The notes under the pieces are model-generated. The model worked only from the letters and a program-made list of their open reading frames with translations, was not told where the DNA came from and did not search any database. Positions 1-64,000 of a DNA stretch of 64,000 nucleotides are shown here, in pieces. How positions within the stretch are numbered: position 1 is the first letter of the stretch; the number at the start of each line of letters is the position of its first letter. The position numbers and the translations under genes are program-made. Source of the stretch: Bdellovibrionales bacterium (lineage in GTDB: Bacteria; Bdellovibrionota; UBA1018; CAIMNF01); contig JBEIJY010000004.1 of NCBI GenBank assembly GCA_040380025.1, positions 32,001-96,000 on the forward strand, given 5' to 3'.

Positions 1-399
1 GCGCTCGCCCGCGAGGATGACTGGTGCCACGAGGAAGTCTCGTGGTGGCGACCGCCGTACCTGCGAGAGCTTGACTCGATGACGGGCCTGGACCGGAAGA
101 GCCTTCCCTTCAGTTATCTGGTTTTGCAAAAAACACGAAAGCCTCTCGAAGAGGTGCTCCCGGCCCTCCAGGGGGCACCAAAGGACCGATACCGCCTCGT
201 GAGCCCATCCCACTCTCTCAGCAAACGGACCTCGGAGTTTTTTGTCTGCGGCCAAGAGGGAAAACGGAGAGCGCGCATGGACTTGAGCGGCCTTCGGGAG
301 GGGGAGGGAGCTCCGGACCGGGGATCGATCCTCGAGAACACGAAAATCCACGGGGATCCGGCACTTTCGCAGATCACGAGCGCCTCGGTCCTCGAGTGA
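1..399 (+). CDS. Rsm22-like small-subunit methyltransferase family protein, 5'-partial
   Basis: Frame 1 is open from base 1 (ALAREDDWCHEEVSWWRPPYLRELDSMTGLDRKSLPFSYLVL...SEFFVCGQEG). The WCH, FSYLVL and late Cys pattern resembles the Rsm22 C-terminus. Confidence 0.6.
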   Translation, partial: ALAREDDWCHEEVSWWRPPYLRELDSMTGLDRKSLPFSYLVLQKTRKPLEEVLPALQGAPKDRYRLVSPSHSLSKRTSEFFVCGQEGKRRARMDLSGLREGEGAPDRGSILENTKIHGDPALSQITSASVLE

Positions 400-467
400 T
401 CCTCCCGATTGACGCGGGGCCGACTTCAGGGTAAATGAGAGTGGATTGATTTCGGAAAGGATTCATC

Positions 468-725
468 ATGTTTGGCATTTCATTTGAGCACATTGTGATC
501 ATCGGCGTGGTTCTGCTGTTGTTTGGTCCCCGACGCCTCCCCGAGCTCGGCCACACCATGGGAAAAGCGATCAAGAACTTCAAGGATTCGATCAATGGAA
601 TCCAGGAGCCCTCGTACAAGCGCATCCCTGAAACCAATCCGGATTCCGCGACCGTGGCGGGTGCTTCCGTTGCAAACCCCAGCGCCGCTCCGGCGCCTGC
701 CCCTGCCCCCGAAGCCCGTTCATGA
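468..725 (+). CDS. tatA: Twin-arginine translocase TatA/TatE subunit
   Basis: N-terminal TM helix followed by LLLFGPRRLPELGHTMGKAIKNFK; RBS-like AAGGA upstream. Confidence 0.92.
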   Translation: MFGISFEHIVIIGVVLLLFGPRRLPELGHTMGKAIKNFKDSINGIQEPSYKRIPETNPDSATVAGASVANPSAAPAPAPAPEARS

Positions 726-1213
726 CCGGCAGCCTGTTCCTGAATGAATCCGGAATCCGGGAAGTCGTCCGCACCCTCGCGGAGCGGATTCGTACCGATT
801 ATTCGGGAAAAACCTTGGTCACCGTCGGAGTCCTGAAGGGCTCCTTTTCTTTTCTTCCGGACCTGATCCGCGAGCTCCATCTGGATGTCGAGATCGACTT
901 TGTCGGCCTCTCGGGCCACGCGCTCTTGAAGGACCTCTCGCGGAACATCACGGGAAAACACGTTTTGCTCGTCACCGACATCGTCGATACCGGCCGCTCG
1001 ATCGCGTTTCTGCGCGATCATCTTTTGCGTTCGGGGCCGGAATCGCTCGAAATCGTGACTCTCCTTGACCGCGCTCACCGCAGAAAATGCGAAGTTGCGA
1101 TACGGTACGCAGGAAGAGAGGTCGATGACCGCCACTTCTACGGCTACGGTCTCGACCTCAACGAGAAATTCCGGAACCTGCCCGAGCTCCGGGCCGTGCA
1201 GAGGGACGGATAA
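722..1213 (+). CDS. hpt: Hypoxanthine phosphoribosyltransferase-like protein (shortened, atypical motifs)
   Basis: VGVLKGSFSF, KHVLLVTDIVDTG (PRPP loop) and GYGLD...FRNLP motifs; ATGA overlap with tatA. Confidence 0.8.
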   Translation: MTGSLFLNESGIREVVRTLAERIRTDYSGKTLVTVGVLKGSFSFLPDLIRELHLDVEIDFVGLSGHALLKDLSRNITGKHVLLVTDIVDTGRSIAFLRDHLLRSGPESLEIVTLLDRAHRRKCEVAIRYAGREVDDRHFYGYGLDLNEKFRNLPELRAVQRDG

Positions 1214-1227
1214 TTAAACAAAAATTG

Positions 1228-1256
1228 TTGACACGCGGAAACGGACCGCGATAGTT
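1228..1256 (+). promoter_or_regulatory. Putative sigma70 promoter of the Cys/Gly-rich lipoprotein gene
   Basis: Perfect TTGACA at 1228-1233 with AT-rich sequence upstream; the -10 (GATAGT or TAGTTC) is imperfect. Confidence 0.45.
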
Positions 1257-1285
1257 CTCAAAACTATGAATCGAGGTGGCTCGCC

Positions 1286-1759
1286 ATGAAACAGTTTCTG
1301 ACCCTTTCCCTGACCCTGATCGCCGGCTTCGTTGTCGTTTCGTGCGGAAACAACCAGAACTGTCCCGCGGGACAAATCGCCCAAGGCAACACCTGCGTGG
1401 TGGCGACCGCGGGCGGATTCAACAATGGGTTCGCACAAAACGGTCCGAACGGATTTGGCAACCAATGCCCCTCGGGACAATTCCAGACCCAATACGGATG
1501 CCTGACCCAGGACACTTGCCCTCAAGGGCAGGCTTTTTTCCCTCAAAACAGGACCTGCGTGCCGATCATCCAGAATGGCGGAAACGGCGGGTATTACGGG
1601 GGGAATTACGGCGGATACTGGGGATACGGCGGTTACGGTGGATACGGCGGATTCAACTGCCCGGCGGGAATGGGCTTCAGCCGCTGGGTGAACAACTGCC
1701 TTCCGGTGGGTCCCTGCTCGTGGGGCTTGTACTTTTTTAACGGCTCATGCGTGCCTTAG
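1286..1759 (+). CDS. Cys-rich, Gly/Tyr/Asn-rich secreted lipoprotein
   Basis: Signal peptide with VVS-C lipobox; repeated CP[A/S/Q]G[Q/M] units and a GGY low-complexity tract; RBS GAGGT. Confidence 0.8.
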   Translation: MKQFLTLSLTLIAGFVVVSCGNNQNCPAGQIAQGNTCVVATAGGFNNGFAQNGPNGFGNQCPSGQFQTQYGCLTQDTCPQGQAFFPQNRTCVPIIQNGGNGGYYGGNYGGYWGYGGYGGYGGFNCPAGMGFSRWVNNCLPVGPCSWGLYFFNGSCVP

Positions 1760-1801
1760 GTCAAATTTTGCCTGCTTTGGGACGGAATGGGGAGTGCCAA
1801 C

Positions 1802-1829
1802 TTGACACGGCGCAAATAAGGCTAATCCT
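1802..1829 (+). promoter_or_regulatory. Putative promoter for the + strand structured RNA
   Basis: TTGACA at 1802-1807 followed by TAATCCT at 1823-1829, with no credible CDS downstream. Confidence 0.45.
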
Positions 1830-1834
1830 AACTC

Positions 1835-2084
1835 ATTGAAATTAAAGGAAATCAATAAACCAAGACTCTGGCATGAAGCGTGAAAAGGAAAGCACGTGAC
1901 CAGAGCGGCCCGGCAAAGTCCCGGAGCTCATCATGAAACTACCAGAACTCTCCGGGATCTCCCTGGGGCATGCGACCGGAGGTTTTAAGATGGCTCTTAA
2001 ACCACCGGGTAAACCCTTCCTTCTCTCCTTCAACAAGAGAGTCCAAAGCCAATTCCCCGCTTCGGGGCTTGGGCCGCCGGTCAC
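1835..2084 (+). ncRNA. Candidate structured ncRNA (multi-branched, about 190-250 nt)
   Basis: Long-range helix GTGACC..GCGGCCCGG (1896-1913) with TTGGGCCGC.GGTCAC (2069-2084) encloses hairpins 1919-1957, 1976-2008 and 2055-2067. G-U pairs favour the + strand. Confidence 0.5.
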
Positions 2085-2122
2085 AAAAATAAAAATCCCG
2101 GGAGGATTTCTCCCCCCGGGAT
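2085..2122 (-). terminator. Intrinsic terminator (minus strand)
   Basis: Minus strand reads ATCCCGGGGGGA-GAAA-TCCTCCCGGGAT followed by TTTTATTTTT. Confidence 0.8.
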
Positions 2123-2265
2123 CTCTGCAAAAGGGTCAAACCGATCATTCCTTCGATCAAGCTTTCGCTTCATCCATTCCATCGGACAGAACTCGACCGC
2201 AACCACACTTTGACAATTCTTGCTGTGTCGCCTCTTCCATGAAGCGGAATTATAAAACCGATTTG
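2085..2265 (-). ncRNA. Candidate rod-shaped small RNA, about 180 nt
   Basis: Bounded by a TTGACA-16-TACGAT promoter and a terminator. It has an 11-bp closing stem (2256-2266 with 2136-2146), an 8-bp inner stem (2239-2246 with 2166-2173) and four ANGGA motifs. Confidence 0.55.
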
Positions 2266-2270
2266 ATTTA

Positions 2271-2298
2271 ATCGTATCGAACCATTGAGCCCTGTCAA
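2271..2298 (-). promoter_or_regulatory. Sigma70-type promoter
   Basis: On the minus strand: TTGACA (2298-2293), 16-nt spacer, TACGAT (2276-2271). Confidence 0.7.
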
Positions 2299-2367
2299 CC
2301 GCGCGGATGAAAAAAAGAAAAAAAAGATACCCCGCTCCGCGTTCTTATATTTAGGATCAAAGATTCC

Positions 2368-3222
2368 ATGAACGCTGAAATCGCCGCCCTTTGGCCCGGA
2401 GCCTCGGAATCCCTTCTGAAAGCGCTCCACATCCTGACCCGCGAAGGAAAACTGAACGCGGACTCAAGAAGAAAGCTCAAACAAGTCCTGCACCTGACGC
2501 GACTGATCGAGCCGTTTTTGCAAACCACCCTGAAAAAACGCGGACGTTTGAACGTGGTCGATCTCGGAGCGGGAAAATCCTACTTGGGATTCATTCTGTA
2601 TGATCTGGTTTTGCGGGCCCTTCCGGAAGCATCCCTGATTGCGATCGAATCCCGCCCGGAACTGATCGAAGGGTCGAGAAAACTCGCCGAATCGGCCGGA
2701 TTCGAGCGAATGCGGTTTCTTGCCTCCGAGATCGAAGCGGTTTCGAGCAAGGACGAATCTGTCGATTTCGTGTGCACCCTGCATGCATGCGACACCGCGA
2801 CCGATGATGCCATTCTGTACGGTCTTGCGCGAAACACCCACGCCTTCGCACTGGTGCCCTGCTGTCAGGCCGAAGTGGCGCGGGAACTCGAACGCCTGAA
2901 GCGTCCGGCCCCGGGCGATGCCGCACTGGAATCGTTGTTTGCGTTTCCGATCCATCGGCGGGAGTTCGGGAGCCATTTGACGAATGTGATCCGAACGCTG
3001 TTTTTGAGCTCAAAAGGGTACCGGGTCACGGTCACCGAACTGGTGGGCTGGGAACATTCCATGAAAAACGAGCTGATTCTGGCCGAAAAGATCTCGGATG
3101 AGAATCATCCCGAGAGCCTGCGGGCCGGAGAGCGCCTCGCCGGACTGCTGATGCGATTCCCCGCGAAGATGAAATTGCTCGGAAGCTGGACTCGACCGGA
3201 AGTCCGTGATACATCCCTTTGA
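2368..3222 (+). CDS. Class I SAM-dependent methyltransferase (Methyltransf_32-like)
   Basis: VVDLGAGKSYLGF, LHACDTATDDA, VPCCQ and HSMKN motifs. Confidence 0.88.
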   Translation: MNAEIAALWPGASESLLKALHILTREGKLNADSRRKLKQVLHLTRLIEPFLQTTLKKRGRLNVVDLGAGKSYLGFILYDLVLRALPEASLIAIESRPELIEGSRKLAESAGFERMRFLASEIEAVSSKDESVDFVCTLHACDTATDDAILYGLARNTHAFALVPCCQAEVARELERLKRPAPGDAALESLFAFPIHRREFGSHLTNVIRTLFLSSKGYRVTVTELVGWEHSMKNELILAEKISDENHPESLRAGERLAGLLMRFPAKMKLLGSWTRPEVRDTSL

Positions 3223-3244
3223 ACAATCTGAATTTTGCTTTCCC

Positions 3245-3334
3245 GGAGGGGTGTCCGAGTGGTTGAAGGAGCACGCTTGGAAAGCGTGTAAAGGGTCACA
3301 CCTTTCGTGGGTTCGAATCCCATCCCCTCCTCCA
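3245..3334 (+). tRNA. tRNA-Ser (anticodon GGA)
   Basis: Acceptor stem GGAGGGG/CCCCTCC, anticodon arm CACGC-TTGGAAA-GCGTG, long variable arm, GTTCGAATC T-loop, encoded CCA. Confidence 0.97.
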
Positions 3335-3632
3335 TTTTATCTCGTGGCAGCGACGATTCGCTGCAAATTCTAAAAAAAACGAAACAACAACTTAGCGATG
3401 AGGGGTTGCTTAAGTTCATCCAGCAACCTCACGAGAACTCACGCCAAATCACCCCTGTTGCAATAATTTGTAGTCATTGGGTGTAGTAAGCGGGTTCAGT
3501 TAGTCCCGCCTGGCAGTGTTAATGGGGAGAGGTCAACCGCATGTCCGACATCCTTCCCCTCATTGACTGAGGGGGGGGGCTATTTGGCCCGCTCTTTGAC
3601 CGTAGCAAGCCTAACTTAGCCGCTTCTTATTG

Positions 3633-3668
3633 ACCTTTAATTTAGGTTATATTACCCAATAATCAGGT
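3633..3668. promoter_or_regulatory. Tandem ACC-N9-GGT operator-like sites
   Basis: ACCtttaatttaGGT (3633-3647) and ACCcaataatcaGGT (3654-3668), 21-bp period, ending 1 nt before the ATG at 3670. Confidence 0.55.
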
Positions 3669-3669
3669 T

Positions 3670-4020
3670 ATGATAGTAAGTGGCTTATTTGGAAATGAAA
3701 CAGCTGAGAAAGTTCTCCTCTTCATGGAGAACTACGAATCAGGCTATCCACGTCAAATCGCAATGACATTTGAGATGGGCATTAGCCAAACCCAAAACCA
3801 GCTTGAGAGACTTGAGAGGGAAGGGGTATTGGTAAGCAGGCTTGTTGGTAAGACCAGAGTTTATGAGTGGAATCCAAGGTACTCGTTTTTAATAGAACTT
3901 AGGGCGCTTTTAAAAAAGGCCATAGGGCATTTGCCGGAGCCTATATTAGATCGCTATTTTACAGAAAGGATGCGGCCAAGAAGAAGGGGTAAACCCCTTC
4001 CTAAAAAGAACCTTAAATGA
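3670..4020 (+). CDS. Winged-helix DNA-binding protein (putative regulator or antitoxin)
   Basis: LFGNETAEKVLLFM...GYPRQIA...QNQLERLEREGVLVSRLVGKTRVYEWNPRY matches a wHTH pattern; AT-rich codon usage. Confidence 0.8.
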   Translation: MIVSGLFGNETAEKVLLFMENYESGYPRQIAMTFEMGISQTQNQLERLEREGVLVSRLVGKTRVYEWNPRYSFLIELRALLKKAIGHLPEPILDRYFTERMRPRRRGKPLPKKNLK

Positions 4021-4079
4021 AGATCACATCCAAAACCAAAATCGAGGAAATTGCAGCTCTGGTCTGCCAGCGCCTATGA
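4017..4079 (+). pseudogene. Truncated partner gene (20 codons, MKITSKTKIEEIAALVCQRL*)
   Basis: ATGA-coupled to the wHTH gene. The N-terminus resembles nucleotidyltransferase-like partners that usually follow such wHTH genes (from memory, not searched). Confidence 0.5.
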
Positions 4080-4235
4080 CCTCTCCCCAAGAACACTGCC
4101 ACGGTCAAAACTCTCCTCGGCATACCAAAACCTCCTTTGGGCGGAGATATGGATACCCGACAAAGACGCTTTAAAGTGGCTCCGGTGGGAGGAAATTTTG
4201 CAGCGCCGGAGGCGCGAGGTGAATCCCATCCCACT

Positions 4236-5384
4236 TCATTTCTTTTTTTCAACCAAGAGCGACGCGAGCAAGAAACACCCCACAGCCATCTGACCCAATG
4301 TGGACGGCGCCATGCCGAACCTGAAAATCGGCGCAGAACCATAAAGAAAGAGCAAGTAAATGCCTGCCCCGAACACAATTCGCTCATGGAACAAGGATGC
4401 GGAGGACCTCATCCGATGAACAACGAATGCGGTCATCGGGATGGCCCATGCGAATGAATATGCGAATGCCAGGGGGTGGATGACTGCTCCGAACGCAAGA
4501 GCCACGGCAAAAAAAACTCTTTGATTTTGGATGCGCGACCGCAACCACCAGAGATAGCCCGCGCCCGAGATCAAAGCGGCGAGAAACGCTCCCCATCGCG
4601 CGGTCTCATTCTCAGGATTCAAACGGAACAGAAAAAGGAATGAACTGGAAAGACTCTCGCGCGCTCCGGTAAGATTTCCCGTACGAGATCCGGCGGTCTC
4701 TTTGAACATCCGGATCATTTCAAGAACGTCTCCATCGAACCCGAAGATCACGGGTAACGATAAGAGGACAAAAAGAATTCCTGTGCCCAGCACCCATCGA
4801 AACCGGAAAAACTGAATCGGGACTCCGATCAAAGAGAAAAGATTGAAGATCTTGACGCTCAAAGCTGAGATCAGAATGACCAACCCCCTCCCCTGCTTGT
4901 TTCTCAATCGATCGAACCCATGAAGAGAAAGAGCGAGAAGTACCAACTGCACCTGTCCGGACAGGATATTGAAGGTAAGAACCCCATAGGCTAAAACAAT
5001 CGCGATCAGCGGAGCCATAGCAGATCCGGTAGCGAGTGCGCACCACCTCATGACATAAACCAAAGAGGATACTTGCAACAACCGACAAACCACGTTTGAC
5101 ATCGACTCGGGGATCAACGCCAATGGAATGAAAAATGGCGCAATCCAAGGAGGATACTTGAATCCTTCGGCCTGATCGCGGGCAAACGAATAAACAGGCT
5201 CACCATCCAGCAAAAGCCGACCCGTGCGATAAAAAACCCTAAAATCCCCATCTTTTGCCAGAAATGAGTTGGCCACCATAAGCACAAAAATCACGACAAA
5301 AGCGTTCAAAAAAACAATGTCGAGGATCTTGCTCGCACGGGAAGAATCCCGACCGGAGAATCGCTGAAACAAACGAAAAATCAT
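4236..5384 (-). CDS. Glycosyltransferase family 87 / DUF2029 polytopic membrane protein
   Basis: GDFRVFY...FKYPPW...GQV...K motifs with many TM helices. The start at 5384 is ATGA-coupled to the pnuC stop; the longer 580-aa ORF extension is spurious. Confidence 0.8.
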   Translation of the reverse strand: MIFRLFQRFSGRDSSRASKILDIVFLNAFVVIFVLMVANSFLAKDGDFRVFYRTGRLLLDGEPVYSFARDQAEGFKYPPWIAPFFIPLALIPESMSNVVCRLLQVSSLVYVMRWCALATGSAMAPLIAIVLAYGVLTFNILSGQVQLVLLALSLHGFDRLRNKQGRGLVILISALSVKIFNLFSLIGVPIQFFRFRWVLGTGILFVLLSLPVIFGFDGDVLEMIRMFKETAGSRTGNLTGARESLSSSFLFLFRLNPENETARWGAFLAALISGAGYLWWLRSRIQNQRVFFAVALAFGAVIHPLAFAYSFAWAIPMTAFVVHRMRSSASLFHERIVFGAGIYLLFLYGSAPIFRFGMAPSTLGQMAVGCFLLASLLVEKKK

Positions 5385-5959
5385 CGTACGCCCCCGGACT
5401 GATCGCGCGCCATCATCTGCCTCCACGAGAACCAGCCCCAGATCGCCATCAAAAGGAACGCAAAATACACGGCCGATGTGAGGTACAGATTCTTCGAGGC
5501 ATAGAGCGGAACGGCGATAACGTTCACGATGATCCACACCAGCCAGTTCTCGACCTTTCTTGCCATCATGAGGAGCTGACCCCAGACCGAGAACATGAGC
5601 ACGACCGAATCGACAAACGGAAAACTCGCGTCGGTATGAAGATGTAAGAACGAACCGTATAAGCCGGTAAGAGCCACCGATGCGCTGAACTGCAGGGCGA
5701 GAGTCCGGCCCTTCGAGCGGGTGATCGGAAGTTCCGTTTTTCCGGCGCTTCCAAACTTCCAGTTCCAGAGTCCGATGGCTCCGGTCAGAATGAAGAACCC
5801 CTGCAAGGCCACATCGGCATAGAGCTTGACCTCGTAAAACAGCACGGCAAACAAGGCACAGGCCACGATTCCCACAGGCCAGGTCAGAACGTGGTTTTTT
5901 CGTGCCAGATAAACCGCAGAGAGGTTCAACAGGTTCGCGATCGCTTCGAGTGTGCTCAT
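5381..5959 (-). CDS. pnuC: PnuC-family vitamin transporter (nicotinamide riboside or thiamine)
   Basis: TWPVGI, LYAD..LQ, PFVDS and ENWLVWIIVN motifs. Confidence 0.9.
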   Translation of the reverse strand: MSTLEAIANLLNLSAVYLARKNHVLTWPVGIVACALFAVLFYEVKLYADVALQGFFILTGAIGLWNWKFGSAGKTELPITRSKGRTLALQFSASVALTGLYGSFLHLHTDASFPFVDSVVLMFSVWGQLLMMARKVENWLVWIIVNVIAVPLYASKNLYLTSAVYFAFLLMAIWGWFSWRQMMARDQSGGVR

Positions 5960-6008
5960 GAGGCTTCAAGGTATCCAAAAACAGGGTTTTGTGCCAATCT
6001 CGTTTGTC

Positions 6009-6659
6009 ATGATTGCTGTGATTGCCGGTGCGACCGGGCTGGTCGGTTCGAACGTTCTACGACGCCTTCTTCAGGATCCGGCATTCGAGTCGGTCCTTGC
6101 GGTCGCGCGAAAGCCCCTTGCGCTCACGCACCCCAAGCTCAAAGTCGTATTGATTCAAGACCTACAGGAGCTCCCCTCGAAAAAAGACGAACTCCGGGGC
6201 GATGCCTACTTTTGCTGTCTCGGAACCACGATCAAGACGGCGGGAAGCCAAGAGGCGTTTCGACGGGTGGATTTTGATGCCGTGGTGGAATTCGGAAAAA
6301 TCGCGAAAGCCCATTGGGCGCGCAGTTTCGTGCTGGTCTCGGCCGCGGGATCGGACGCGAACTCCTCGATTTTTTACAGCCGCGTGAAGGGCGAGGCCGA
6401 GAGCGCACTGGTGGCGCTCGAGCTCCATCGGCTGGTGATCGCAAGACCCGGACTTTTGATCGGCGACCGGAGCGAAACCAGACCCGCCGAACGGGCGGGG
6501 ATTGTCCTCGCTCGTGCGGTTTCAGGAATCATTCCCCGGGCGATCTGGAAGCGCCTTGCGACCGAGGTCGACCCTTTGGCGCAAATTCTGATTCACGAAG
6601 CGAAAACTCCCGGAACAGGCGTGAAGGTGCTTCCTCCGTCCGAACTCAGCCGTTCTTGA
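6009..6659 (+). CDS. NAD(P)-binding oxidoreductase (YraR/TIP30-like)
   Basis: IAGATGLVG, FCCLGTTIKTAGS and YSRVKGE motifs. Confidence 0.88.
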   Translation: MIAVIAGATGLVGSNVLRRLLQDPAFESVLAVARKPLALTHPKLKVVLIQDLQELPSKKDELRGDAYFCCLGTTIKTAGSQEAFRRVDFDAVVEFGKIAKAHWARSFVLVSAAGSDANSSIFYSRVKGEAESALVALELHRLVIARPGLLIGDRSETRPAERAGIVLARAVSGIIPRAIWKRLATEVDPLAQILIHEAKTPGTGVKVLPPSELSRS

Positions 6660-7188
6660 TCCACTCGGTCTCGAGCTGAATCGACACATCGTCTCCCACC
6701 AGCACTCCGCCCGCCTCGATCGCGGCCGTCCACTCGAGTCCGAACTCCTTGCGACGGAGACGCGCATGCCCCGAGGCCTTCAGGCGAATCACTCCGGATG
6801 CGTCTTTTACGGGCGAATCAAGACCTTTTGCAAAAACAGTGATCTCCCTGGTCACTCCGTGCAGGGTGAGCTCGCCTGGAATCTCGTATTCGTTTTTCTT
6901 CAGGGGCCGGATTCCCTTGCAGTGATAGCGCATGGTCGGGAACCGGGTGATCTCGAAGAATTCAGAGGTCTTCAGGTATTCATCGCGCTTTTCGTCGCGG
7001 GTATCGATGCTCGCAAGCTCGATCACGACTTCGAGCGTGGTTTCTTCTGCGCACTCGGGATGAAACGAGAGCGTTCCTGAGAATCGCTTGAACGACCCAT
7101 GAACCTTCGAGAGCATCAGGTGTTTCACGCTGAAGTTCACGGCAGAGCGGGCGGGATCGAGCGTCCAACGGGTGATCTCTTGGGTCAT
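6646..7188 (-). CDS. YceI-family lipid/polyisoprenoid-binding protein
   Basis: WTLDPARSAVNFSVKHLM, SIDTRDEKRD, GELTLHGVTR and GGVLVGDDV motifs; RBS AGGAG. Confidence 0.92.
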   Translation of the reverse strand: MTQEITRWTLDPARSAVNFSVKHLMLSKVHGSFKRFSGTLSFHPECAEETTLEVVIELASIDTRDEKRDEYLKTSEFFEITRFPTMRYHCKGIRPLKKNEYEIPGELTLHGVTREITVFAKGLDSPVKDASGVIRLKASGHARLRRKEFGLEWTAAIEAGGVLVGDDVSIQLETEWIKNG

Positions 7189-7282
7189 GAAGAGGCTCCT
7201 TGTCTTGAGTCTGGACGATACCGGAATCGAAGAAATCGCGCGCTGATTCTGATCAGACACGGTCGTAAAAACCAAAAAAACC

Positions 7283-7867
7283 TCAAAAAAACAAAAGTAC
7301 GGGGCGCTCCGCCTCGATTCTTACCCGACCGAAGGCCCGATTCGAGAGCCCGTGACTCGAAGCAGGCTCGAGCGGTGTTTTTTCGGTCAGCACATATTCG
7401 CAGGCGCCGGTGAGGAGGATCTCGTTTTTTTCGATGCTTCCGAGCGAAAACACCCCATGATGCTCGATCTCGCCCCGGGTAAGGCACCGCACCCGGCACT
7501 CCCCCCGTTCGTCATAAAACCGCGCCTCGACCGAGGCCCGAACCGAAAGCCAGCGCACGACTTCGCCGAGGTTAAACCATTCATGATCGCGGCGTCCGCC
7601 CAGGAATCCCCATAGGTGAAGCACCCGAACCGAATCGGTGACCTCGTCAAGCGCATGGGCGAGATCGCTCCGGCTCTTTCGGGGAGAAAGATCGACTCTC
7701 GGCCCTGAAGGAAGCTCTCCCTCGATCGAATCGGCATCGCCCACCCAAAGATCAAAGCGCTCGACAAAGCGGACACCGCCGTCGACCGCGATGACGGAAT
7801 GACTCGATAAACTCGCGGGAAGGGCGGGCCCGACCGGGCCCACCAGAACGACTTCGCTTCGGGACAT
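7283..7867 (-). CDS. Thiamine pyrophosphokinase-like protein
   Basis: AVDGG, VGDADS, K..SDL, GGRRDH and GLSN motifs. Confidence 0.8.
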   Translation of the reverse strand: MSRSEVVLVGPVGPALPASLSSHSVIAVDGGVRFVERFDLWVGDADSIEGELPSGPRVDLSPRKSRSDLAHALDEVTDSVRVLHLWGFLGGRRDHEWFNLGEVVRWLSVRASVEARFYDERGECRVRCLTRGEIEHHGVFSLGSIEKNEILLTGACEYVLTEKTPLEPASSHGLSNRAFGRVRIEAERPVLLFF

Positions 7868-8302
7868 TCAGCTCACCGTGAACTGAAACGACTTCTCGGT
7901 CTTGACCGAGTTCAGGATCATACAAGATTGGCTGGTTTTTTCGAGAAGATGCCGCGCACGCTCGGAATCGCTCGCGCCCGAAAGCGCGACCTCAAGATGA
8001 ACCGCTTTCATCCAGGGCGCACCCGACTCGTTGCGATCGACCGTAAGCACCGCATTCACCTGGAGCGCCTCAAAGCTGATTTTTGATTTCTCGGCAAACA
8101 CCTTGAAGGTGGCAACGAAACAATTGGCTAGAGCCGCGGCATACAGATCCTCGGGCGAGTAGCCGCCTCCCGGTCCCGCGAACTCGGGGGGAATCGACAT
8201 CGGAATCGCCGAATCCATCGAAGGCGCACGGGTCTCCCAGTTCGCGGCAATCCCCGCGCGGGTTTCGGCACTCACCGGAAAGCTCATCGGGTAACGGATC
8301 AT
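7868..8302 (-). CDS. OsmC/Ohr family protein
   Basis: PPEFAGPGGGYSPEDL..AALANC...C.I.NS two-Cys pattern. Confidence 0.9.
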   Translation of the reverse strand: MIRYPMSFPVSAETRAGIAANWETRAPSMDSAIPMSIPPEFAGPGGGYSPEDLYAAALANCFVATFKVFAEKSKISFEALQVNAVLTVDRNESGAPWMKAVHLEVALSGASDSERARHLLEKTSQSCMILNSVKTEKSFQFTVS

Positions 8303-8305
8303 GGT

Positions 8306-8854
8306 TCAGTCCTCTTCTTTTTCGTGGTGTTCGGAATCATTCGGTTTGGAGCCAGAATGGCAGGAATCGCCGCCATCGCCACTGCCGCCGCAACCGCAAC
8401 CCGAGAAATCACTGCTGATTTCGGGGTGACGGATCTTCCCGCCCAAGTGCGCGGCATATCCGAGCGCGCCCGCGTTCCCGAGCAGGACCACGAACAGCAC
8501 CGCGGGGAACATCCGGTTCAGGCGGGAGTCGGGTTTTTTCATCGAAAGAAAACACCCCATTGCGGCAAGAAGACCGCTGATCACCGAAATCACGGTGGCC
8601 ACCTCGGCCGCTTCTTCGTGGGGATGAATCAACGACTCGGCGATGCAGGGAATGTTCTCGACCAACTCTTCGGCGGGCTCGCCCGAGAAAAACGCGAAGA
8701 GCGCAAACACGGCTGAGATCATGGTCACAAGGCGCGCTGCAACGGCAACCCCGTCGTTCTTTAAAATCCGCGAGGCGAGCAACAAAAAAAGCGCAATCGG
8801 AATTCCCACCACCGGAGCGTGGTTTACGATCAAATGAAATTGAACCCAGTTCAT
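8306..8854 (-). CDS. Four-TM membrane protein (DUF2231-like) with Cys/His/acidic tail
   Basis: HLIVNHAP, HEEAA and AHLGGKIRHPE motifs; four hydrophobic segments; RBS AGGAG. Confidence 0.7.
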   Translation of the reverse strand: MNWVQFHLIVNHAPVVGIPIALFLLLASRILKNDGVAVAARLVTMISAVFALFAFFSGEPAEELVENIPCIAESLIHPHEEAAEVATVISVISGLLAAMGCFLSMKKPDSRLNRMFPAVLFVVLLGNAGALGYAAHLGGKIRHPEISSDFSGCGCGGSGDGGDSCHSGSKPNDSEHHEKEED

Positions 8855-9007
8855 TTTTAGGACTCCTTCTCCTGCGTTCGACCGTACCACAGGACGCTCC
8901 GAATTGCCCCCAGAAGAGACATTTTGGGCATGGGACTCCCTCGGCCTCTGGCACCGGCGAGCTGGTGCCTCGTGAGGGTGGCGCGGTCCGTGCTTCTGAT
9001 TTTTGGT

Positions 9008-9760
9008 ATGCCTCTGAACGGCATGCCTCGCGAGGCGGACCTTCAAACCAAACCGAACGTGCCGGTCTTTCATGCGAAATGCCTGACAAAGACGTATTTC
9101 ATGGGCGAGGTCGGGGTGCAGGCCCTGCGCGGGGTGGATCTTGAGCTTTTCGAGGGCGAATTCGTGGTGTTTCTTGGTCCGTCAGGAAGCGGCAAGTCCA
9201 CGCTCCTGAACATTTTGGGCGGGCTCGATACCGCAACTTCGGGCGAGGTGTTCTATCGCGAACACAATTTGGTGCGGGCGGACTCGCGTGCTCTTACCGA
9301 CTTCAGGCGGGAACATGTGGGGTTCGTGTTCCAGTTTTACAACTTGATTCCGAGCCTGACCGCCGAAGAAAACGTGCGGCTCGTGACCGAAATCGCAAGC
9401 AAACCGATGGATCCGCTTGAGGCTCTTGCCCTGGTCGACCTTGCCGACCTGAAAGATCGCTTTCCCTCCCAGCTTTCGGGGGGCGAACAGCAGCGGGTCG
9501 CGATCGCTCGCGCCATCGCGAAACGCCCCGATATTCTTTTGTGCGACGAACCGACGGGCGCCCTCGACGAGGCGACCGGAAAAAAAGTGCTCGAAGCCAT
9601 ACGAAGGGTGAATGAGGAACTCGGAACTCTTGCCGCAGTGATTACCCACAATGCCTCGATTGCGGGAATGGCCGATCGGGTCGTGCATCTTTCGAACGGT
9701 AGAATCAGCAAGATGGTCACGAATGCCTCTCGCGTGGATCTTCGGGAGATTCACTGGTGA
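9008..9760 (+). CDS. ABC transporter ATP-binding protein (MacB/LolD-like)
   Basis: [16 protein letters not shown] and [10 protein letters not shown] motifs; start uncertain. Confidence 0.92.
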
Positions 9761-12174
9761 TGCAAACCCTGAATCGCAAACTATTCCGGAACCTGAAGAA
9801 GCTGAAGGCACAGACCATCACCACGGCGATCTTGATCGCGTGCGGGGTGGGCATGCTGATCGCCACCTCGAGCGCACACGAGGCCCTGAAGGACTCCCGC
9901 GATCGGTTCTACCGCGACTACCAATTCGCTCATCTTTTCGGAGACCTGAAGCGAGCACCGCTCTTTGTCGCCGATCGGATCTCGACGATCCCCGGGGTCG
10001 AGGCGGTCGATGCGGGGATCTCGATCGACGGGCTCATTCACCTCGAAATGAAGGGCAAAGGTCCCGCTCCCGAGCCTGCGGTGGGACGCTTTACCTCCTT
10101 GCCCGAGGCGGGGTCCGCCGGACTGAATCGGCTGTACCTCAGAACCGGGCGCCTCCCGCACGAATCGATCACCCCCGAAGTGGTACTCCATGAGGGCTTT
10201 GCGAGCGCGAATGAACTGCATCCCGGAGACCGGTTCGGAATCTTGATTCAAGGGCGTGAAGAGCGGGTTCAGGTGGTGGGAATCGCAATCTCTCCGGACA
10301 CCGTGTACGCGCTCAGCTCCTCGGCACCCCTGCCCGATGACCGGCATTTTGGAATCGGATGGATGGCACGCGCGGACCTCGAACGCCTGACCGACATGGC
10401 CGGATCATTCAATCATCTGAGCGTGTTGATTTCTCCCGCACTCGAAGGCCAAAAAGGCAAGGATTCACCGATCAGGACGATCAAAACCGTGAAGACCACG
10501 ATCGATGACATCCTGAAACCGTACGGAAGCCCCGGAGTGATCGACCGGAGTCTGCAGTCCTCGGACCGGTTTGTCGAAAACGAGATCGAAGAGCAACGGG
10601 TGATGGCGCTCATCATTCCCTCGATCTTTCTCGCCATTGCGGCGTTTTTGATTCAGATCATCAGCTCCCGGCTGATTCATCTTGAGCGACCCGAGATCGC
10701 GACCCTGAAGGCGCTCGGCTACCCCGACCGGACCGTGACCCTGCACTACCTGAAGCTGATCCTGATGATGATGGTCACGATCGGAATCGTTCCCGGAATC
10801 GCCCTCGGAGGCGGAATCGGGAAGCTCCTCTCGATGAGCTACGAGCGATTTTTTCGGTTTCCCTCGATCGACTTCAGCATTCACCCGAACTCGGCCCTGA
10901 TCGGAATCCTCGCGGGAATCCTTCCTGGTCTGGTGGGATCGGCGCTCGGGCTCACGGGCATTTTTCGGCTTCGGCCCGCCGAGGCGCTCAAGCCACCCGT
11001 GCCCCCGTCGTTTCATTTTTTGATTTTCGAGCGAGATGGAATTCTTCGAAAAATTCCGGTTCGAGCAAGGATGATCCTTCGGAATCTCTTTGCGCGGCCC
11101 TTCCGGCTTATCCTCTCGATTCTGGGAATCTCGACCAGCCTGATGGTGATGATCATGGTGTTTTCGTGGAACGACATGCTCGATTATTTGCTTGTAACCG
11201 AATTCGAGCGGATCGAGCGCGGGGATCTCACGCTTGGGCTCATCAAACCAGCGCCGCTTGCGGTGCTTTCGGATTTACGAACGCTTCCCGGGGTGCTCGA
11301 TGTCGAGGGCTATCGGAGCGTACCGGTACGACTGAAGCATGGGCAGTTTTCGCGCGAGATCGCGCTTACTGGCTGGCCCGAGGGAGCGAAGCTCGCGCAG
11401 ATTCTCGATCGCGAGGGCAGGGCGGTGCGTGTGCCCCGCGAGGGCTTGCTCTTGAGCCGGTATTTTGAATGGAAATGGGGCCTGAAGCCCGGGGACCCGG
11501 TGCGCGCAGAGCTTTTGGAAAACCCCGAGCGGTCACTCTCGCTTCGGGTGGCAGGATTTTCGGATGATCTGATCGGAATCAGTGCCAACCTGAGAAGCAC
11601 GGAGCTGAGCCGGGCCATGGACGAGGAGCCCGCGTATAACCAGATCCGGCTCAAGATCGACCCGAAACAGGCGATTCCTCTTTTCGTGAAGCTGAAAGAA
11701 ATCCCGCTCATTCAATCGGTGGTCAAGCGAAGCGCGCTCTATCGGGGGTTTCAAGAATCGATGGGGGCGCTCATTGCCACTTCGACCGGAATATTGACCG
11801 CATTCGCACTCGCGATCGCGCTCGGCGTGATCGACAACTCGGTGCGAGTGAGCTTCTCGGAGCGCTCCTGGGAGCTTGCGAGCCTTCGGGTGTTGGGATT
11901 CCAAGAAAAAGACGCGTTCCGGCTTCTTCTCGGAGAGAACGCGTTTCAGACCCTGCTTGCGATTCCGATCGGATGCCTGATCGGCTACGCCCTGACCGGG
12001 CTTACGATCGAGAGCATTCATGCCGAGGAGTATGATTTTCCGGTGGTGATGGAACTGAAGACCCCCGTGCTTGCGATCGCCATTGTCGTGGCCGCCTTCG
12101 GAGCAAGCTTGCTGTCGCTGTATCGGCTCTCGAAGCGGATTCCGCTCATTTCGGCACTGAAGGCGAGGGAGTGA
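9757..12174 (+). CDS. ABC transporter permease (double FtsX/MacB-type)
   Basis: Two periplasmic plus TM modules; [13 protein letters not shown] and [14 protein letters not shown] motifs. Confidence 0.9.
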
Positions 12175-12178
12175 GTTC

Positions 12179-13081
12179 ATGAAAAATGCGGCTCCATTTT
12201 GGCGACGATTCGGCGGCTGGGGGATTCTCGGTATGGCCGTGGCCGCGATGATTTTGCTTCTTTTGCGAAATCCGCCGATCGAGGTCGATGGAGCCTCGGT
12301 CGAACGAAAGGAATTCATCGAGACCCTGATCAGTGACGGAATCCTGCGCTCGAAAACGCGCATCACCGTCACCGCCTTTGCCATGGGCGAACTCGGCCGC
12401 ATGCCCTACCGGGTCGGCGATGAGCTAAAAAAAGGCGCCGTGATCGCCGAGCTTTTGTGGGATGTGAAACCCGAGCCGGTCCGGGCTCCGATCGCGGGCG
12501 TGATCTCGAAGGTCTACCGCGAGAGCGCCGGGCCCATTCTTCGCGGAGAACCCATCGTGGAAATGGTCGATCCGCGCCACTTGGAGGGAATCGCAGAAGT
12601 GCTCACCATTCATGCGAGCCTTGTCCGGCCCGGGAATCCTGCCTTCATTACGATTCCCGGAATGCCGGAGCCCATTCGAGCAAGGGTGATCCGGATCAGC
12701 AAAGCGGGCTTTGTGAAGATCTCCGCCCTCGGGGTCGAAGAGGAGCGCACCGAGGTGACGCTCGCACTCGAGCACCCGGCGCGTGAGCTCGTGCAACACC
12801 TCGGGAGCACCTACCATGTCGAGGTCGCAATCGAAACGCGCCGCACGCCGAATGCCGTGCTTGTGCCAACGGGAGCATTGATTCGGGATGGATCGGACTG
12901 GGCGGTGTATCGGGTAAAGGAGGGACGGGCGAGGAAAGAGCGGGTCGAGATCGCGGGGACCTCGGGAGGCTCGGCAAAACTTGCCGGGGACGCACAAATT
13001 AAGCCGGGCGACCGGGTGATCGTCTACCCCGGGGATTTGGTCAAAGACGGGATTCGGGTGAAGGAGCGAGACTCGAGGTAG
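12179..13081 (+). CDS. Efflux periplasmic adaptor (HlyD/MFP family), apparently lacking the alpha-hairpin
   Basis: N-terminal anchor; VRAPIAGVI, SALGVEEER and VPTGAL motifs. Confidence 0.85.
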   Translation: MKNAAPFWRRFGGWGILGMAVAAMILLLLRNPPIEVDGASVERKEFIETLISDGILRSKTRITVTAFAMGELGRMPYRVGDELKKGAVIAELLWDVKPEPVRAPIAGVISKVYRESAGPILRGEPIVEMVDPRHLEGIAEVLTIHASLVRPGNPAFITIPGMPEPIRARVIRISKAGFVKISALGVEEERTEVTLALEHPARELVQHLGSTYHVEVAIETRRTPNAVLVPTGALIRDGSDWAVYRVKEGRARKERVEIAGTSGGSAKLAGDAQIKPGDRVIVYPGDLVKDGIRVKERDSR

Positions 13082-13191
13082 GATGGCGAAAGCGAGGCCG
13101 GAGGAACCGGCTCGGAGGTAAAAATAAAATCATCCCCCCCCCCTTTAGGCCCGCCCGTACGGCGCAAAAGCACAATCAAAGGGAGCAGTTT

Positions 13192-13983
13192 TTAGGATGC
13201 CTCGATTTTTCGCGCGGGAATTCCGCCCCAGGTTTCGCCCGCCGGGACCACCGTCTTTGGCATCACCACCGAGCCCGGCAAGATCCTGGCGCCCTCCCCG
13301 ATCTCGACTCCCCCAAGAATCTTCGCATGAAGCCCGAGATTCGCGCCCTTCCGGATCACCACCGGCGAGACGATCAGAAACCCGCTCATCGCATAGTGTG
13401 CGATGATCACGACCGATCCGCCGACCGTCACCCGATCCTCGATGGTGATCATCAGCGGGTCCGAGAGGTTGCTCGAGTTGATGTGCACATCGCGTCCGAT
13501 CTTCATGCCCATCCGGCGGTAAAAAAACAGATTGAACGGAGTGGGCGTGATGAATTCCAGAAACGTGTAGCGCACAAGATAGGTGAGCGCATTGTGGATG
13601 TACCAGGCAAGAAACCGCGTGGAATAATTCTGGCCCCGCGCGGGCTTCACGAAGGGCCGCACAAAAAGATTGATGACGGGAACCAGTAGAATGAGCGTGA
13701 ATCCGTACACAAAGAATCCGCCCCCGAGACCCAGGCCTTTCATGAGCCATCGGGCGACACCGTCCAGGGTTTCGACGTGCGCGGAACAAAGCTCGAACAG
13801 GTACACCGCCGGAGCGAGGGCACCGGCCAGAATGAGGGCGGCCAGGAGATAAATGGGCAAAAGAGTGAGCGCATACACCAGGCTTTTGTGGCGACGGAGC
13901 ATGCGTTCGTAGACTCCGACGAGACCCTTCTGGCCCTCTTCTTTGATGTCGAACTTCCAAGGCTCGGGCTTCTTCTGGTCCAT
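13192..13983 (-). CDS. Membrane-anchored hexapeptide-repeat acyltransferase
   Basis: Two TM segments followed by left-handed beta-helix repeats (MGMKIGRDVHI...WGGIPA). Confidence 0.8.
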   Translation of the reverse strand: MDQKKPEPWKFDIKEEGQKGLVGVYERMLRRHKSLVYALTLLPIYLLAALILAGALAPAVYLFELCSAHVETLDGVARWLMKGLGLGGGFFVYGFTLILLVPVINLFVRPFVKPARGQNYSTRFLAWYIHNALTYLVRYTFLEFITPTPFNLFFYRRMGMKIGRDVHINSSNLSDPLMITIEDRVTVGGSVVIIAHYAMSGFLIVSPVVIRKGANLGLHAKILGGVEIGEGARILPGSVVMPKTVVPAGETWGGIPARKIEAS

Positions 13984-14098
13984 TTCTTAAGGATACTGGG
14001 TTCATGGGAGCGGGTCAAACGACGAGCACCCGGAGTGCCGATTCGGGTTGCCTACTGACTGTTCTCGACTCTAAACTGGACACAAGAGGCTTCGTTTC

Positions 14099-15385
14099 AT
14101 GTCTGATCCGCATTTTCGTGTGACTCGACGAATTCAGGAAATTCACTCCGTGCTCGCCTCGGTGGAGCCCTACTCCGAGCTCGTTCTTTGGATCAACCCG
14201 AAGGACACCCGCGTGGTGTTTCGCGCCAATGTGATCCAGATCGATGAACTGCGCGAGCTCGTGGTGCTGAACCTGAAGGATGCGCCCGCCGGGCTTGCGG
14301 CGGAACGGAATGTGTATCTGAAATTCGCCGCCACCTCGGGCGTGAGCAAGTGCCGGGTGATCTCGGTGCAGGGATCGTTGCTGACCCTGAAGCTCTCGGA
14401 CGAGATGATCGTGATCGAACGCCGGCGGAACCGGCGCATCCAGTTTCGAAAAGACGATGCGAAGAAGCTTGTCCTTCGGGCCAATTCGGGAGACATCGAA
14501 TTCACCGTCCTGAATGCCTCCGAACGGGGGTTTCGGCTTAGGGCGAGCCCGGCACAGGTCATCGAGGCGCGGGATGCGAGGCCCCTGCGCATGGTTTCGC
14601 TCGGCCCGTCACCGATCGGCATGGATTGCCGCCTCGTCTGGAACGATGCCGACACCCTTGCCATTGAGCTCTCGCGGGAGCTGACGCGCGAGGAATTCGA
14701 GTTCTTCATCGAGAATCCGCGCCGTGCAGGAGTCGAGCCCGAGAAGTTCTTTAGTGACCAAGAGTACTTCGAGACCGTCCGGAGCAACATGGACGACCTG
14801 ATCCGGAAACTCGAGAAGCGTCCGAAGCTCGCGACTGCCATGAAGACCCTGCAAGTCGACCGCGAGGGGAATTACATCAAGACCCATGTCGATCTTCTTT
14901 GCTATGTCTCGTGCTCGATCGGGCGGATGCTCGGGTGGGTCACCCAAAAAACAATCGACAAGCTGATTCTTGCGGCCTATCTGCATGACATCCGGTACTT
15001 CGAGAACCATAAACTCGCACGCATCCGCTCGCTTGCCGAATTCGAAGAGAAAAAATCTACCCTCACTGAAGAAGAGCAAAAGATCTTCCTCGAGGGCCCC
15101 TCTTACAGCGCTCGCATGGCACGGGACGAGGCGACCGACTCGCTCGATGTCGAGCGGATTCTGATTCAGCAAAAGGAGCGGCCGGACGGCACGGGATTCC
15201 CCGAAGGCGTGGACTTCAAACAGCTCTTCCCCCTCTCCTGCCTGTTCATGGTGAGCCACGAGTTCGTGGACTATGTGTATTCGACCCCGAACTGGAGTTT
15301 TCGGGATTTCACAGTAAAAGCCCGCACCGTTTACAAGGGGCCGTACTTCATCAAGATTCTCGAAGTCTTTGACCAATTGAGCTGA
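14099..15385 (+). CDS. PilZ domain plus degenerate HD-GYP domain protein
   Basis: RRNRR and NASERG (PilZ motifs), AAYLHDI, and QQKERPDGTGFP in place of HHERxDGxGYP. Confidence 0.72.
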   Translation: MSDPHFRVTRRIQEIHSVLASVEPYSELVLWINPKDTRVVFRANVIQIDELRELVVLNLKDAPAGLAAERNVYLKFAATSGVSKCRVISVQGSLLTLKLSDEMIVIERRRNRRIQFRKDDAKKLVLRANSGDIEFTVLNASERGFRLRASPAQVIEARDARPLRMVSLGPSPIGMDCRLVWNDADTLAIELSRELTREEFEFFIENPRRAGVEPEKFFSDQEYFETVRSNMDDLIRKLEKRPKLATAMKTLQVDREGNYIKTHVDLLCYVSCSIGRMLGWVTQKTIDKLILAAYLHDIRYFENHKLARIRSLAEFEEKKSTLTEEEQKIFLEGPSYSARMARDEATDSLDVERILIQQKERPDGTGFPEGVDFKQLFPLSCLFMVSHEFVDYVYSTPNWSFRDFTVKARTVYKGPYFIKILEVFDQLS

Positions 15386-15404
15386 TCGGGACTACCTTGA
15401 GGGC

Positions 15405-16130
15405 ATGGAAACCGCGCTCCGTTACCGCAAAGGACTGATCCTGATTCCCACCCCGATCGCAGAGGACCTGCCCTTGGAGCCGGTGGCGCTCGCCCTTTTA
15501 CAAGAGGTCGCGACCGATCCCATGGCGCTCATTCTGGTCGAAGAGCGGAAGGTCGCGCGCACCCGCTGGCTTCGCTGGGGACTGCCGCGCGAGTCGATTG
15601 CATCGTTTGTGGAGTTCAATGAGCACACGGCAGAAGAGTCGAACGAAGTGGTGCTTTCGGCCCTTCGTTCCGGAAAGCGCGCGGTGCTCATGAGTGACGG
15701 AGGACTTCCGGCATTTTGCGACCCGGGAACCGGGCTCGTGGGCCTATGCCATGAGCGGGGAATCCCTGTGACGGCGACGCCCTTTTCGAATTCGATCGGA
15801 CTCGCCCTTGCTCTCTCGGGATTCGACCACCGGGAGTTTCATTTTTCGGGGTTTTTGCCGGCCGAAGCGGGCGCAAGAAAAGAGGCGCTGAATGCGATCG
15901 CAAGAACGCTCCGGTGCACGGTGATCCTGATGGACACGCCCTACCGGCTTCAGGCGCTATTGAAGGACCTCTCGGCCTCTCCGCTGAAATCCCGCCGTGT
16001 GTTCCTCGCCACTTCGTTGAACACCCCCGAAGAGGCGCTGTTTCGCGGAAGCATCGCGCAGGTGCTAGGGCAGCTCGGAGACCGAAACAAGCTCGAGTTC
16101 ATTTTGATTGTGTCAAACGGCGGCTCTTGA
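15405..16130 (+). CDS. RsmI-like tetrapyrrole/16S rRNA methyltransferase
   Basis: LIPTPI, LMSDGGLPAFCDPG, F.GFLP and DTPYR motifs. Confidence 0.85.
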   Translation: METALRYRKGLILIPTPIAEDLPLEPVALALLQEVATDPMALILVEERKVARTRWLRWGLPRESIASFVEFNEHTAEESNEVVLSALRSGKRAVLMSDGGLPAFCDPGTGLVGLCHERGIPVTATPFSNSIGLALALSGFDHREFHFSGFLPAEAGARKEALNAIARTLRCTVILMDTPYRLQALLKDLSASPLKSRRVFLATSLNTPEEALFRGSIAQVLGQLGDRNKLEFILIVSNGGS

Positions 16131-16135
16131 TGCCC

Positions 16136-18133
16136 TCATCGAAACTGCGGATGCCGCCGTACGCGTTCTTCGAAGTGCTCGCGATCGGCACTGTCGAGCC
16201 CCGTGGGAGCCTTCGCCCCGCTCCGCTCCCAGCGCGCAAGCCACTCCGCTCCGAGCAGGCTTTTTTGATGGTGCGGATCGGGCTCCTTGCGAAATGCCAC
16301 GGTCGTTTCGGACTTCGGCCCCGTTGCGGCTCCCGCTCCGACATAAAAGCCTTCTGAGAGCAAAATCGCCCGCACCAGGGTCGAAACCGAATAGGTCATG
16401 AGCATGGCGGGCTTTTGGTCGAGCGCGCGATACAGCATGGCGAATGCCTCGCGGGTCCATAAGGGGGAATCCACCTTGGTCGAGAATGGATCATAAAAAA
16501 TGAGATCTGGTTTTTCGGCGTCACGATGGCACTCCAAAAAATCGCCCTCGAACAGCCGCCATGACAGACCCCCGGCAGGGCTCTGCCATGATCCTGATTC
16601 CAGAAGCGCATGAGGTGCCGCATGACGAAGGTGTCGAAACCCGTGCGTGTGCCGGAGCGCAAGACGGAGCGGATCGAGATCGATCTCGAAGCTCTCGATT
16701 CGGATCTTTTTCGGGGCCGCGAGGCCAGCGAACTCTTGGACGACCGCCATCGCATTCGAAGCGGCCCCGAGCCCCACATCCCAGATCACGACTTCGTCCT
16801 GCCCGCGCAGTCGCTCGTCGATTCGCGATGGAGCCAGATACACATTCCGCGCCTCTTCTTCGGGCGGATTCACCGAGTGCATGATCTCGCCCGAGCTCAC
16901 TTGCTTGATGCTGAAGAAGCCCTTGCCGGAGTCATGGACCTCGTAATCCCCGAGGCGCCGGCGTTTTTCGGAGCGCTTCGGTTTTTCGGGAATAAAGGGC
17001 GTCGAAGGATTCTCTTCGTCGCTTCGCACGAGTTCCTCACGCTTTTTTTCGTAATAGCCCAAAAACCGGTCTTCCAGGATGCTCTCGCGGATCTCGCGCA
17101 TGAGTCCGTGATAAAAATGCAAATTGTGGCGGGCGATGAGATGCCAGCCCAGAACCTCGTCCGATTTGACCAGATGATGAAGATACGCACGGGAGTAATG
17201 CGCGCAGGTATCGCAGGGGCATTTTGAATCGAGTGCGATGTCGGCGAACTTGTAGACACTCCGTCGCAGCTGGAACTTTCCGGCCGAGGTGAAGGCCACG
17301 CCTCGTTGTGCGAGCTGGGAGGGAAGAATGCAGTCGAACATGTCGACTCCGCGATGGACGGCTTCGAGAATGTCGATCGGCGTTCCGACTCCCATCAGGT
17401 AGCGGGGCAGATGCGACGGAAGCATGGCGGCGGCGATCCCGGTGAATCGCTCGCGCTCCTCTTTTGGTTCGCCGACGGCAAGGCCGCCGATCGCGAACCC
17501 GTCAAAGGGAAGCCCGGTCAAAAAGCGCGCGCTTTCCTCGCGGAGCTTCGGAAAGCATGCTCCCTGCACGATCGCGAACATCGACTGCGGCGAATCCCCG
17601 CGCGCCTGCAGGCTCCGGATCGCCCAGCGATGCGTGAGTTCCATCGCGGCGCGGGCCTCGTCAATTCCTGCGGTCGAGGGAATGCACTGATCGAGCACCA
17701 TCATGATGTCGCTTCCGATCGCTTTTTGGGTCTCGATGCTGAGCTCGGGCGAGAGAAGAATCATGCGCCCGTCGACATAGCTCTGAAACAAGGCCCCCTC
17801 TTCGTTCATCCGCCGCGAGTGCGGGAGCGAGAAAATCTGGAACCCTCCCGAGTCAGTCAGCACGGGCTGATCCCACTTCATGAAGGAATGGATCCCGCCG
17901 AATTTGCGAAACACCTCGGGGCCGGGCCTGAGGAGCAAATGGTAGGTGTTCGCCAAGAGCACCGAGGAGCCGGACTCCTTCAGGGTCTCGACTGTCTGGC
18001 TCTTCACGGTGGCTTGGGTTCCGACGGGCATGAAGACCGGGGTTTTTACTGTGCCATGAAGCGCGGTGAATGACCCCGCGCGGGCGTGCGAGCCGGTGGC
18101 GGTTTTTTCGAGCCTGAAATCAAGTCTGGACAT
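16136..18133 (-). CDS. tgt: tRNA-guanine transglycosylase fused to an MnmD/MnmC-type methyltransferase
   Basis: TPVFMPVGT, TDSGGFQ and CPCDTC..H zinc site; C-terminal DVGLGAASN and YDPFS.K....LW. Confidence 0.93.
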   Translation of the reverse strand: MSRLDFRLEKTATGSHARAGSFTALHGTVKTPVFMPVGTQATVKSQTVETLKESGSSVLLANTYHLLLRPGPEVFRKFGGIHSFMKWDQPVLTDSGGFQIFSLPHSRRMNEEGALFQSYVDGRMILLSPELSIETQKAIGSDIMMVLDQCIPSTAGIDEARAAMELTHRWAIRSLQARGDSPQSMFAIVQGACFPKLREESARFLTGLPFDGFAIGGLAVGEPKEERERFTGIAAAMLPSHLPRYLMGVGTPIDILEAVHRGVDMFDCILPSQLAQRGVAFTSAGKFQLRRSVYKFADIALDSKCPCDTCAHYSRAYLHHLVKSDEVLGWHLIARHNLHFYHGLMREIRESILEDRFLGYYEKKREELVRSDEENPSTPFIPEKPKRSEKRRRLGDYEVHDSGKGFFSIKQVSSGEIMHSVNPPEEEARNVYLAPSRIDERLRGQDEVVIWDVGLGAASNAMAVVQEFAGLAAPKKIRIESFEIDLDPLRLALRHTHGFRHLRHAAPHALLESGSWQSPAGGLSWRLFEGDFLECHRDAEKPDLIFYDPFSTKVDSPLWTREAFAMLYRALDQKPAMLMTYSVSTLVRAILLSEGFYVGAGAATGPKSETTVAFRKEPDPHHQKSLLGAEWLARWERSGAKAPTGLDSADREHFEERVRRHPQFR

Positions 18134-18205
18134 CGGCAGTACCTTACCCGAAAACCCGCGCCTGCGAAATCGAGAACGAGAGACGAAGTGCCCATCTGAG
18201 CCGAT

Positions 18206-19405
18206 TTAGTGGGGCTTTTCGAGACGGGTCAGATCGAGCTTCCAGAGCGCGGGAACACGAAAAACCGTGATCAGAACCGTAAGGAGCGTCATGGTGCCGC
18301 CAAAGACGACCGAGGGAACGGTGCCCAGGAGCCGCGCGGCGGCGCCGGATTCGAACGCCCCGATTTCGTTCGAAGAACCGATGAAAATCGACGAAACCGA
18401 CCCGATCCGGCCCCGCATGTTCTCGGGCGAGGATAGCTGGAGAATCGCACCCCGCACGACCATGCTGACCGCGTCGAGCGCGCCGCTGACGGCAAGCGCC
18501 GCCCACGAAAGCGCATACGTGCGCGAGAGCCCGAACACGAGAATGCTGATCCCGAACCCGAAAACAGAGCCAACAAGGGCTTTTCCCGCATTCTTCGCGA
18601 CCGGATTCCGGATCAAAAAAAACCCCATGATCATGGCGCCGATCGCCGGCGCGGCCCTGAGCCAGCCAAGTCCGGTCGGACCGACGAACAGCACTTCTGC
18701 CGCGAATACCGGAAGAATCGCGGTGACGCCGCCAAAGAGCACCGCGAACATGTCGAGGCTCATGGACGAGAGCAAAAGCGGACTCCGGAACACATAGCGA
18801 AGCCCCGAGAGGACCTCGTTCAGGAATCGCGGCCGCTCCCCCGAATGGTGCCGTACGGGAACATGCGCATAGCGAACGCGCATCAAAAGGATCGAAGCAA
18901 GAATGAGCCCCGAAACCGAGAGCAGATACGGATACCGATACCCGTGAATCCCGAGCAGAATCCCCGCAAGTCCGGGCCCCACCACTCCTGCGAACTGGAA
19001 CGAGAGCGCCGTATAGGCCGACATGCGCTTGATCTCTTCGCGCGAGACCAGCCTTGGAATGATCGCCCCCATCGAGGGGCCCGAAAAGCTCCGCGCGATT
19101 CCTGTCAAAAGCGCCGCCGCGAACAGCTCACGCGGCGTCGTCGCGTGCCACGAGATCAGCACCGAGAGGAAGCTCACGCCCACCACCGAGCGGTACAAAT
19201 ACAGGGGATTCAGCCGATCGACGAGGTAGCCCGAAAACAGGGCCAAAGAGAGGGCCGGAATCGCCTCGGTGAGCCCGATCAGACCGAGCTTGAGCGGATC
19301 GCGGGTCAGCTCGTACATTTGCCAGCCCATCAGCACCGCCTGGGACTGAACGGCAAGAGAGAACAGAAATCGCGCGCCCGTGGCTTTGAAAAATTCAGGA
19401 TTCAT
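18206..19405 (-). CDS. MFS transporter (EntS/H+ antiporter-like)
   Basis: Twelve TM segments; LDMFAVLFGG and SSNEIGAFESG motifs. Confidence 0.9.
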   Translation of the reverse strand: MNPEFFKATGARFLFSLAVQSQAVLMGWQMYELTRDPLKLGLIGLTEAIPALSLALFSGYLVDRLNPLYLYRSVVGVSFLSVLISWHATTPRELFAAALLTGIARSFSGPSMGAIIPRLVSREEIKRMSAYTALSFQFAGVVGPGLAGILLGIHGYRYPYLLSVSGLILASILLMRVRYAHVPVRHHSGERPRFLNEVLSGLRYVFRSPLLLSSMSLDMFAVLFGGVTAILPVFAAEVLFVGPTGLGWLRAAPAIGAMIMGFFLIRNPVAKNAGKALVGSVFGFGISILVFGLSRTYALSWAALAVSGALDAVSMVVRGAILQLSSPENMRGRIGSVSSIFIGSSNEIGAFESGAAARLLGTVPSVVFGGTMTLLTVLITVFRVPALWKLDLTRLEKPH

Positions 19406-19518
19406 GAAGAGGCTTCAAAATGCCACGGTTTCGCCCGCCCGGCAATCACCCGGCAAATTCTGCCCGTTCAGCTCTGCGTGAGGTCTTCCGAGAGGAAGGC
19501 AGAGAAAGGATTCTCCCC

Positions 19519-20280
19519 ATGCGATTCAATCGAGTCATGCTCTTTGCCGTGGTCCCGATCTTTCTTGCCCTGGTTCCGGCGTGCCGGTTCGGGAACTACT
19601 CCGAACCCCCGAAAAGCATCAAAAACTTCAAAAAAGTGGAGCTCTTCCGGACCCGTCCGTCGAAATTCGAGACCATCGCCATCTACAACGACAACCAATA
19701 CGGTCACAACGACAACGTGCCCCTTTCGGCGATTCCCGCCTCGATTCTCGACAACTTCACCAACCCGGTTTTTCTGGCCGAACCGGTGGCCACGCCGGGA
19801 ATCCAGCTCTTCATCGGCCTGGGCCAGAGCCACTGCATGGCGGACCCCGCGAATTCCTCGTGCATCGGCACGATCATCGATCCCGACGACTCGATCACGG
19901 TCAGCACCTCTTCTGCCTACTCCCAGTTCGGATCCGACCCGGCCTGCACGATGAACCTCGAAATGCAGCAGATCGGCAACCTCGACCGGCGGCAACCGGG
20001 CACGATCACCTACTCGGACGGCTCGACCGGAACAGTGGCCGGCACACTGAATCTTGAGTTCCGCCTGATCCGGAATTTTGAAGGGGACTGCTCGAGAATT
20101 CTCCGGATTCTTGCCGATTGCTACACCTCGGGGGCGGGATGCTCGACCGACGAGCTGTACTGGGCGAACCAGCTCTTTGACCTGTATGTGCGGCAATCGG
20201 GCGCCCTGAAGCTCGAATACGCCGAAAAAATCAAAACTCTGGCCTACATTGCCTATTTTGATTACAGTACGAATCCATGA
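19519..20280 (+). CDS. Hypothetical lipoprotein
   Basis: Signal peptide with VPA-C lipobox; several further Cys; ATGA-coupled to rdgB. Confidence 0.7.
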   Translation: MRFNRVMLFAVVPIFLALVPACRFGNYSEPPKSIKNFKKVELFRTRPSKFETIAIYNDNQYGHNDNVPLSAIPASILDNFTNPVFLAEPVATPGIQLFIGLGQSHCMADPANSSCIGTIIDPDDSITVSTSSAYSQFGSDPACTMNLEMQQIGNLDRRQPGTITYSDGSTGTVAGTLNLEFRLIRNFEGDCSRILRILADCYTSGAGCSTDELYWANQLFDLYVRQSGALKLEYAEKIKTLAYIAYFDYSTNP

Positions 20281-20915
20281 GATCCGCAAACATCGTGGTT
20301 TTGGCTTCTACCAACCGTCACAAGTTCGAGGAATTCAAAGAACTGTTCGCGTCCTGGCCCGAGGTCTCGATCCGCCCGGCACAAGAGCATGTTCGAAACG
20401 CCGACAAGCTCTCGCTCGTCGAGACCTTTGACCAGTATCGCGACAACGCCGTCGCCAAAGCGCGGGCGTGCAACCATGGTTGCCACTACCCCTCGCTTGC
20501 CGATGATTCCGGCCTTGAAGTCGATGCCCTGGGCGGCGCGCCGGGCGCGCGCTCGCACCGGTTTGCGATTCCGAGGGCGGGAGAGCCCCAAGACACGGCG
20601 AACATCAAGAAGCTTCTCGAAGCCCTGAAGGGCGTTCCGGCCGAAAAGCGCGGCGCGCGCTTTGTGTGCCACCTTGCACTCGTGATGGAAGGAAAGCTCG
20701 TCGAAGTCCAGGGCGTGCTCGAGGGCTCGATTGCAAGCGAAGCATCGGGGAACGGCGGATTCGGGTATGATCCGGTGTTCATCCCGAAGGGCGAGACCCG
20801 GACCCTCGCCGAGCTCGGACCGGCGGTGAAGAACAAGATCTCGCACCGTGCGCTCGCGGTGCTCCGGCTGATGGACGAGATCCGGGCGCGCGAGATCGTG
20901 CTGGCGAAGCCGTAG
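20277..20915 (+). CDS. rdgB: Non-canonical purine NTP pyrophosphatase (RdgB/HAM1)
   Basis: ADDSGLEVDALGGAPG, GFGYDPVF and KNKISHR motifs. Confidence 0.95.
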   Translation: MRSANIVVLASTNRHKFEEFKELFASWPEVSIRPAQEHVRNADKLSLVETFDQYRDNAVAKARACNHGCHYPSLADDSGLEVDALGGAPGARSHRFAIPRAGEPQDTANIKKLLEALKGVPAEKRGARFVCHLALVMEGKLVEVQGVLEGSIASEASGNGGFGYDPVFIPKGETRTLAELGPAVKNKISHRALAVLRLMDEIRAREIVLAKP

Positions 20916-20931
20916 GGCTTTTGATCCCCCC

Positions 20932-21549
20932 TCAATAACTATATCGATAATACAGCCACTTCGCGTACTCCATCGCGGTAACCCGGATCGAGTAGGCATC
21001 GCTCCGCCAGGAGTTCCGGCCGAAGGGGCCGGCATCGAGCGTCTCGGTTCTTAAGACCACATGAGGATCAAGCGCACGCCTCAGAATGAACTCGGCCCGC
21101 CTCATATGGTAACTTGCGGTGACGAGAAGAACATTCTTCCACCCCTTTTGGCGCGCAAACGAGGCGAACAACTGGGCGTTCTCGAAGGTGTTCTCGCTCA
21201 CATTCTCGATCACGAGGTTCGAATCATGAAACAGCCGGATCGCCTCCTCGGGCACCTGCTGGCTTCGAAGCGCACTCACGCCGGTGTCGGGACCGACCCC
21301 CGAAAGAAAGAGCACGGGCTCCCGACCCTCGCCCCGCTGTTCGCGGATGCGCCTCCAATGCTCGACCGCCAAGGGAATGCGCCCCTTACCGCCGGCTAGA
21401 ACGACCACCACCTCGATCTCGCGTCCGTCCCGAAAGGGATCGAAACTGTCGCGGTAATCGTAAATCTCTCCTGCCGCGATCCAGACGAATCCGACCGCGG
21501 CAAGAAAGACTCCGGCTACCAACGAAAGGAGCGCGGCGATGAACTTCAT
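20932..21549 (-). CDS. YdcF/ElyC (DUF218) family protein
   Basis: VVVLAGG, ENVSENTFENA and VTASYHMRRA motifs. Confidence 0.9.
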   Translation of the reverse strand: MKFIAALLSLVAGVFLAAVGFVWIAAGEIYDYRDSFDPFRDGREIEVVVVLAGGKGRIPLAVEHWRRIREQRGEGREPVLFLSGVGPDTGVSALRSQQVPEEAIRLFHDSNLVIENVSENTFENAQLFASFARQKGWKNVLLVTASYHMRRAEFILRRALDPHVVLRTETLDAGPFGRNSWRSDAYSIRVTAMEYAKWLYYRYSY

Positions 21550-21553
21550 CGGA

Positions 21554-21937
21554 TCACTGTTTTACGGCGATCACTTCGATTTCGACGAGCACGTCTTTCG
21601 GGAGCCGCGCCACTTCGACTGTCGAACGCGCCGGGAACGGGGGAATGAAGCTCTCGGCGTAGATCGCATTCACTTTCGGGAAATCCCCCATGTTCTTCAA
21701 GAAAATGGTCGTCTTCACGACATTGCCGAAACCCAATCCGGCCTGCTTCAGCACGGCCGAGATGTTCTTCATGACCTGATGGGTCTGCGCCTCGACATTC
21801 CCCTCGCCCACGATGGCTCCGCTTGCGGGATCGGACCCGACTTGTCCCGAGCAAAACACAAAGTTGCCGACTTCAATCGCTTGGGCATAAGGTCCGATCG
21901 GTGCGGGTGCGTTCTGGGTCAGAATTTCTTTTTTCAT
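21554..21937 (-). CDS. ridA: RidA/YjgF family deaminase
   Basis: APAPIGPYAQA and PARSTVEVARLPKDVLVEIE motifs. Confidence 0.93.
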   Translation of the reverse strand: MKKEILTQNAPAPIGPYAQAIEVGNFVFCSGQVGSDPASGAIVGEGNVEAQTHQVMKNISAVLKQAGLGFGNVVKTTIFLKNMGDFPKVNAIYAESFIPPFPARSTVEVARLPKDVLVEIEVIAVKQ

Positions 21938-21939
21938 TT

Positions 21940-24231
21940 CTACAGTTCCTTTCCTTCTCTGCGGGCATTGTACACTTCAAAGGCGGTGATTGCCGCCATA
22001 TTCACGATGTCGTTCACATCCGATCCGCGCTGGAGCACGCAGACCGGCTTGTTCATCCCGACCAGAATCGGGCCGATGGCCTCGACTCCGCCCATGCGCC
22101 AAACGAGCTTGTAGGCGATGTTCGCCGCATGAAGATTCGGGAAGATCAGGATGTTCGCATCACCGGGAACCTGATTGAACGGGAAGCTCTCGGACGAGAT
22201 GTCGGGCTTCAGGGCCGTATCGGCTTGCATCTCTCCGTCCACGATGAGCCCGGGATGGCGCTCGCGCAGGATTTTCACGGCATTTCGGGGCGCGTGGGTT
22301 GCGGGGTGATCGTTCGAGCCAAAGTTCGAGAACGACAGCATCGCGACTCTGGGCTCGGTACCGGTCGAGGTCTTGACGAGCTCGGCCGTGGTGGCGGCGA
22401 TGTTCGCAAGCGCCTCGGCATCGGGCTCGACATTGATGGTGGTATCGGCGAACCAGTAGGTCTTCTTTTTGTTCGCGATCATGTAAATTCCGGCCAGGGT
22501 CTTGCCGGGCTTCACGCCGATCACCTGGAGCGCGGGCTTCAGGGTATCAGGATAGCTCTGGGCGATCCCGCCGATGGTTCCATCGGCAAGGCCCTCCTCG
22601 ACCATCATCGCCGCAAAGTAGGTGCTTTGCTTCATGAGGACCTCGGCATTGGCGAGGGTCACCCCCTTGCGCTGGCGCTTCTGAAAAAACCGCTCGGCAA
22701 AGCGCGGCAGAAGCTCGCTTTGCGAGGGCCGGATGATCTGCACGCCGTCGAGCGCGTCCTCGAGCCCGAGACGCACGATCTCGGCGCGGATTTTCTCGGG
22801 GTTTCCGAGCAGAATCGGCTCGCAGACATTGTCATCGCGGACGATCTTCGCCGCATGCAGGATTTTTTGATGCTCGCCTTCGGGGAACACGAGCGTGATT
22901 TTGCGCCCGAGGTCGCGCTCGGCCTTGCGCACCTGCTTGCGGACGAACCGCATGGCCGTATAGGTGAATCCCAAAAAGCTCTCGAGCTTCTCGCGGTAGG
23001 CCTTGGTGTCGATCGTGATCCGCGCCACACCCGAATCCATCGCGGCTTGCGCCACGGCGGGAGCCACATACAACAGCGCACGCCGGTCGAAGGGTTTCGG
23101 AATCAGATAATCGCGGCCGAACTTGAACTGCTGACCGCCATAGGCGCGCGAAACATACTCGGGCACGTCTTCTTTTGCGAGCTGGGCCAGCGCCTTCACG
23201 GCGGCCATCTTCATCTCTTCGTTGATCGCCATCGCGCGCGTATCGAGCGCGCCACGGAAGATGAACGGAAAGCCCAGCACGTTGTTCACCTGGTTCGGAT
23301 AATCCGAACGGCCCGTGGCGATGATCGCATCGGTCCGGACGCTCAGGATCTCTTCGGGAAGGATCTCGGGCTCGGGGTTCGCCATCGCAAAAATGATCGG
23401 GTCGCGATTCATCTTCGCGACCATTTCTTTGGTCACGATGCCCTTCACCGAAACTCCGACGAATGCGTCGGCGCCGTCCAAGGCTTCGCCCACCGTGCGT
23501 TTGTGGGTCTCGACCGCGAAGCGGTCTTTATAGGGATTCATCCCCTCGGTGCGGCCCTTGTAAATCACACCCTTCGAATCGCACATGATGATGTTCGAGC
23601 GCTTCACGCCGAGGTTGATGTACAGGTTCGCGCATGCGATCGCGGCCGCGCCGCCTCCGCAGAACACGACCTTCATGTCTTCGATCTTTTTGTTCACAAG
23701 CTCGAGTGCATTCAAGAAGGCCGCGCCGCTGATCACCGCCGTGCCGTGCTGGTCGTCGTGGAACACGGGGATTTTGAGCCGTTTTTTTAACTCTTCTTCG
23801 ATGTAAAAGCACTCGGGCGCCTTGATGTCCTCGAGGTTGATCCCCCCGAAGGTGGGTTCGAGCATCTCGCAGGCCCGGATCACATCGTCCGGATTCGGGG
23901 CGTTCAGCTCGATATCGAACACGTCGATGTCGGCGAACTTCTTGAAGAGAATGCCCTTTCCCTCCATCACGGGCTTCGAGGCCTGGGCCCCGATGTTCCC
24001 GAGTCCCAGAACCGCCGTTCCGTTCGAAACCACCGCCACGAGGTTGCCCTTGGTGGTGTACTCGTAGGCCAAGTTCGGGTCTTCTGCGATCTTCACGCAG
24101 GGTTCCGCGACACCCGGGCTGTAGGCAAGAGAGAGATCCTTCTGGGTGGTGACCGCTTTGGTGGGAATGACTTCGATCTTTCCCTTGCGGCCACTGGAGT
24201 GGTACTCGAGCGACTCTTTGTAGATTGACAT
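21940..24231 (-). CDS. maeB: NADP-dependent malic enzyme with PTA domain
   Basis: DLSLAYSPGVA, FHDDQHGTA and NQVNNVLGFP motifs; C-terminal phosphotransacetylase domain (DGEMQAD). Confidence 0.96.
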   Translation of the reverse strand: MSIYKESLEYHSSGRKGKIEVIPTKAVTTQKDLSLAYSPGVAEPCVKIAEDPNLAYEYTTKGNLVAVVSNGTAVLGLGNIGAQASKPVMEGKGILFKKFADIDVFDIELNAPNPDDVIRACEMLEPTFGGINLEDIKAPECFYIEEELKKRLKIPVFHDDQHGTAVISGAAFLNALELVNKKIEDMKVVFCGGGAAAIACANLYINLGVKRSNIIMCDSKGVIYKGRTEGMNPYKDRFAVETHKRTVGEALDGADAFVGVSVKGIVTKEMVAKMNRDPIIFAMANPEPEILPEEILSVRTDAIIATGRSDYPNQVNNVLGFPFIFRGALDTRAMAINEEMKMAAVKALAQLAKEDVPEYVSRAYGGQQFKFGRDYLIPKPFDRRALLYVAPAVAQAAMDSGVARITIDTKAYREKLESFLGFTYTAMRFVRKQVRKAERDLGRKITLVFPEGEHQKILHAAKIVRDDNVCEPILLGNPEKIRAEIVRLGLEDALDGVQIIRPSQSELLPRFAERFFQKRQRKGVTLANAEVLMKQSTYFAAMMVEEGLADGTIGGIAQSYPDTLKPALQVIGVKPGKTLAGIYMIANKKKTYWFADTTINVEPDAEALANIAATTAELVKTSTGTEPRVAMLSFSNFGSNDHPATHAPRNAVKILRERHPGLIVDGEMQADTALKPDISSESFPFNQVPGDANILIFPNLHAANIAYKLVWRMGGVEAIGPILVGMNKPVCVLQRGSDVNDIVNMAAITAFEVYNARREGKEL

Positions 24232-24273
24232 GATCTTTGCTTTCCTTAGGGGAGAGAAGGTAGGATAAAAGAG

Positions 24274-25581
24274 ATGGAAACTCAAGTATCGGTTTGGTCG
24301 GCCACACGAGCGATGATTTTGATTTCACTCGGGCTCACCACGATCATAGGTCCGGCACACGCTCACACCATGCTGAGGCCTTTCCAGAACCGGACGGCCT
24401 CGCATTCGGGTGCGTTTTTGGATCCTCGAGTCGGTTTTTTTTCGACCTCTGAGAACTTCAACCAATCCGGAACCCGGACACCGGTCGCAGATCAGGTCAC
24501 GAACACGCGGATCACGCTCGACGTAAACCTGACCTACGGAGTGACCGATGATTGGTTCCTCTTCGGGCGGATCTCTTCGCTCTCGAGCCGAATCTCGAAT
24601 CCCGCCGGGACCGGCGAACGATCGGCCTTCAATCTTTCAGACCAGCTGATCGGAAGCTCCTTCCGGGTGTTGAGCGACTCGGCGTTTTCGTTGAACGTGC
24701 AAGCGGAGCTCACCCTCCCCGCCTACAGCAACGAAAGTGCGGCCCTGTCTGGCTCGCCCTACATGGGAGACGGTACGATCGATGTGACGGGCGGCCTCTT
24801 TGCCGAGATCCCCGTCGACTCGGCGGGGGAACTGCTGGTCGAGATCGGCGGAGGCTACACGCACCGCTCGAAGGGATTTTCTTCGGCCATTCCGTGGAGT
24901 GCGCTGTTCAAGCGGGACCCGGTTCGAAGCGGATTTTTGTTCGAGGCCGGAATGATGGGCCAGGTCTCGCTCAATACCGATGCGAATGCGACCCAAGGCA
25001 CCCTCCTTGCAGCCTCGGCGGTGGAGCGTGCGCGCGGAGCCGGGATGCTGGGAGGATCGGACGGAAGCTATCTTCTGCAAGGGATCAATCCCGCCTTTTT
25101 GATGATTGCCGCAAAGGCCGGATTCAAAACGAAGTCCGGCACCGGATTCTATGCGAGCGGAGCGTTTCCGATCTCGGGAACGAATGTTCCGTTCGGGGTT
25201 TCTGCCACGATCGGCGCGTTGTTTGACCTCTCGGCCCCTGCGGCCCGGGCCGAAGAGACCATGCCCGCGAAGAATGCCGCTCGATCCCGCCCCGGCACGC
25301 GCGTGCTCCTGACTCCCGAACGACGATTCCGCTCGTATGATCTCGAAGCGAAAGTCACCTCGTACAACGACTCGCTCTACTTGGTGAAGATCGACAAGGG
25401 AGCGGCGGAGATGGTCGAGAACGGACAGCTTTTTGACATCTTTTCGGGAACGGGACAAGAGCCCATCGCCCGGGCGCAGGTGTCGTATGTCAGGGCTGAC
25501 GAGGCGGCATTGACCGTGTTAGAATATTATCAAGACACTTGGATTGAAAAAGGCTCGATCGCCCGACGCGTGGTCCGCTGA
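24274..25581 (+). CDS. Secreted, probable outer-membrane beta-barrel with a C-terminal FlgT_C-like domain
   Basis: Signal peptide, alternating beta-strand pattern, Ala/Pro linker, then a KIDKG...GQLFDI domain. Confidence 0.55.
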   Translation: METQVSVWSATRAMILISLGLTTIIGPAHAHTMLRPFQNRTASHSGAFLDPRVGFFSTSENFNQSGTRTPVADQVTNTRITLDVNLTYGVTDDWFLFGRISSLSSRISNPAGTGERSAFNLSDQLIGSSFRVLSDSAFSLNVQAELTLPAYSNESAALSGSPYMGDGTIDVTGGLFAEIPVDSAGELLVEIGGGYTHRSKGFSSAIPWSALFKRDPVRSGFLFEAGMMGQVSLNTDANATQGTLLAASAVERARGAGMLGGSDGSYLLQGINPAFLMIAAKAGFKTKSGTGFYASGAFPISGTNVPFGVSATIGALFDLSAPAARAEETMPAKNAARSRPGTRVLLTPERRFRSYDLEAKVTSYNDSLYLVKIDKGAAEMVENGQLFDIFSGTGQEPIARAQVSYVRADEAALTVLEYYQDTWIEKGSIARRVVR

Positions 25582-25610
25582 CGCGCAGGCAAGGCCAAAA
25601 GGGGGCAGGA

Positions 25611-26402
25611 ATGGTCGGTTCGCTGGGAATTCGGAGCAAAAAATTCGCACTCGCACTGGCGTGGATTCTGGCGGGCCTCTCGTTCGCGCTCCCCGCGACG
25701 GCGGGCAAATGGTCGAACCAGTTCGTCGAGTTCGAGCTTCCCGCCTCGTGGGTTTGCCTGCTCGAAGGAACCGAGTGGGTCTGCCAGAACCAGCTCGATG
25801 CAGACAAAAAAAAGGAAGCGATCATCATCCTCGCCGCGAAAATCCAGGGCGATCAGGACACGCTCGATCAGTATCTTTCGTATCTGAAGAGCCCGAAGAC
25901 CTACACCAACTCGCAGGGCAAATCGATCACCTCGGAAGTGAAGGTTGCGCAGAATCGCACGATCCATGAGCATCCGTGGGTGGACTCGCTCCATGTCGAC
26001 TCCGAAGTCCAGGGGTTCTACACCCGCTACCTCGCGACCGTGAAGCAAGGTCTCGGAATTCTCGTGACCTACTCGGTGAACAAGAACAAATACTCCGAAT
26101 ACAGCGGCATGTTCGAAGACATGGTGAAGTCGCTGAAGGCCTTCCGGCGCGAGGGCGGACTGAACGCCGCACCAGCCACCTCGAATCTGTTCGGCTCGGC
26201 GAAGATCCCGACCGGGATTTCGAACGACACTGTGTTCGATCCCGTTGCCGGAGCAACCGACGAGAAGCCGAAACCCGTCAAAAAGGCCGGACTCGAAGGA
26301 CTGCTTGAGGATCTCATGGCGGATCCGTTGCTGTTTTACGGTTCGATCGGCGTGGTGGCGATCCTGTTGCTCACCGCCCTGAAGAAGAAGCGCAATTCCT
26401 GA
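25611..26402 (+). CDS. Secreted hypothetical protein with C-terminal membrane anchor
   Basis: Signal peptide, W.C...W.C motif, C-terminal TM helix and basic tail. Confidence 0.7.
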   Translation: MVGSLGIRSKKFALALAWILAGLSFALPATAGKWSNQFVEFELPASWVCLLEGTEWVCQNQLDADKKKEAIIILAAKIQGDQDTLDQYLSYLKSPKTYTNSQGKSITSEVKVAQNRTIHEHPWVDSLHVDSEVQGFYTRYLATVKQGLGILVTYSVNKNKYSEYSGMFEDMVKSLKAFRREGGLNAAPATSNLFGSAKIPTGISNDTVFDPVAGATDEKPKPVKKAGLEGLLEDLMADPLLFYGSIGVVAILLLTALKKKRNS

Positions 26403-26427
26403 TCATCCGATCCGGATCACTTCTCGA

Positions 26428-27759
26428 TCACTTCTCGAACACCGGCGGGACTCCGGTGATCCGGGCGGACTCCGCGCGGATCCGGGCCATCGCCTCGCGC
26501 CCCCGCGGTTTTTTTCCGAGCACCAGAATTGAAGGATCCGAACCGCGAATCCACTCCTGCACTACCTTTGCCGTGTCTGCCACCCGGATCTTCGAGACGG
26601 CCTGATGGTAGCCTTTCAGCGTCACCCCTCGTTTGAAGAACAGCTCGGAGGTCGAGATCGCCATCATGCGGGACTCGGAGCTTTCGAGCGAGAGCTCGAA
26701 AGAATAAATCAGGCTGTCTTTGATCCGCTTCAGGTCCTTGGTCGGGATCCCGGCGCGCGCCACACGGGCGAGCTCGGAGTGGAACACGCGAATGGCATCG
26801 AGTGCGTTCTCGGTCCGGACTCCGGCGTAAATCGTGAACACGGCGGTGTCGAGGAACTGGATCGAGTTCGCATACACCGTGTAAGCCCAGCCCTTTTTTT
26901 CGCGGATCTCGTCGAACAGGACCGAACTCATGCCGCCGCCCAGATACTGCTGGACCATCGTCGAGATCACGCGCTCTTTTTGATTGCGAAGGGGCGTATG
27001 GAGCCCGTACACCACGTGGGCCTGTTCGGCGTCCTGATCGACCCACCACAAACCGGGGGTCGTGCTCTCGGGCGGGTTCACTCCCCATGCGGGCTTCAGG
27101 CCCGAAGGATTCCCCCGGCCCGGCCAATGGAATTCTCCGATCAGGGCGAATTCCCGTTTCGCCCGCTCAAACCCGATGTCGCCCGAAACGGCGATGACCA
27201 TATTCTCGGGCCGGTACTGCTGATGAAAAAACCGGAGCACTTTCTCGCGGTCCAAGGACTCCACGCTCTCGACGGTTCCGAGAATGTTCCGTCCGAGCGG
27301 GTGTTTGCCGAAGGTTTTTTCGAGAAACCGGTCGAAGGCGTCTTCTTCGGGGTTTTCGCGGGTCATCGCGATCTCCTGAATCACCACCTGCCGCTCGCGC
27401 TCGATTTCTTTTTTTGCGAAGAGCGGCTTGAAGAGGATTTCTTTCAGCAACGAGGCGCCGAGCGCCGTCTCTTGCCGGGGCAGATAAAAATGAAAACAAG
27501 TGTGTTCGCGCGAGGTGAAGGCATTGAAGTCGCCTCCCACCCGATCGACCGCCTTCGAGATCTCGGTCGCGCCGCGGCGCTCACTGCCCTTGAAGATCAT
27601 GTGCTCCAAGAAATGGCACATCCCGGCAGAGTCCGGGTCTTCGTACCGGGTGCCGGTCTTGACCCAGGCGCCGATCGCGATCGAACGGAGCTCTCGCGCC
27701 TCGTCGACGATGAGAGTTAAACCATTCGAATAGATATGTTTTTTCGCTTCCCGGCGCAT
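26428..27759 (-). CDS. M16 family zinc peptidase (pitrilysin-like)
   Basis: HFLEH inverted zinc motif, NAFTSRE and GGMSSVLFDEIRE motifs. Confidence 0.93.
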   Translation of the reverse strand: MRREAKKHIYSNGLTLIVDEARELRSIAIGAWVKTGTRYEDPDSAGMCHFLEHMIFKGSERRGATEISKAVDRVGGDFNAFTSREHTCFHFYLPRQETALGASLLKEILFKPLFAKKEIERERQVVIQEIAMTRENPEEDAFDRFLEKTFGKHPLGRNILGTVESVESLDREKVLRFFHQQYRPENMVIAVSGDIGFERAKREFALIGEFHWPGRGNPSGLKPAWGVNPPESTTPGLWWVDQDAEQAHVVYGLHTPLRNQKERVISTMVQQYLGGGMSSVLFDEIREKKGWAYTVYANSIQFLDTAVFTIYAGVRTENALDAIRVFHSELARVARAGIPTKDLKRIKDSLIYSFELSLESSESRMMAISTSELFFKRGVTLKGYHQAVSKIRVADTAKVVQEWIRGSDPSILVLGKKPRGREAMARIRAESARITGVPPVFEK

Positions 27760-27809
27760 TCAACTTTCCACTATCTATGATATCCTCCGGTCCGCAACAG
27801 GAAAAACCG

Positions 27810-28787
27810 ATGGCGAAACGCCCGAAGCCAAAATCTCCTCCAGAATCCGCACCTTCCGCCCCGGCGGACCACTCCGCCGAAGGCGCTTTGCCTGTCGTAT
27901 ATAATCCCTATGACCCGACCGTCCTCGAGGGCGCGTCGAAAACGCTCATTCCGAGCGACCCGCTCAAGCGCTACCTTGCCGAGATCCGGAACTCCCCCGT
28001 GCTGACCGCCGAGCAGGAGCAAGCCCTGGCAATCCGGATGCGCGACCAGGGCGACCTGGTCGCGGCGAAGCTTCTGGTTTCGGCGAATCTCAAGAACGTG
28101 GTCCGGATCGCCTACGAATACCGCTCGATGTACCACAACCTGCTCGACCTGATTCAAGAGGGGAACATCGGGCTCATGCGGGCGGTCTCGAAGTTCGACC
28201 CCGAAAAGGGCGTGCGTCTGGGCTATTACGCCACTTGGTGGATTCGCTCCTATATTTTGAAGTACCTGCTCGATAACTTCAGGCTCGTGCGGGTGGGTAC
28301 CTCGCACGCGCAAAAAAAGCTCTTTTACCACCTGATGCGCGAGAAACAGCGCCTTGAGGCGCAGGGAATCCGCGCGGCACCGGCGCTTCTGGCGCAGAAC
28401 CTCGACGTGAAAGAAAAAGACGTGATCGAGATGGAGCAGCGGCTCCTCTCGTCGGGCGCGGAGGTTTCGATCGACGCGCCGGCCCCGGGCCACCCGGACG
28501 AACCGAATACGGCTTTGTTGAATTCCCTTTTTGACTCAAGCGAAGCGACTGACTCGGTGTTGGAGCGGGATGAGCTCCTTCGGATCCTCTCGCGCGAGCT
28601 CCCGAAGTTCACCTCGGAGCTGAACGAAAAAGAAAAAATGGTCCTGAACGCCCGCCTGCTCTCGGAAGAGCCGAAGACTCTGCAAGAGGTGGCCGACGAA
28701 TTCGGACTGACCCGCGAGCGGGTCCGGCAGATCGAGGCCCGTCTGATCGAAAAGCTCAAGAAGCGCCTTGAGCCGTTTTTGGGGTGA
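27810..28787 (+). CDS. rpoH: RNA polymerase sigma factor, RpoH/sigma32 family
   Basis: DLIQEGNIGLMRAV, YATWWIR, RpoH-box-like QKKLFYHL and region 4 TRERVRQIE; alternative start at 27777. Confidence 0.85.
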   Translation: MAKRPKPKSPPESAPSAPADHSAEGALPVVYNPYDPTVLEGASKTLIPSDPLKRYLAEIRNSPVLTAEQEQALAIRMRDQGDLVAAKLLVSANLKNVVRIAYEYRSMYHNLLDLIQEGNIGLMRAVSKFDPEKGVRLGYYATWWIRSYILKYLLDNFRLVRVGTSHAQKKLFYHLMREKQRLEAQGIRAAPALLAQNLDVKEKDVIEMEQRLLSSGAEVSIDAPAPGHPDEPNTALLNSLFDSSEATDSVLERDELLRILSRELPKFTSELNEKEKMVLNARLLSEEPKTLQEVADEFGLTRERVRQIEARLIEKLKKRLEPFLG

Positions 28788-29927
28788 TCAACCTCCGAAG
28801 ATCGCCTTCAGAGCACGGGGTAGATCCAACACCTCCACCTCGTCCCATCGCTGGGTGCGAGTCCCCAGGAACACCACGAGCGGATGAGTTTTTTTTCCGT
28901 GATACTCAGTGAAGCTCCGCAGTCCCCGCAAATCCCCCGAATCCAGGTTGGCTGAAGCCTTGATTTCGATGGCAAAAACCCGGTCGTCGATTTCGACGAT
29001 CAAATTCACCTCGGCTCCGGCCTCCGTCCGGTATCCCGAAATCCGGATGTCCCGATCCAGAGCATCTGCGGTGGCCCGAATGGACTGAAGCACAAGGTGT
29101 TCGAACAGAGCACCGATCCGATCCGGGGATACGGCGAAATTCGACAAGGCCCCGTTCAGCACTCCCGCATCGAAAAAGAAATACCTCGGATGCTGGATGA
29201 GCCTGCGCTTGGAACTTTTCGCGAACGGACCGATCGGGTGGACGACCAGAGTGTCGCAAAGGATTTCGAAATAGCGTTGGGCCGAAACCCGCTGGATCAT
29301 CGCTTGGGATGCGAATTTCGTGAAGTCCATCCACTCCCCCGACCGTGCGGCGCAGACCTCGAAAAAACGAGAAAACCCCTCGATGTTCCGGGTAAGGGCT
29401 TCGGCCTGGACCTCCTCTTTCAGATAGGTGGCCGCATAACTCCGGAGCATCTTCTCGGTTTCCTTCTGCGAGTCGCCGAGATACGCCCCAGGCAGAAGAC
29501 CGATCTGCAGGGCTTTCCGGACGTCGAACCGGTCACCGATCTCGAGTGGCGACAGAGGCCCCATCGCGAAACTCAAAATCCGGCCGGGAAGAAGATTCGC
29601 TTGCCCTCGCCGAAGCTTTCGCGCACTCGATCCGGTCAGAAAAAACTTGAGGGACCTCTCATGGTCGATCAGGGACTGGACGGTGTTCAAAAGTGAGGGG
29701 ATGCGCTGAATCTCGTCGATGAAAATCGTTTTATGACCTGAAACCTCACGTCGCAGAAGCCCCGGATCCTTCAGGTGGGCGAGGAACACCTCTTGGTCCG
29801 CAAGGTCGATCTCGAGATCCGGCCCGAGGCTTCGGATCAAGGTCGACTTTCCGGTCTGCCGGGCGCCGAGCAGTAAAATGGATTTCCTTGATTCCTTCAA
29901 TTCCGGAGCAATGAGTCTCTGAATCAC
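28788..29927 (-). CDS. AAA_14 ATPase with DUF4143 / PD-(D/E)XK-like C-terminus
   Basis: GARQTGKS, IFIDEIQ, TGSS, YFFDAG, GALFEHLV and AIEIK motifs; GTG start. Confidence 0.9.
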   Translation of the reverse strand: MIQRLIAPELKESRKSILLLGARQTGKSTLIRSLGPDLEIDLADQEVFLAHLKDPGLLRREVSGHKTIFIDEIQRIPSLLNTVQSLIDHERSLKFFLTGSSARKLRRGQANLLPGRILSFAMGPLSPLEIGDRFDVRKALQIGLLPGAYLGDSQKETEKMLRSYAATYLKEEVQAEALTRNIEGFSRFFEVCAARSGEWMDFTKFASQAMIQRVSAQRYFEILCDTLVVHPIGPFAKSSKRRLIQHPRYFFFDAGVLNGALSNFAVSPDRIGALFEHLVLQSIRATADALDRDIRISGYRTEAGAEVNLIVEIDDRVFAIEIKASANLDSGDLRGLRSFTEYHGKKTHPLVVFLGTRTQRWDEVEVLDLPRALKAIFGG

Positions 29928-29931
29928 GATA

Positions 29932-29965
29932 TGTTCATTTTACGACGTAATTTGAACACGATCAA
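29932..29965 (-). promoter_or_regulatory. Promoter with overlapping palindrome for the AAA-DUF4143 gene
   Basis: On the minus strand: TTGATC (29965-29960), 17 nt, TAAAAT (29942-29937). An imperfect palindrome TGTTCATTTTACG-A-CGTAATTTGAACA spans 29932-29958. Confidence 0.6.
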
Positions 29966-30189
29966 ACAAAACCGCTCGATCGCACCGTCTCACCTGCAAT
30001 CCCATTCCCATCCGCCTCCCCGCTTGGTCCCCCTCCCCCCGAGATCGCTCTTTACAGGGTTTCCCGGCCTGTGGTAAGCCTTACCGGACTAAATCATACG
30101 AAACCAAGCCGGGGCCCGGAGTCAGGTGATCCTAAAAACAGGTGATTTTGATTCGCTCCGGAGAAGTACAGTTAAGGAAACCACTCGAC

Positions 30190-30480
30190 ATGCAAATGGG
30201 CAAAGCTCGTAAAACGCAAATCAAAGCCAAAACGGCCAACCTGGTCCAGACCTTCGGAGCCCAAAGCTCGAACTCCGGTTCGACCGAAGTTCAAATCGCC
30301 CTGATCACCGACCGGATCAACTCGCTGAACCCCCACTTTCAAAAACACGCAAAAGACCACTCCTCGCGCCTCGGGCTCCTGAAGCTCGTCGGTCAGCGTC
30401 GTCGTCTTCTGAACTACCTGAAGTCCCGGGACGAAGCCGGTTACAACCAGCTCCTCGCCAAACTCGAACTCAGAAAATAA
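30190..30480 (+). CDS. rpsO: 30S ribosomal protein S15
   Basis: GSTEVQIALIT..I..L..H...KDHSSR.GLLKLVGQRRRLLNYL motif; located upstream of pnp. Confidence 0.97.
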   Translation: MQMGKARKTQIKAKTANLVQTFGAQSSNSGSTEVQIALITDRINSLNPHFQKHAKDHSSRLGLLKLVGQRRRLLNYLKSRDEAGYNQLLAKLELRK

Positions 30481-30487
30481 TTCTTTC

Positions 30488-30560
30488 ACTGCGAAGCATG
30501 CACTTTTCCGGTTCCCGCGGAAGCGGAAAAGTGCGCAAAATGCTTCGCAGTTTTGTTTTT
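30488..30560 (+). terminator. Long rpsO-pnp intergenic hairpin with U-tract (terminator or processing stem)
   Basis: ACTGCGAAGCAT/ATGCTTCGCAGT and GCACTTTTCCG/CGGAAAAGTGC helices, followed by TTTGTTTTT. Confidence 0.75.
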
Positions 30561-30630
30561 AAAACCCGATCGGAAGTCCGGGATGGCTTCCGTGTCTGAC
30601 TTTTCATATCCCAGATAAAGGACATCAATC

Positions 30631-32883
30631 ATGATGAACATCAAAACAGTGAGCACCACCCTCGGTGGCAAGCCGCTGACCCTCGAAACAGGAAGAATGG
30701 CCAAGCAGGCCGACGCTTCGGTGCTCGTTCACTACGGCGACACCCGCGTTCTTGTGACCGCCGTATCGAACAAAGAACCGAAAGCCGGAATCGACTTCAT
30801 GCCTCTGACCGTGGAGTTCGCCGAGCGGTTCTATGCCGCAGGAAAAATCCCCGGAAGCTTCTTGAAGCGCGAAGGACGCCCCTCGTCCGAGTCGACACTG
30901 GCCGCGCGCCTGATCGACCGCCCGATCCGCCCGCTGTTCCCCGAAGGCTACTACTACGAAACCCAGGTGATCGCGACCGTGCTTTCGGTCGATCACGAAG
31001 CCGATGCCGAAATCGCGGCCTCGATCGGAGCGGGAGCCGCTCTTCATATCTCTGACATTCCCTTCAACGGTCCGACCGCGGCAGTCCGCGTGGGCCGCAT
31101 CAATGGCGAGTACATCGTGAATCCGAGCTGGCATCAGCTCCAAGACGAGTGCGAGCTCGAGATCGTGGTCGCCGGAACGAAAAACGCGATCATGATGGTC
31201 GAAGGCGGAGCCCAGGAAGTTCCCGAGGCCGACTGCCTGACTGCGATCCTGAAGGGTCATGACGAAGTGAAGAAGCTTTGCGACCTGATCGAAGAGCTTC
31301 GCAAGGCGGCCGGAAAGCCGAAGCGCGAGTTCTCTCCGCTCGTCACCCCGGCCGAGCTCATGAAGCAGGTCGAGGCGATCGCGAAAGATCCCCTGAACAA
31401 AGCACTTCGCACCAAAGAAAAACAAGTGCGCTACACGCTGGTCCGCGAAGCCAAAAAAGCGACCATCGAGGCACTCGTGCCGGCATCGCTCAAGGAATCC
31501 GACCCGAAGGCCGCAGACGCGAAAGAAAAAGAAGTGAAGCGTCTGGTGGAGCTTCTTCAGTACAACCTGATGCGCGAGATGATCCTGGCCGAAAAAATCC
31601 GGATCGACGGACGCGATACCAAGACCATCCGCCCGATCACGGTCGAAGCGGGAATCCTGCCGCGCGCCCACGGTTCCTCGCTGTTCACCCGCGGTGAAAC
31701 GCAGGTTCTCTCGGTCACGACCCTCGGAACCGCCGATGACGAGCAGATCATCGACAGCATGTACCAGAACTCCATGGGCAAGTTCATGCTCCACTACAAC
31801 TTCCCTCCGTACAGCGTTGGTGAAGCCGGCCGCTTCGGCGGTCAGTCCCGCCGCGAAATCGGCCACGGAGCCCTTGCGGAGCGCTCGATCCAGGCGATCA
31901 TGCCTCCTCACGACAAATTCCCGTACACCGTACGGATCGTGTGCGAGACCCTCGAGTCGAACGGTTCGTCGTCGATGGGTTCGGTATGCTCGGCTTCGAT
32001 GTCCCTCATGGACGCCGGAGTTCCGTTCCCGAAACCCGTTGCGGGAATCGCGATGGGGCTGATCAAGGAAGGCTCGCGCGTTGCGATCCTTTCGGACATC
32101 CTCGGCGATGAAGACCACCTGGGTGACATGGATTTCAAAGTGGCCGGAACCAAAGACGGCATCACCGGAATCCAGATGGACATCAAGATCGAAGGCGTCG
32201 ATGGCGAGATCATGAAGTCTGCTCTTCAGCAGGCGTTCGAAGGCCGTCAGCACATCCTGGGCGAGATGTCGAAAGCGATCTCGACCGCACGCGACGAGCT
32301 GAACAAGAACGCTCCTCGCATCACGACGATCAAGATCCCGGTCGATCAGATCGGCGCCGTGATCGGACCAAGCGGAAAAGTGATCAAGGACATCGTCGCG
32401 AAGAGCGGCGCGAAGGTGAACATCGAAGACGATGGAACCTGCAATGTGGCCTCGAACGACTCCGCTGCGGCTGCAAAAGCGGTCGACATGATCATGAGCA
32501 TCATCGCCGTGGTCGAAGTGGGCAAGACCTACAAGGGCCCCGTCAAGAAGATCACCGACTTCGGTGCCTTCATCGGCGTGCTTCCGCACCAGGACGGATT
32601 GCTTCATATCTCTGAAATCGCCTACGAGCGCATCAACAACGTGAGCGACGTGCTGAAGGAAGGCGACATCATCGAGGTGAAAGTTCTCGATGTCGACAAT
32701 CAGGGCAAGGTGCGCCTCTCGCGCAAGGCGCTTCTGACTCCTCCCGAAGGATACGTTCCCCCTCCTCCGCGCGATCCGCGCAGTGGCGGTGGCGACCGCG
32801 GCGGACGCCCGAATCCGGGTGGACGCCCGATGGGTGGCGGCCGCGATCGGGACCGGAGCGGTCCGAGAGGCCCGCGGAACTAG
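30631..32883 (+). CDS. pnp: Polyribonucleotide nucleotidyltransferase
   Basis: Two RNase PH domains ([20 protein letters not shown]), KH and S1 domains, RG-rich tail. Confidence 0.98.
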
Positions 32884-32937
32884 TTTCTTTCGCTGATCCG
32901 CCAGCGATTCGACGCCGTCAAACGGCAGACACTTTTG

Positions 32938-32973
32938 AAACCCCGGTTCCTGCTAGGAATCGGGGTTTTTTTT
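32938..32973 (+). terminator. Intrinsic terminator after pnp
   Basis: AAACCCCGGTTCCT-GCT-AGGAATCGGGGTTT followed by a T run. Confidence 0.85.
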
Positions 32974-33007
32974 CTGCCCGAAAACAATGCCATGCTACAC
33001 TGAATCC

Positions 33008-33934
33008 ATGGACGATCAGTGGTTCCTCGATCTGGACGGCGTCAGATCGGGTCCCTATCACACAAACGAAGTCCTGAGCTTGATTGCCGAGGGCGAGGTG
33101 CTTCCGCACCACCGCATCGCACGAGGCCTGAAGGATCTCGAATGGATGACCATTCTGGATTGGCGGCTCGATCGCGCCAAGATTCCCCATTCGGCCGCGC
33201 CGGTGGCTCCCGTGAAGGAGTCCGTTCCCGAACCGGAACCGCGCAAGGTCGCCGCGCCAACGGATTCTGTCCGGACCGTTCCTGCGCGCGATCCGATGGC
33301 CGAGATGTTCGACACGCTTCAAACCGCAAAGCAGAAACGCGAAGCACGCCAGCTTCAGCACGCCCAGCAGGCCTCTGCGAATGATTCCTCGGCCGGACAA
33401 GAACGCTCCCCTTCGCCTGCGACCATTGCGATGATTTGCGCCGGACTAGCCGTCGCGGGAGTCGCGATCGGCCAGTGGTTCAAGAACGTCTCGGGACCGA
33501 AAGACACCGAAACGGCGGTGGCATCACCGACCCCTGAAGCCACGCCCGCTCCCTCTGCCGAGCCGGAAACCGAGGTCTTGGAGCATTCCACCGACAAGGT
33601 CACGATTCGAACCGTCGTCGAAAAAAGACCCGAGGCGATCAAGGTTCCGCCTCCGTTCCCGAGACTCGAGAGTGAACGTCCGGCACCGAACGCTCCGACC
33701 CCGGAACCCACTCCCGAACCGACTCCGACTCCCGAAGAGACCCCGCCCGGCGAAGAAAAGAAGGCGGCCGACAAAGAGCTCGAGGAGCTCCGGGACCTGA
33801 AAAAAGAGCTGAAAGAACTGAAGGCCCTGAAGGAGCAACTCCGCGATGGCGTGCAAGAGGATGGCTTCGGCGACGGCTTCGCTCCCCCGCCCAAAGGGCC
33901 CGATCCGGCGCCGGGCAACCCCGGAGGCTACTAG
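33008..33934 (+). CDS. GYF_2 (DUF4339) domain membrane protein with Pro-rich periplasmic part
   Basis: WFLDLDGVRSGPY...W motif, one central TM helix, PEPT repeats and a short coiled coil. Confidence 0.72.
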   Translation: MDDQWFLDLDGVRSGPYHTNEVLSLIAEGEVLPHHRIARGLKDLEWMTILDWRLDRAKIPHSAAPVAPVKESVPEPEPRKVAAPTDSVRTVPARDPMAEMFDTLQTAKQKREARQLQHAQQASANDSSAGQERSPSPATIAMICAGLAVAGVAIGQWFKNVSGPKDTETAVASPTPEATPAPSAEPETEVLEHSTDKVTIRTVVEKRPEAIKVPPPFPRLESERPAPNAPTPEPTPEPTPTPEETPPGEEKKAADKELEELRDLKKELKELKALKEQLRDGVQEDGFGDGFAPPPKGPDPAPGNPGGY

Positions 33935-33977
33935 TTCCTTGACTTGACTTCCCCCCCTTTGAGAAACCTTGAGTGCT

Positions 33978-34574
33978 ATGCTGATCACATTCGAGGGCAC
34001 CGAGGGGTGCGGAAAATCCACCCTGATCCGCCACCTTTCCCGACGGCTGGGTGAGCTCGGAGTTCCCCATGTCGTGACGCGCGAACCCGGCGGGTCGGGC
34101 GTGGCCGAGAACATCCGCTCGATTCTTTTGCACCAGGAGATGAACCCCCTGACCGAGCTGTTGCTGTACGAGGCGGCACGCGCCGAGCATTTTGAGAGCA
34201 CGATCCGGCCCGCCTTGAAGGCCAAAAAATGGGTGCTCTGCGACCGCTTCACCGATTCGACCGTGGCGTATCAGGGGTTTGCCCGCGGACTCGCCCTCCC
34301 GATGATTCAAAAGCTGAATGCCGTCGCGACCGGAAACCGCAAGCCCGACCTGACCTTTTTTTTGGACCTGCCGGTCGAAGAGGGGCTTGCCCGCGCTGAA
34401 GATCCGAATCGCTTCGAAAAAGCCGGCGTGGCCTTCCAGAAGAAAGTCCGAAAAGGATTCCTGCATGCGATCCGGTCGGAGCCCAAGCGATTCCGCGTGC
34501 TGAAGGTCCGCACCAAAACCCCGGAACAGGTCTGCGAATTGGCCCTGAAAGCGCTGAAGCCCCATTTGCCATGA
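33978..34574 (+). CDS. tmk: Thymidylate kinase
   Basis: ITFEGTEGCGKST, TREPGG and CDRFTDSTVAYQG motifs. Confidence 0.96.
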   Translation: MLITFEGTEGCGKSTLIRHLSRRLGELGVPHVVTREPGGSGVAENIRSILLHQEMNPLTELLLYEAARAEHFESTIRPALKAKKWVLCDRFTDSTVAYQGFARGLALPMIQKLNAVATGNRKPDLTFFLDLPVEEGLARAEDPNRFEKAGVAFQKKVRKGFLHAIRSEPKRFRVLKVRTKTPEQVCELALKALKPHLP

Positions 34575-35584
34575 AGATTCCCGATTTTTCTCCCGCATTC
34601 CTGGCGGCCCAGGAGCCGCGCCTCGCCCCCCTGATCGACCGCTACGAAAAAACCGGCTCGCTCCATTCGACCATCCTCTTCACCGGCATCGAAGGGGTCG
34701 GAAAAAAAAGCCTCGCGATGCGGTTTTTGCAGATTCTTTTTTGCGATCGCAGGGAGCCGTCTCCTTGCGGGAAGTGCCGCTCCTGTCAGCGGGCCGAACA
34801 GGGCCAATGGGTGGATCTGTCGTGGTTCGACCCCGAGGCTCCCGAAGAAGGCCACCGCCTGGGCATCCACAAAATCGAAGCGTTCCGCGATCTGAAGACC
34901 AAGCTCGGCCTCGGGCCGGTCGAGGAGCCTTTCAGGGTCGTGGTGATCACCGATGCCGACCGCATGACGCCGGCCGCGGCGAACTCGATTCTGAAGATCC
35001 TCGAAGAACCGCCGAAGAACTGGCTGTTTCTTTTGACCGCATCGGACTCCTCGCGCCTTCTGCCCACGATCCGCTCGCGGTGCATGGAGCTTCGTCTGCC
35101 GCCCCTTCCGGCCCGTACGATCGAGAGCATTCTGAGTGCGAACGGCGGCGCCGAGGCGAATCGAATCCGGATCGCGGCGCGCTCGGCGAACGGAAGCATC
35201 ACGCGGGCCATGACCTTTCTGGGCGATGAGGTGTGGTCGCTCCGCTCGCGGCTCATCGATCTTCTTCAGGACCCCTCGCGCGAGTGGCTCCGGCTCATCG
35301 ATGAGATTGCAAAAACCCAGTTTCACACCCACATCGCGCTCGATCTTCTGGAATCGATTTTGTCGGACCTGTTGCACCACCGGATTCGCGGGAGCGAATA
35401 CGAGTGGACGCATGCCGATCAGAAAGACGCGCTCGTGCGGCTCTCGGAATCGCGCCGTCTGCAGACCCCGCGCCTTTGCCGCGCGATCGAGCTCTTGGCC
35501 GAAAAAAGAAAACTGGTGAACCTCACCCTGAACTCGAAGCTCCTCGCGCAGGAGATTCTGATTCCCGTTCTTGAGGTCGTATGA
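34571..35584 (+). CDS. holB: DNA polymerase III delta' subunit
   Basis: PCGKCRSC zinc motif, AANSILKILEEPP and LLPTIRSRC; follows tmk. Confidence 0.93.
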   Translation: MKIPDFSPAFLAAQEPRLAPLIDRYEKTGSLHSTILFTGIEGVGKKSLAMRFLQILFCDRREPSPCGKCRSCQRAEQGQWVDLSWFDPEAPEEGHRLGIHKIEAFRDLKTKLGLGPVEEPFRVVVITDADRMTPAAANSILKILEEPPKNWLFLLTASDSSRLLPTIRSRCMELRLPPLPARTIESILSANGGAEANRIRIAARSANGSITRAMTFLGDEVWSLRSRLIDLLQDPSREWLRLIDEIAKTQFHTHIALDLLESILSDLLHHRIRGSEYEWTHADQKDALVRLSESRRLQTPRLCRAIELLAEKRKLVNLTLNSKLLAQEILIPVLEVV

Positions 35585-36291
35585 TCCGCGTCGATCAGGT
35601 GTCGCTCAGAATCAAGGACCGCCTGATCCTCGAATCGGTCAGCCTGCAGGTGAACCGCGAAGAGGCTCTGGGCGTGATCGGGCCCTCGGGATCGGGCAAA
35701 AGCGTGCTCCTGAAGATGATCGCCGGATTGCTTCCTCCGACTTCGGGACGGATCGAAATCGACACCGCCAAGGTGAGCATGTTGTTCCAAAAGAACGCGC
35801 TCTTCGACTCGATGACTCTCCTTGATAATTTGCTCGTGCCGCTTGCCGAGACGGCGGGAGTGAGCGGACCGCGCGCCCGCGATCGCGCCATCGAGATGCT
35901 CGCGGCCGTCGGGCTCGAGCATGCGGCGCTCCTGCACCCGGATGAGATCTCGGGCGGGATGCAAAAACGGCTCGGCATCGCGCGCGCGCTCATCATCGAG
36001 CCCGAAGTCATTCTGTACGACGAACCCACGGCGGGGCTCGACCCCATCACCTCGAGCGCGATCGCCGAGCTCATGCTGAAGCTCCATCGCGCGAACCGCA
36101 CCACGCTCGTGATGGTCACGAACGACCTGCAACGCGCGTATCAGGTCTCGGACCGGATCGCGTTTTGTCATCAGCAACGTGTGGTGCCGCACGGCACTCC
36201 GGCCGAGGTCAAGACCACGAGCGATCCGCTGCTCCGGCACTTCATTTATTCGAGCGCCATCGGCCACACGCGCGGAGGAGACACCCCGTGA
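35581..36291 (+). CDS. mlaF: MlaF/Mkl-like ABC ATPase 1 (H-switch replaced by Asn)
   Basis: [35 protein letters not shown] and VTND motifs. Confidence 0.85.
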   Translation: MIRVDQVSLRIKDRLILESVSLQVNREEALGVIGPSGSGKSVLLKMIAGLLPPTSGRIEIDTAKVSMLFQKNALFDSMTLLDNLLVPLAETAGVSGPRARDRAIEMLAAVGLEHAALLHPDEISGGMQKRLGIARALIIEPEVILYDEPTAGLDPITSSAIAELMLKLHRANRTTLVMVTNDLQRAYQVSDRIAFCHQQRVVPHGTPAEVKTTSDPLLRHFIYSSAIGHTRGGDTP

Positions 36292-37082
36292 GCATTCGCT
36301 TTTTGGAGGTGCACAAATCATTCGGCGAGCGGAAGGTCCTCGACGGCGTTTCGTTCGAGGCAAAAAAAGGCGAGATTTTGTTCATCCTGGGAAAAAGCGG
36401 CATGGGCAAATCGGTGACCCTGAAGCACATCATCGGGGTGCTGAAGCCCGACTCGGGCGATATTTTTGTCGATCAGTTCGAGGTGAGCGCGCTCGTTTCG
36501 GCGGGGGCGCGGGAGCTCCTGCAACAGGTTCGGCAAAGATGCGGAATGGTGTTCCAGCACCCGGCCCTCCTCGACTCGCTCACGAACTTCGAGAACATCG
36601 CCTTCGGGCTCAAGACCCCGCAATACCGCGAGAAACTCGGGCGCACGCCCGGTGATGCCGAGATCAGCGCGATCGTGCACGAGAAGATCGGACTGGTGCA
36701 TCTGACCCCGGACATTTTGGACCTGTACCCGGGCGAGGTCTCGTATGGCGTGCAAAAGCGCGTCTCGATGGCCCGTACGCTTGCGCCCGGCCCCGATTAC
36801 CTGCTGTTTGACGAGCCCACGACGGGCTTGGACCCGTTGAGCACGGCGTCGATCAATGAGCTGATTTTCGAGCTCTCGCGCACGCTCAAGGTGACGAGCA
36901 TCATCGTCTCGCACGACATGGCCTGTGCGCTTGCGATCGCGGACCGGATTTTATTCTTGGATCAGGGCAAGGTGCTCCTTCATGCCGCCCCCCGCGAGAT
37001 CGTGAAGAGCGAGATTCCGCTCGTACGGGAGTTCTTTCGCGAAACGCTTTCGCTCCTCCCCCCGGACTGGAGATTCGAATGA
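36288..37082 (+). CDS. mlaF: MlaF/Mkl-like ABC ATPase 2 (degenerate signature)
   Basis: GTG start with GGAGGAG RBS; GKSGMGKS, VSYGVQKR, FDEPTTGLDP and VSHD motifs. Confidence 0.85.
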   Translation: MSIRFLEVHKSFGERKVLDGVSFEAKKGEILFILGKSGMGKSVTLKHIIGVLKPDSGDIFVDQFEVSALVSAGARELLQQVRQRCGMVFQHPALLDSLTNFENIAFGLKTPQYREKLGRTPGDAEISAIVHEKIGLVHLTPDILDLYPGEVSYGVQKRVSMARTLAPGPDYLLFDEPTTGLDPLSTASINELIFELSRTLKVTSIIVSHDMACALAIADRILFLDQGKVLLHAAPREIVKSEIPLVREFFRETLSLLPPDWRFE

Positions 37083-37870
37083 CGGCGGTGTTGCATGAGT
37101 TCGGAGGATTGTGCCTGTTTTTGGCCGAAATCGCGCGGACCTTCCGGAAGACCTCGGGCTACCGCGAGGCGGTCATCGCCCAAGTGGCGCTCGTCTCGAT
37201 GCGCACGATGAGCACGGTGATCTTCGCAGGTGCGTTCGTGGGCGCGATTCTGGTCCTGCAATTCGATGCGATGCTGAAGCGCTTTGATGCGCAGATTTTG
37301 CTCGGGGGCCTGAACACCTCGGCCACGATCCGCGAGGTCGGTCCGCTCATCATTTCATTCCTGCTTGCCGGAAAGGTCGGGGCCTACACCACGGCCGAGC
37401 TTGCGAGCATGAGGGTCACCGAGCAGATCGATGCGATCGAGAGCCTCGGCACGGATCCGATCCGGTACCTGATTCTGCCGCGCTTCATCGGAATTGTTTT
37501 GTCGTCGGTGATTTTGCTCGGAATCGGGCTGTTCGTGTCGGTCGCGGGAGCGGTCCTCGTGGCCGAGACGATGCGGGGCATGAACCTGCAAAGCTATATC
37601 TCGTCGATTCCGCGCTTTGCCGGGGCCTGGACGCTGTTCGAGGGGCTCTTCCGGTCGACGCTTTTTAGCACGATCGTGGCCGCGGTTTCGACCTACAAAG
37701 GATACACCGCAAGCGGCGGCGCACGGGGCGTGGGCCGGGCCGTGACCGAGTCGGCGATTTATACGAACGTGTACATCGTGCTCGCGAACTTCGCCTCGAC
37801 TCCGGTTCTGGAGTGGCTCCATGAGTTCGCCGAGCGGATGGGCGCCCTTTTGGAGGGAACCGGAACATGA
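37079..37870 (+). CDS. mlaE: MlaE-family permease 1
   Basis: REVGP, AELASMRVTEQIDAIE and GARGVGRA motifs. Confidence 0.9.
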   Translation: MTAVLHEFGGLCLFLAEIARTFRKTSGYREAVIAQVALVSMRTMSTVIFAGAFVGAILVLQFDAMLKRFDAQILLGGLNTSATIREVGPLIISFLLAGKVGAYTTAELASMRVTEQIDAIESLGTDPIRYLILPRFIGIVLSSVILLGIGLFVSVAGAVLVAETMRGMNLQSYISSIPRFAGAWTLFEGLFRSTLFSTIVAAVSTYKGYTASGGARGVGRAVTESAIYTNVYIVLANFASTPVLEWLHEFAERMGALLEGTGT

Positions 37871-38634
37871 CGGCGACGGGTGCGTTCTCGAATCATCTGC
37901 GGACCCTGCTGCTTTCGGGCGATCTGCTGCAAAAGCTCTTCCGGCAGGTCTCGTCCGGTCCCCGCCGCGGGTCCGAGACCCGCGATGCGATTCGCTCGAT
38001 CGGACTCGGGAGCCTTCCGATCATCTCGATTGCGACGGGATTCACGGGGCTTGTGATGACCTCCGAGATCGCGTGGCACATGGATTCGGCGCTCTCGAAT
38101 GTCTCGATGATTCCGGGATTCACCGGGCAGTTCGTGCTCCGCGAGCTCGGGATCGCAGTGCCTGCGTTTTTGCTGGTATCGAAGGTGGGAGCATCGATGA
38201 CCGCCGAGCTCGCCTCGATGCGGATCACCGAACAGCTTGATGCGTTCCGGCTTCTGCGGATCGATGTGGTTTCGTACCATGTTTTTCCCCGCTGGATTGC
38301 GTGCATCCTTTCGACCATTGCGCTCACGATGATCTCGATTGCGATCACGCTTGCCGTGGCGATGGCGACCGCGGTGACCCGGTATCACTTCAACTCGCAG
38401 GAATACCTGAATACCCTCTCGCAGTTCATCACCGTGACCGATGTGGTCTGCGCGATCACCAAGGCCGCGGTGTTCGGGATGCTGATTCCGCCGATTTCGT
38501 GCGCCTATGGGCTGCGGTGCGAGGGCGGGGCGCAGGGGGTCGGACAGGCCACGACCGACGCCGTGGTCACAGCGACTCTTGCGGTGATTACGGTGGATTT
38601 TGTGCTCACGGCAATTTTTAGTGCGCTCTTTTGA
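37867..38634 (+). CDS. mlaE: MlaE-family permease 2
   Basis: RELG, AELASMRITEQLDAF and GAQGVGQAT motifs. Confidence 0.9.
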   Translation: MTATGAFSNHLRTLLLSGDLLQKLFRQVSSGPRRGSETRDAIRSIGLGSLPIISIATGFTGLVMTSEIAWHMDSALSNVSMIPGFTGQFVLRELGIAVPAFLLVSKVGASMTAELASMRITEQLDAFRLLRIDVVSYHVFPRWIACILSTIALTMISIAITLAVAMATAVTRYHFNSQEYLNTLSQFITVTDVVCAITKAAVFGMLIPPISCAYGLRCEGGAQGVGQATTDAVVTATLAVITVDFVLTAIFSALF

Positions 38635-38658
38635 AGAGTTCGGTAGCATCAGCCCTGA

Positions 38659-39486
38659 ATGAAGTTGACGAATGAGTCCAAAGTAGGCGCCCTCGTCGCC
38701 GTCACGGCCTTCATCGCCGTTGGCTTTGCGTGGCTTCTCGGGTTCGGGAATCCTTTTGGCGACCGGAATCATTTTTATATCACCTACAACTTCGCCGGAG
38801 GAATCGACCTCGGGTCGCACGTGCGGCTTTCGGGCATCAAGGTTGGAAAGGTCGAAGACATCGAGTTTTTCGCGCCCGCCGCCGGGCAAACCCCTTCGCG
38901 CAAGGAACCCGGTTCGGCCGATCGCGATCAGGGTCTGGCTCTCGCTCCCGTGCGGGTGAAGATCTCGGTCAAGAAGGCGGCGCTTCCCGGCATTCGCAAG
39001 AACTCGAATTTTTATATCAATCTTGCGGGCCTCATCGGCGAGCGCTACATCGAGATCACTCCCGGCACGGTCGATTCTCCGCCGCTTGCACCGGGCGAGA
39101 CCATCGCGGGAACCGATCCTCCGCGCATTGATCAGCTGATCTCGCAGAGCTTCAACCTTGCCGGAAAAATCCAGGAAGTGATCGAACGGAACAAGGGCGA
39201 TCTGACCCGCTCGATCGAGCTTCTGTACAAGCTGAGCGCCAACCTGAACCGTACGCTCGAGAAGGTGGACCAAAGCCAAGTGCTCTCGAAAGACCTGGGC
39301 CAGCTGATCTCAAACCTGATGGAATTGACCTCGGACATCCGCGAGATCACGAAGAACACCCGTTCGCCCGAAGGGCAAAAAACGATGAAGCTCCTGCATG
39401 ACCTTCTTTGGAGGCTCGAGCCGCTTGATTCCCAGCGGATCCGCGAGTTCCTGCAAAAAGAGGGCGTCAAGGTGAAGATCTTTTAA
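38659..39486 (+). CDS. mlaD: MlaD/MCE family protein with helical C-terminal extension
   Basis: ESKVG plus TM helix, GSHVRLSGIKVGKV and GLIGERYIEI motifs. Confidence 0.9.
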   Translation: MKLTNESKVGALVAVTAFIAVGFAWLLGFGNPFGDRNHFYITYNFAGGIDLGSHVRLSGIKVGKVEDIEFFAPAAGQTPSRKEPGSADRDQGLALAPVRVKISVKKAALPGIRKNSNFYINLAGLIGERYIEITPGTVDSPPLAPGETIAGTDPPRIDQLISQSFNLAGKIQEVIERNKGDLTRSIELLYKLSANLNRTLEKVDQSQVLSKDLGQLISNLMELTSDIREITKNTRSPEGQKTMKLLHDLLWRLEPLDSQRIREFLQKEGVKVKIF

Positions 39487-39495
39487 GGAGGCCCG

Positions 39496-40239
39496 ATGCA
39501 GTTCCGATCCGGATTCCTCGGAAAGCAGCTTCCGTTTTTTGCGGGAATCCTTCTTGTGATCCTTGCCATTCGATCCTCGATCATCGAGCCCTTCCGGATT
39601 CCGACGCGCTCGATGCTCCCCACCCTGATGACTGGGGATTTTTTATTTGCGAACAAGCTTCAATACGCGCTCCATGTGCCCTTCAGCGAGATTTTCTCGA
39701 AAACCCCGTGGTACCTCGGGTCTCTGCGCACTCCGGCCCGGGGGGATGTGGTGATCTTCGCCCCGCCCGATACCGCGCAGGAGTCCCTGCACATCAAGCG
39801 CGTGGTGGGACTGCCGGGGGACAAGATTCGCTTTGAGGGGAAAAAGCTCTTTTTGAACGGTGAACCCGTTGCCCGCGAAGAGCTGACCGGCGCCGAGCGC
39901 GATGCGGTTTTGAACCATCCTGGCTTTGACCCCGAGGAGCGATACAACCCCGCGAAGCTCCACCTGTACCGCGAGACCCTGGGGCAGAAGGCTCATTTGA
40001 TTCTCGAGGATGATTCGTTCGAGGGGTTCAAGAACGCCGCCGAGCTGGTGATTCCGGAGAATCAGTTTTTTGTGTTGGGCGACAACCGCGATGACACCCG
40101 CGACAGCCGCGCCTTCGGGCCGGTGTCGATTCATGCGATTCGCGGGCGCGCGTTTGTGATCTGGCTCTCGCACCGGATTTCGTTTTCGGATTCGAAGTGG
40201 TCCTTCCGGCCGGAACGAATCGGGACGATGGTCAAGTAG
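39496..40239 (+). CDS. lepB: Signal peptidase I
   Basis: IPTRSMLPTL, IKRVVGLPGD and GDNRDDTRDSR motifs. Confidence 0.93.
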   Translation: MQFRSGFLGKQLPFFAGILLVILAIRSSIIEPFRIPTRSMLPTLMTGDFLFANKLQYALHVPFSEIFSKTPWYLGSLRTPARGDVVIFAPPDTAQESLHIKRVVGLPGDKIRFEGKKLFLNGEPVAREELTGAERDAVLNHPGFDPEERYNPAKLHLYRETLGQKAHLILEDDSFEGFKNAAELVIPENQFFVLGDNRDDTRDSRAFGPVSIHAIRGRAFVIWLSHRISFSDSKWSFRPERIGTMVK

Positions 40240-40279
40240 CCGAACAGATCCCTTGGATGGTTTCTGATTTTGACTTTGG

Positions 40280-40356
40280 TGGATCAGAAACGATCAAAGT
40301 GAGCGGCTTGGAACGAATTCACCCCCCCTTCTCGATTCGAAGAAGGGAGGGCGAAG
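40280..40356. repeat. 77-bp element with terminator-like hairpin, copy 1 (3' of propeller gene 1)
   Basis: 74/77 identical to 42384-42460; the hairpin pairs best on the minus strand. Confidence 0.9.
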
Positions 40357-40380
40357 AAGAAATTCGGAAGTCAAACCTGG

Positions 40381-42111
40381 TTACGGAGTCTGAGGCGCAA
40401 AATCACCCGACCCGCCAAGAAGCCGGATCAGGAACAGGTCATAAGGGCCTACAACCCAATTATTATAGATCAACGGGTCGTTGCGTAGCTTCCCGTTCCC
40501 CTCTGAAATACTGCCCCAGGTGTATCCAGCGCAAACCACATCCCCCGACACAGGAACCAGTGCGACCGAGGTACAGAAGTCGCTGTTCTGGTTCTGATTC
40601 GCTGGATATTTCCACATCCCGACCGCGGCGTCCCAAACATTGGCGCCCGGGGTGAGAGGAGCGACAGTATTTTGCCCCAGACCGAGCTGTTTGGCCCAAG
40701 CAAATGTACCATTCGGGTTCAGCTTCACGACCATCGGGTCGTGCGCTCCGCCCGAGGCGGGCAGAGTTGAAAACACTCCACGCGTGAAACCAGCGCAATA
40801 CACGCCCCCTGTGGAATCCACAACGATTCCATTGAATCCATCATTGGATGCATTCGCATTCGCAAGGTTCGTTGCTTTGGTGACGGCACCGAACTGCCTG
40901 ACGTAATTCGTGACGCCGGCGTGCGTTAATCGAATCACGAACGCATCTCCTCCGAGACCTACATGGGCTTCAGACATGAATCCCTCGGTTTGACCGGCGC
41001 AATACACTCGATTTGAAGTATCCACGGCAACACTGGTACAAACATCGTCGCTCGCATAGGCACTCGCCGGGAGGCCCGCTGAAAGCCTGGTTCCTGCCCC
41101 GAACTGCCGGATCCAATTCACGGCGCCGGTAGAGGCCGACATCTTCATGATCACGGCATCATCGCCTCCGCCGTTCGTCTCACGCAAATCACCGTCGGTG
41201 CTCCCGGCGCAGTACACGATGCTTGCGCGAACTGTGATTCCGTTGCACTCCTCATTCCCCTGACCGGCCGACGGAAGAAGCCCATTTACAGTTGGCAACG
41301 TGGTCATACCCAGGTGTCTCACCCAATTGGCCTGAAGGTCGGACTTGTTCAAACGCATCACCAAAATATCCTTATAGGCACCATTGCCATAGAGACTCGC
41401 ATTGCGTTCATAGAAGTTTGAAGCGGTGTACCCTCCGACGTAAATATTATTACCAATCACCGCAATCGAATTGCACTGATCGCGTGAGTTGCGACTCGCA
41501 GCCGGGTCAGCTCCCGCAGGAACTGCCGTGTTGGCCCCGAACTGGACTGCCCGCTCGATCATTCCGGTGTCTTTTCGAATCTTCAAAACAAAAATGTCTT
41601 GGTCGCCCGCATTCTGGTCGGCAATCACTCCACGGGTGTACCCGCCGCAATAAACATGGGTCGCATCGACTGCCACACTTGTGCAATGGTCCTCGCCTTG
41701 ATTGGCGACGGCACTGAGGGCAGGACTCAAGCCAGGAACTTTCGTGTTCGCCCCCAACTGCGTCAGCCAAAGAATACTGCCATTCGGAGCGATTTTCATC
41801 ACGAAGGCATCCGCTTTCGAAAAGTTACCTCCCGCGCCGTCCGCGTTTACCCAGGTGGGATCCCCGTTATTTTCTCCCAAAATTCCGTTTGTGCTTCCCG
41901 CGCAGTAGGTGTTCTGATCGGCATCGACTGCAACCGCTCTACAAATTTCTTCGTTTCGATTTGCGAATAATGGCGCTCCCGGCGCCGCCGTTTGGCGCCC
42001 CAACTGCACCGCCCCCCAGGACTGCGCCCGGCTCTCGCTTGCGCCGATCAAGGCACTGGCGACTCCGGCCCAAGCCAACAGTTTTAACGACCGCGTACGT
42101 TCTCGCTTCAT
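40381..42111 (-). CDS. Secreted SBBP-type 7-bladed beta-propeller protein, paralogue 1
   Basis: Signal peptide and seven D.C..VAVD...YCAG.T...D.FV.K...W..Q.G repeats. Confidence 0.85.
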   Translation of the reverse strand: MKRERTRSLKLLAWAGVASALIGASESRAQSWGAVQLGRQTAAPGAPLFANRNEEICRAVAVDADQNTYCAGSTNGILGENNGDPTWVNADGAGGNFSKADAFVMKIAPNGSILWLTQLGANTKVPGLSPALSAVANQGEDHCTSVAVDATHVYCGGYTRGVIADQNAGDQDIFVLKIRKDTGMIERAVQFGANTAVPAGADPAASRNSRDQCNSIAVIGNNIYVGGYTASNFYERNASLYGNGAYKDILVMRLNKSDLQANWVRHLGMTTLPTVNGLLPSAGQGNEECNGITVRASIVYCAGSTDGDLRETNGGGDDAVIMKMSASTGAVNWIRQFGAGTRLSAGLPASAYASDDVCTSVAVDTSNRVYCAGQTEGFMSEAHVGLGGDAFVIRLTHAGVTNYVRQFGAVTKATNLANANASNDGFNGIVVDSTGGVYCAGFTRGVFSTLPASGGAHDPMVVKLNPNGTFAWAKQLGLGQNTVAPLTPGANVWDAAVGMWKYPANQNQNSDFCTSVALVPVSGDVVCAGYTWGSISEGNGKLRNDPLIYNNWVVGPYDLFLIRLLGGSGDFAPQTP

Positions 42112-42126
42112 AAGGGTTCTCCGTTC

Positions 42127-42165
42127 CACTTGATCATCTCAATCTTGATTAATTTAATCAAGTAT
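42127..42165 (-). promoter_or_regulatory. Shared promoter/operator of propeller gene 1
   Basis: TTGATT-17-GATGAT on the minus strand; perfect palindrome CTTGATTAA-T-TTAATCAAG at 42144-42162. Confidence 0.7.
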
Positions 42166-42383
42166 TAGAATGAAAAAAATCGCGAGCTGGCGTGTCCGGG
42201 GTGACATAAAAAGCTCTCCCACACCTTGCGCATGCCTTGAGTGTGCGGATGGGCAAACGGGTTTGGGTGAGAAAAAGGGTTTTACCTCCGAGCCGCGTCC
42301 TGCGGCCTCGCTTTCGCCAGCCTGGCTCGCGAGAGTCGGCAACCCTCTTTTTTATCCGGGAACTCCCTTCCACCAAAGTCTGA

Positions 42384-42460
42384 TGGATCAGAAACGATCA
42401 AAGTGAGCGGCTTGGAACGAATTCGCCCCCCCTTCTCGACTCAAAGAAGGGAGGGCGAAG
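42384..42460. repeat. 77-bp element with terminator-like hairpin, copy 2 (3' of propeller gene 2)
   Basis: 74/77 identical to 40280-40356. Confidence 0.9.
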
Positions 42461-42490
42461 GAATTTTCGTGAATCACCGCGGTCTTGCGA

Positions 42491-44194
42491 TCACTGCGCG
42501 AACGAGCCGTCTGCGCCACGGAGACGGATCAGGAGGGCATCGTCACCGTTACCATTCACCCACATAGGGTTATTGGTCAAACCGTTGATCTCGGTGATCG
42601 TATTATCGGTTTTCCCCGCGCAAACGATATCGCCTCCAGGGGCAACAGCGACCCCGAAGCACCGATCATCATTTCCGGAATTCGGAAAATAATAAGTGGG
42701 ATCTCCACCCGGTGTCGGGGGAGCAACCGTGGTTCTTCCGAGTTGTTTTCCCCAGCCCGGATTTCCCTGAGAATCGAGTTTTGCGACGATGACATCATAA
42801 CTTGTAGAGTTACCTAGCACGCCCTGCCCATATCCGTTCTCCTCCGAAAACACAAAGCCGGTATATCCCGAACAATACACATTGTTTTGAGCATCCACTG
42901 CGACACTCGTGAATCCGTCTTCACGCGAATTTGCCAAGGCGGGAGCATTCGCCGCTCTCGATAGGGCACCGTACTGCCGGACCCAAATTCCCGACAAGTT
43001 CACCCCCGACAACTTCATTACGAAGGCGTCCGAAAGGAAAGAAGGGTAAGTTGGACTCACCCCCGTTCCGTTGGGTTCGGAGAACATTCCCGTTGTGAAT
43101 CCGGCACAGTACACATCACCATTCTGATCAATCGCCACACTGGTGCAAGCGTCCCGACCTCTGTTTGCAAGCGCATTTTGAACCCACTTGGTCGTGGCTC
43201 CATACTGCTTGATCGCTTGTCGAGCGCCGTTCGTGGTGCGAAGTTTCAACACGAACGCATCGTCGAATATCGGGGCCTCGGCCAAGTGACCATTAGTGCC
43301 CCCCACGCAGAAAACGCTCGATCCAACCGCAACTCCATTGCATTCTTCATCTCCTTTGTTCGCACTGACCTGAGGAACATTCGGAGCTCTCGTGAGGTTC
43401 CCGAAATGGGTTACCCAGCTCAAGTTTCCGGTCGATTTCGCTAGCCTCATCACCAATAAGTCCCTGGTGCCGGCCGGACCCACATTCAACTCCTTGAAGC
43501 TTCCGGAGGTGGAACCACCACAAAACACCGAACCGTTCACCAACGAATCGACCGCGATTGACTTGCAAACATCGTCCCCTGCGCGGGATGCTTGAGCGTT
43601 CGCTCCCGGTATGCTCGTAGTGGCACCGAATTGCTTGACCCACTGAATCGCGCCATCACTCGCACTCAACTTCATTACGAACGCATCCTTCCCACCGGCG
43701 TTCGGTTCGGCAATCACCCCCGTGGTGGAACCACCGCAGTAAACAAATCCATTTGCAACCGCAACAGACAAACACGCATCATCCCCAAGATTGGCTTGGG
43801 CAAGGAGCGCAGGGGCTAAGTTCGGAGCCTTGGTGGTTTGACCAAGCTGGATCACCCACTCAATTGTGCCACTCGGAGCGATCTTCATGACAAATGCGTC
43901 ACCCGGTCCCCAGCCGTACCCGTAATAGGGGGCAACTGCAGGAACCGCATTTTGTTCTCCGAGAATTCCTGTGGTGCTTCCGGCACAGTAGGTGTTTCCG
44001 CTCGCATCGACCGCCACCCCATTGCACCGATCAAATCCGATATTCGCATATGGAGAGACTCCTGGCGCCGATGTGAGAGTCCCCAACTGCACCGCCCCCC
44101 AGGACTGCGCCCGAACCTCGCTTGCGCCCATCAGGGCGCTGGCCACACCGGCCCATGCCCAAAATTTTACCGACCGCGTACGTGCTCGCTTCAT
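42491..44194 (-). CDS. Secreted SBBP-type 7-bladed beta-propeller protein, paralogue 2
   Basis: N-terminus very similar to paralogue 1 (MKR.RTRS.K..AWAGVASAL.GASE.RAQSWGAVQLG); seven Cys-containing repeats. Confidence 0.85.
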   Translation of the reverse strand: MKRARTRSVKFWAWAGVASALMGASEVRAQSWGAVQLGTLTSAPGVSPYANIGFDRCNGVAVDASGNTYCAGSTTGILGEQNAVPAVAPYYGYGWGPGDAFVMKIAPSGTIEWVIQLGQTTKAPNLAPALLAQANLGDDACLSVAVANGFVYCGGSTTGVIAEPNAGGKDAFVMKLSASDGAIQWVKQFGATTSIPGANAQASRAGDDVCKSIAVDSLVNGSVFCGGSTSGSFKELNVGPAGTRDLLVMRLAKSTGNLSWVTHFGNLTRAPNVPQVSANKGDEECNGVAVGSSVFCVGGTNGHLAEAPIFDDAFVLKLRTTNGARQAIKQYGATTKWVQNALANRGRDACTSVAIDQNGDVYCAGFTTGMFSEPNGTGVSPTYPSFLSDAFVMKLSGVNLSGIWVRQYGALSRAANAPALANSREDGFTSVAVDAQNNVYCSGYTGFVFSEENGYGQGVLGNSTSYDVIVAKLDSQGNPGWGKQLGRTTVAPPTPGGDPTYYFPNSGNDDRCFGVAVAPGGDIVCAGKTDNTITEINGLTNNPMWVNGNGDDALLIRLRGADGSFAQ

Positions 44195-44210
44195 TGAAGT
44201 TCTCCCATCT

Positions 44211-44249
44211 CACTTGATCATCTCAATCCTGATTTATTTAATCAAGTAA
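44211..44249 (-). promoter_or_regulatory. Shared promoter/operator of propeller gene 2
   Basis: CACTTGATCATCTCAATCCTGATTTATTTAATCAAGTA is nearly identical to 42127-42164. Confidence 0.7.
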
Positions 44250-44299
44250 TAAGATCAAAAACCGTCGCAAGTGTGTCCGGGATGACTCGAATCAGGATT

Positions 44300-45664
44300 T
44301 TACTGTGCGACCGCCTGCTTGATGACCTCAGAATCGGTCACCCGCATGAACTCGAGCTCCACACGGCGGTTTCGGGCGTGGGCGCTTTCGCTCTCGCCCC
44401 GATCGATCGGCTTGGTTTCGCCGTAGCCGATCGCTTTTACCTTTTGGGCAGAAACTCCTCCCTCGATCAGGAGCCTGCGCACTGTCTCGGCCCGACGAAG
44501 CGAAAGATCCATGTTGAACTTGTCTGATCCGCGGGTGTCGGTGTGGCCCGAAACGATCAGCGACTTCCAGGCGCGGTTGTGCTTCGAAAGATACCGACCG
44601 ATGTTTCGAACCCTGCGCTGATGCGGAATCGGCAAATGCGTGTCATTGAAGTCGAACGGCAGATCGTTGAAGCCCATCGAGAGAATCAGCTTCTTCGCCG
44701 GCTTCGGAGCGGCTCGGACCACCGGAGTGGGCTCAGGAGTCGGCTCAGGCGTGGGCTCCGGGGTCGGTTCTGGTGTCGGTTCTGGAGTTGGTTCAGGAGT
44801 CGGCTCAGGTGTGGGCTCCGGGGTCGGTTCGGGAGTTGGTTCGGGGGTTGGCTCAGGTGTGGGCTCCGGGGTCGGCTCGGGAGTCGGCTCGGGCGTGGGC
44901 TGGGGCTTTGCTCCGGCGCGATCGAGATCATACGAGTCGATCTGTTCGTAGTTTTTTTGCTTCGCGGTTGGAGTGTCGTCGTCGCTGAACGCATCAAACC
45001 CGATCTGAAAAAACACCTGAAACTGATTGAATCCCCGCTCGGATGCGCTGATGTTGCTGAGCCAGCGGGCGCCGAGGCGGTATTTTCTCATGCGGTCCCA
45101 TTCGTAGACCGCCTGGACACCCAAAAGTTTCGCATTGTTCGTTTGCTGGAGCGAGGTGGGATCGAGATTCAACCCGTTGTCGGTTCCGAACCAGTAATTG
45201 AACTCCGGTCCGATCTGAAACTTGCGGCTCATCCGCCAGCGGGCCGAAACATCGGCAAATGCAACCTTGGTCCTGGTCGAGATCGTGTCGGTCCCCCGCT
45301 TGCCGCTCGCAGAGAGGTACTGCCAACCCATTCCCCCGTCGAACACGAAATCCTCAAAAATCCCCGAAATCAACCCACGCACTCCACCCGAAAACCCGCT
45401 CCGCGTCTCTTCGTCCGTACGAACGGGCGAGTAGCTTGCCGCTCCGAGATCGAACCCCAAGAACAACCACCAGTGCTTTTGACTCAAATCGGGGTACACG
45501 ACCGGAGCTTCTTCGGCAGGGGCATCCGGCATGATCACGGTCTCGGGGATCAGCTCGGCATTGGCGGCGGGCCTCGACTTGGGTCGCGAAGAACGCCTGG
45601 GTGCGGCTTCGGTCGGGAGAGCGAGAATCAAAGCCAGAACGGCGAGCAGGATCCGTGCGTGCAT
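44300..45664 (-). CDS. OmpA-family protein (beta-barrel, (PEPT)n linker, OmpA_C domain)
   Basis: Signal peptide, barrel strands, and [18 protein letters not shown] and NRRVE motifs. Confidence 0.9.
44723..44902 (-). repeat. 12-bp coding tandem repeat (14 EPTP units)
   Basis: Repeated GG[C/T]TCnGGnGTn units with synonymous variation; higher-order block 44731-44770 resembles 44791-44830. Confidence 0.95.
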
Positions 45665-45710
45665 GACTGAAATTGTAAGGGACAAACCGCGTGCTTGAAA
45701 AGCGCAATCC

Positions 45711-47327
45711 CTAGCGCCGAAGCTCGTCCCGAAGAGCCGACTCCAAAAGCGGCACCCAAGGGGCGCCGTGGTCTTTTCTGGAAAGGTGGAGTGGTTGCCG
45801 GCGCCGGACAAAGTCCTCGACCGTGAGAACCATCTGGTGGCGGACCGCATACCGGAACTGCGCCTCAAGAAACGGAAACCCCTCGGGGTCGGTCGTGTCG
45901 GGCTTGCAGTGGCTTTGATGGATCTCGTAAATCACCAGCGCATCGGATCCGTAGCGTTCCCAGAGCGCATCGGGAATCTTCCAGCCGCGGGCCCGCGCAA
46001 GCTCACGCGCCGACTGCACTTCGCCCGGCATGGCGGGCTCAAAGAGCGGCACGTTCGTGTTCGGTTTTCTTGTCTCGTGTTTTCGGGATCGCGGATCGCG
46101 TGTCGCAAAATTGACGATTTCTTCGGCCATTTTGCGAAATGTCGTGTACTTGCCGCCGGCGACGATCACCGATTCCCCCGGGCCGTCCGCGATCGTGTGC
46201 TCGCGCGAAACGTTCTGAAGCGCTCCACCACCCGCCTCTGCGTCTTTCGCAGGGTTCACAAGGGGGCGGATCCCGATGTAGTGGCTCACCACATCGTTCT
46301 CGTTCAGCCCGAGATCAGGAAAATACTTCGAGAGGAGCTCAAGAAGATACGCCTGGTCGGCGACGATCGCAGCCGACTCGTCTTCGATTCGATCGGGCGG
46401 AAGCGAGCATGGGCCATCGGTCGTACCCACGATCGTGACTCCCGCGCCGAAATCGCGCCTCGGAATCACAAAGGCGATCCGGCCGTCCTCGATTTGCATC
46501 GTGACCGCACCCGGCACCGGAAACCGCTTCCAGTCGAACACCAAATGGAGTCCGCGGCTCGGCGCAAGCCAGTTCCGCCACGCCTGCCCATCGAGGGATT
46601 TTCCGACCTCGTCCGTCCAGGCGCCGGCGCAAACGATGAGTTTGCGAAACCGCGTGCGAATGGTTTTACCCGAGAGCGCATCCTGCAGGGTCATGCCGGT
46701 GATGCGGCCCCCGGAATCACGAGAGGGCTCGACCGCTTTTACTCTTGAGGCAATGCAGGCGCCGTTTTGATGGGCTTTCAAGAGCACATCCAAAACAAGG
46801 GCGTCATCCCACATCGAGGCGTCGAAATATTTGAACGTACAGCGCAGACCCTTCTTTTGAATGCCGGGAATCGAACGCGCCGAGACTCCGGCCGAGAGAC
46901 GCTGATGAAGCCCGGGCGCGCGGAAGAGCGAAAGCAGATCGTAGAACCACATTCCGGCACTCAGAAGGAGCGGCGAATGGGGACTGTTGTCGTACACGGG
47001 CATGTAAAACGAGAGCGGACGAACCAGATGAGGCGCGGACTGCAACAAATACGACCTCTCGCTCAGGGCCTCAAATACAAGTGGAAACTCATAGTGCTCA
47101 AGATACCGAAGCCCGCCGTGCACGAGCTTCGAGGAGCGCGAGGAGGTTCCGTGGGCGAAGTCGTCTTTTTCGACAAGGGCCACTTTATAGCCGCGCGAGG
47201 AGGCATCCCAGGCCACGCCTGCTCCGGTGATTCCGCCTCCGATGACCAAGAAATCGAACTCCTCTTCCGCGAGTCGATCAAGATTTTCGGACCGCGTGGT
47301 GAACGAGAACTCGGGGGTGGCGGTCAT
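45711..47327 (-). CDS. glpD: FAD-dependent glycerol-3-phosphate dehydrogenase/oxidase
   Basis: [27 protein letters not shown] and [12 protein letters not shown] motifs. Confidence 0.93.
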
Positions 47328-49147
47328 TTGGGGGTTTTGACCACCATGACATTCAGCTCCTGAAGCTGCTCGCGGGTCACCTCAGATGGGGTTCCCGCCA
47401 TGATGTCCATTCCGCGCTGGTTCTTCGGAAACGCCATCACATCGCGAATCGGGCCCACTCCGCACAAGAGCGCGGCAAGGCGATCGACCCCGAAGGCAAG
47501 CCCGCCGTGGGGAGGCGTTCCGTACTGGAGCGCCTCGATGAAGAATCCGAATTTTTCTTTTGCTTCTTCGGGGGTGAGTCCGAGCAAACGGAACATCGCG
47601 GCCTGCACGTCGGAGCGGTAAATCCGCAAGGATCCTCCCCCGACTTCGACGCCGTTCAGGACCATGTCGTAGGCCGAAGCCTCGATGCGGTCGAGGTTGC
47701 GCCCGTGAATGAAGTCTTCAAAAAACTCAGGCCTGGGCGAGGTGAACGGATGATGGCAGGCAAAGTAGCGGCCTTCTTTTTCGTCGAACTCCAGAAGCGG
47801 AAAGTTCACGACCCAAAGGAACGCGAACTTCTTCTCTTCGGGTTTCGGGATCATTCCGAGGCGGTGGCCGATTTCGAGTCGGAGCGCGCCGAGGGCATCG
47901 AACACGACCTTGTTCCGGTCGGCGACGATGAGAACAAGAGACCCGGGCTTCAGTTCCAGGCGGCTGGTGAGATTCGCCTTTTCTTCGGCCGAGAAGAACT
48001 TCGCCGCCGGAGACTGCATCTCGCCTTCGGGAGTGATTTTGATCCAGAGAAGCCCTTTGGCTCCATGCGTGGAGGCACTTTTGGTAAGATCATCGAGATC
48101 CTTGCGCGAAAACTGATCGGCCTTGCCGTGGACTACAAGCGCCCGGACCGAGCCGCGGATTCCGCGCGCATCCGGCGCGAGCGCGCCCGAAAACACCTGA
48201 AACGCCGAGCCCGAGAAAATCTCGGAAAGATCCTGAAGCTCGAGCCCGAAGCGCACATCGGGCTTGTCGCTCCCGAATCGGCTCATGGCCTCGGCATACG
48301 GCATGCGCGGGAAGGGCCGCGGAATGTCGACCCCGAGGATTTCCTTCCAGAGCTTTTGCATCATTTCTTCGAGAATCGGGAAGAGGTCTTCTTCGTCCAG
48401 AAAGGAAGTCTCGATGTCGATCTGCGAGAACTCGGGCTGGCGGTCGGCGCGCAGGTCTTCGTCGCGAAAACACCGCGCGATCTGAAAATACCGGTCCATC
48501 CCGGAGATCATCAGAAGCTGCTTCAGGGTCTGGGGCGATTGCGGGAGCGCATAGAATGATCCGGGGTGCATGCGCGAGGGCACGATGAAATCGCGGGCAC
48601 CCTCGGGCGTGCTCTTGTACAAAATGGGAGTCTCGATCTCGATGAACCGATGGGAATCGAGGTGGCTTCGCACCATCTGCAGCATTTTATGGCGGGTCAG
48701 GAGGTTCTTTTGCAGGTAGGGGCGGCGAAGATCGAGGTAGCGGTACTCCAGCCGAAGATGCTCGGCCACGTCGACGTCGTCTTCGATCTGGAAGGGCGGG
48801 GTTTTGGCTTCTGAGAGGATCACCAAGTCCGAGCAGGCGACTTCAATCGCGCCCGTTGAAAGCCTGGGGTTCGTCATTCCTTCTGGTCGGGAGCGAACGG
48901 TCCCCTTGCACCAAAGAACGTATTCGGAGCGGAGCTTTCCGGCCAGCTCGTGGGCAGGCGCCCCACCCGAAAGGGCCGGATCGAAAACGATTTGGGTCAG
49001 TCCGTACCGATCGCGTAAATCGATGAAGATGAGTCCCCCGTGGTCGCGGCGCTTGGCCACCCATCCACAAAGCTGAACCTCGCGGTTCAGTTGTCCGGTT
49101 CCGAGTTCCCCACAGGTGTGCGTCCGATTCGTCCTCTTCTGACTCAT
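47324..49147 (-). CDS. aspS: Aspartate-tRNA ligase (probably non-discriminating Asp/Asn)
   Basis: RRDHGG, TPEGARDF, PQSPQ..KQ, FRDEDLRADRQPEF and PPHGG..GVDR motifs. Confidence 0.97.
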   Translation of the reverse strand: MSQKRTNRTHTCGELGTGQLNREVQLCGWVAKRRDHGGLIFIDLRDRYGLTQIVFDPALSGGAPAHELAGKLRSEYVLWCKGTVRSRPEGMTNPRLSTGAIEVACSDLVILSEAKTPPFQIEDDVDVAEHLRLEYRYLDLRRPYLQKNLLTRHKMLQMVRSHLDSHRFIEIETPILYKSTPEGARDFIVPSRMHPGSFYALPQSPQTLKQLLMISGMDRYFQIARCFRDEDLRADRQPEFSQIDIETSFLDEEDLFPILEEMMQKLWKEILGVDIPRPFPRMPYAEAMSRFGSDKPDVRFGLELQDLSEIFSGSAFQVFSGALAPDARGIRGSVRALVVHGKADQFSRKDLDDLTKSASTHGAKGLLWIKITPEGEMQSPAAKFFSAEEKANLTSRLELKPGSLVLIVADRNKVVFDALGALRLEIGHRLGMIPKPEEKKFAFLWVVNFPLLEFDEKEGRYFACHHPFTSPRPEFFEDFIHGRNLDRIEASAYDMVLNGVEVGGGSLRIYRSDVQAAMFRLLGLTPEEAKEKFGFFIEALQYGTPPHGGLAFGVDRLAALLCGVGPIRDVMAFPKNQRGMDIMAGTPSEVTREQLQELNVMVVKTPK

Positions 49148-49217
49148 ACCGAAACTACTCTACCGATTGACGGAACCCTTTACAATAACTACAGTACACT
49201 AAAAGGAAAAATCCGTT

Positions 49218-52046
49218 GTGACCCCTGAAATCCAACCTGATCTTAGGAACTTCGAATACCTGAAAAGCATTCACGCCGGGTACATCGAGGACCTCTACCA
49301 GAGCTACCAAAAGGATCCCGAATCGGTCGATCCTTCGTGGAGATACTTTTTTGACGGCATCTACCTCGGAGAGGTCACGACCTTGGTCGAAGCGGCCTCG
49401 GCCGTGCAAGCCGAGGGCGGTCTTCGCACCGGCTCGATGACGGGCGAAGAGCTCGAGCGCGAGCTGCGCGCATACCAACTGATCGAGGCGTACCGCGAGC
49501 ACGGGCATCTTTTGGCGCGAGTGAATCCGCTTGAGGAATTTGTGCCATCCGTTCCCGAGCTGGAGCTCTCGCGCTTCGGCTTCGCCGATTCCGACCTCGA
49601 CGAGACCTTTCATGCCGCAAAATTCGCGGGCCTCGGCGCCTGCACCCTGCGGGTGCTGATCGAAACCCTGAAGGCAGTATACGCCGGACCGGTCGGCATC
49701 GAGCTTTTTCATCTGCAGGCGGGAGCGGAGCGCGAGTTCATCCAGACCCGCTTTGAGTCGCTTCGCGGAAATTACTCCGTGCCGGCGGACGATAAAAAAT
49801 TCATTCTGAAGCGCCTGACCGAGAGCGAGACGCTCGAACGCTTCATTCACACCCGTTATGTGGCCCAAAAACGGTTTTCGATCGAGGGCGGAGAAGCCCT
49901 GATTCCCGGACTTGATTCGGTGATCGAAACCGCAAGCGAGCTCGGCGCCGAAGAAGTGGTGTTCGGCATGGCCCACCGGGGCCGCCTGAACGTGCTCGTG
50001 AACACGCTTCGAAAAAATCCCGAGACGCTGTTTGCCGAGTTCGACGACAACTACCGCCTTTCGACCGACCACGGCGAAGGCGATGTGAAGTACCACAAGG
50101 GCCACTCGCTCGATCACACGACCCGCAAGGGACGGCCCGTGCATCTTACGATGGGATTCAACCCCTCGCACTTGGAGTTCATCAACCCCGTGGTCATGGG
50201 CATGACCCGCGCCAAACAAAAACAGCGCGGGGATTCCACCCGCTCGAAGGTGCTGTCGGTGCTCATGCACGGCGATGCCGCATTCGCGGGCCAGGGCGTG
50301 GTGTACGAGAGCATCCAGGCCTCGCGGCTCGAGGCCTACTCGGTCGGCGGCACGATTCATATCATCTCGAACAACCAGGTCGGCTTCACGACCGATCCGA
50401 AGGACGCGCGCTCGACCCGCTACTGCACCGATCTTGCCAAGGCATTCGAATGCCCGGTGTTCCATGTGAACGGCGACGACCCCGAGGCGCTCTGGATCAC
50501 CCTCAAGATCGCGACGGAATTCAGGTATTTGTTCAAAAAGGACGTGTTCATCGACCTCTTGTGCTACCGCAAGTACGGCCACAACGAGGGCGACGAGCCT
50601 TCGTTCACCCAGCCCGGCTTGTATCAAAAAATCACCCGCAAGCCCGGCCCGCGCGAGACCTACGCGAACCGACTTGCCGCCGAGAACGTGATGTCGGCGG
50701 AGGATGCGAAGCTCCTGATCGAGCTTGCGCAGGATCCGCTCGCGCGTGCGCTCGAGAGAGTCCGCGCCGAGAAGCCCGAGCCCGGGTACTCGGAATACGA
50801 AGGCCCCTACTGGTCGAAGTACCGCCCCGGACACAAAGAAGACTTGCTGAAGCCCGTGAAAACCGGCGTCAGCGCGAGCGAGCTCATCACGATCTCGAAA
50901 AAGATCAATCGCTTTCCGACCGGATTCCAAGTGCATCCCAAGCTCGAGCGCCTCTTCGAGGGCCGCATCCAGGCTGTCGAGAACGGCAAGGGAATCGACT
51001 GGGGGAATGCCGAGGTGCTCGCCTATGCGACCCTCGTGAACGAGGGAACGGCGGTCCGGATGACCGGACAGGACGTGCGTCGCGGGACCTTCACCCACCG
51101 TCATGCCGCGGCCGTGGATTTTCAGACGAACGAGTCCCACATCGGCATGAACACGCTCCATTCGAGCGCGCGGATCTCGATTCACAACTCGCACCTGTCT
51201 GAAACCGCCGTGATGGGAATTGAGTTCGGCTACTCGTTGGCCGATCCCGATTCGCTGGTGGTCTGGGAAGCGCAGTTCGGAGATTTTGCGAACGGCGCGC
51301 AGGTGATCATCGATCAGTTCCTCGCCACCTCGGAATCGAAGTGGCACCGCGCCTCGGGACTGACACTTCTTTTGCCGCACGGATTCGAAGGCCAGGGCCC
51401 CGAGCACTCCTCGGCGCGGCTCGAGCGGTTTTTGCAGCTCTGCGGAAAAGACAACATGACCGTTGCTTATCCGACCACTCCGGCGCAGGTGTTTCATCTG
51501 CTCCGCCGTCAGGTGAAGCGCGACTTCCGCAAGCCTCTCGTGGTCATGACCCCGAAGAGCTTGCTCCGTCACCCGAAAGCCGTCTCGACCCTGAACGAGC
51601 TCACGGACCAGTATTTTCAGGAGGTGCTCGATGATGCTGTTCATGCGAGTCCCGAGACCTCATCGGAAGTGAAGCGGATCATGATCTGCAGCGGGAAGAT
51701 TTATTACGAGCTCCTCGAGGAGCGCGAAAAGCGGAATGACTCGCGTGTTGCGATCGTGCGCCTCGAGCAATTCCACCCTTGGCCGGAACAGCAACTGGCC
51801 GGCGTGATCGAAAAATACCGGAACGCCCGCGAGGTGTTTTTTGTGCAAGAAGAGCCCCGGAACATGGGCGCATGGCAGTATTTTTCGGGCATGTGGTCGG
51901 GAGCGCTCTCGAACTTCGGCGCGCGGTTTCCCAGCCTCGGGCTCACCTATGTGGGACGCGAGATCTGCGCCTCTCCCGCCGTGGGCTCGAAGAAGCTTCA
52001 CGACAAAGAACAACAAGAAATCATTCTGAAAGCATTTCAAGATTAG
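49218..52046 (+). CDS. sucA: 2-oxoglutarate dehydrogenase E1
   Basis: KRFSIEG, GMAHRGRLN, HGDAAFAGQG and GPEHSSARLER motifs. Confidence 0.97.
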   Translation: MTPEIQPDLRNFEYLKSIHAGYIEDLYQSYQKDPESVDPSWRYFFDGIYLGEVTTLVEAASAVQAEGGLRTGSMTGEELERELRAYQLIEAYREHGHLLARVNPLEEFVPSVPELELSRFGFADSDLDETFHAAKFAGLGACTLRVLIETLKAVYAGPVGIELFHLQAGAEREFIQTRFESLRGNYSVPADDKKFILKRLTESETLERFIHTRYVAQKRFSIEGGEALIPGLDSVIETASELGAEEVVFGMAHRGRLNVLVNTLRKNPETLFAEFDDNYRLSTDHGEGDVKYHKGHSLDHTTRKGRPVHLTMGFNPSHLEFINPVVMGMTRAKQKQRGDSTRSKVLSVLMHGDAAFAGQGVVYESIQASRLEAYSVGGTIHIISNNQVGFTTDPKDARSTRYCTDLAKAFECPVFHVNGDDPEALWITLKIATEFRYLFKKDVFIDLLCYRKYGHNEGDEPSFTQPGLYQKITRKPGPRETYANRLAAENVMSAEDAKLLIELAQDPLARALERVRAEKPEPGYSEYEGPYWSKYRPGHKEDLLKPVKTGVSASELITISKKINRFPTGFQVHPKLERLFEGRIQAVENGKGIDWGNAEVLAYATLVNEGTAVRMTGQDVRRGTFTHRHAAAVDFQTNESHIGMNTLHSSARISIHNSHLSETAVMGIEFGYSLADPDSLVVWEAQFGDFANGAQVIIDQFLATSESKWHRASGLTLLLPHGFEGQGPEHSSARLERFLQLCGKDNMTVAYPTTPAQVFHLLRRQVKRDFRKPLVVMTPKSLLRHPKAVSTLNELTDQYFQEVLDDAVHASPETSSEVKRIMICSGKIYYELLEEREKRNDSRVAIVRLEQFHPWPEQQLAGVIEKYRNAREVFFVQEEPRNMGAWQYFSGMWSGALSNFGARFPSLGLTYVGREICASPAVGSKKLHDKEQQEIILKAFQD

Positions 52047-52055
52047 GAGAACCCC

Positions 52056-53285
52056 ATGAAACACGACATCCTTGCCCCGCTCGTCGGGGAATCGATCACC
52101 GAAGTCAGCATCCTGAAGTGGAACAAAAAGAACGGCGAGGCCGTGCGCTCGGGAGATGTCCTGCTCGAGATCGAGTCGGACAAAGCCACCGTCGAGATCG
52201 TCGCCGAATACTCGGGCGCGCTCACCATTGTGAAGGGCGACGGAGAGCGCGTTGCCGTGAAGTCGGTGATCGCGTTCATCGATGATGCGGCAACCGGAAC
52301 GACCGCCGCTCCGCCCGCGCCGAAAGCCGCGAGCACAGGTGCCAAAACCCCGCCTCCTCCGCCGGTTTCAAAACCCGTAAGCTCTTCTGCGGGTTCTACT
52401 GCTTCGGAAGTGCTGAGCCCGGCCGTGCGGAAGGCCGTGGTCGAGAACAACGTGAACCCCTCGCAAATCCAGGGTACGGGCAAAGACGGAAGACTGCTGA
52501 AGGGCGACGTCATGGCGTTCATCGCCTCGGGCGGCGCGCGCTCGGCCCCGACTGCGGCGGCCCTCCCCCAGCCCCAGGACAAACCGGGCGATCGCAGGGT
52601 TCCGATGCCGTCGATTCGCCGAAGAATCGCCGAGCGATTGGTGTTCGCCCAGCATACGGCGGCGATTCTGACGACCTTCAACGAGGTCGACATGAAGCCC
52701 GTTCAGGACATGCGCGCCCAGCACAAAGAAGCCTTCGAGAAGAAGTACGGCGTGAAGCTCTCGTTCATGTCGTTCTTTACCCGCGCCTGCACGCTGGCGC
52801 TGAAGCAACTGCCCGCGGTGAATGCCTCGATCGACGGAAGCGACATTGTTTATCATGACTACTGCGACATGGGCATTGCGGTCGGAACCGAGCGCGGACT
52901 GGTCGTCCCGGTCGTGCGCGGAGCCGACAAGATGAGCTTTGCCGAGATCGAAAAGGCGATCGGCGAACTTGCCCTGAAGGCCCGCAACAACAAGCTCTCG
53001 ATTGCCGATATGTCGGGCGGCACCTTTACGATCTCGAATGGAGGCACCTACGGTTCGCTTCTTTCGACCCCGATTCTGAACCCGCCGCAAAGCGGGATCC
53101 TCGGAATGCACAAGATCATGGACCGTCCGGTCGTGGTGAACGGAAAGATCGAGATCCGTCCGATGATGTATCTTGCGCTTTCGTACGACCACCGGATCAT
53201 CGACGGCAAAGAAGCGGTGACCTTCCTCGTGACTTTGAAGGACTTGCTCGAGAACCCCGCGAAGCTCGGACTCGACTTCGCGTAA
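52056..53285 (+). CDS. sucB: Dihydrolipoamide succinyltransferase E2
   Basis: Lipoyl motif ESDKAT, E3-binding GTGKDGR and DHRIIDG motifs. Confidence 0.97.
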
Positions 53286-53301
53286 GAGAGGGAATTCCAC
53301 C

Positions 53302-54711
53302 ATGGAGACATTTGATTTGATCGTGATCGGCGGCGGCCCCGCCGGATATGTGGCCGCAATCCGGGCCTCCCAGCTCGGCATGAAAACCGTGTGCGTCGAG
53401 AAGCGCGCCTCGCTCGGCGGAACCTGCCTGAACGTGGGGTGCATTCCCTCGAAGGCCCTGCTCGATTCGAGCGAGCACTTCTCGCTTGCGCGCTACAAGT
53501 TCAAGAAGCACGGAATCGAGATGAGCGACCTCAAGATGAACGTGCCGCAGATGATCGCGCGCAAAAATGAAGTGGTGAAGCAACTCACCCAGGGCATTGC
53601 GGGATTGTTCAAAAAGAACAAAATCGAGTGGGCCCAAGGCTACGGCCGGTTTGCCGGACTTGAAGGAACCAAAAAGATCGTCGAAGTGGACGGCCCCGTG
53701 AAGCGCACGTTTGCGGCCGAGAAGGTGCTGATCGCAACCGGAAGCGAGGCAATTGAACTTCCGAACCTGAAGTTCGACGGCAAGACCGTGATCTCGTCGA
53801 CCGAGGCGCTTGAGCTCCAGTCAGTGCCAGGCCACCTTGCCGTGGTCGGCGGAGGCGTGATCGGGCTTGAGATGGGCTCGGTATGGAGCCGCTTGGGCGC
53901 GAAGGTGACGGTGATCGAGTTTGCCGACAAGATCTTGAGCGTGATGGACCAGCAGATTGCGGCCGAGGCGAAAAAATCGCTCACGAAGCAGGGCCTGGAG
54001 TTCCGCATGAATACCCAGGCGCTGGGCGCGAGCGATTCGGGCAATAAAAAAGTTCTTGAGGTCATGGACCGCGCCACCGGCGCCAAAGACACGATCGAGT
54101 GCGATGTGATTCTGGTTGCGACCGGACGCCGCCCGTTCACCGACGGGCTGAATCTTGAGAGCATTCACCTTAAGGCAAACGAAAAAGGCCGCGTGGACAT
54201 CGATGAACACTTCGAGACCGCGGTAAAAGGCGTTTACGCGGTCGGCGACTGCGTGCAGGGCCCGATGCTCGCCCACAAGGCCGAAGAAGAGGGCATGGCG
54301 GCGGTCGAGATCATGGCCGGACAAGCAGGCCATGTGAACTACCATACGATTCCCTGGATTGTGTACACCTGGCCTGAGATCGCAGGCGTCGGCCACACCG
54401 AAGAGGAACTGAAGGCCAAGGGCATCGAGTACAAGGTCGGGTCGTTTCCGTTTTTGGCGAACGGCCGAGCAAAGGCGATGGATGAGTCCGAGGGACTCGT
54501 GAAGCTGTTGGCCGATGCGAAGACGGACCGGCTTTTGGGGATGCACATTTTCGGCCCCCGGGCCTCGGACCTGATCGCCGAGGGCTCGACGGTTCTGGAA
54601 TACGGCGGCTCGGCCGAAGACGTGGCCCGGACCTGCCATGCCCACCCGACCCTCTCGGAGGCGGTCAAAGAAGCCGCCCTTGCGGTCGACGGGCGGCGGA
54701 TTCATTTGTAA
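53302..54711 (+). CDS. lpdA: Dihydrolipoamide dehydrogenase E3
   Basis: GGTCLNVGCIPSK and HAHPTLSE motifs. Confidence 0.97.
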   Translation: METFDLIVIGGGPAGYVAAIRASQLGMKTVCVEKRASLGGTCLNVGCIPSKALLDSSEHFSLARYKFKKHGIEMSDLKMNVPQMIARKNEVVKQLTQGIAGLFKKNKIEWAQGYGRFAGLEGTKKIVEVDGPVKRTFAAEKVLIATGSEAIELPNLKFDGKTVISSTEALELQSVPGHLAVVGGGVIGLEMGSVWSRLGAKVTVIEFADKILSVMDQQIAAEAKKSLTKQGLEFRMNTQALGASDSGNKKVLEVMDRATGAKDTIECDVILVATGRRPFTDGLNLESIHLKANEKGRVDIDEHFETAVKGVYAVGDCVQGPMLAHKAEEEGMAAVEIMAGQAGHVNYHTIPWIVYTWPEIAGVGHTEEELKAKGIEYKVGSFPFLANGRAKAMDESEGLVKLLADAKTDRLLGMHIFGPRASDLIAEGSTVLEYGGSAEDVARTCHAHPTLSEAVKEAALAVDGRRIHL

Positions 54712-54775
54712 TCAGATCAATATGGTAGCAGACCGTTGTTGCCGGCGAGCTGGACCACATCCTACGATTGGGTCC

Positions 54776-56614
54776 TCATGGTTTCGCCGGACGCAGGGGT
54801 AGCGGAGGAAGCGGACCTGGCGGAACTCTCGTTGTGGTGGGTCGAACCGGGGGAACAAGTTCACCCGTCTGACCGTCCACGCGAACAAGAACAGGGTCTT
54901 TTCCGTCGACATTCGATGCATTCGGAAGATAGTAGCGATTCGACCCGTTTTGCTCCGAGATGAAGCGAGTGGTGTAGCCTGCGCAGACCACATCGCCGGC
55001 TTTCGAAACCGCAACACCCAAGCACCTATTATCTCCAGAGTTTTGAGTATACAAGAAGTTGGGGTCAGTGCCTTGGGTCACCAATGCCTTGCTCGTGGCT
55101 CCCAACTGTCTGCCCCAAAGGGGAACGCCGTTCCGGTCGAGTTTGACTATGGTCATATTTTGGCTAAAGGTGTTGGCAGGCAACCCGGGGGAAGGAGCTT
55201 CGGCAAAAACGCCGGTGGTGAATCCTGAAGCGTATACGTTGTCATTCGAATCCACAGTAACGCCAAAGAAAAAATTGCTGAGTTGGTTTGCTCCGGCAGG
55301 GGCCCCTGGGACTCGTGTATTCGCCCCGAATTGTCGCGACCATAATATGTTCCCCCCGGGGTTGAGTTTCATGACAAATGCATCAGAATAGCCGCCTGTG
55401 GGTTCTGCTAGGGTGCCCTCTGTGCTTCCGACGCAATACACATTGCCTCTACGATCGACGGCAACTCCACTGCAAACTCCATTGAATAAATTCGGGTCCA
55501 AGTTCGCCGGAGCACCTGGAACGTAGGTGACAGCACCGAGTTGAACAAGCCAAGTCTCGGTCGATGGGGGCGGTAAAAACTGACCCGTATCAGCACTGAG
55601 CCTCAGTACGAATGCGTCCGCCATGTTATTCGTATTCCCATTTCCCTCGCTCAAGTAACCTCTGGTGTAGCCTGCGCAATGCACAAACCGGCGGGAAGGA
55701 CCAACGGTGCCGACTGCGACCGATTCACAGCGATCCTCACTGCGATTCGCAAGCAACGGGTCTGCGCCCGGGGCACGCGTCTCGGTGCCGAGCTGGGTGA
55801 CCCAATCCACTTGGCCATTCGCCCGAAGGCGCATCAAAAAGACGTCACGGAATCCAGCATTGGGTTCCTTCAAAAAGCCGCTCGTATATCCTGCAGCATA
55901 AACTCGCCCCTCTCCATCAACGCTCACACCATTGACTACATCTTCCCCCTGCTTTGCCGTGTTGGCACCCGTTAGGCTGGGGTTGATTCCTGGAATTTGA
56001 GTCGAGGCGCCCAGTTGTCTTGCCCAAACGATCGCTCCATCGCTTTGTCTCAGCTTCAAGACGAATGCATCGGGACCTCCTGCAGACGCTTCTGCAAGAG
56101 CGCTAAGTGTTAATCCTCCGCAGTAAACACCTCCTTCTCGATCGACGGCAACGCTATTGCAGACGTCAAATTCTTGATTCGCACTTGCGTAGAGAGGGTC
56201 CCATTGGGGTATGGCTTTGGTGTTGCGACCCAATTGGGTGATCCATAAAATTTCGCCCTTGGGGCTGACCTTCATCACAAAGGCATCGCCGTAAAGCCCG
56301 CATACGAGACCTCCTGGAGGGCCGTTTGGCGCAGCGGGATGCGCATTTTCCTCGCCCAGGTTTCCGTAGGTTACCCCGCCACAATAGGAGTTTCCCTCCT
56401 CATCCACGGCCACGCCCCTGCATTCATCATACTTTTCGTTCGCTTTGATTGGAGCGTTCGGCCCGAGCGTCAGGGCTCCGAGCTGGACTGCGCTCCAAGT
56501 CATGGGTTGCGGAGTTTGGGCGAATGTTTTGGCTCCCAAGAAGACGCTTGCGATCCCCGCCCACACCGCGAGCATTCCCGGCCCAGTCCGAATTGGTTTC
56601 GTGAGGTCATCCAT
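54776..56614 (-). CDS. Secreted SBBP-type 7-bladed beta-propeller protein, paralogue 3 (Pro-rich tail)
   Basis: WAGIAS signal peptide, WSAVQLG, seven repeats of the same Cys-containing unit. Confidence 0.85.
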   Translation of the reverse strand: MDDLTKPIRTGPGMLAVWAGIASVFLGAKTFAQTPQPMTWSAVQLGALTLGPNAPIKANEKYDECRGVAVDEEGNSYCGGVTYGNLGEENAHPAAPNGPPGGLVCGLYGDAFVMKVSPKGEILWITQLGRNTKAIPQWDPLYASANQEFDVCNSVAVDREGGVYCGGLTLSALAEASAGGPDAFVLKLRQSDGAIVWARQLGASTQIPGINPSLTGANTAKQGEDVVNGVSVDGEGRVYAAGYTSGFLKEPNAGFRDVFLMRLRANGQVDWVTQLGTETRAPGADPLLANRSEDRCESVAVGTVGPSRRFVHCAGYTRGYLSEGNGNTNNMADAFVLRLSADTGQFLPPPSTETWLVQLGAVTYVPGAPANLDPNLFNGVCSGVAVDRRGNVYCVGSTEGTLAEPTGGYSDAFVMKLNPGGNILWSRQFGANTRVPGAPAGANQLSNFFFGVTVDSNDNVYASGFTTGVFAEAPSPGLPANTFSQNMTIVKLDRNGVPLWGRQLGATSKALVTQGTDPNFLYTQNSGDNRCLGVAVSKAGDVVCAGYTTRFISEQNGSNRYYLPNASNVDGKDPVLVRVDGQTGELVPPVRPTTTRVPPGPLPPLPLRPAKP

Positions 56615-56620
56615 GATCAA

Positions 56621-56649
56621 ATGATCTCAATACATACTAATTTAGTCAA
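56621..56649 (-). promoter_or_regulatory. Shared promoter/operator of propeller gene 3
   Basis: TTGACT-17-GATCAT on the minus strand with palindrome ACTAA-T-TTAGT. The predicted start site coincides with the ATG at 56614, implying a leaderless mRNA. Confidence 0.65.
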
Positions 56650-56838
56650 CAATTAGGGTGGGGTGTTCATTAAACCAAGATGAATCCCGCTAACATATTG
56701 ATCTGATTACAAATGAATCAAAATTGAGATCCTGACGGCATGAGCACTCCTCTTACGCTCGCCGATGCGTGCTCGAGAAATCTCACGACCTTCGCGGCCT
56801 TGGTCATTGCCTTCTGAGTAGCGGCGCCCTGGCTCTGG

Positions 56839-57014
56839 CTCACCGAAATTGAAAGAGAATCCATGCGGTCACAAAATGTGACCGCATGCAAATCCAGGAC
56901 AAACAGATCGAAAAAAATTCAATCCGGATCTTCAAAATCGTTTTTGAACGCTTGGATCAATTGGAATTTCAAAAACCGGAACCATCCACTCCCAAAAGAA
57001 GAATCGGGATCTAG
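56839..57014 (+). pseudogene. Internally deleted ORF6N-domain gene remnant
   Basis: LTEIERESMRSQNVT (ORF6N-like core end) is followed in another frame by FKIVFERLDQL...PKRRIGI* (typical ORF6N-protein C-terminus). Contains a perfect IR at 56862-56888. Confidence 0.55.
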
Positions 57015-57068
57015 GGTCTTACTTTCTGGTTTCTTTGGAACCGAAAAGCGTTTATACCGAGCCCAATC

Positions 57069-57830
57069 ATGTCGCCTTTTGAGCAGGTTCCGCATTCGCC
57101 GTCCGAAATCGTCGTCGCCCGCAACGTGGCGAAGCGGTTTTCTGCGTTCGAAGCCCTGAAAAACGTGAACCTGACCGTCAAAAAGGGCGAAGTGGTGGTG
57201 ATCATCGGTCCCTCCGGGTCCGGAAAAAGCACCTTCATCCGGACTTTGAACCGCCTCGAGGACTTCGACTCGGGCGAGATTTTGATCAATGGCCTTGCTC
57301 TCGACCGGTCGAATCTGGGAAGCATCCGGAAGGACGTGGGCATGGTGTTTCAGAGCTTCAATCTCTTCCCGCACCTGACGGCGCTCGAGAACATCACCCT
57401 GGCCCCGATGAAGGTCAAGGGCCTCTCGAAGCCCGCTGCCGAGTCGCTTGCGATGGACCTCTTGAGACGCGTGGGGATATCCGAACAGGCGCACAAATAC
57501 CCCTCGAGCCTCTCGGGCGGCCAACAGCAACGGGTGGCGATCGCGAGAGCGCTCGCCATGCAACCGAAAGTGATGCTGTTTGACGAGCCGACCTCGGCGC
57601 TCGATCCCGAGATGGTCAATGAAGTCCTGCAGGTCATGCGCGAGCTCGCCCTCTCGGGAATGACCATGATCGTGGTGACCCACGAGATGGGCTTTGCGCG
57701 CGAGGTGGCCGACCGCGTGGTGTTTTTTGATCAGGGCCAGATCCTCGAGGACTCCCCGCCCGAGGTGTTCTTCAAGAGCCCGTCGCACGAGCGTGCGCGG
57801 AGCTTTCTCGGACAAATCCGTTCCTTTTGA
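57069..57830 (+). CDS. Polar amino acid ABC transporter ATP-binding protein (GlnQ-like)
   Basis: [26 protein letters not shown] and VTHEMGFA motifs. Confidence 0.93.
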
Positions 57831-57869
57831 TTTCTACTGGCACGGGACTTGTAAATAAAATCTCCGCGC

Positions 57870-58811
57870 ATGCAGATTCTTCGTGTTCCGACGCATGAAC
57901 TTTCGGTTTTTCGAACGTTTGACGGGTACCCGATTCCGGAGTTCCTCGAGGTCCAAACCGCCTCGGCAACTCCCGCCTTGCTCGAGGAACTCCCCAACCT
58001 CGGGCTCGGCATCGTCGGTACCCGTCATCCCCAACAGCGCTCCCTGGAGCTTCTCGAAGCCTCGCTTCGAGGGCTCCGGGGCTCGCCCCTCGTGATTCTT
58101 TCGGGCTTTGCACGCGGAATCGACTCGGCCGCCCACTGGGGCGCGATTCAAAACGGACTGCGCACGATCGCGATTCTGGGATGCGGGATCGACATCGATT
58201 ACCCTCGCGAAAACCGCTTTCTTCGCGAGTCGATTCTTCGTGCGGGTGGAATGCTCCTCTCGCCCTTCGCCCGGGGAACGCCGCCGATGCCGCGGAATTT
58301 TCATGAGCGGAACGGCCTGATCGCGGGATTCTCGAAGGCGCTTTGGGTGGTCGAGGCGGCGGCGGTCTCGGGAACCCTGAATACCGCCTCGTGGGCGATG
58401 CGATTCAACCGGAACCTCTATGCGACCTCGTGCTTTCCGGCCGATCCGTTTTTTGAAGGGAACGAGAAGCTTTTGAGCCAGCGCAGGCCCGACGCGTACC
58501 CCGTGGCCGAGGGGTTCTTCGGGATTCATTCGCTCGAATCGACTTGGAGCGATCTCGGCAGCGCAGGAGGAATTCAAGAATCGCTTTCATTGGCGCACGA
58601 ACCGCTGACGCAGTTCCAGTCATGGGCGCTCGAGATCAAGCACGAGTTCGGCGAATGCCGGGTGCAGGCCCTTTGGGGTCGGGCGCTGGAGCAGGGGGTA
58701 GGAGCCGGGAGCTTTTATCTGGCGCTAGAGCGCGAGATCGAAGCGGGGCTCTTGCGGCGCGACCAGGACGGCCGGATCGAGGTGGTGCGGCGGCGGACGG
58801 ATGGCCGGTGA
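57870..58811 (+). CDS. dprA: DNA-processing protein DprA/Smf
   Basis: GIVGTR, SGFARGID.AAH, F.ERN.LIAG and VVEAA..SGTL.TA motifs. Confidence 0.9.
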   Translation: MQILRVPTHELSVFRTFDGYPIPEFLEVQTASATPALLEELPNLGLGIVGTRHPQQRSLELLEASLRGLRGSPLVILSGFARGIDSAAHWGAIQNGLRTIAILGCGIDIDYPRENRFLRESILRAGGMLLSPFARGTPPMPRNFHERNGLIAGFSKALWVVEAAAVSGTLNTASWAMRFNRNLYATSCFPADPFFEGNEKLLSQRRPDAYPVAEGFFGIHSLESTWSDLGSAGGIQESLSLAHEPLTQFQSWALEIKHEFGECRVQALWGRALEQGVGAGSFYLALEREIEAGLLRRDQDGRIEVVRRRTDGR

Positions 58812-58905
58812 GGGCGAGGCCGGACGACCCGGCTCGTAGGCTAAAACTCATTCTAGTATGGCGCTGTCCCTGTTTGAGGCATCAACTCACTCTAAATTTC
58901 GGCCG

Positions 58906-60105
58906 TCAGCGCCCCTCGCGAAAATCCGTCCGCTCGATCACGCCACCCTCGCATCGCCCGACCGCCTGCTGGATCGCGCGCTCGAGCTCGCCCAGATTCC
59001 CGGGCCACTCCTGCGCCAGAAGCCAGCTCATCGCGTCCTCCGAGCACGCCACCGCAGGAATCCCCCGCTTGCACGACGCCCGCTCGAGAAAGTACGGAAT
59101 GAAATCCGTACGAAGGTCGTCTTTTCGGTCCTTCAGCGGCTTCAGCAAGACCGGGAGCGCCGAGAGCTTGTAAAACAGCTCGACATGAAACGCCCCATCG
59201 CGCGCAAGAACGCCCACATCACGAACACTCGTGGCGATGATCCGCGCTCCGGCCGGAATACCCCTCACTCCCCCCACCCGCACGAAGGACTCGTTCTCGA
59301 GTGCCGTGAAGAGCTGGTTTTGCGCCTCGACCGACAGGGCGTCGACTTCTTCCAAAAACAAAGTTCCCGTTTGCGCGAGCTCGAGCGCACCGGGCTTCGA
59401 GAACCAGTGCATGGGGCCCGCGCCCTTTTCGACGCCGAACAGCTCGGTCGGCTGGAACACGGCGGGCACCGCCGCGCAGTTCAGCTGAAGAAACGGCTCG
59501 CGCGCGCGCACTGACTTGCGATGGATCTCGTGCGCGAGGCTTCGGGCTCCGGTACCGGCGGGCCCGGTCATCAGAACCGGCGCCTCGGAGCGCGAAGCGC
59601 GCTCGACCTCGGCACGAAGACTCGCGGCCTCGGGGCTTTTGCCAAAAAGCGGAATCGGGACCGGCCCCACCCCCGAAGCGCTCATCCACTCGGCTCCGGA
59701 TTTACCCATGAGCCCGCTCCCCGGCTCCCGGTTTCGGCGAATGCGGCTTTCGGAGGCCTTGCGCAGAATCCGGAACAGTTCCTCGTTCTGGAACGGCTTC
59801 AGCACGAAATCAAACGCGCCTTCGCGCATGGCCGCAACCGCGCGCTCGATCGTTCCGTAGGCCGTGATCAAGATCACCGGCAGATCGGGGGCGTAGCGTT
59901 TGCAATACGCGAGCACGTCCATGCCCGAGGCGTCCGGCATCTGAAGATCGGTGATCACGACATCGATCGACTCGGTCTGAAGCGCGGGCTTCGCCTCGTC
60001 CCATCCGGCGAACGAGAGCACATCATAGCCCTGCCGGGTCAGGGTCTCGTGGAGGATCGTCCGCAGATTAGGCTCGTCATCAATGATCAGGATCTGGTCG
60101 CGCAT
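58906..60105 (-). CDS. NtrC-like response regulator with degenerate sigma54-activator domain and no HTH
   Basis: Intact receiver domain (IDDE, TDLQMP, KPF). The AAA+ domain has GPAGTGAR, GAGPMH in place of GAFTGA, LEEV and WPGNLGEL, and the protein ends about 25 aa later. Confidence 0.85.
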   Translation of the reverse strand: MRDQILIIDDEPNLRTILHETLTRQGYDVLSFAGWDEAKPALQTESIDVVITDLQMPDASGMDVLAYCKRYAPDLPVILITAYGTIERAVAAMREGAFDFVLKPFQNEELFRILRKASESRIRRNREPGSGLMGKSGAEWMSASGVGPVPIPLFGKSPEAASLRAEVERASRSEAPVLMTGPAGTGARSLAHEIHRKSVRAREPFLQLNCAAVPAVFQPTELFGVEKGAGPMHWFSKPGALELAQTGTLFLEEVDALSVEAQNQLFTALENESFVRVGGVRGIPAGARIIATSVRDVGVLARDGAFHVELFYKLSALPVLLKPLKDRKDDLRTDFIPYFLERASCKRGIPAVACSEDAMSWLLAQEWPGNLGELERAIQQAVGRCEGGVIERTDFREGR

Positions 60106-62059
60106 CGGCATACTCCACCCTCACTTCGGTTCCTTGCCCGGCCTGCGAGCGGATCGAAACCCGCCCGCCGTCGAAGCGCACGAGCTTTTCGACGATCGAA
60201 AGCCCGAGTCCTGTTCCTTCCCGAAAAGAAGTAAAAAAAGGCTCAAACGCCCGGGCAAGGGCCTCTTCACTCATTCCGGTTCCGTTGTCGCTCACGATGA
60301 ATCCCGTGCGAAAGGTCAGAACCCGCACCACCGGATTGCTCCGATCGTGAAGTGCCTTCACGCTGTTCTGGATGAGGTTCATCAGCACCTGCCGGACGGA
60401 ATCGGGCGCCACCTCGGCCCGGACCGGGAACTCGCCCGGGTTCCATTCCAGCCGGATTCCGCCCGGAATCCCGGGCCGGATCTGCCCGATCACGGTCTCC
60501 ACCAGCGCATTCAAGTCGATGCGCTCGCGCGTTTCTTTTTGATCGCGCGAAAAATCGAGAAACTGAGTGACCAGCCGGTTCAAGCGATCGACCTCTTCGC
60601 GAATCACCTTCGTCCAGGGCCCCGAGCCGGGATCCAGAAGATCGGCCGCCCCGCGGATCGCACCCAAGGGGTTCCGGACCTCGTGGGCAAGGCCCGCCGC
60701 CATCTCGCCCAGAAGCACGAGCCGCTCGCGTTCGCGCGTCGCCTCGAGCTGAAGGATCCGCGAGGCATGGCCCGCGATCTCGTGCAAGATCTCGATCAGC
60801 AGGAACGACGCGTGCATTCCCAAAAACCCTTCGACGCCGATCCATCCCTCGATTTTTTCGGTACGGGCCACTTTTTCGGCCCGAACCACGGCGAAGGCGA
60901 TCGTCACGCGATTGGAGCGCAAAAACCGGATCAGCCGGTCGAGCTCGCGCCTCCGGGAGCGGATCAGCACCTGCTCCCGCTCGCGTTCGAGCGGCTCGCG
61001 CCATAACACGGGCGCTTGTTTTTCGTCCGAAAGGCGCTCGAAGTGGCGGAGAACCGCCTCGGGAAGAACCGATCCGCCCGCGGAATCGAGCACAAACCGC
61101 AGACCCGCAACCCCGTACTGCCGTGCGAGGAACTCGAGCGAGGCCTCCCGGAGCTCGTCTAGAGCTGTGATGCCCGGAAGCCGCAGGCGGAACTCCTCGA
61201 GCGCCCGAAGACGGGCTTCGGCATCGGTGCGGAACACGCTCCGCGCGAGATGGCGAAAGAACAGCAAGAGCGGGCTCCACAGGGCGAGCACCGCGAACGA
61301 AATCAAAAACGAGTTCAGCAGAAAAAGCGGAAAGCTCACACTGAAGTAGGAATACAAAAGCGCGAAGAATCCCGTGATGATGAGCGAGACCGTAAGGATG
61401 GCGAAGAAGCGCGAGACCAGCGCCTCGAGCCCCAGGATTTTACGCGGATGCAGGAGCTGGCTCAAAAAGAACAGATAAAGCGCGGCGAGAAGGTTCCCGA
61501 TCGAAGGAAGCACAAACCCGAGCGCGGGGACATGATCGAACGTGCAAAGCGAGAGCGTGAGCGCGAGTCCCGCATGCAGAAGCACCCGCCGTGAAACCGA
61601 AAGCGAACCGGCCCGGGTGGAGTCCGAACGCCAAAGATCGAGCCCGAGAATCTGCAAGTAACGGATCAAAATCAGCGTCGGAAAAAACAGCACGAGGGTT
61701 CGGAAGACCCCGGGCGTTCCGAGCGAGAACGCGATCATGAATCCGAGAACCGCGGCACCGGACACCGAGAGCCAAAACATCGGGCGTCCGAGACGATCCC
61801 GATCGCGGAGGAAGATCCGCGAGGCAAGCTCGAGCGCGAGCGGCACCAACAGGACATTGCAAAACAGGTGAATATCGTACGAAAGGCGCCCGGCGAGGGT
61901 CACATGCGAGACGAATCCGAGCGCCCAGACGGCGATGCAAAAACAGAGGGCTGCGAAGAGGATCGAGACCTTGTTCCGCCAGTCGCGGACGAGCGTCCAC
62001 CCGCCGAGCGAGAGGCTGATCAGCCCCAGAACCAAAGCCGTTTGCGCCAGGAGATTCAT
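60080..62059 (-). CDS. Sensor histidine kinase with multi-TM N-terminus
   Basis: LAHEVRNPLG H-box, NLIQN, DNGTG, PFFT and GTGLGL motifs. Confidence 0.93.
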   Translation of the reverse strand: MNLLAQTALVLGLISLSLGGWTLVRDWRNKVSILFAALCFCIAVWALGFVSHVTLAGRLSYDIHLFCNVLLVPLALELASRIFLRDRDRLGRPMFWLSVSGAAVLGFMIAFSLGTPGVFRTLVLFFPTLILIRYLQILGLDLWRSDSTRAGSLSVSRRVLLHAGLALTLSLCTFDHVPALGFVLPSIGNLLAALYLFFLSQLLHPRKILGLEALVSRFFAILTVSLIITGFFALLYSYFSVSFPLFLLNSFLISFAVLALWSPLLLFFRHLARSVFRTDAEARLRALEEFRLRLPGITALDELREASLEFLARQYGVAGLRFVLDSAGGSVLPEAVLRHFERLSDEKQAPVLWREPLEREREQVLIRSRRRELDRLIRFLRSNRVTIAFAVVRAEKVARTEKIEGWIGVEGFLGMHASFLLIEILHEIAGHASRILQLEATRERERLVLLGEMAAGLAHEVRNPLGAIRGAADLLDPGSGPWTKVIREEVDRLNRLVTQFLDFSRDQKETRERIDLNALVETVIGQIRPGIPGGIRLEWNPGEFPVRAEVAPDSVRQVLMNLIQNSVKALHDRSNPVVRVLTFRTGFIVSDNGTGMSEEALARAFEPFFTSFREGTGLGLSIVEKLVRFDGGRVSIRSQAGQGTEVRVEYADARPDPDH

Positions 62060-62719
62060 TCACGCCCCGAAGAACACGAAGGCGATCCAGAGGGCGAGTC
62101 CGCTCACGAGGGGAATCGAGAAGTTGTCGTCGATCTCGAGCGGGAGCATCTCGGCCCCGCCACCTGCGATTCCCCCGGCAAGCGAGATCAGCGCGGCATG
62201 CGAAGCCGGGTGCCCCGAATACAGCAAAAAGCAGAAGGTGATGAGGCAACAGATTCCCATGCCGGCGGCCGTACCGATCAGGGACTTGCCGTTTCCGAAG
62301 CGCGGCCCCAGGTGCCCCCAGGTGATCCCGAAGATTGACGAGATCGGATCCCCGATCGCCAAGAATAAAATCGAGAGAACCGCGATGTCCTTCGGGAAAA
62401 TCGCAACCGAGAGCAAGACCGAGCCCACATAGAAGGGGGTACCCGTGACCCGATTCACCTCGTTTTTACGCATGATCGGCCCCATGACCCGGATTGCGAA
62501 CGCATTCAGGCGGGGGAACAACAAGCGCGCGTATTCGGCCGTCAAAAAGAACGCAAGACCCGAGGCGAGGAGCAGGACGCAAACCCATTGGGGCGTTCCG
62601 AGTCCGTACACGAGGGCCATGAATACCCCCATGCCACAGTGCCAGATCTTTCGGGCCAGATGGAGGTCATTCCGAAGTCGGAGCCGCCAAGCGGGTGACG
62701 CTGGTTCGGTTTTAGACAT
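62060..62719 (-). CDS. CTP-dependent polyprenol/diacylglycerol kinase (SEC59/DGK1/VTE5 family)
   Basis: RKIWH, GDPISSIFG, KSLIGT and DDNFSIP motifs. Confidence 0.85.
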   Translation of the reverse strand: MSKTEPASPAWRLRLRNDLHLARKIWHCGMGVFMALVYGLGTPQWVCVLLLASGLAFFLTAEYARLLFPRLNAFAIRVMGPIMRKNEVNRVTGTPFYVGSVLLSVAIFPKDIAVLSILFLAIGDPISSIFGITWGHLGPRFGNGKSLIGTAAGMGICCLITFCFLLYSGHPASHAALISLAGGIAGGGAEMLPLEIDDNFSIPLVSGLALWIAFVFFGA

Positions 62720-62748
62720 GCGCCCTCAGTATACCGATCCAAACTTAC

Positions 62749-62776
62749 TTGACAATCCTGCCCTGTAAACTACCCT
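62749..62776 (+). promoter_or_regulatory. Sigma70-type promoter for the MinD/FlhG-like gene
   Basis: TTGACA-16-TACCCT. Confidence 0.55.
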
Positions 62777-62803
62777 GAAGAGAGGGCTGTTTTAACGAAA
62801 ATC

Positions 62804-63781
62804 ATGGCAGAACCGAATCATACGCTGAATCACGGACGATTTCTCTCGAAGCAGATCTGGGCCATCGGCGGCGGCAAAGGCGGCGTCGGGAAAAGCCTGA
62901 TCTCGTCGTCGATCGCATATTGTCTGGCGAAGCTCGGTCGATCGACCATCGCCATCGATCTCGACCTCGGGGGAGCGAACCTGCACACGGTTCTCGGGCA
63001 ACCCCCTCCTCGCAAGTGCGTCTCGGATTTTTTGAACGGCTCGACCGGACTCCTCGAGGAGTGCATCGTGCAAACGGAGTTTCCGAATTTGAGCCTGATC
63101 GGCGGCGCAAAAGACGACCTCCGCATCACCCAGGCCACCCCGGAGCGGATCCGGGCGCTGAAGGATGCGATCCGGAATCTGAATGCCGAGTTCGTGATCC
63201 TCGATCTCGGCGCAGGCACCAGCCCCTACACGATCGAATTCTTCAATCTCTCGGATGTCCGGATCATCACGACCCTGCCCGAGCCCACCTCGATCGAGAA
63301 CGCGTACCGGTTTTTGAAGACCGCCTATTATCAGAACTTTCTCGATCGCCCCGAGCTGGCCGCCCTTCGCCCGCTTGTGGAATCGGCGATGACCCCCGAT
63401 GGTCGCTCGGGCATCCGCTCGCCCCAGCAACTCCTGATCGAAGCGGGAAAAATCGACTCCCTCGTGGCCGACCGTCTCAAGGCGGCCATTCAGGAGTGGC
63501 GGGTGGCGCTCGTGCTGAATCAGTCGCGTTCGCAAATGGACATCGACATCGGGATTTCGATGAAGAGCGTCGCGAAGAAATACTTCGGAATCGAGCTCGA
63601 TTACCTCGGATTCGTGGAGTACGAGCCGAATGTATGGCAATCCGTACGAAAAATGCGGCCCATTCTTGCGGAATTTCCGGGCTCCCGGGTCGCGCTCCAT
63701 ATGGAACGAATCGTGAATTACCTGTTGAAACGTCCGAACATCGGGACTACTCTCGGCCAAAAGACCCATGCATCTGAATGA
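62804..63781 (+). CDS. MinD/FlhG/ParA-family P-loop ATPase
   Basis: GGKGGVGKS, DLDLGGANL, DLGAG and PEPTSIENAY motifs. Confidence 0.9.
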   Translation: MAEPNHTLNHGRFLSKQIWAIGGGKGGVGKSLISSSIAYCLAKLGRSTIAIDLDLGGANLHTVLGQPPPRKCVSDFLNGSTGLLEECIVQTEFPNLSLIGGAKDDLRITQATPERIRALKDAIRNLNAEFVILDLGAGTSPYTIEFFNLSDVRIITTLPEPTSIENAYRFLKTAYYQNFLDRPELAALRPLVESAMTPDGRSGIRSPQQLLIEAGKIDSLVADRLKAAIQEWRVALVLNQSRSQMDIDIGISMKSVAKKYFGIELDYLGFVEYEPNVWQSVRKMRPILAEFPGSRVALHMERIVNYLLKRPNIGTTLGQKTHASE

Positions 63782-64000
63782 CGGGCCGCTCAGCCTCTAT
63801 GATGTTCTCGAACTCACTCCCGATGCGACTCCGCAGGAGATCCGCTCGGCGTATTTGCGGCTGAAATCCGCCTACTCGAAAGACAGCGTCGCCCATTACA
63901 GCGTGTTTTCGCGCGAGGAAACCGAGCAACTGCTCCAGAACGTCGAAAACGCCTATCTTGTCCTCTCGAACCCCGAAAAAAGACGATCCTACGATGAAAC
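63768..64000 (+). CDS. J-domain-like protein lacking HPD, 3'-partial
   Basis: MHLNDGPLSLYDVLELTPDATPQEIRSAYLRLKSAYSKD...VENAYLVLSNPEKRRSYDE; runs off the end of the window. Confidence 0.75.
   Translation, partial: MHLNDGPLSLYDVLELTPDATPQEIRSAYLRLKSAYSKDSVAHYSVFSREETEQLLQNVENAYLVLSNPEKRRSYDE

Follow-up and report, generated by a model that had tools for sequence, protein, structure and literature searches.

GlmY of the Enterobacteriaceae, whose control involves a site for an upstream activator (GlrR), acts as a protein decoy and not by pairing, and the Qrr RNAs, together with most known sigma-54-dependent sRNAs, work through base pairing. The Y RNA-like RNAs YrlA and YrlB of Salmonella lie in an operon controlled by sigma-54 and RtcR. 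Expression of glmY is sigma-54-dependent (PMC3162934). In Bdellovibrio bacteriovorus, a stand-alone c-di-GMP-I riboswitch RNA, merRNA, has been described, with no downstream ORF to regulate (PMC3627812). Here we describe an intergenic structured RNA element from an uncultured member of the Bdellovibrionales. Judged from its sequence, the element is most likely a stand-alone structured ncRNA gene of about 190 nt that is controlled by sigma-54 and an activator and belongs to a new family. In its logic it is most like GlmY, and it is a member of neither the GlmY nor the merRNA family.

The likeness to GlmY and GlmZ is that these, too, are sRNAs of about 150-200 nt encoded by stand-alone genes, and that glmY is sigma-54-dependent, as we infer for the element. 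However, these RNAs come from another phylum, share no sequence or structure similarity with the element (no Rfam match at E≤10) and are built of three stem-loops in a row, in contrast to the four-way junction and pseudoknot predicted here. The element and merRNA have in common that both are structured RNAs that stand alone, are restricted to a lineage among Bdellovibrio and its relatives and have no downstream ORF to regulate (PMC3627812 for merRNA), but merRNA has a recognizable c-di-GMP-I aptamer, whereas the element has no match to that family. A size of about 185 nt and a long closing stem between the 5' and 3' ends recall 6S RNA (RF00013), yet 6S RNA is rod-shaped and has an asymmetric bubble at its center, and the element is not a rod and gave no covariance model (CM) match. 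A long terminal stem combined with a multi-branched domain is also found in YrlA and YrlB; in contrast to these RNAs, the element lacks a tRNA-like T-arm and an Rfam match, and its genome lacks a TROVE/Rsr or RtcB gene. Finally, orphan structured RNA motifs such as raiA are likewise defined by covariation, have multi-stem folds with pseudoknots and carry no assigned function, but the element lies outside the Rfam 15 families and has a much narrower spread (one genus, 13 examples).

The DNA that we analyzed, referred to as the window, is a stretch of 64 kb (G000:C4:32001-96000) from an assembly of 2.35 Mb that is 98% complete; genomes, contigs and metagenome loci are given by our own handles. 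The core of the element, about 189 nt on the plus strand, is intergenic and lies in the region 1760-2367, which is bounded by a lipoprotein-like gene and a methyltransferase gene (Table 1).

Table 1. Features of the element and its surroundings, in window coordinates.
Feature	Position	Strand	Remarks
G/N/Y/C-rich lipoprotein-like gene	1286-1759	+	No Pfam match; upstream neighbor
Dyad GTGCCA-ACT-TGACAC	1794..1808	+	Candidate upstream activator site (UAS) for a sigma-54 activator
Sigma-54-type promoter candidate	1870..1884	+	TGGCAT (-24 box), 5 nt, GTGAA (-12 block)
Structured RNA core	1896..2084	+	CM matches in 13 sequences; five helices covary; no Rfam match; single copy
P1a	1896-1901 (G1896-C1901) with 2079-2084 (G2079-C2084)	+	Helix 1
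P1b	1905-1911 (G1905-C1911) with 2071-2077 (G2071-C2077)	+	Helix 1
P2	1916-1927 (AAGTCCCGGAGC) with 2059-2070 (GCTTCGGGGCTT)	+	Helix 2; 12 bp, continues the closing stem
Hairpin H1	about 1950-1968	+	Helix 3; variable sequence
Hairpin H2	about 1976-2008	+	Helix 4; most conserved arm; loop A-TGGCT-C
Hairpin H3	about 2023-2041	+	Helix 5; variable
Pseudoknot	1991-1995 (TGGCT, H2 loop) with 2047-2051 (AGCCA, junction strand)	+	
Conserved junction strand AGCCAATTCCCC	2047-2058	+	3' half of the pseudoknot and an unpaired C-rich run
3' strands of P2, P1b and P1a	2059..2084	+	
sRNA2	2087..2298	-	Promoter-like site 2298-2271, terminator 2126-2091; converges on the element
Class I methyltransferase gene	2368-3222	+	Methyltransf_32; downstream neighbor

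We searched for homologs by BLAST of positions 1780-2300 against 41 related genomes, which gave two independent conserved blocks: positions 1793-2083 were matched at 71-72% identity in three genomes, and positions 2085-2298, which correspond to the opposite-strand sRNA2, were matched in 15 of the 16 remaining genomes of the genus. With the four close sequences as its basis, a first covariance model (R1) extended the set to G003, G012 and G006, which are more distant. A second model built from seven sequences (R2) and run with filters off on the loci adjoining sRNA2 recovered the copies of G009, G008 and G015, and the copy of G005 was recovered by BLAST with the G008 copy as the query. Furthermore, two of 80 metagenome loci retrieved via the neighboring methyltransferase carried the element, one found by CM (L045) and the other by nhmmer and afterwards confirmed by CM (L044). 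In total this gave 13 sequences, from 11 of the 17 genomes of one Bdellovibrionales genus and the two metagenome loci. The most divergent members are weak matches, the lowest four scoring only 22.7-26.7 bits, and they are poorly aligned around H3. R2 had no match in 99 other genomes of the order when run with strict filters, which also miss divergent members within the genus; the element is restricted so far to one genus of uncultured Bdellovibrionales. No copy was found in six genomes of the genus (G001, G004, G007, G011, G014 and G016; 77-98% complete); the sequence beside sRNA2 was unrelated in four of these six, and in G004 hpt directly adjoins sRNA2.

Position and orientation relative to sRNA2 and the methyltransferase gene are the same in all 13 copies, with the order tatA, hpt, the lipoprotein gene (in some), the element, inserted genes (in some), the opposite-strand sRNA2 and the methyltransferase gene. 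In its own genome the element is present as a single copy by BLAST, CM and nhmmer searches, the next nhmmer match having an E-value of 1.6. The flanking genes vary, and the neighborhood offers no functional clue: we rejected a functional tie to the G/N/Y/C-rich lipoprotein gene, which lies upstream in the four closest genomes only, as well as a tie to the downstream genes, which differ between genomes (an esterase gene, a Zn-ribbon gene or, in G012, a reverse-transcriptase cluster). Because the downstream genes are absent, variable between genomes or on the opposite strand, the element is not cis-regulatory.

The predicted fold consists of a closing stem of about 25 bp (P1a/P1b/P2) that opens into a four-way junction with the hairpins H1, H2 and H3, plus a pseudoknot. 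An interrupted closing helix around three hairpins had been proposed from the window sequence by the first-pass annotation, and both parts were borne out, as helix 1 and all three hairpins covary across the 13 homologs. RNAalifold on a MAFFT alignment of the four close sequences returned P1a, P1b, the 12-bp P2 and three hairpins. Pairing was counted on model-fitted alignments, which biases the counts towards the model's structure: with seven sequences 96.2% of cells were paired (shuffled mean 81.8%, slid partners 31-54%) and 34 of 51 pairs had changed on both sides, with 12 sequences the values were 93.6% (75.0%, 30-48%) and 39 of 51, and with all 13 sequences 93.1% (74.0%, 30-47%). The covariation check suggested at first pass gave a strong result in this last set, with 41 of the 51 pairs changed on both sides. 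None of 500 shuffles reached the pairing level of the 13 sequences, a count that overstates the significance because the sequences are related, and compensatory changes occurred in each of the five helices. By helix, both sides had changed in 9 of 13 pairs of P1 (93.8% of cells paired), 8 of 12 pairs of P2, all eight pairs of H1, 11 of 13 pairs of H2 (92.0% of cells paired) and all five pairs of H3, the last lying in the least reliable zone of the alignment. A structure-blind MAFFT alignment of eight sequences still gave parts of P1, P2, H2 and H3, with 30 pairs, 14 of them showing compensatory changes. H1 is capped by a GNRA tetraloop in nine of the 13 homologs, the window not being among them (alignment read by eye).

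In the pseudoknot, the H2 loop, (U/A)GGC(U/A), would form 4-6 bp with the junction strand ahead of the P2 3' strand. Complementarity of at least 4 bp between loop and junction was present in 12 of the 12 sequences examined; its GGC/GCC core is fixed and the flanks compensate (UGGC/GCCA versus AGGC/GCCU, and GGCA/UGCU in G012). The junction strand itself (2047-2058) is invariant in the four close sequences and recognizable in all 13. A hairpin suggested by the window sequence at 2055-2067 (CCCCGCTTCGGGG) was rejected as conserved pairing, its 3' half sitting in P2.

Taken alone, the plus-strand core of the window folded better than its shuffles (z -3.84; none of 200 as good), and its minus strand was no worse in this respect (z -4.33). 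With the pseudoknot left out of the count, the conserved fold costs 6.3 kcal/mol more than the minimum free energy (MFE) fold of the window, which prefers local hairpins. Since both strands beat their shuffles and the conserved fold lies above the minimum, a single sequence cannot settle fold or strand. Across the homologs, the element is conserved, it is single-copy and syntenic, all five helices covary and wobble pairs are biased towards the plus strand. We hold it to be almost certain that the element is a real structured RNA. A protein-coding origin was rejected, in agreement with the initial view that a credible CDS is lacking: neither of the two overlapping ORFs matches Pfam, the close relatives differ by indels of 1, 1, 4 and 1 nt, and no ORF of at least 70 aa spans the element in G003, G012, G009 or G015.

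We compared the locus with known RNA families. With Rfam 15 at gathering thresholds, the only match in the whole 64 kb was a tRNA-Ser at 3245-3331. A permissive scan of positions 1600-2450 (E≤10) gave five chance-level hits, including NsiR1 (E 0.07), SdsR and the His leader, and three of the five were driven by the minus-strand terminator at 2126-2091; none was 6S RNA, RNase P RNA, c-di-GMP-I/II or any riboswitch family. The initial description of a stand-alone, multi-branched RNA outside known families and unlike a rod-shaped 6S RNA therefore holds at this threshold of Rfam 15. 6S RNA was rejected on the absence of a CM match and on the four-way junction of the consensus fold, and the genome has a canonical 6S RNA elsewhere (G000:C15:19280-19459, 61.4 bits). 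RNase P RNA was rejected likewise, with no match in the window and the genome's own copy on C19 (278 bits). Neither SRP RNA nor tmRNA (RF00169 and RF00023) was found anywhere in the assembly, and because neither model matched, these two are excluded by shape and distribution only; presence in 11 of 17 genomes of the genus does not fit an essential RNA. The gene for the Ro60 (TROVE) protein usually neighbors that of a Y RNA; TROVE (PF05731) and RtcB (PF01139) both had zero matches in the genome, which is 98% complete, and the lack of a Ro60/TROVE or RtcB gene removes a Y RNA reading. The RNA appears to form a family not previously described, as searches of full-text literature and of Rfam 15 gave no prior description, although subscription journals and supplements may contain one.

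Sigma-54 promoters have the consensus TGGCAC-N5-TTGC, with a -24 GG and a -12 GC element. A TGGCA[CT] box was present in all 13 homologs, 18-29 nt before the start of the model, and this TGGCAY is the only invariant block upstream of the element, the surrounding DNA being poorly conserved (58% mean column identity). After N5, the -12 block reads xxGCA in five of the 13 homologs and xTG(A/T)A in the other eight, the window included, and the canonical C is absent in those eight. The usual -24/-12 numbering, by our own count, puts the predicted +1 at G1896, with which P1 begins. The genome encodes rpoN (Sigma54_DBD in a 501-aa open frame on C9), gave ten Sigma54_activat matches at E≤1e-30, corresponding to about ten full-length activators, and contains eight canonical TGGCAC-N5-TTGC sites. 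Further upstream, a dyad GTGNCA-N3-TGNCAC was found with at most one mismatch in nine of the 13 homologs, and its TGACAC half in 11 of the 13. In the nine, it sits 74-77 or 85-86 nt upstream of TGGCAY, spacings that differ by one helical turn, and this position and phasing match the placement expected of a UAS (about 70-150 bp upstream on a fixed helix face). The dyad is probably an activator binding site, and the invariant box with its spacing makes it likely that the promoter is of the sigma-54 type. The combination of the dyad with a downstream TGGCAY occurs at this locus only in the genome and so defines no wider regulon there. Carriers of the element and non-carriers are not told apart by how many activators they encode (7-21 versus 10-12 per genome). 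A minus-strand sigma-54 site inside the dyad (TGGCAC, TCCCC, ATTC) was rejected, its -12 part not being conserved. A FliA (sigma-28) promoter was rejected as well: TAAAG and GCCGCAAA are spaced 19 nt apart in the close relatives and not by N16, and the window lacks the -35 part. For comparison, the attack-phase consensus of Bdellovibrio reads TTAAG-N16-CCGATA (PMC3627812).

At the 3' end, a plus-strand intrinsic terminator was found within 130 nt in four of the 13 homologs (G003, G012, G008 and G005), and the terminator scan found no clear one in the other nine, the window among them. The only hairpin that follows P1 in the window (2097-2121) is the terminator of sRNA2, its U-tract being on the minus strand. 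Co-transcription with an esterase gene is possible in G013, where that gene begins about 40 nt downstream of the element.

The functional strand is very probably the plus strand. G-U cells outnumbered A-C cells by 62 to 11, an excess that supports selection on a plus-strand RNA and not on a DNA palindrome. One-sided changes in P2 keep pairing on the plus strand only, with six variable pairs of this helix kept via G-U on that strand in the four-sequence MAFFT alignment. In the RNAalifold prediction from the same four sequences, the plus strand reached -74.2 kcal/mol with a covariation term of -2.31, versus -64.3 kcal/mol and -0.12 for the minus strand, from which P2 was absent. A functional minus-strand RNA is favored by the lower single-sequence energy and z-score of that strand, but the alignment-level energies and the wobble asymmetry point the other way; moreover, such an RNA would follow immediately on the sRNA2 terminator, our scan showing no promoter-like site in between, and other genes separate sRNA2 and the element in relatives, so that we find this reading very unlikely. 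Good folding of the window core on either strand would also be expected of a DNA-level palindromic repeat, a MITE-like hairpin whose stems are kept by DNA copying and not by selection on RNA. A repeat of this kind is scarcely credible for an element that is single-copy in its genome, holds an orthologous syntenic position in 13 loci, shows the G-U excess described above and contains internal hairpins and a pseudoknot that are not palindromic. The element might alternatively be a 3'-UTR structure, or a processed RNA derived from the 3' end, of the upstream operon (tatA-hpt, plus the lipoprotein gene in the window) and not an independent gene. The nearest upstream gene is indeed on the same strand in the homologous loci examined, and a stop codon precedes the conserved block of the window by 35 nt. 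However, the identity of that gene differs between homologs (lipoprotein gene, hpt or tatA), the gap to it reaches about 300 nt in G003, and the invariant TGGCAY box at a set distance from P1 resembles, together with the dyad, a promoter; we regard a 3'-UTR origin as improbable.

Transcription had initially been placed under a TTGACA promoter, with an alternative 5' stem giving the RNA switch-like pairing. Here, a sigma-70 promoter at TTGACA (1802-1807) would drive an RNA of about 250 nt with its 5' end near position 1836, and a leader segment CTCTGGCATG (1866-1875) would compete with the closing helix by pairing with 1895-1905. The hexamer does exist in the window, but no acceptable -10 hexamer passed the promoter scan, the hexamer coincides with the right half of the conserved dyad GTGNCA-N3-TGACAC, and the stretch between dyad and TGGCAY is poorly conserved and variable in length. 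The alternative stem, too, is present in the window, where it reaches -14.7 kcal/mol (1% of shuffles as good) and is used by the MFE fold once the leader is included; it is not conserved, being at shuffle level in G002, G010 and G013 (-6.5 to -7.0 kcal/mol) and unremarkable in most others. In addition, the 5' arm of the stem is the invariant TGGCAY box, which is a better fit to a sigma-54 -24 element than to a transcribed strand and does not covary with changed P1a sequences such as GCGAG/CUCGC in G003. We therefore consider a sigma-70-driven switch quite improbable and do not retain the switch-like pairing. The same sigma-54-type gene could instead encode a base-pairing regulator, with C/U-rich unpaired runs targeting the ribosome-binding sites of mRNAs, as most known sigma-54-dependent sRNAs, for example the Qrr RNAs, act by pairing. 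Candidate runs are visible in the alignment at the P2/H1 junction (CUCCCCUCUCC in the close relatives) and before the P2 3' strand (AAUUCCCC). The junction sequence is not conserved in the family, however, the window, G006 and the G008 group differing from it, and it is H2, the pseudoknot and the helices that are conserved instead, which is unusual for seed-type sRNAs; such a mode of action is unlikely, if less so than the readings above. A stand-alone c-di-GMP-binding RNA was suggested at first by a loose motif resemblance to c-di-GMP-I junctions and by the existence of a stand-alone riboswitch RNA, merRNA, in Bdellovibrio bacteriovorus (PMC3627812). The resemblance did not survive comparison: c-di-GMP-I (RF01051; gathering score 35 bits), c-di-GMP-II and the other riboswitch families gave no match at E≤10 on positions 1600-2450, while a genuine c-di-GMP-I riboswitch of the same genome, used as a positive control (G000:C13:26774-26871), scored 62.5 bits, and the element is built as a four-way junction plus a pseudoknot. 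We give this possibility very little credence.

Mode of action aside, we lean towards a real plus-strand, stand-alone structured RNA with a sigma-54-type promoter. In this gene model, a sigma-54 (-24/-12) promoter of the form TGGCAY-N5-xxGCA or xTGWA would set the 5' end of the transcript on the first base of P1. Activation would come from a dedicated enhancer-binding protein, with the dyad GTGNCA-N3-TGACAC (75 or 86 nt upstream) as its binding site. A single signaling pathway would then have this RNA as its output, as with GlmY or the Qrr RNAs, and the RNA may act in trans by its shape, binding or sequestering a protein (or a small ligand) and not as a simple antisense RNA. Action through the fold is favored over seed pairing because the helices, H2 and the pseudoknot are conserved while the unpaired junctions drift, and we put forward fold-dependent binding as a tentative proposal. 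Still more speculative, and on balance doubtful, is the wider reading that the element founds a class of its own among large bacterial ncRNAs with tertiary structure. In Bdellovibrio-like bacteria it would be the dedicated output of a sigma-54/enhancer-binding-protein signaling pathway, and as a stand-alone RNA it would soak up or sense a protein or small molecule and not work as an antisense regulator. If this were true, the four-way junction and pseudoknot would give the RNA a complexity on a par with that of a riboswitch or ribozyme.

Structured ncRNAs in which every helix covaries and a pseudoknot is supported are rare, and earlier cases led to riboswitches, ribozymes and RNP partners. The narrow distribution (13 examples in one genus) limits the reach of the present case, and the uncultured host limits experiments. 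The invariant -24 box, the predicted start at the first paired base and the helically phased dyad together form a testable regulatory hypothesis, and the locus offers a compact system in which to ask what a sigma-54 pathway controls in a little-known, uncultured lineage related to predatory bacteria.

The neighboring sRNA2 is separate from the element, because other genes lie between the two in six homologous loci. Pairing between sRNA2 and the element (GGUUUGACCC versus GGGUAAACC) was considered and dropped, as it showed no covariation in G013 or G002 in the alignment read by eye. sRNA2 has no conserved ORF and is present in 16 of the 17 genomes of the genus, where its terminator covaries and its core is invariant.

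Converging on the structured RNA core (the element) is a second conserved non-coding unit, sRNA2, which we recognized by its conservation, a promoter-like site and a terminator, and which was found in 16 of the 17 genomes of the genus. Its core is invariant (AAGTGTGGTTGCGGTCGAG ... CTTGATCGA.GGA.TGATCGGTTTGACCC), and the stem of its terminator covaries. No match for sRNA2 was found in Rfam. For an apparent peptide within it, 'KCGCGR', neither the start nor the frame is conserved.

The short gap between the element and sRNA2 is an insertion hotspot. Nothing is inserted there in the window or in G006, G009, G008 and G015, four other genomes of the genus; in G002, G010 and G013 it is occupied by a BD-FAE esterase, alone or together with a Zn-ribbon gene, and in G012 by a three-gene cluster that includes a reverse transcriptase (RVT_1). 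On the other side, upstream of the element, the four closest genomes alone carry a gene for a predicted lipoprotein-like secreted protein; 45-47% of the residues of its product are G, N, Y or C, and Pfam gave no match for it.

Features in and around the element (window positions unless prefixed by L019 or L124, two retrieved homologous loci)
Feature	Position	Strand	Remarks
Lipoprotein-like secreted protein gene (predicted)	1286-1759	+	
Gap between element and sRNA2	2085-2090; L019:1791-2753; L124:570-4860		
sRNA2	2087-2298	minus	conserved, non-coding
sRNA2 terminator	2126-2091	minus	
sRNA2 promoter (predicted)	2298-2271	minus	sigma-70-like, TTGACA-16-TACGAT

Across the whole 98%-complete assembly of the same genome (G000), neither small SRP RNA (RF00169) nor tmRNA (RF00023) gave a convincing match, and the tmRNA matches that did appear were tRNAs; both genes may have escaped assembly, diverged or been removed by the search filters. 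A genuine c-di-GMP-I riboswitch lies outside the window, at G000:C13:26774-26871 (62.5 bits). Elsewhere in this genome, a sigma-54-like site, TGGCACGCTCCCTGCTTT, is located directly downstream of the rpoN open frame (contig C9, about 23000, plus strand), and a 309-aa ORF begins 51 nt after it.

Follow-up and report, generated by a model that had tools for sequence, protein, structure and literature searches.

The window examined here, a 64,000-nt stretch from the genome of an uncultured Bdellovibrio-like bacterium, holds a tandem of two secreted-propeller genes, A and B, whose ends are far more alike than the coding bodies between them. How could two paralogues diverge over most of their length and still keep nearly the same ends? 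The initial annotation proposed a family with a constant expression/export frame and variable cores, maintained by gene conversion or recombination through the constant ends. The answer reached here is plainer. The pair probably goes back to an old tandem duplication, after which the ends evolved in concert; the case is real but fairly ordinary.

The tandem itself was confirmed: two head-to-tail units lie on the minus strand, each encoding an SBBP seven-blade propeller, and their repeated pieces are spaced 2081-2104 nt start to start, in keeping with the annotated unit length of about 2.1 kb. Gene A (40381-42111, minus strand) encodes 576 amino acids counted from the ATG at 42111, and gene B (42491-44194, minus strand) encodes 567. 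Both proteins carry the SBBP repeat signature PF06739 (A, E 3e-18, 65.9 bits; B, E 6.8e-19, 68 bits), well above the curated whole-protein cut-off of 20.5 bits. An AlphaFold2 model of B (pLDDT 82.7, pTM 0.87), the only one of the two modelled, has 28 blade strands in seven groups of four and a closing N-terminal strand, residues 34-36, that completes blade 7. The best solved structure found by Foldseek with this model was the propeller domain of CylK (7fh6, E 1.3e-27), which shares the seven-blade fold. Identity to CylK is 22%, and the modelled likeness would extend to the propeller domain, giving no ground for a catalytic inference. The product of gene A is predicted to have a Sec signal peptide followed by the propeller, and on inspection of the signal peptides both proteins look to be exported. 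In the alignment, most of the SBBP homologues found begin with a lipoprotein-like N-terminus; the signal peptide of A and B is of the plain kind. Extracytoplasmic binding is the likely function. A literature search found no publication joining SBBP with Bdellovibrio.

The A and B proteins are 46% identical (276 of 594 alignment columns, 50 gaps), and the core DNA is about 50% identical, ranging from about 28 to 68% in 60-nt alignment windows. The ends are far closer, so the sliding-window alignment bore out the annotated picture of a divergent core between near-identical flanks. Codons 1-38 (41998-42111 in A, 44081-44194 in B, both minus strand), which encode the signal peptide and an SWGAVQLG segment, are identical at 100 of 114 bases (87.7%) and at 32 of 38 residues. 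Their pS is 0.24 and their pN 0.08, against a saturated pS of 0.76 and a pN of 0.38 in the rest of the gene. Third codon positions agree in 31 of the first 38 codons vs. 178 of the remaining 506 (Fisher p 2.6e-8); where the residue is identical, the third base is the same in 28 of 32 early codons vs. 106 of 246 later ones (p 2e-6). The conservation of the ends therefore exceeds what protein-level selection explains, which makes recombination or gene conversion through the ends plausible. The low synonymous divergence of codons 1-38 speaks for gene conversion or constraint at the nucleotide level rather than for protein-level selection alone. High-identity blocks, synonymous sites included, lie directly beside saturated sequence, the pattern associated with conversion of the bab/hom type.

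The 5' region is a patchwork rather than one even block, which corrects the initial annotation. A perfect run of 33 nt occupies codons 28-38, and the coding block stops abruptly after it. Upstream, the promoter stretch (42127-42164 vs. 44211-44248) is identical at 36 of 38 positions (94.7%), but the 5' UTR is strongly diverged except at the ribosome-binding site, with almost full divergence between the promoter and that site and in the 4 nt before the ATG. Such patchiness fits selected islands or several small conversion tracts better than a single tract. At the outer edge of the 5' homology is a GTCAYCCCGGACAC block, present in A as GTCACCCCGGACAC (42192-42205, minus strand) and in B as GTCATCCCGGACAC (44273-44286, minus strand, 13 nt beyond where the ompA-like gene stops). 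The two copies match at 13 of 14 positions. The 14-mer also occurs, at one mismatch or fewer, at four other genome sites and is weak taken alone; it is in register with the rest of the 5' homology.

The most conserved end is the 3' element, 77 nt long and identical at 74 positions (96.1%, blastn). Copy A (40280-40356, minus strand) lies between two stop codons, about 24 nt downstream of that of A and 40 nt from that of the convergent lepB; copy B lies at 42384-42460 on the same strand. In each, a G+C-rich hairpin (16-bp stem, 6-nt loop) precedes a 40-nt tail that does not differ between the copies, and the block has abrupt borders on both sides. The folding z-score is -3.3, and all three substitutions in the hairpin preserve the structure shared by the two copies (two are in the loop and one changes G-U to G-C). 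At the 5' synonymous rate, significantly more than three differences in 77 nt would be expected (binomial p 1.2e-6), so the ends have at least two 'ages', as repeated short conversion events would give. The hairpin may act as a terminator or a transcript stabiliser, and the tail may have a role too. The hairpin has no U-tract and was not called by the terminator scan; sigma-70 and terminator consensus scans gave nothing at the shared ends, with totals not above those of shuffled sequence. RNAalifold found no compensatory base pairs in the 5' and 3' blocks, a comparison of two sequences that has no power in this respect. We also considered an inverted GATCAA(A)GTG motif shared by the 5' UTR and 3' tail of each unit and discarded it, as a match of 9-10 nt can arise by chance in regions this large.

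Could selection alone account for these ends? They would then be discrete cis-acting elements whose nucleotide sequence purifying selection preserves, without the two copies ever recombining: a promoter/operator, an mRNA leader running into the first codons, and a 3' stem-loop with a protein- or RNA-bound tail. The promoter speaks for this reading. Its core, TTGATT-AAA-N11-TGAGAT, is found at 42136-42161 in A and 44220-44245 in B (both minus strand) and reads as a -35 hexamer with an extended -10-like motif. In A it overlaps a 9-1-9 palindrome, CTTGATTAAATTAATCAAG. The A core matches that of B at 24 of 26 positions and those of three other units at 20-21 of 26. The pattern TTGAYYAAA-N11-TGAGAT occurs five times in the genome and once in each of 3 of 16 congeners, while the reversed control gave no occurrence. 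Small ORFs that are not homologous to A and B, in this genome and in congeners, are preceded by promoters of the same class, with cores 20-23/26 identical to those of A and B. The conservation of the core is therefore functional, and the shared promoter class largely explains the conserved promoter of A and B. The pattern was absent upstream of SBBP homologues in the other loci fetched, the one match (locus L047) being on the opposite strand. In the genome under study, the promoter class, here defined for an uncultured Bdellovibrionales lineage, links secreted propeller genes with a conserved small ORF of 27-28 codons, and it is of practical value for annotation and expression engineering in these bacteria.

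Selection alone would also account for GCACGTACGCnGTC, which is common to codons 4-9 of B and a small ORF on contig C30, for the separation of the 5' islands by diverged stretches, and for the structure-preserving changes in the 3' hairpin. It has more difficulty with the synonymous sites of codons 10-38, which are kept, including the perfect 33-nt run, although no known element needs that. The 40-nt tail has no detectable counterpart elsewhere in the genome or in relatives, and an Rfam search of 39900-44700 at E up to 1 found no match. Another SBBP gene in the window, paralogue C (54776-56620, minus strand; 39-43% identical to A and B by tblastn), uses the same promoter class, with its core at 56624-56649, yet has neither the coding block nor the 3' block. 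C is a clear SBBP protein (E 2.3e-28, 98.3 bits, also above the Pfam cut-off). Taken together, selection acting without any exchange is a possible but doubtful explanation.

The distribution of the ends speaks against a cassette family. The 2.35-Mb assembly contains exactly two copies of them, both provided with a promoter. The 77-bp element, which the initial annotation suggested looking for in relatives, was absent from 18 of 18 other genomes of the family. The fourth paralogue, D, lacks the 3' element and the shared N-terminus just as C does, and tblastn found four full-length SBBP loci with no partial or silent copies in the genome. A 30-nt piece of the 3' element had no exact match in metagenome contigs, a collection from which records of this genome may be excluded; a search of a 5.8-billion protein set with the N-terminal 42 residues of B returned ten candidates, none of which scored. 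In 4 of 4 other tandem SBBP pairs, taken from metagenomes, coding DNA is more conserved than flanks, as is normal. A family with a constant frame and variable cores is not supported. By the refuting condition that the initial annotation set, namely no further copies of the ends and no mosaicism (none was seen in contigs), the pair counts as an old duplication, albeit with ends that have been homogenised.

The tandem sits between lepB and an ompA-like gene. In all six congeners examined, these two genes are directly convergent with no SBBP gene between them, which marks the tandem as an insertion specific to this lineage; LepB identity to the nearest congeners is about 70%. Such an insertion would also be expected if two already diverged units had arrived separately, that is, if a donor pool held cassettes with constant ends and two members landed side by side. 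At its two outer edges the homology comes to within 13 and 40 nt of the adjacent genes' stop codons, close to the insertion borders, and the four SBBP genes have a GC3 of 0.55-0.62, roughly 1 SD lower than the average for the genome. Paralogue C likewise resembles an inserted segment, flanked by the two arms of a 31-nt inverted repeat. We rejected the idea that this repeat is a transposon end: it includes the final 13 nt of lpdA, a stretch that 5 of 5 congeners conserve, and so represents duplicated target DNA. No donor pool was found in the large collections searched with the 30-nt piece and the N-terminal 42 residues, and no integrase or transposase is present on this contig. In a quick tree with 53 outside homologues, the four paralogues form one clade (support 99), within which A and B are sisters, a branch with moderate support (SH-aLRT 84). 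The nearest relative in a contig scan with B was 45% identical (Bdellovibrionales MAG SZAS-1), and that scan showed no orthologous tandem. Two separate arrivals are very unlikely.

The reading we prefer, duplication followed by concerted evolution of the ends, would run as follows. A complete unit, from promoter to 3' hairpin, encoding a secreted seven-bladed SBBP propeller, would have been inserted between lepB and the ompA-like gene in the lineage of this species and later duplicated to give A and B. The cores have diverged to saturation, while the ends have stayed alike, probably for two mutually reinforcing reasons. One would be selection on shared cis elements, namely the promoter class and ribosome-binding leader, the signal peptide and blade-closing strand, and the 3' stem-loop. 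The other would be short-tract gene conversion of the RecA type, able to start only where enough identity survives, which would be in those same islands. Conversion between the ends of A and B is suggested here by comparison of the two sequences.

A related arrangement is found in Borrelia hermsii, where the vlp/vsp genes have a short conserved 5' block (UHS) and a downstream block (DHS) flanking highly divergent coding cores, and where one expression site is served by many promoterless archived copies. A and B resemble this arrangement in having conserved 5' and downstream blocks around divergent cores, but both genes are complete and carry their own promoters, and there is no archive. In Helicobacter pylori, the babA/babB, homA/homB and sabA/sabB pairs undergo segmental concerted evolution, credited to RecA-dependent intragenomic gene conversion (PMC3960876). 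The likeness to those outer membrane protein paralogues is that exported proteins have a segment of high within-genome identity beside divergent segments. In H. pylori the homogenised segments are long coding regions at dispersed loci, and chimeras and expression switching have been demonstrated. The A/B blocks, by contrast, belong to tandem genes and are short, one of 77 nt and the other of about 210 nt in patches; most of their length is non-coding, and no chimera was seen.

Programmed or population-level cassette exchange of the Borrelia or bab kind, in which constant ends guide replacement of the core and so vary a recognition surface, is highly improbable for A and B, even though homology blocks do flank a divergent core in genes for exported proteins. 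Among the 52 window ORFs scanned, no integrase, resolvase or transposase family gave a match, upholding the annotated lack of a recombinase, and the sole recombination-related find was DprA, a RecA loader (57870-58811), which could favour exchange. An integron cassette array is not indicated, as those 52 ORFs include no tyrosine recombinase and each unit has its own promoter. Nor is an invertible or shufflon system: the shared blocks are direct repeats, the genome has no PF00239 match, and its four PF00589 matches are all on other contigs. A silent archive, as in antigenic-variation cassettes, is likewise missing, and none of the four other tandem pairs shows the pattern. No A/B joints or chimeras were seen in four sequencing runs at the level of contigs, which drop rare variants. 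The unitig depth in the probable source run, 25 and 26.8 in the A and B cores vs. 35.1 and 32.5 in the flanks, does lean toward exchange, as part of the population could differ at this locus. The other three runs (X2-X4) had small shares, with fragments at 2-4x that were identical or 2-7% different and held no informative joints.

If the units did serve as slots in which cores from other cells are swapped by homologous recombination between the constant end blocks, which we consider just as improbable, the promoter, signal peptide and blade-closing strand would be the 5' arm and the hairpin with its 40-nt tail the 3' arm. The exchange would create variety in a protein with which a Bdellovibrio-like bacterium recognises prey or surfaces, and the lower core depth would represent cells carrying other cores. 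As it stands, the tandem is a clean small example of exported-protein paralogues whose ends, serving expression and export, stay in step as the gene bodies diverge, and the conceptual gain is small unless strain data show core swapping.

That A and B are alleles of one locus in two strains, misjoined in tandem across repeats, is scarcely credible: the genome is metagenome-assembled and its Logan unitigs are interrupted precisely at the shared ends and within a dispersed repeat in the spacer, but the core depths are similar and each about 75-80% of flank depth rather than about half, a typical read is longer than either shared perfect run (33 and 40 nt), and junction unitigs 42001-42309 and 42290-42413 exist. 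The spacer between the units (42206-42383) is otherwise unique and contains one copy of this palindromic repeat at 42265-42350. A blastn search of the genome with the repeat gave 86 HSPs, of which 36 lie no more than 300 nt from a contig end; its depth is 643 compared to about 30 elsewhere, and it folds into a Y shape.

Genes A (40381-42111, minus strand, a long ORF of 576 aa from ATG) and B (42491-44194, minus strand, a long ORF of 567 aa) are oriented head to tail, and both match Pfam SBBP above cut-off. The window is 32001-96000 of contig C4; the source assembly comprises 2.35 Mb in 53 contigs and is 98% complete. Among named relatives, the closest to the proteins is a Bdellovibrionales MAG. 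An AlphaFold2 model of B, made from a 12-sequence alignment (pLDDT 82.7, pTM 0.87), has seven four-stranded blades. In this model, residues 1-28 are disordered, which fits a signal peptide, and residues 34-36, in the conserved N-terminal segment, form the closing strand of blade 7. The top solved structure matching the model was the CylK propeller (7fh6, E 1.3e-27, TMq 0.64, 22% identity). At the level of the model, this match confirms the propeller fold of B and says nothing firm about function. A literature search for SBBP proteins in Bdellovibrio found no paper.

Near-identical flanks around a divergent core had been reported for these units in the initial annotation, and the alignments bear this out. 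A repeat finder detected four blocks in register, spaced 2081-2104 nt apart. When compared by blastn against the whole genome, the 3' element (77 nt), the promoter stretch (38 nt) and the 5' coding block (114 nt) were 96.1%, 94.7% and 87.7% identical between A and B, while the proteins are 46% identical with 50 gap columns. In 60-nt windows of a global alignment of the units, the ends reached 75-90% identity and the core about 28-68%. The block borders are sharp. The 3' block extends from the hairpin base to ...TCTGATCCA with 3 differences, and its 40-nt tail is identical in the two units. The 5' region is a patchwork in which the GTCAYCCCGGACAC box, a T-run, the promoter, the GGAGAAC ribosome-binding site and the coding block are kept and the UTR between these islands is almost wholly diverged; the coding block stops at the end of a perfect run of 33 nt (codons 28-38). 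Downstream of A (40240-40311), an imperfect inverted copy of the 3'-element tail pairs with the tail itself, in arms of 29 nt that are 76% complementary and separated by 14 nt. In unit B this partner is missing, and a dispersed repeat comes next instead.

Synonymous sites were compared by the Nei-Gojobori method. In codons 1-38, pS was 0.24 (7 of 28.7 sites) and pN was 0.08, compared to 0.76 (279.5 of 367.5 sites; saturated) and 0.38 in the rest of the gene. Third positions were identical in 31/38 codons of the 5' block and 178/506 of the rest (p 2.6e-8), and in 28/32 and 106/246, respectively, when only identical residues were counted. The conservation of the ends thus exceeds protein-level constraint. 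With 3/77 differences, the 3' element has diverged significantly less than the synonymous sites of the 5' block (p 1.2e-6), and therefore the ends are not of one age. In the core, A and B are identical at 62% of strand residues (125/202) and 40% of non-strand residues (121/304), and 53 of 55 gap columns lie outside strands. Core dN/dS is not estimable because dS is saturated. This contrast between strands and loops is the usual propeller pattern and no evidence for diversifying selection.

The best-supported explanation, which we consider reasonably probable, combines an old tandem duplication with selection and gene conversion at the ends. A complete expression unit would have been duplicated long ago, and its ends would since have evolved in concert. 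The islands of identity would be kept by selection acting on the promoter class, the export signal and the 3' stem-loop. Short-tract gene conversion within these islands could explain why the synonymous sites are preserved and why the 40-nt tail is identical. The closest documented parallel to the A/B ends is the segmental concerted evolution of H. pylori bab/hom paralogues (PMC3960876). Selection alone, with no conversion, is a rather unlikely alternative given the synonymous sites.

A 26-nt promoter core, TTGAYYAAA-N11-TGAGAT, occurs five times in the genome: at A, at B, at a further SBBP paralogue (C), and on contigs C1 (9750-9775) and C30 (7104-7129). It was found once each in 3 of 16 congeners. 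A reversed control pattern had zero matches in this genome and the 16 congeners, and by our own arithmetic chance alone would give about 0.02 matches per genome. Between A and B the core is identical at 24/26 positions, and both share 20-23/26 with the cores of C and of the two non-homologous units. Given this recurrence at non-homologous genes, the 38-bp stretch is a constrained promoter class whose conservation is explicable without recombination.

Behind the promoter on C1 (L103/L116) and C30 (L104/L123), and in congeners G004 (L117) and G010 (L119), lies an ORF of 27-28 codons with the pattern M..(N/Q).AR.LS.DAKDEK...H.(A/V)GPPR-stop. Behind the ORF, conservation continues for about 100 nt and includes GACGTCG and CTCATGAACCG; this unit had no Rfam match above threshold. 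We take the C-terminal GPPR-stop to be reminiscent of ribosome-stalling leader peptides. The spacing of the ribosome-binding site is fixed, and GCACGTACGCnGTC is common to B codons 4-9 and the C30 small ORF. In congener G005 (L118, contig C41, ORF from 1547), the promoter lies upstream of a lipoprotein-like protein with a PT-rich linker and RCC1-type propeller repeats. This hints at a wider use of the promoter class for exported propeller proteins.

In 6/6 congeners examined, MlaE-MlaD-LepB is directly convergent on OmpA-GlpD-AspS, with stop codons only about 10-55 nt apart, which makes the 4.06-kb tandem (40240-44299) an insertion specific to this lineage. The distances from its outer homology edges to the neighboring stop codons are 40 and 13 nt. 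The 178-nt spacer between the units is mostly one copy (42265-42350) of a dispersed palindromic repeat of about 63-86 nt, and the units probably abutted at first. This repeat, with a second, partial copy at 13074-13123, folds into a long stem with a two-hairpin tip and gave 86 blastn HSPs in the genome (E<=1e-5), of which 36 lie no more than 300 nt from a contig end. Depth at the repeat was 643 vs about 30 elsewhere, contigs from other metagenomes carry it between unlike flanks, and it had no match in Rfam. One Y1_Tnp-like ORF is present in the genome, on contig C13.

Another possible explanation, that already diverged units were inserted separately, is quite improbable. A quick maximum-likelihood tree was made with 57 rows, the four own proteins minus their N-termini and those 53 of the hits P0001-P0069 that were 450-700 aa long; hits outside this length range, among them the best one, P0001, were left out. 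The four paralogues formed one clade (support 99) with A+B (84) and C+D (99) as sister pairs, and terminal branches were near 1 substitution per site. Paralogue C and its promoter are bracketed by a 31-nt inverted repeat (54699-54729 and 56689-56719, 30/31 complementary) that is unique in the genome. Its left arm includes the last 13 nt of lpdA, conserved in 5/5 congeners, and the genes downstream of lpdA differ in those five; this makes the repeat a stretch of target DNA duplicated in inverted orientation where a rearrangement occurred. The conserved lpdA end rules it out as a transposon end.

By blastn, A and B are the only places in this genome with the 3' element, the promoter-plus-leader or the 5' coding block. 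Four SBBP loci in all were detected by tblastn (A, B, C at 54776-56620 and D on contig C7), and no SBBP gene fragments. Neither the 3' element nor the N-terminus common to A and B is present in C or D. The 77-bp element was absent from 18 other genomes of the family, a 30-nt piece of it had no exact match in metagenome contigs, and the N-terminal 42 residues had no match in a large protein set. SBBP homologues are common in Bdellovibrionota, with several on one contig. A motif filter over 100 loci yielded four distinct external tandem pairs (L025, L047, L061 and L073; L062 is the same sequence as L061), and in 4/4 the flanks (220 nt) were less conserved than the coding DNA. These comparisons within the genome, with relatives and with external pairs therefore make the pattern peculiar to the A/B locus, and give no support to the family with a constant frame envisaged in the initial annotation.

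A true exchange system, with constant ends and a variable core maintained by recombination, is more improbable still. As had been noted, the window holds no recombinase: its 52 ORFs had no match to integrase, resolvase or transposase families. DprA is present in the window; PF00589 has 4 matches in the genome, none on C4, the contig of the window, and PF00239 has no match across the genome. The region 38000-47000 was compared with contigs from four runs, one of which is the probable source run, and none contained the A/B joint expected of swapped or chimeric units, although rare variants are invisible in contigs. With k=31, unitigs would be expected to break exactly at the shared perfect runs, and they did. 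Unitigs of the probable source run had a depth of 25 in the A core (40291-42027) and 26.8 in the B core (42395-44110), below the flanks (35.1 and 32.5). This leaves room for some cells, a minority, that differ at this locus and may either be without the two cores or have others in their place. Misassembly is scarcely credible, since the same depths rule out two alleles collapsed into a tandem.

Joints in 38000-47000 were limited to the dispersed repeat and the PEPT repeat of the ompA-like gene. The latter gene (44300-45868, minus strand) encodes an OmpA-family protein with a long (PEPT)n linker, the repeat lying at about 44640-44950. This region draws contigs of other organisms (depth 105 in run X1 and 90.7 in run X4) and has a joint going back 180, typical of a tandem repeat.
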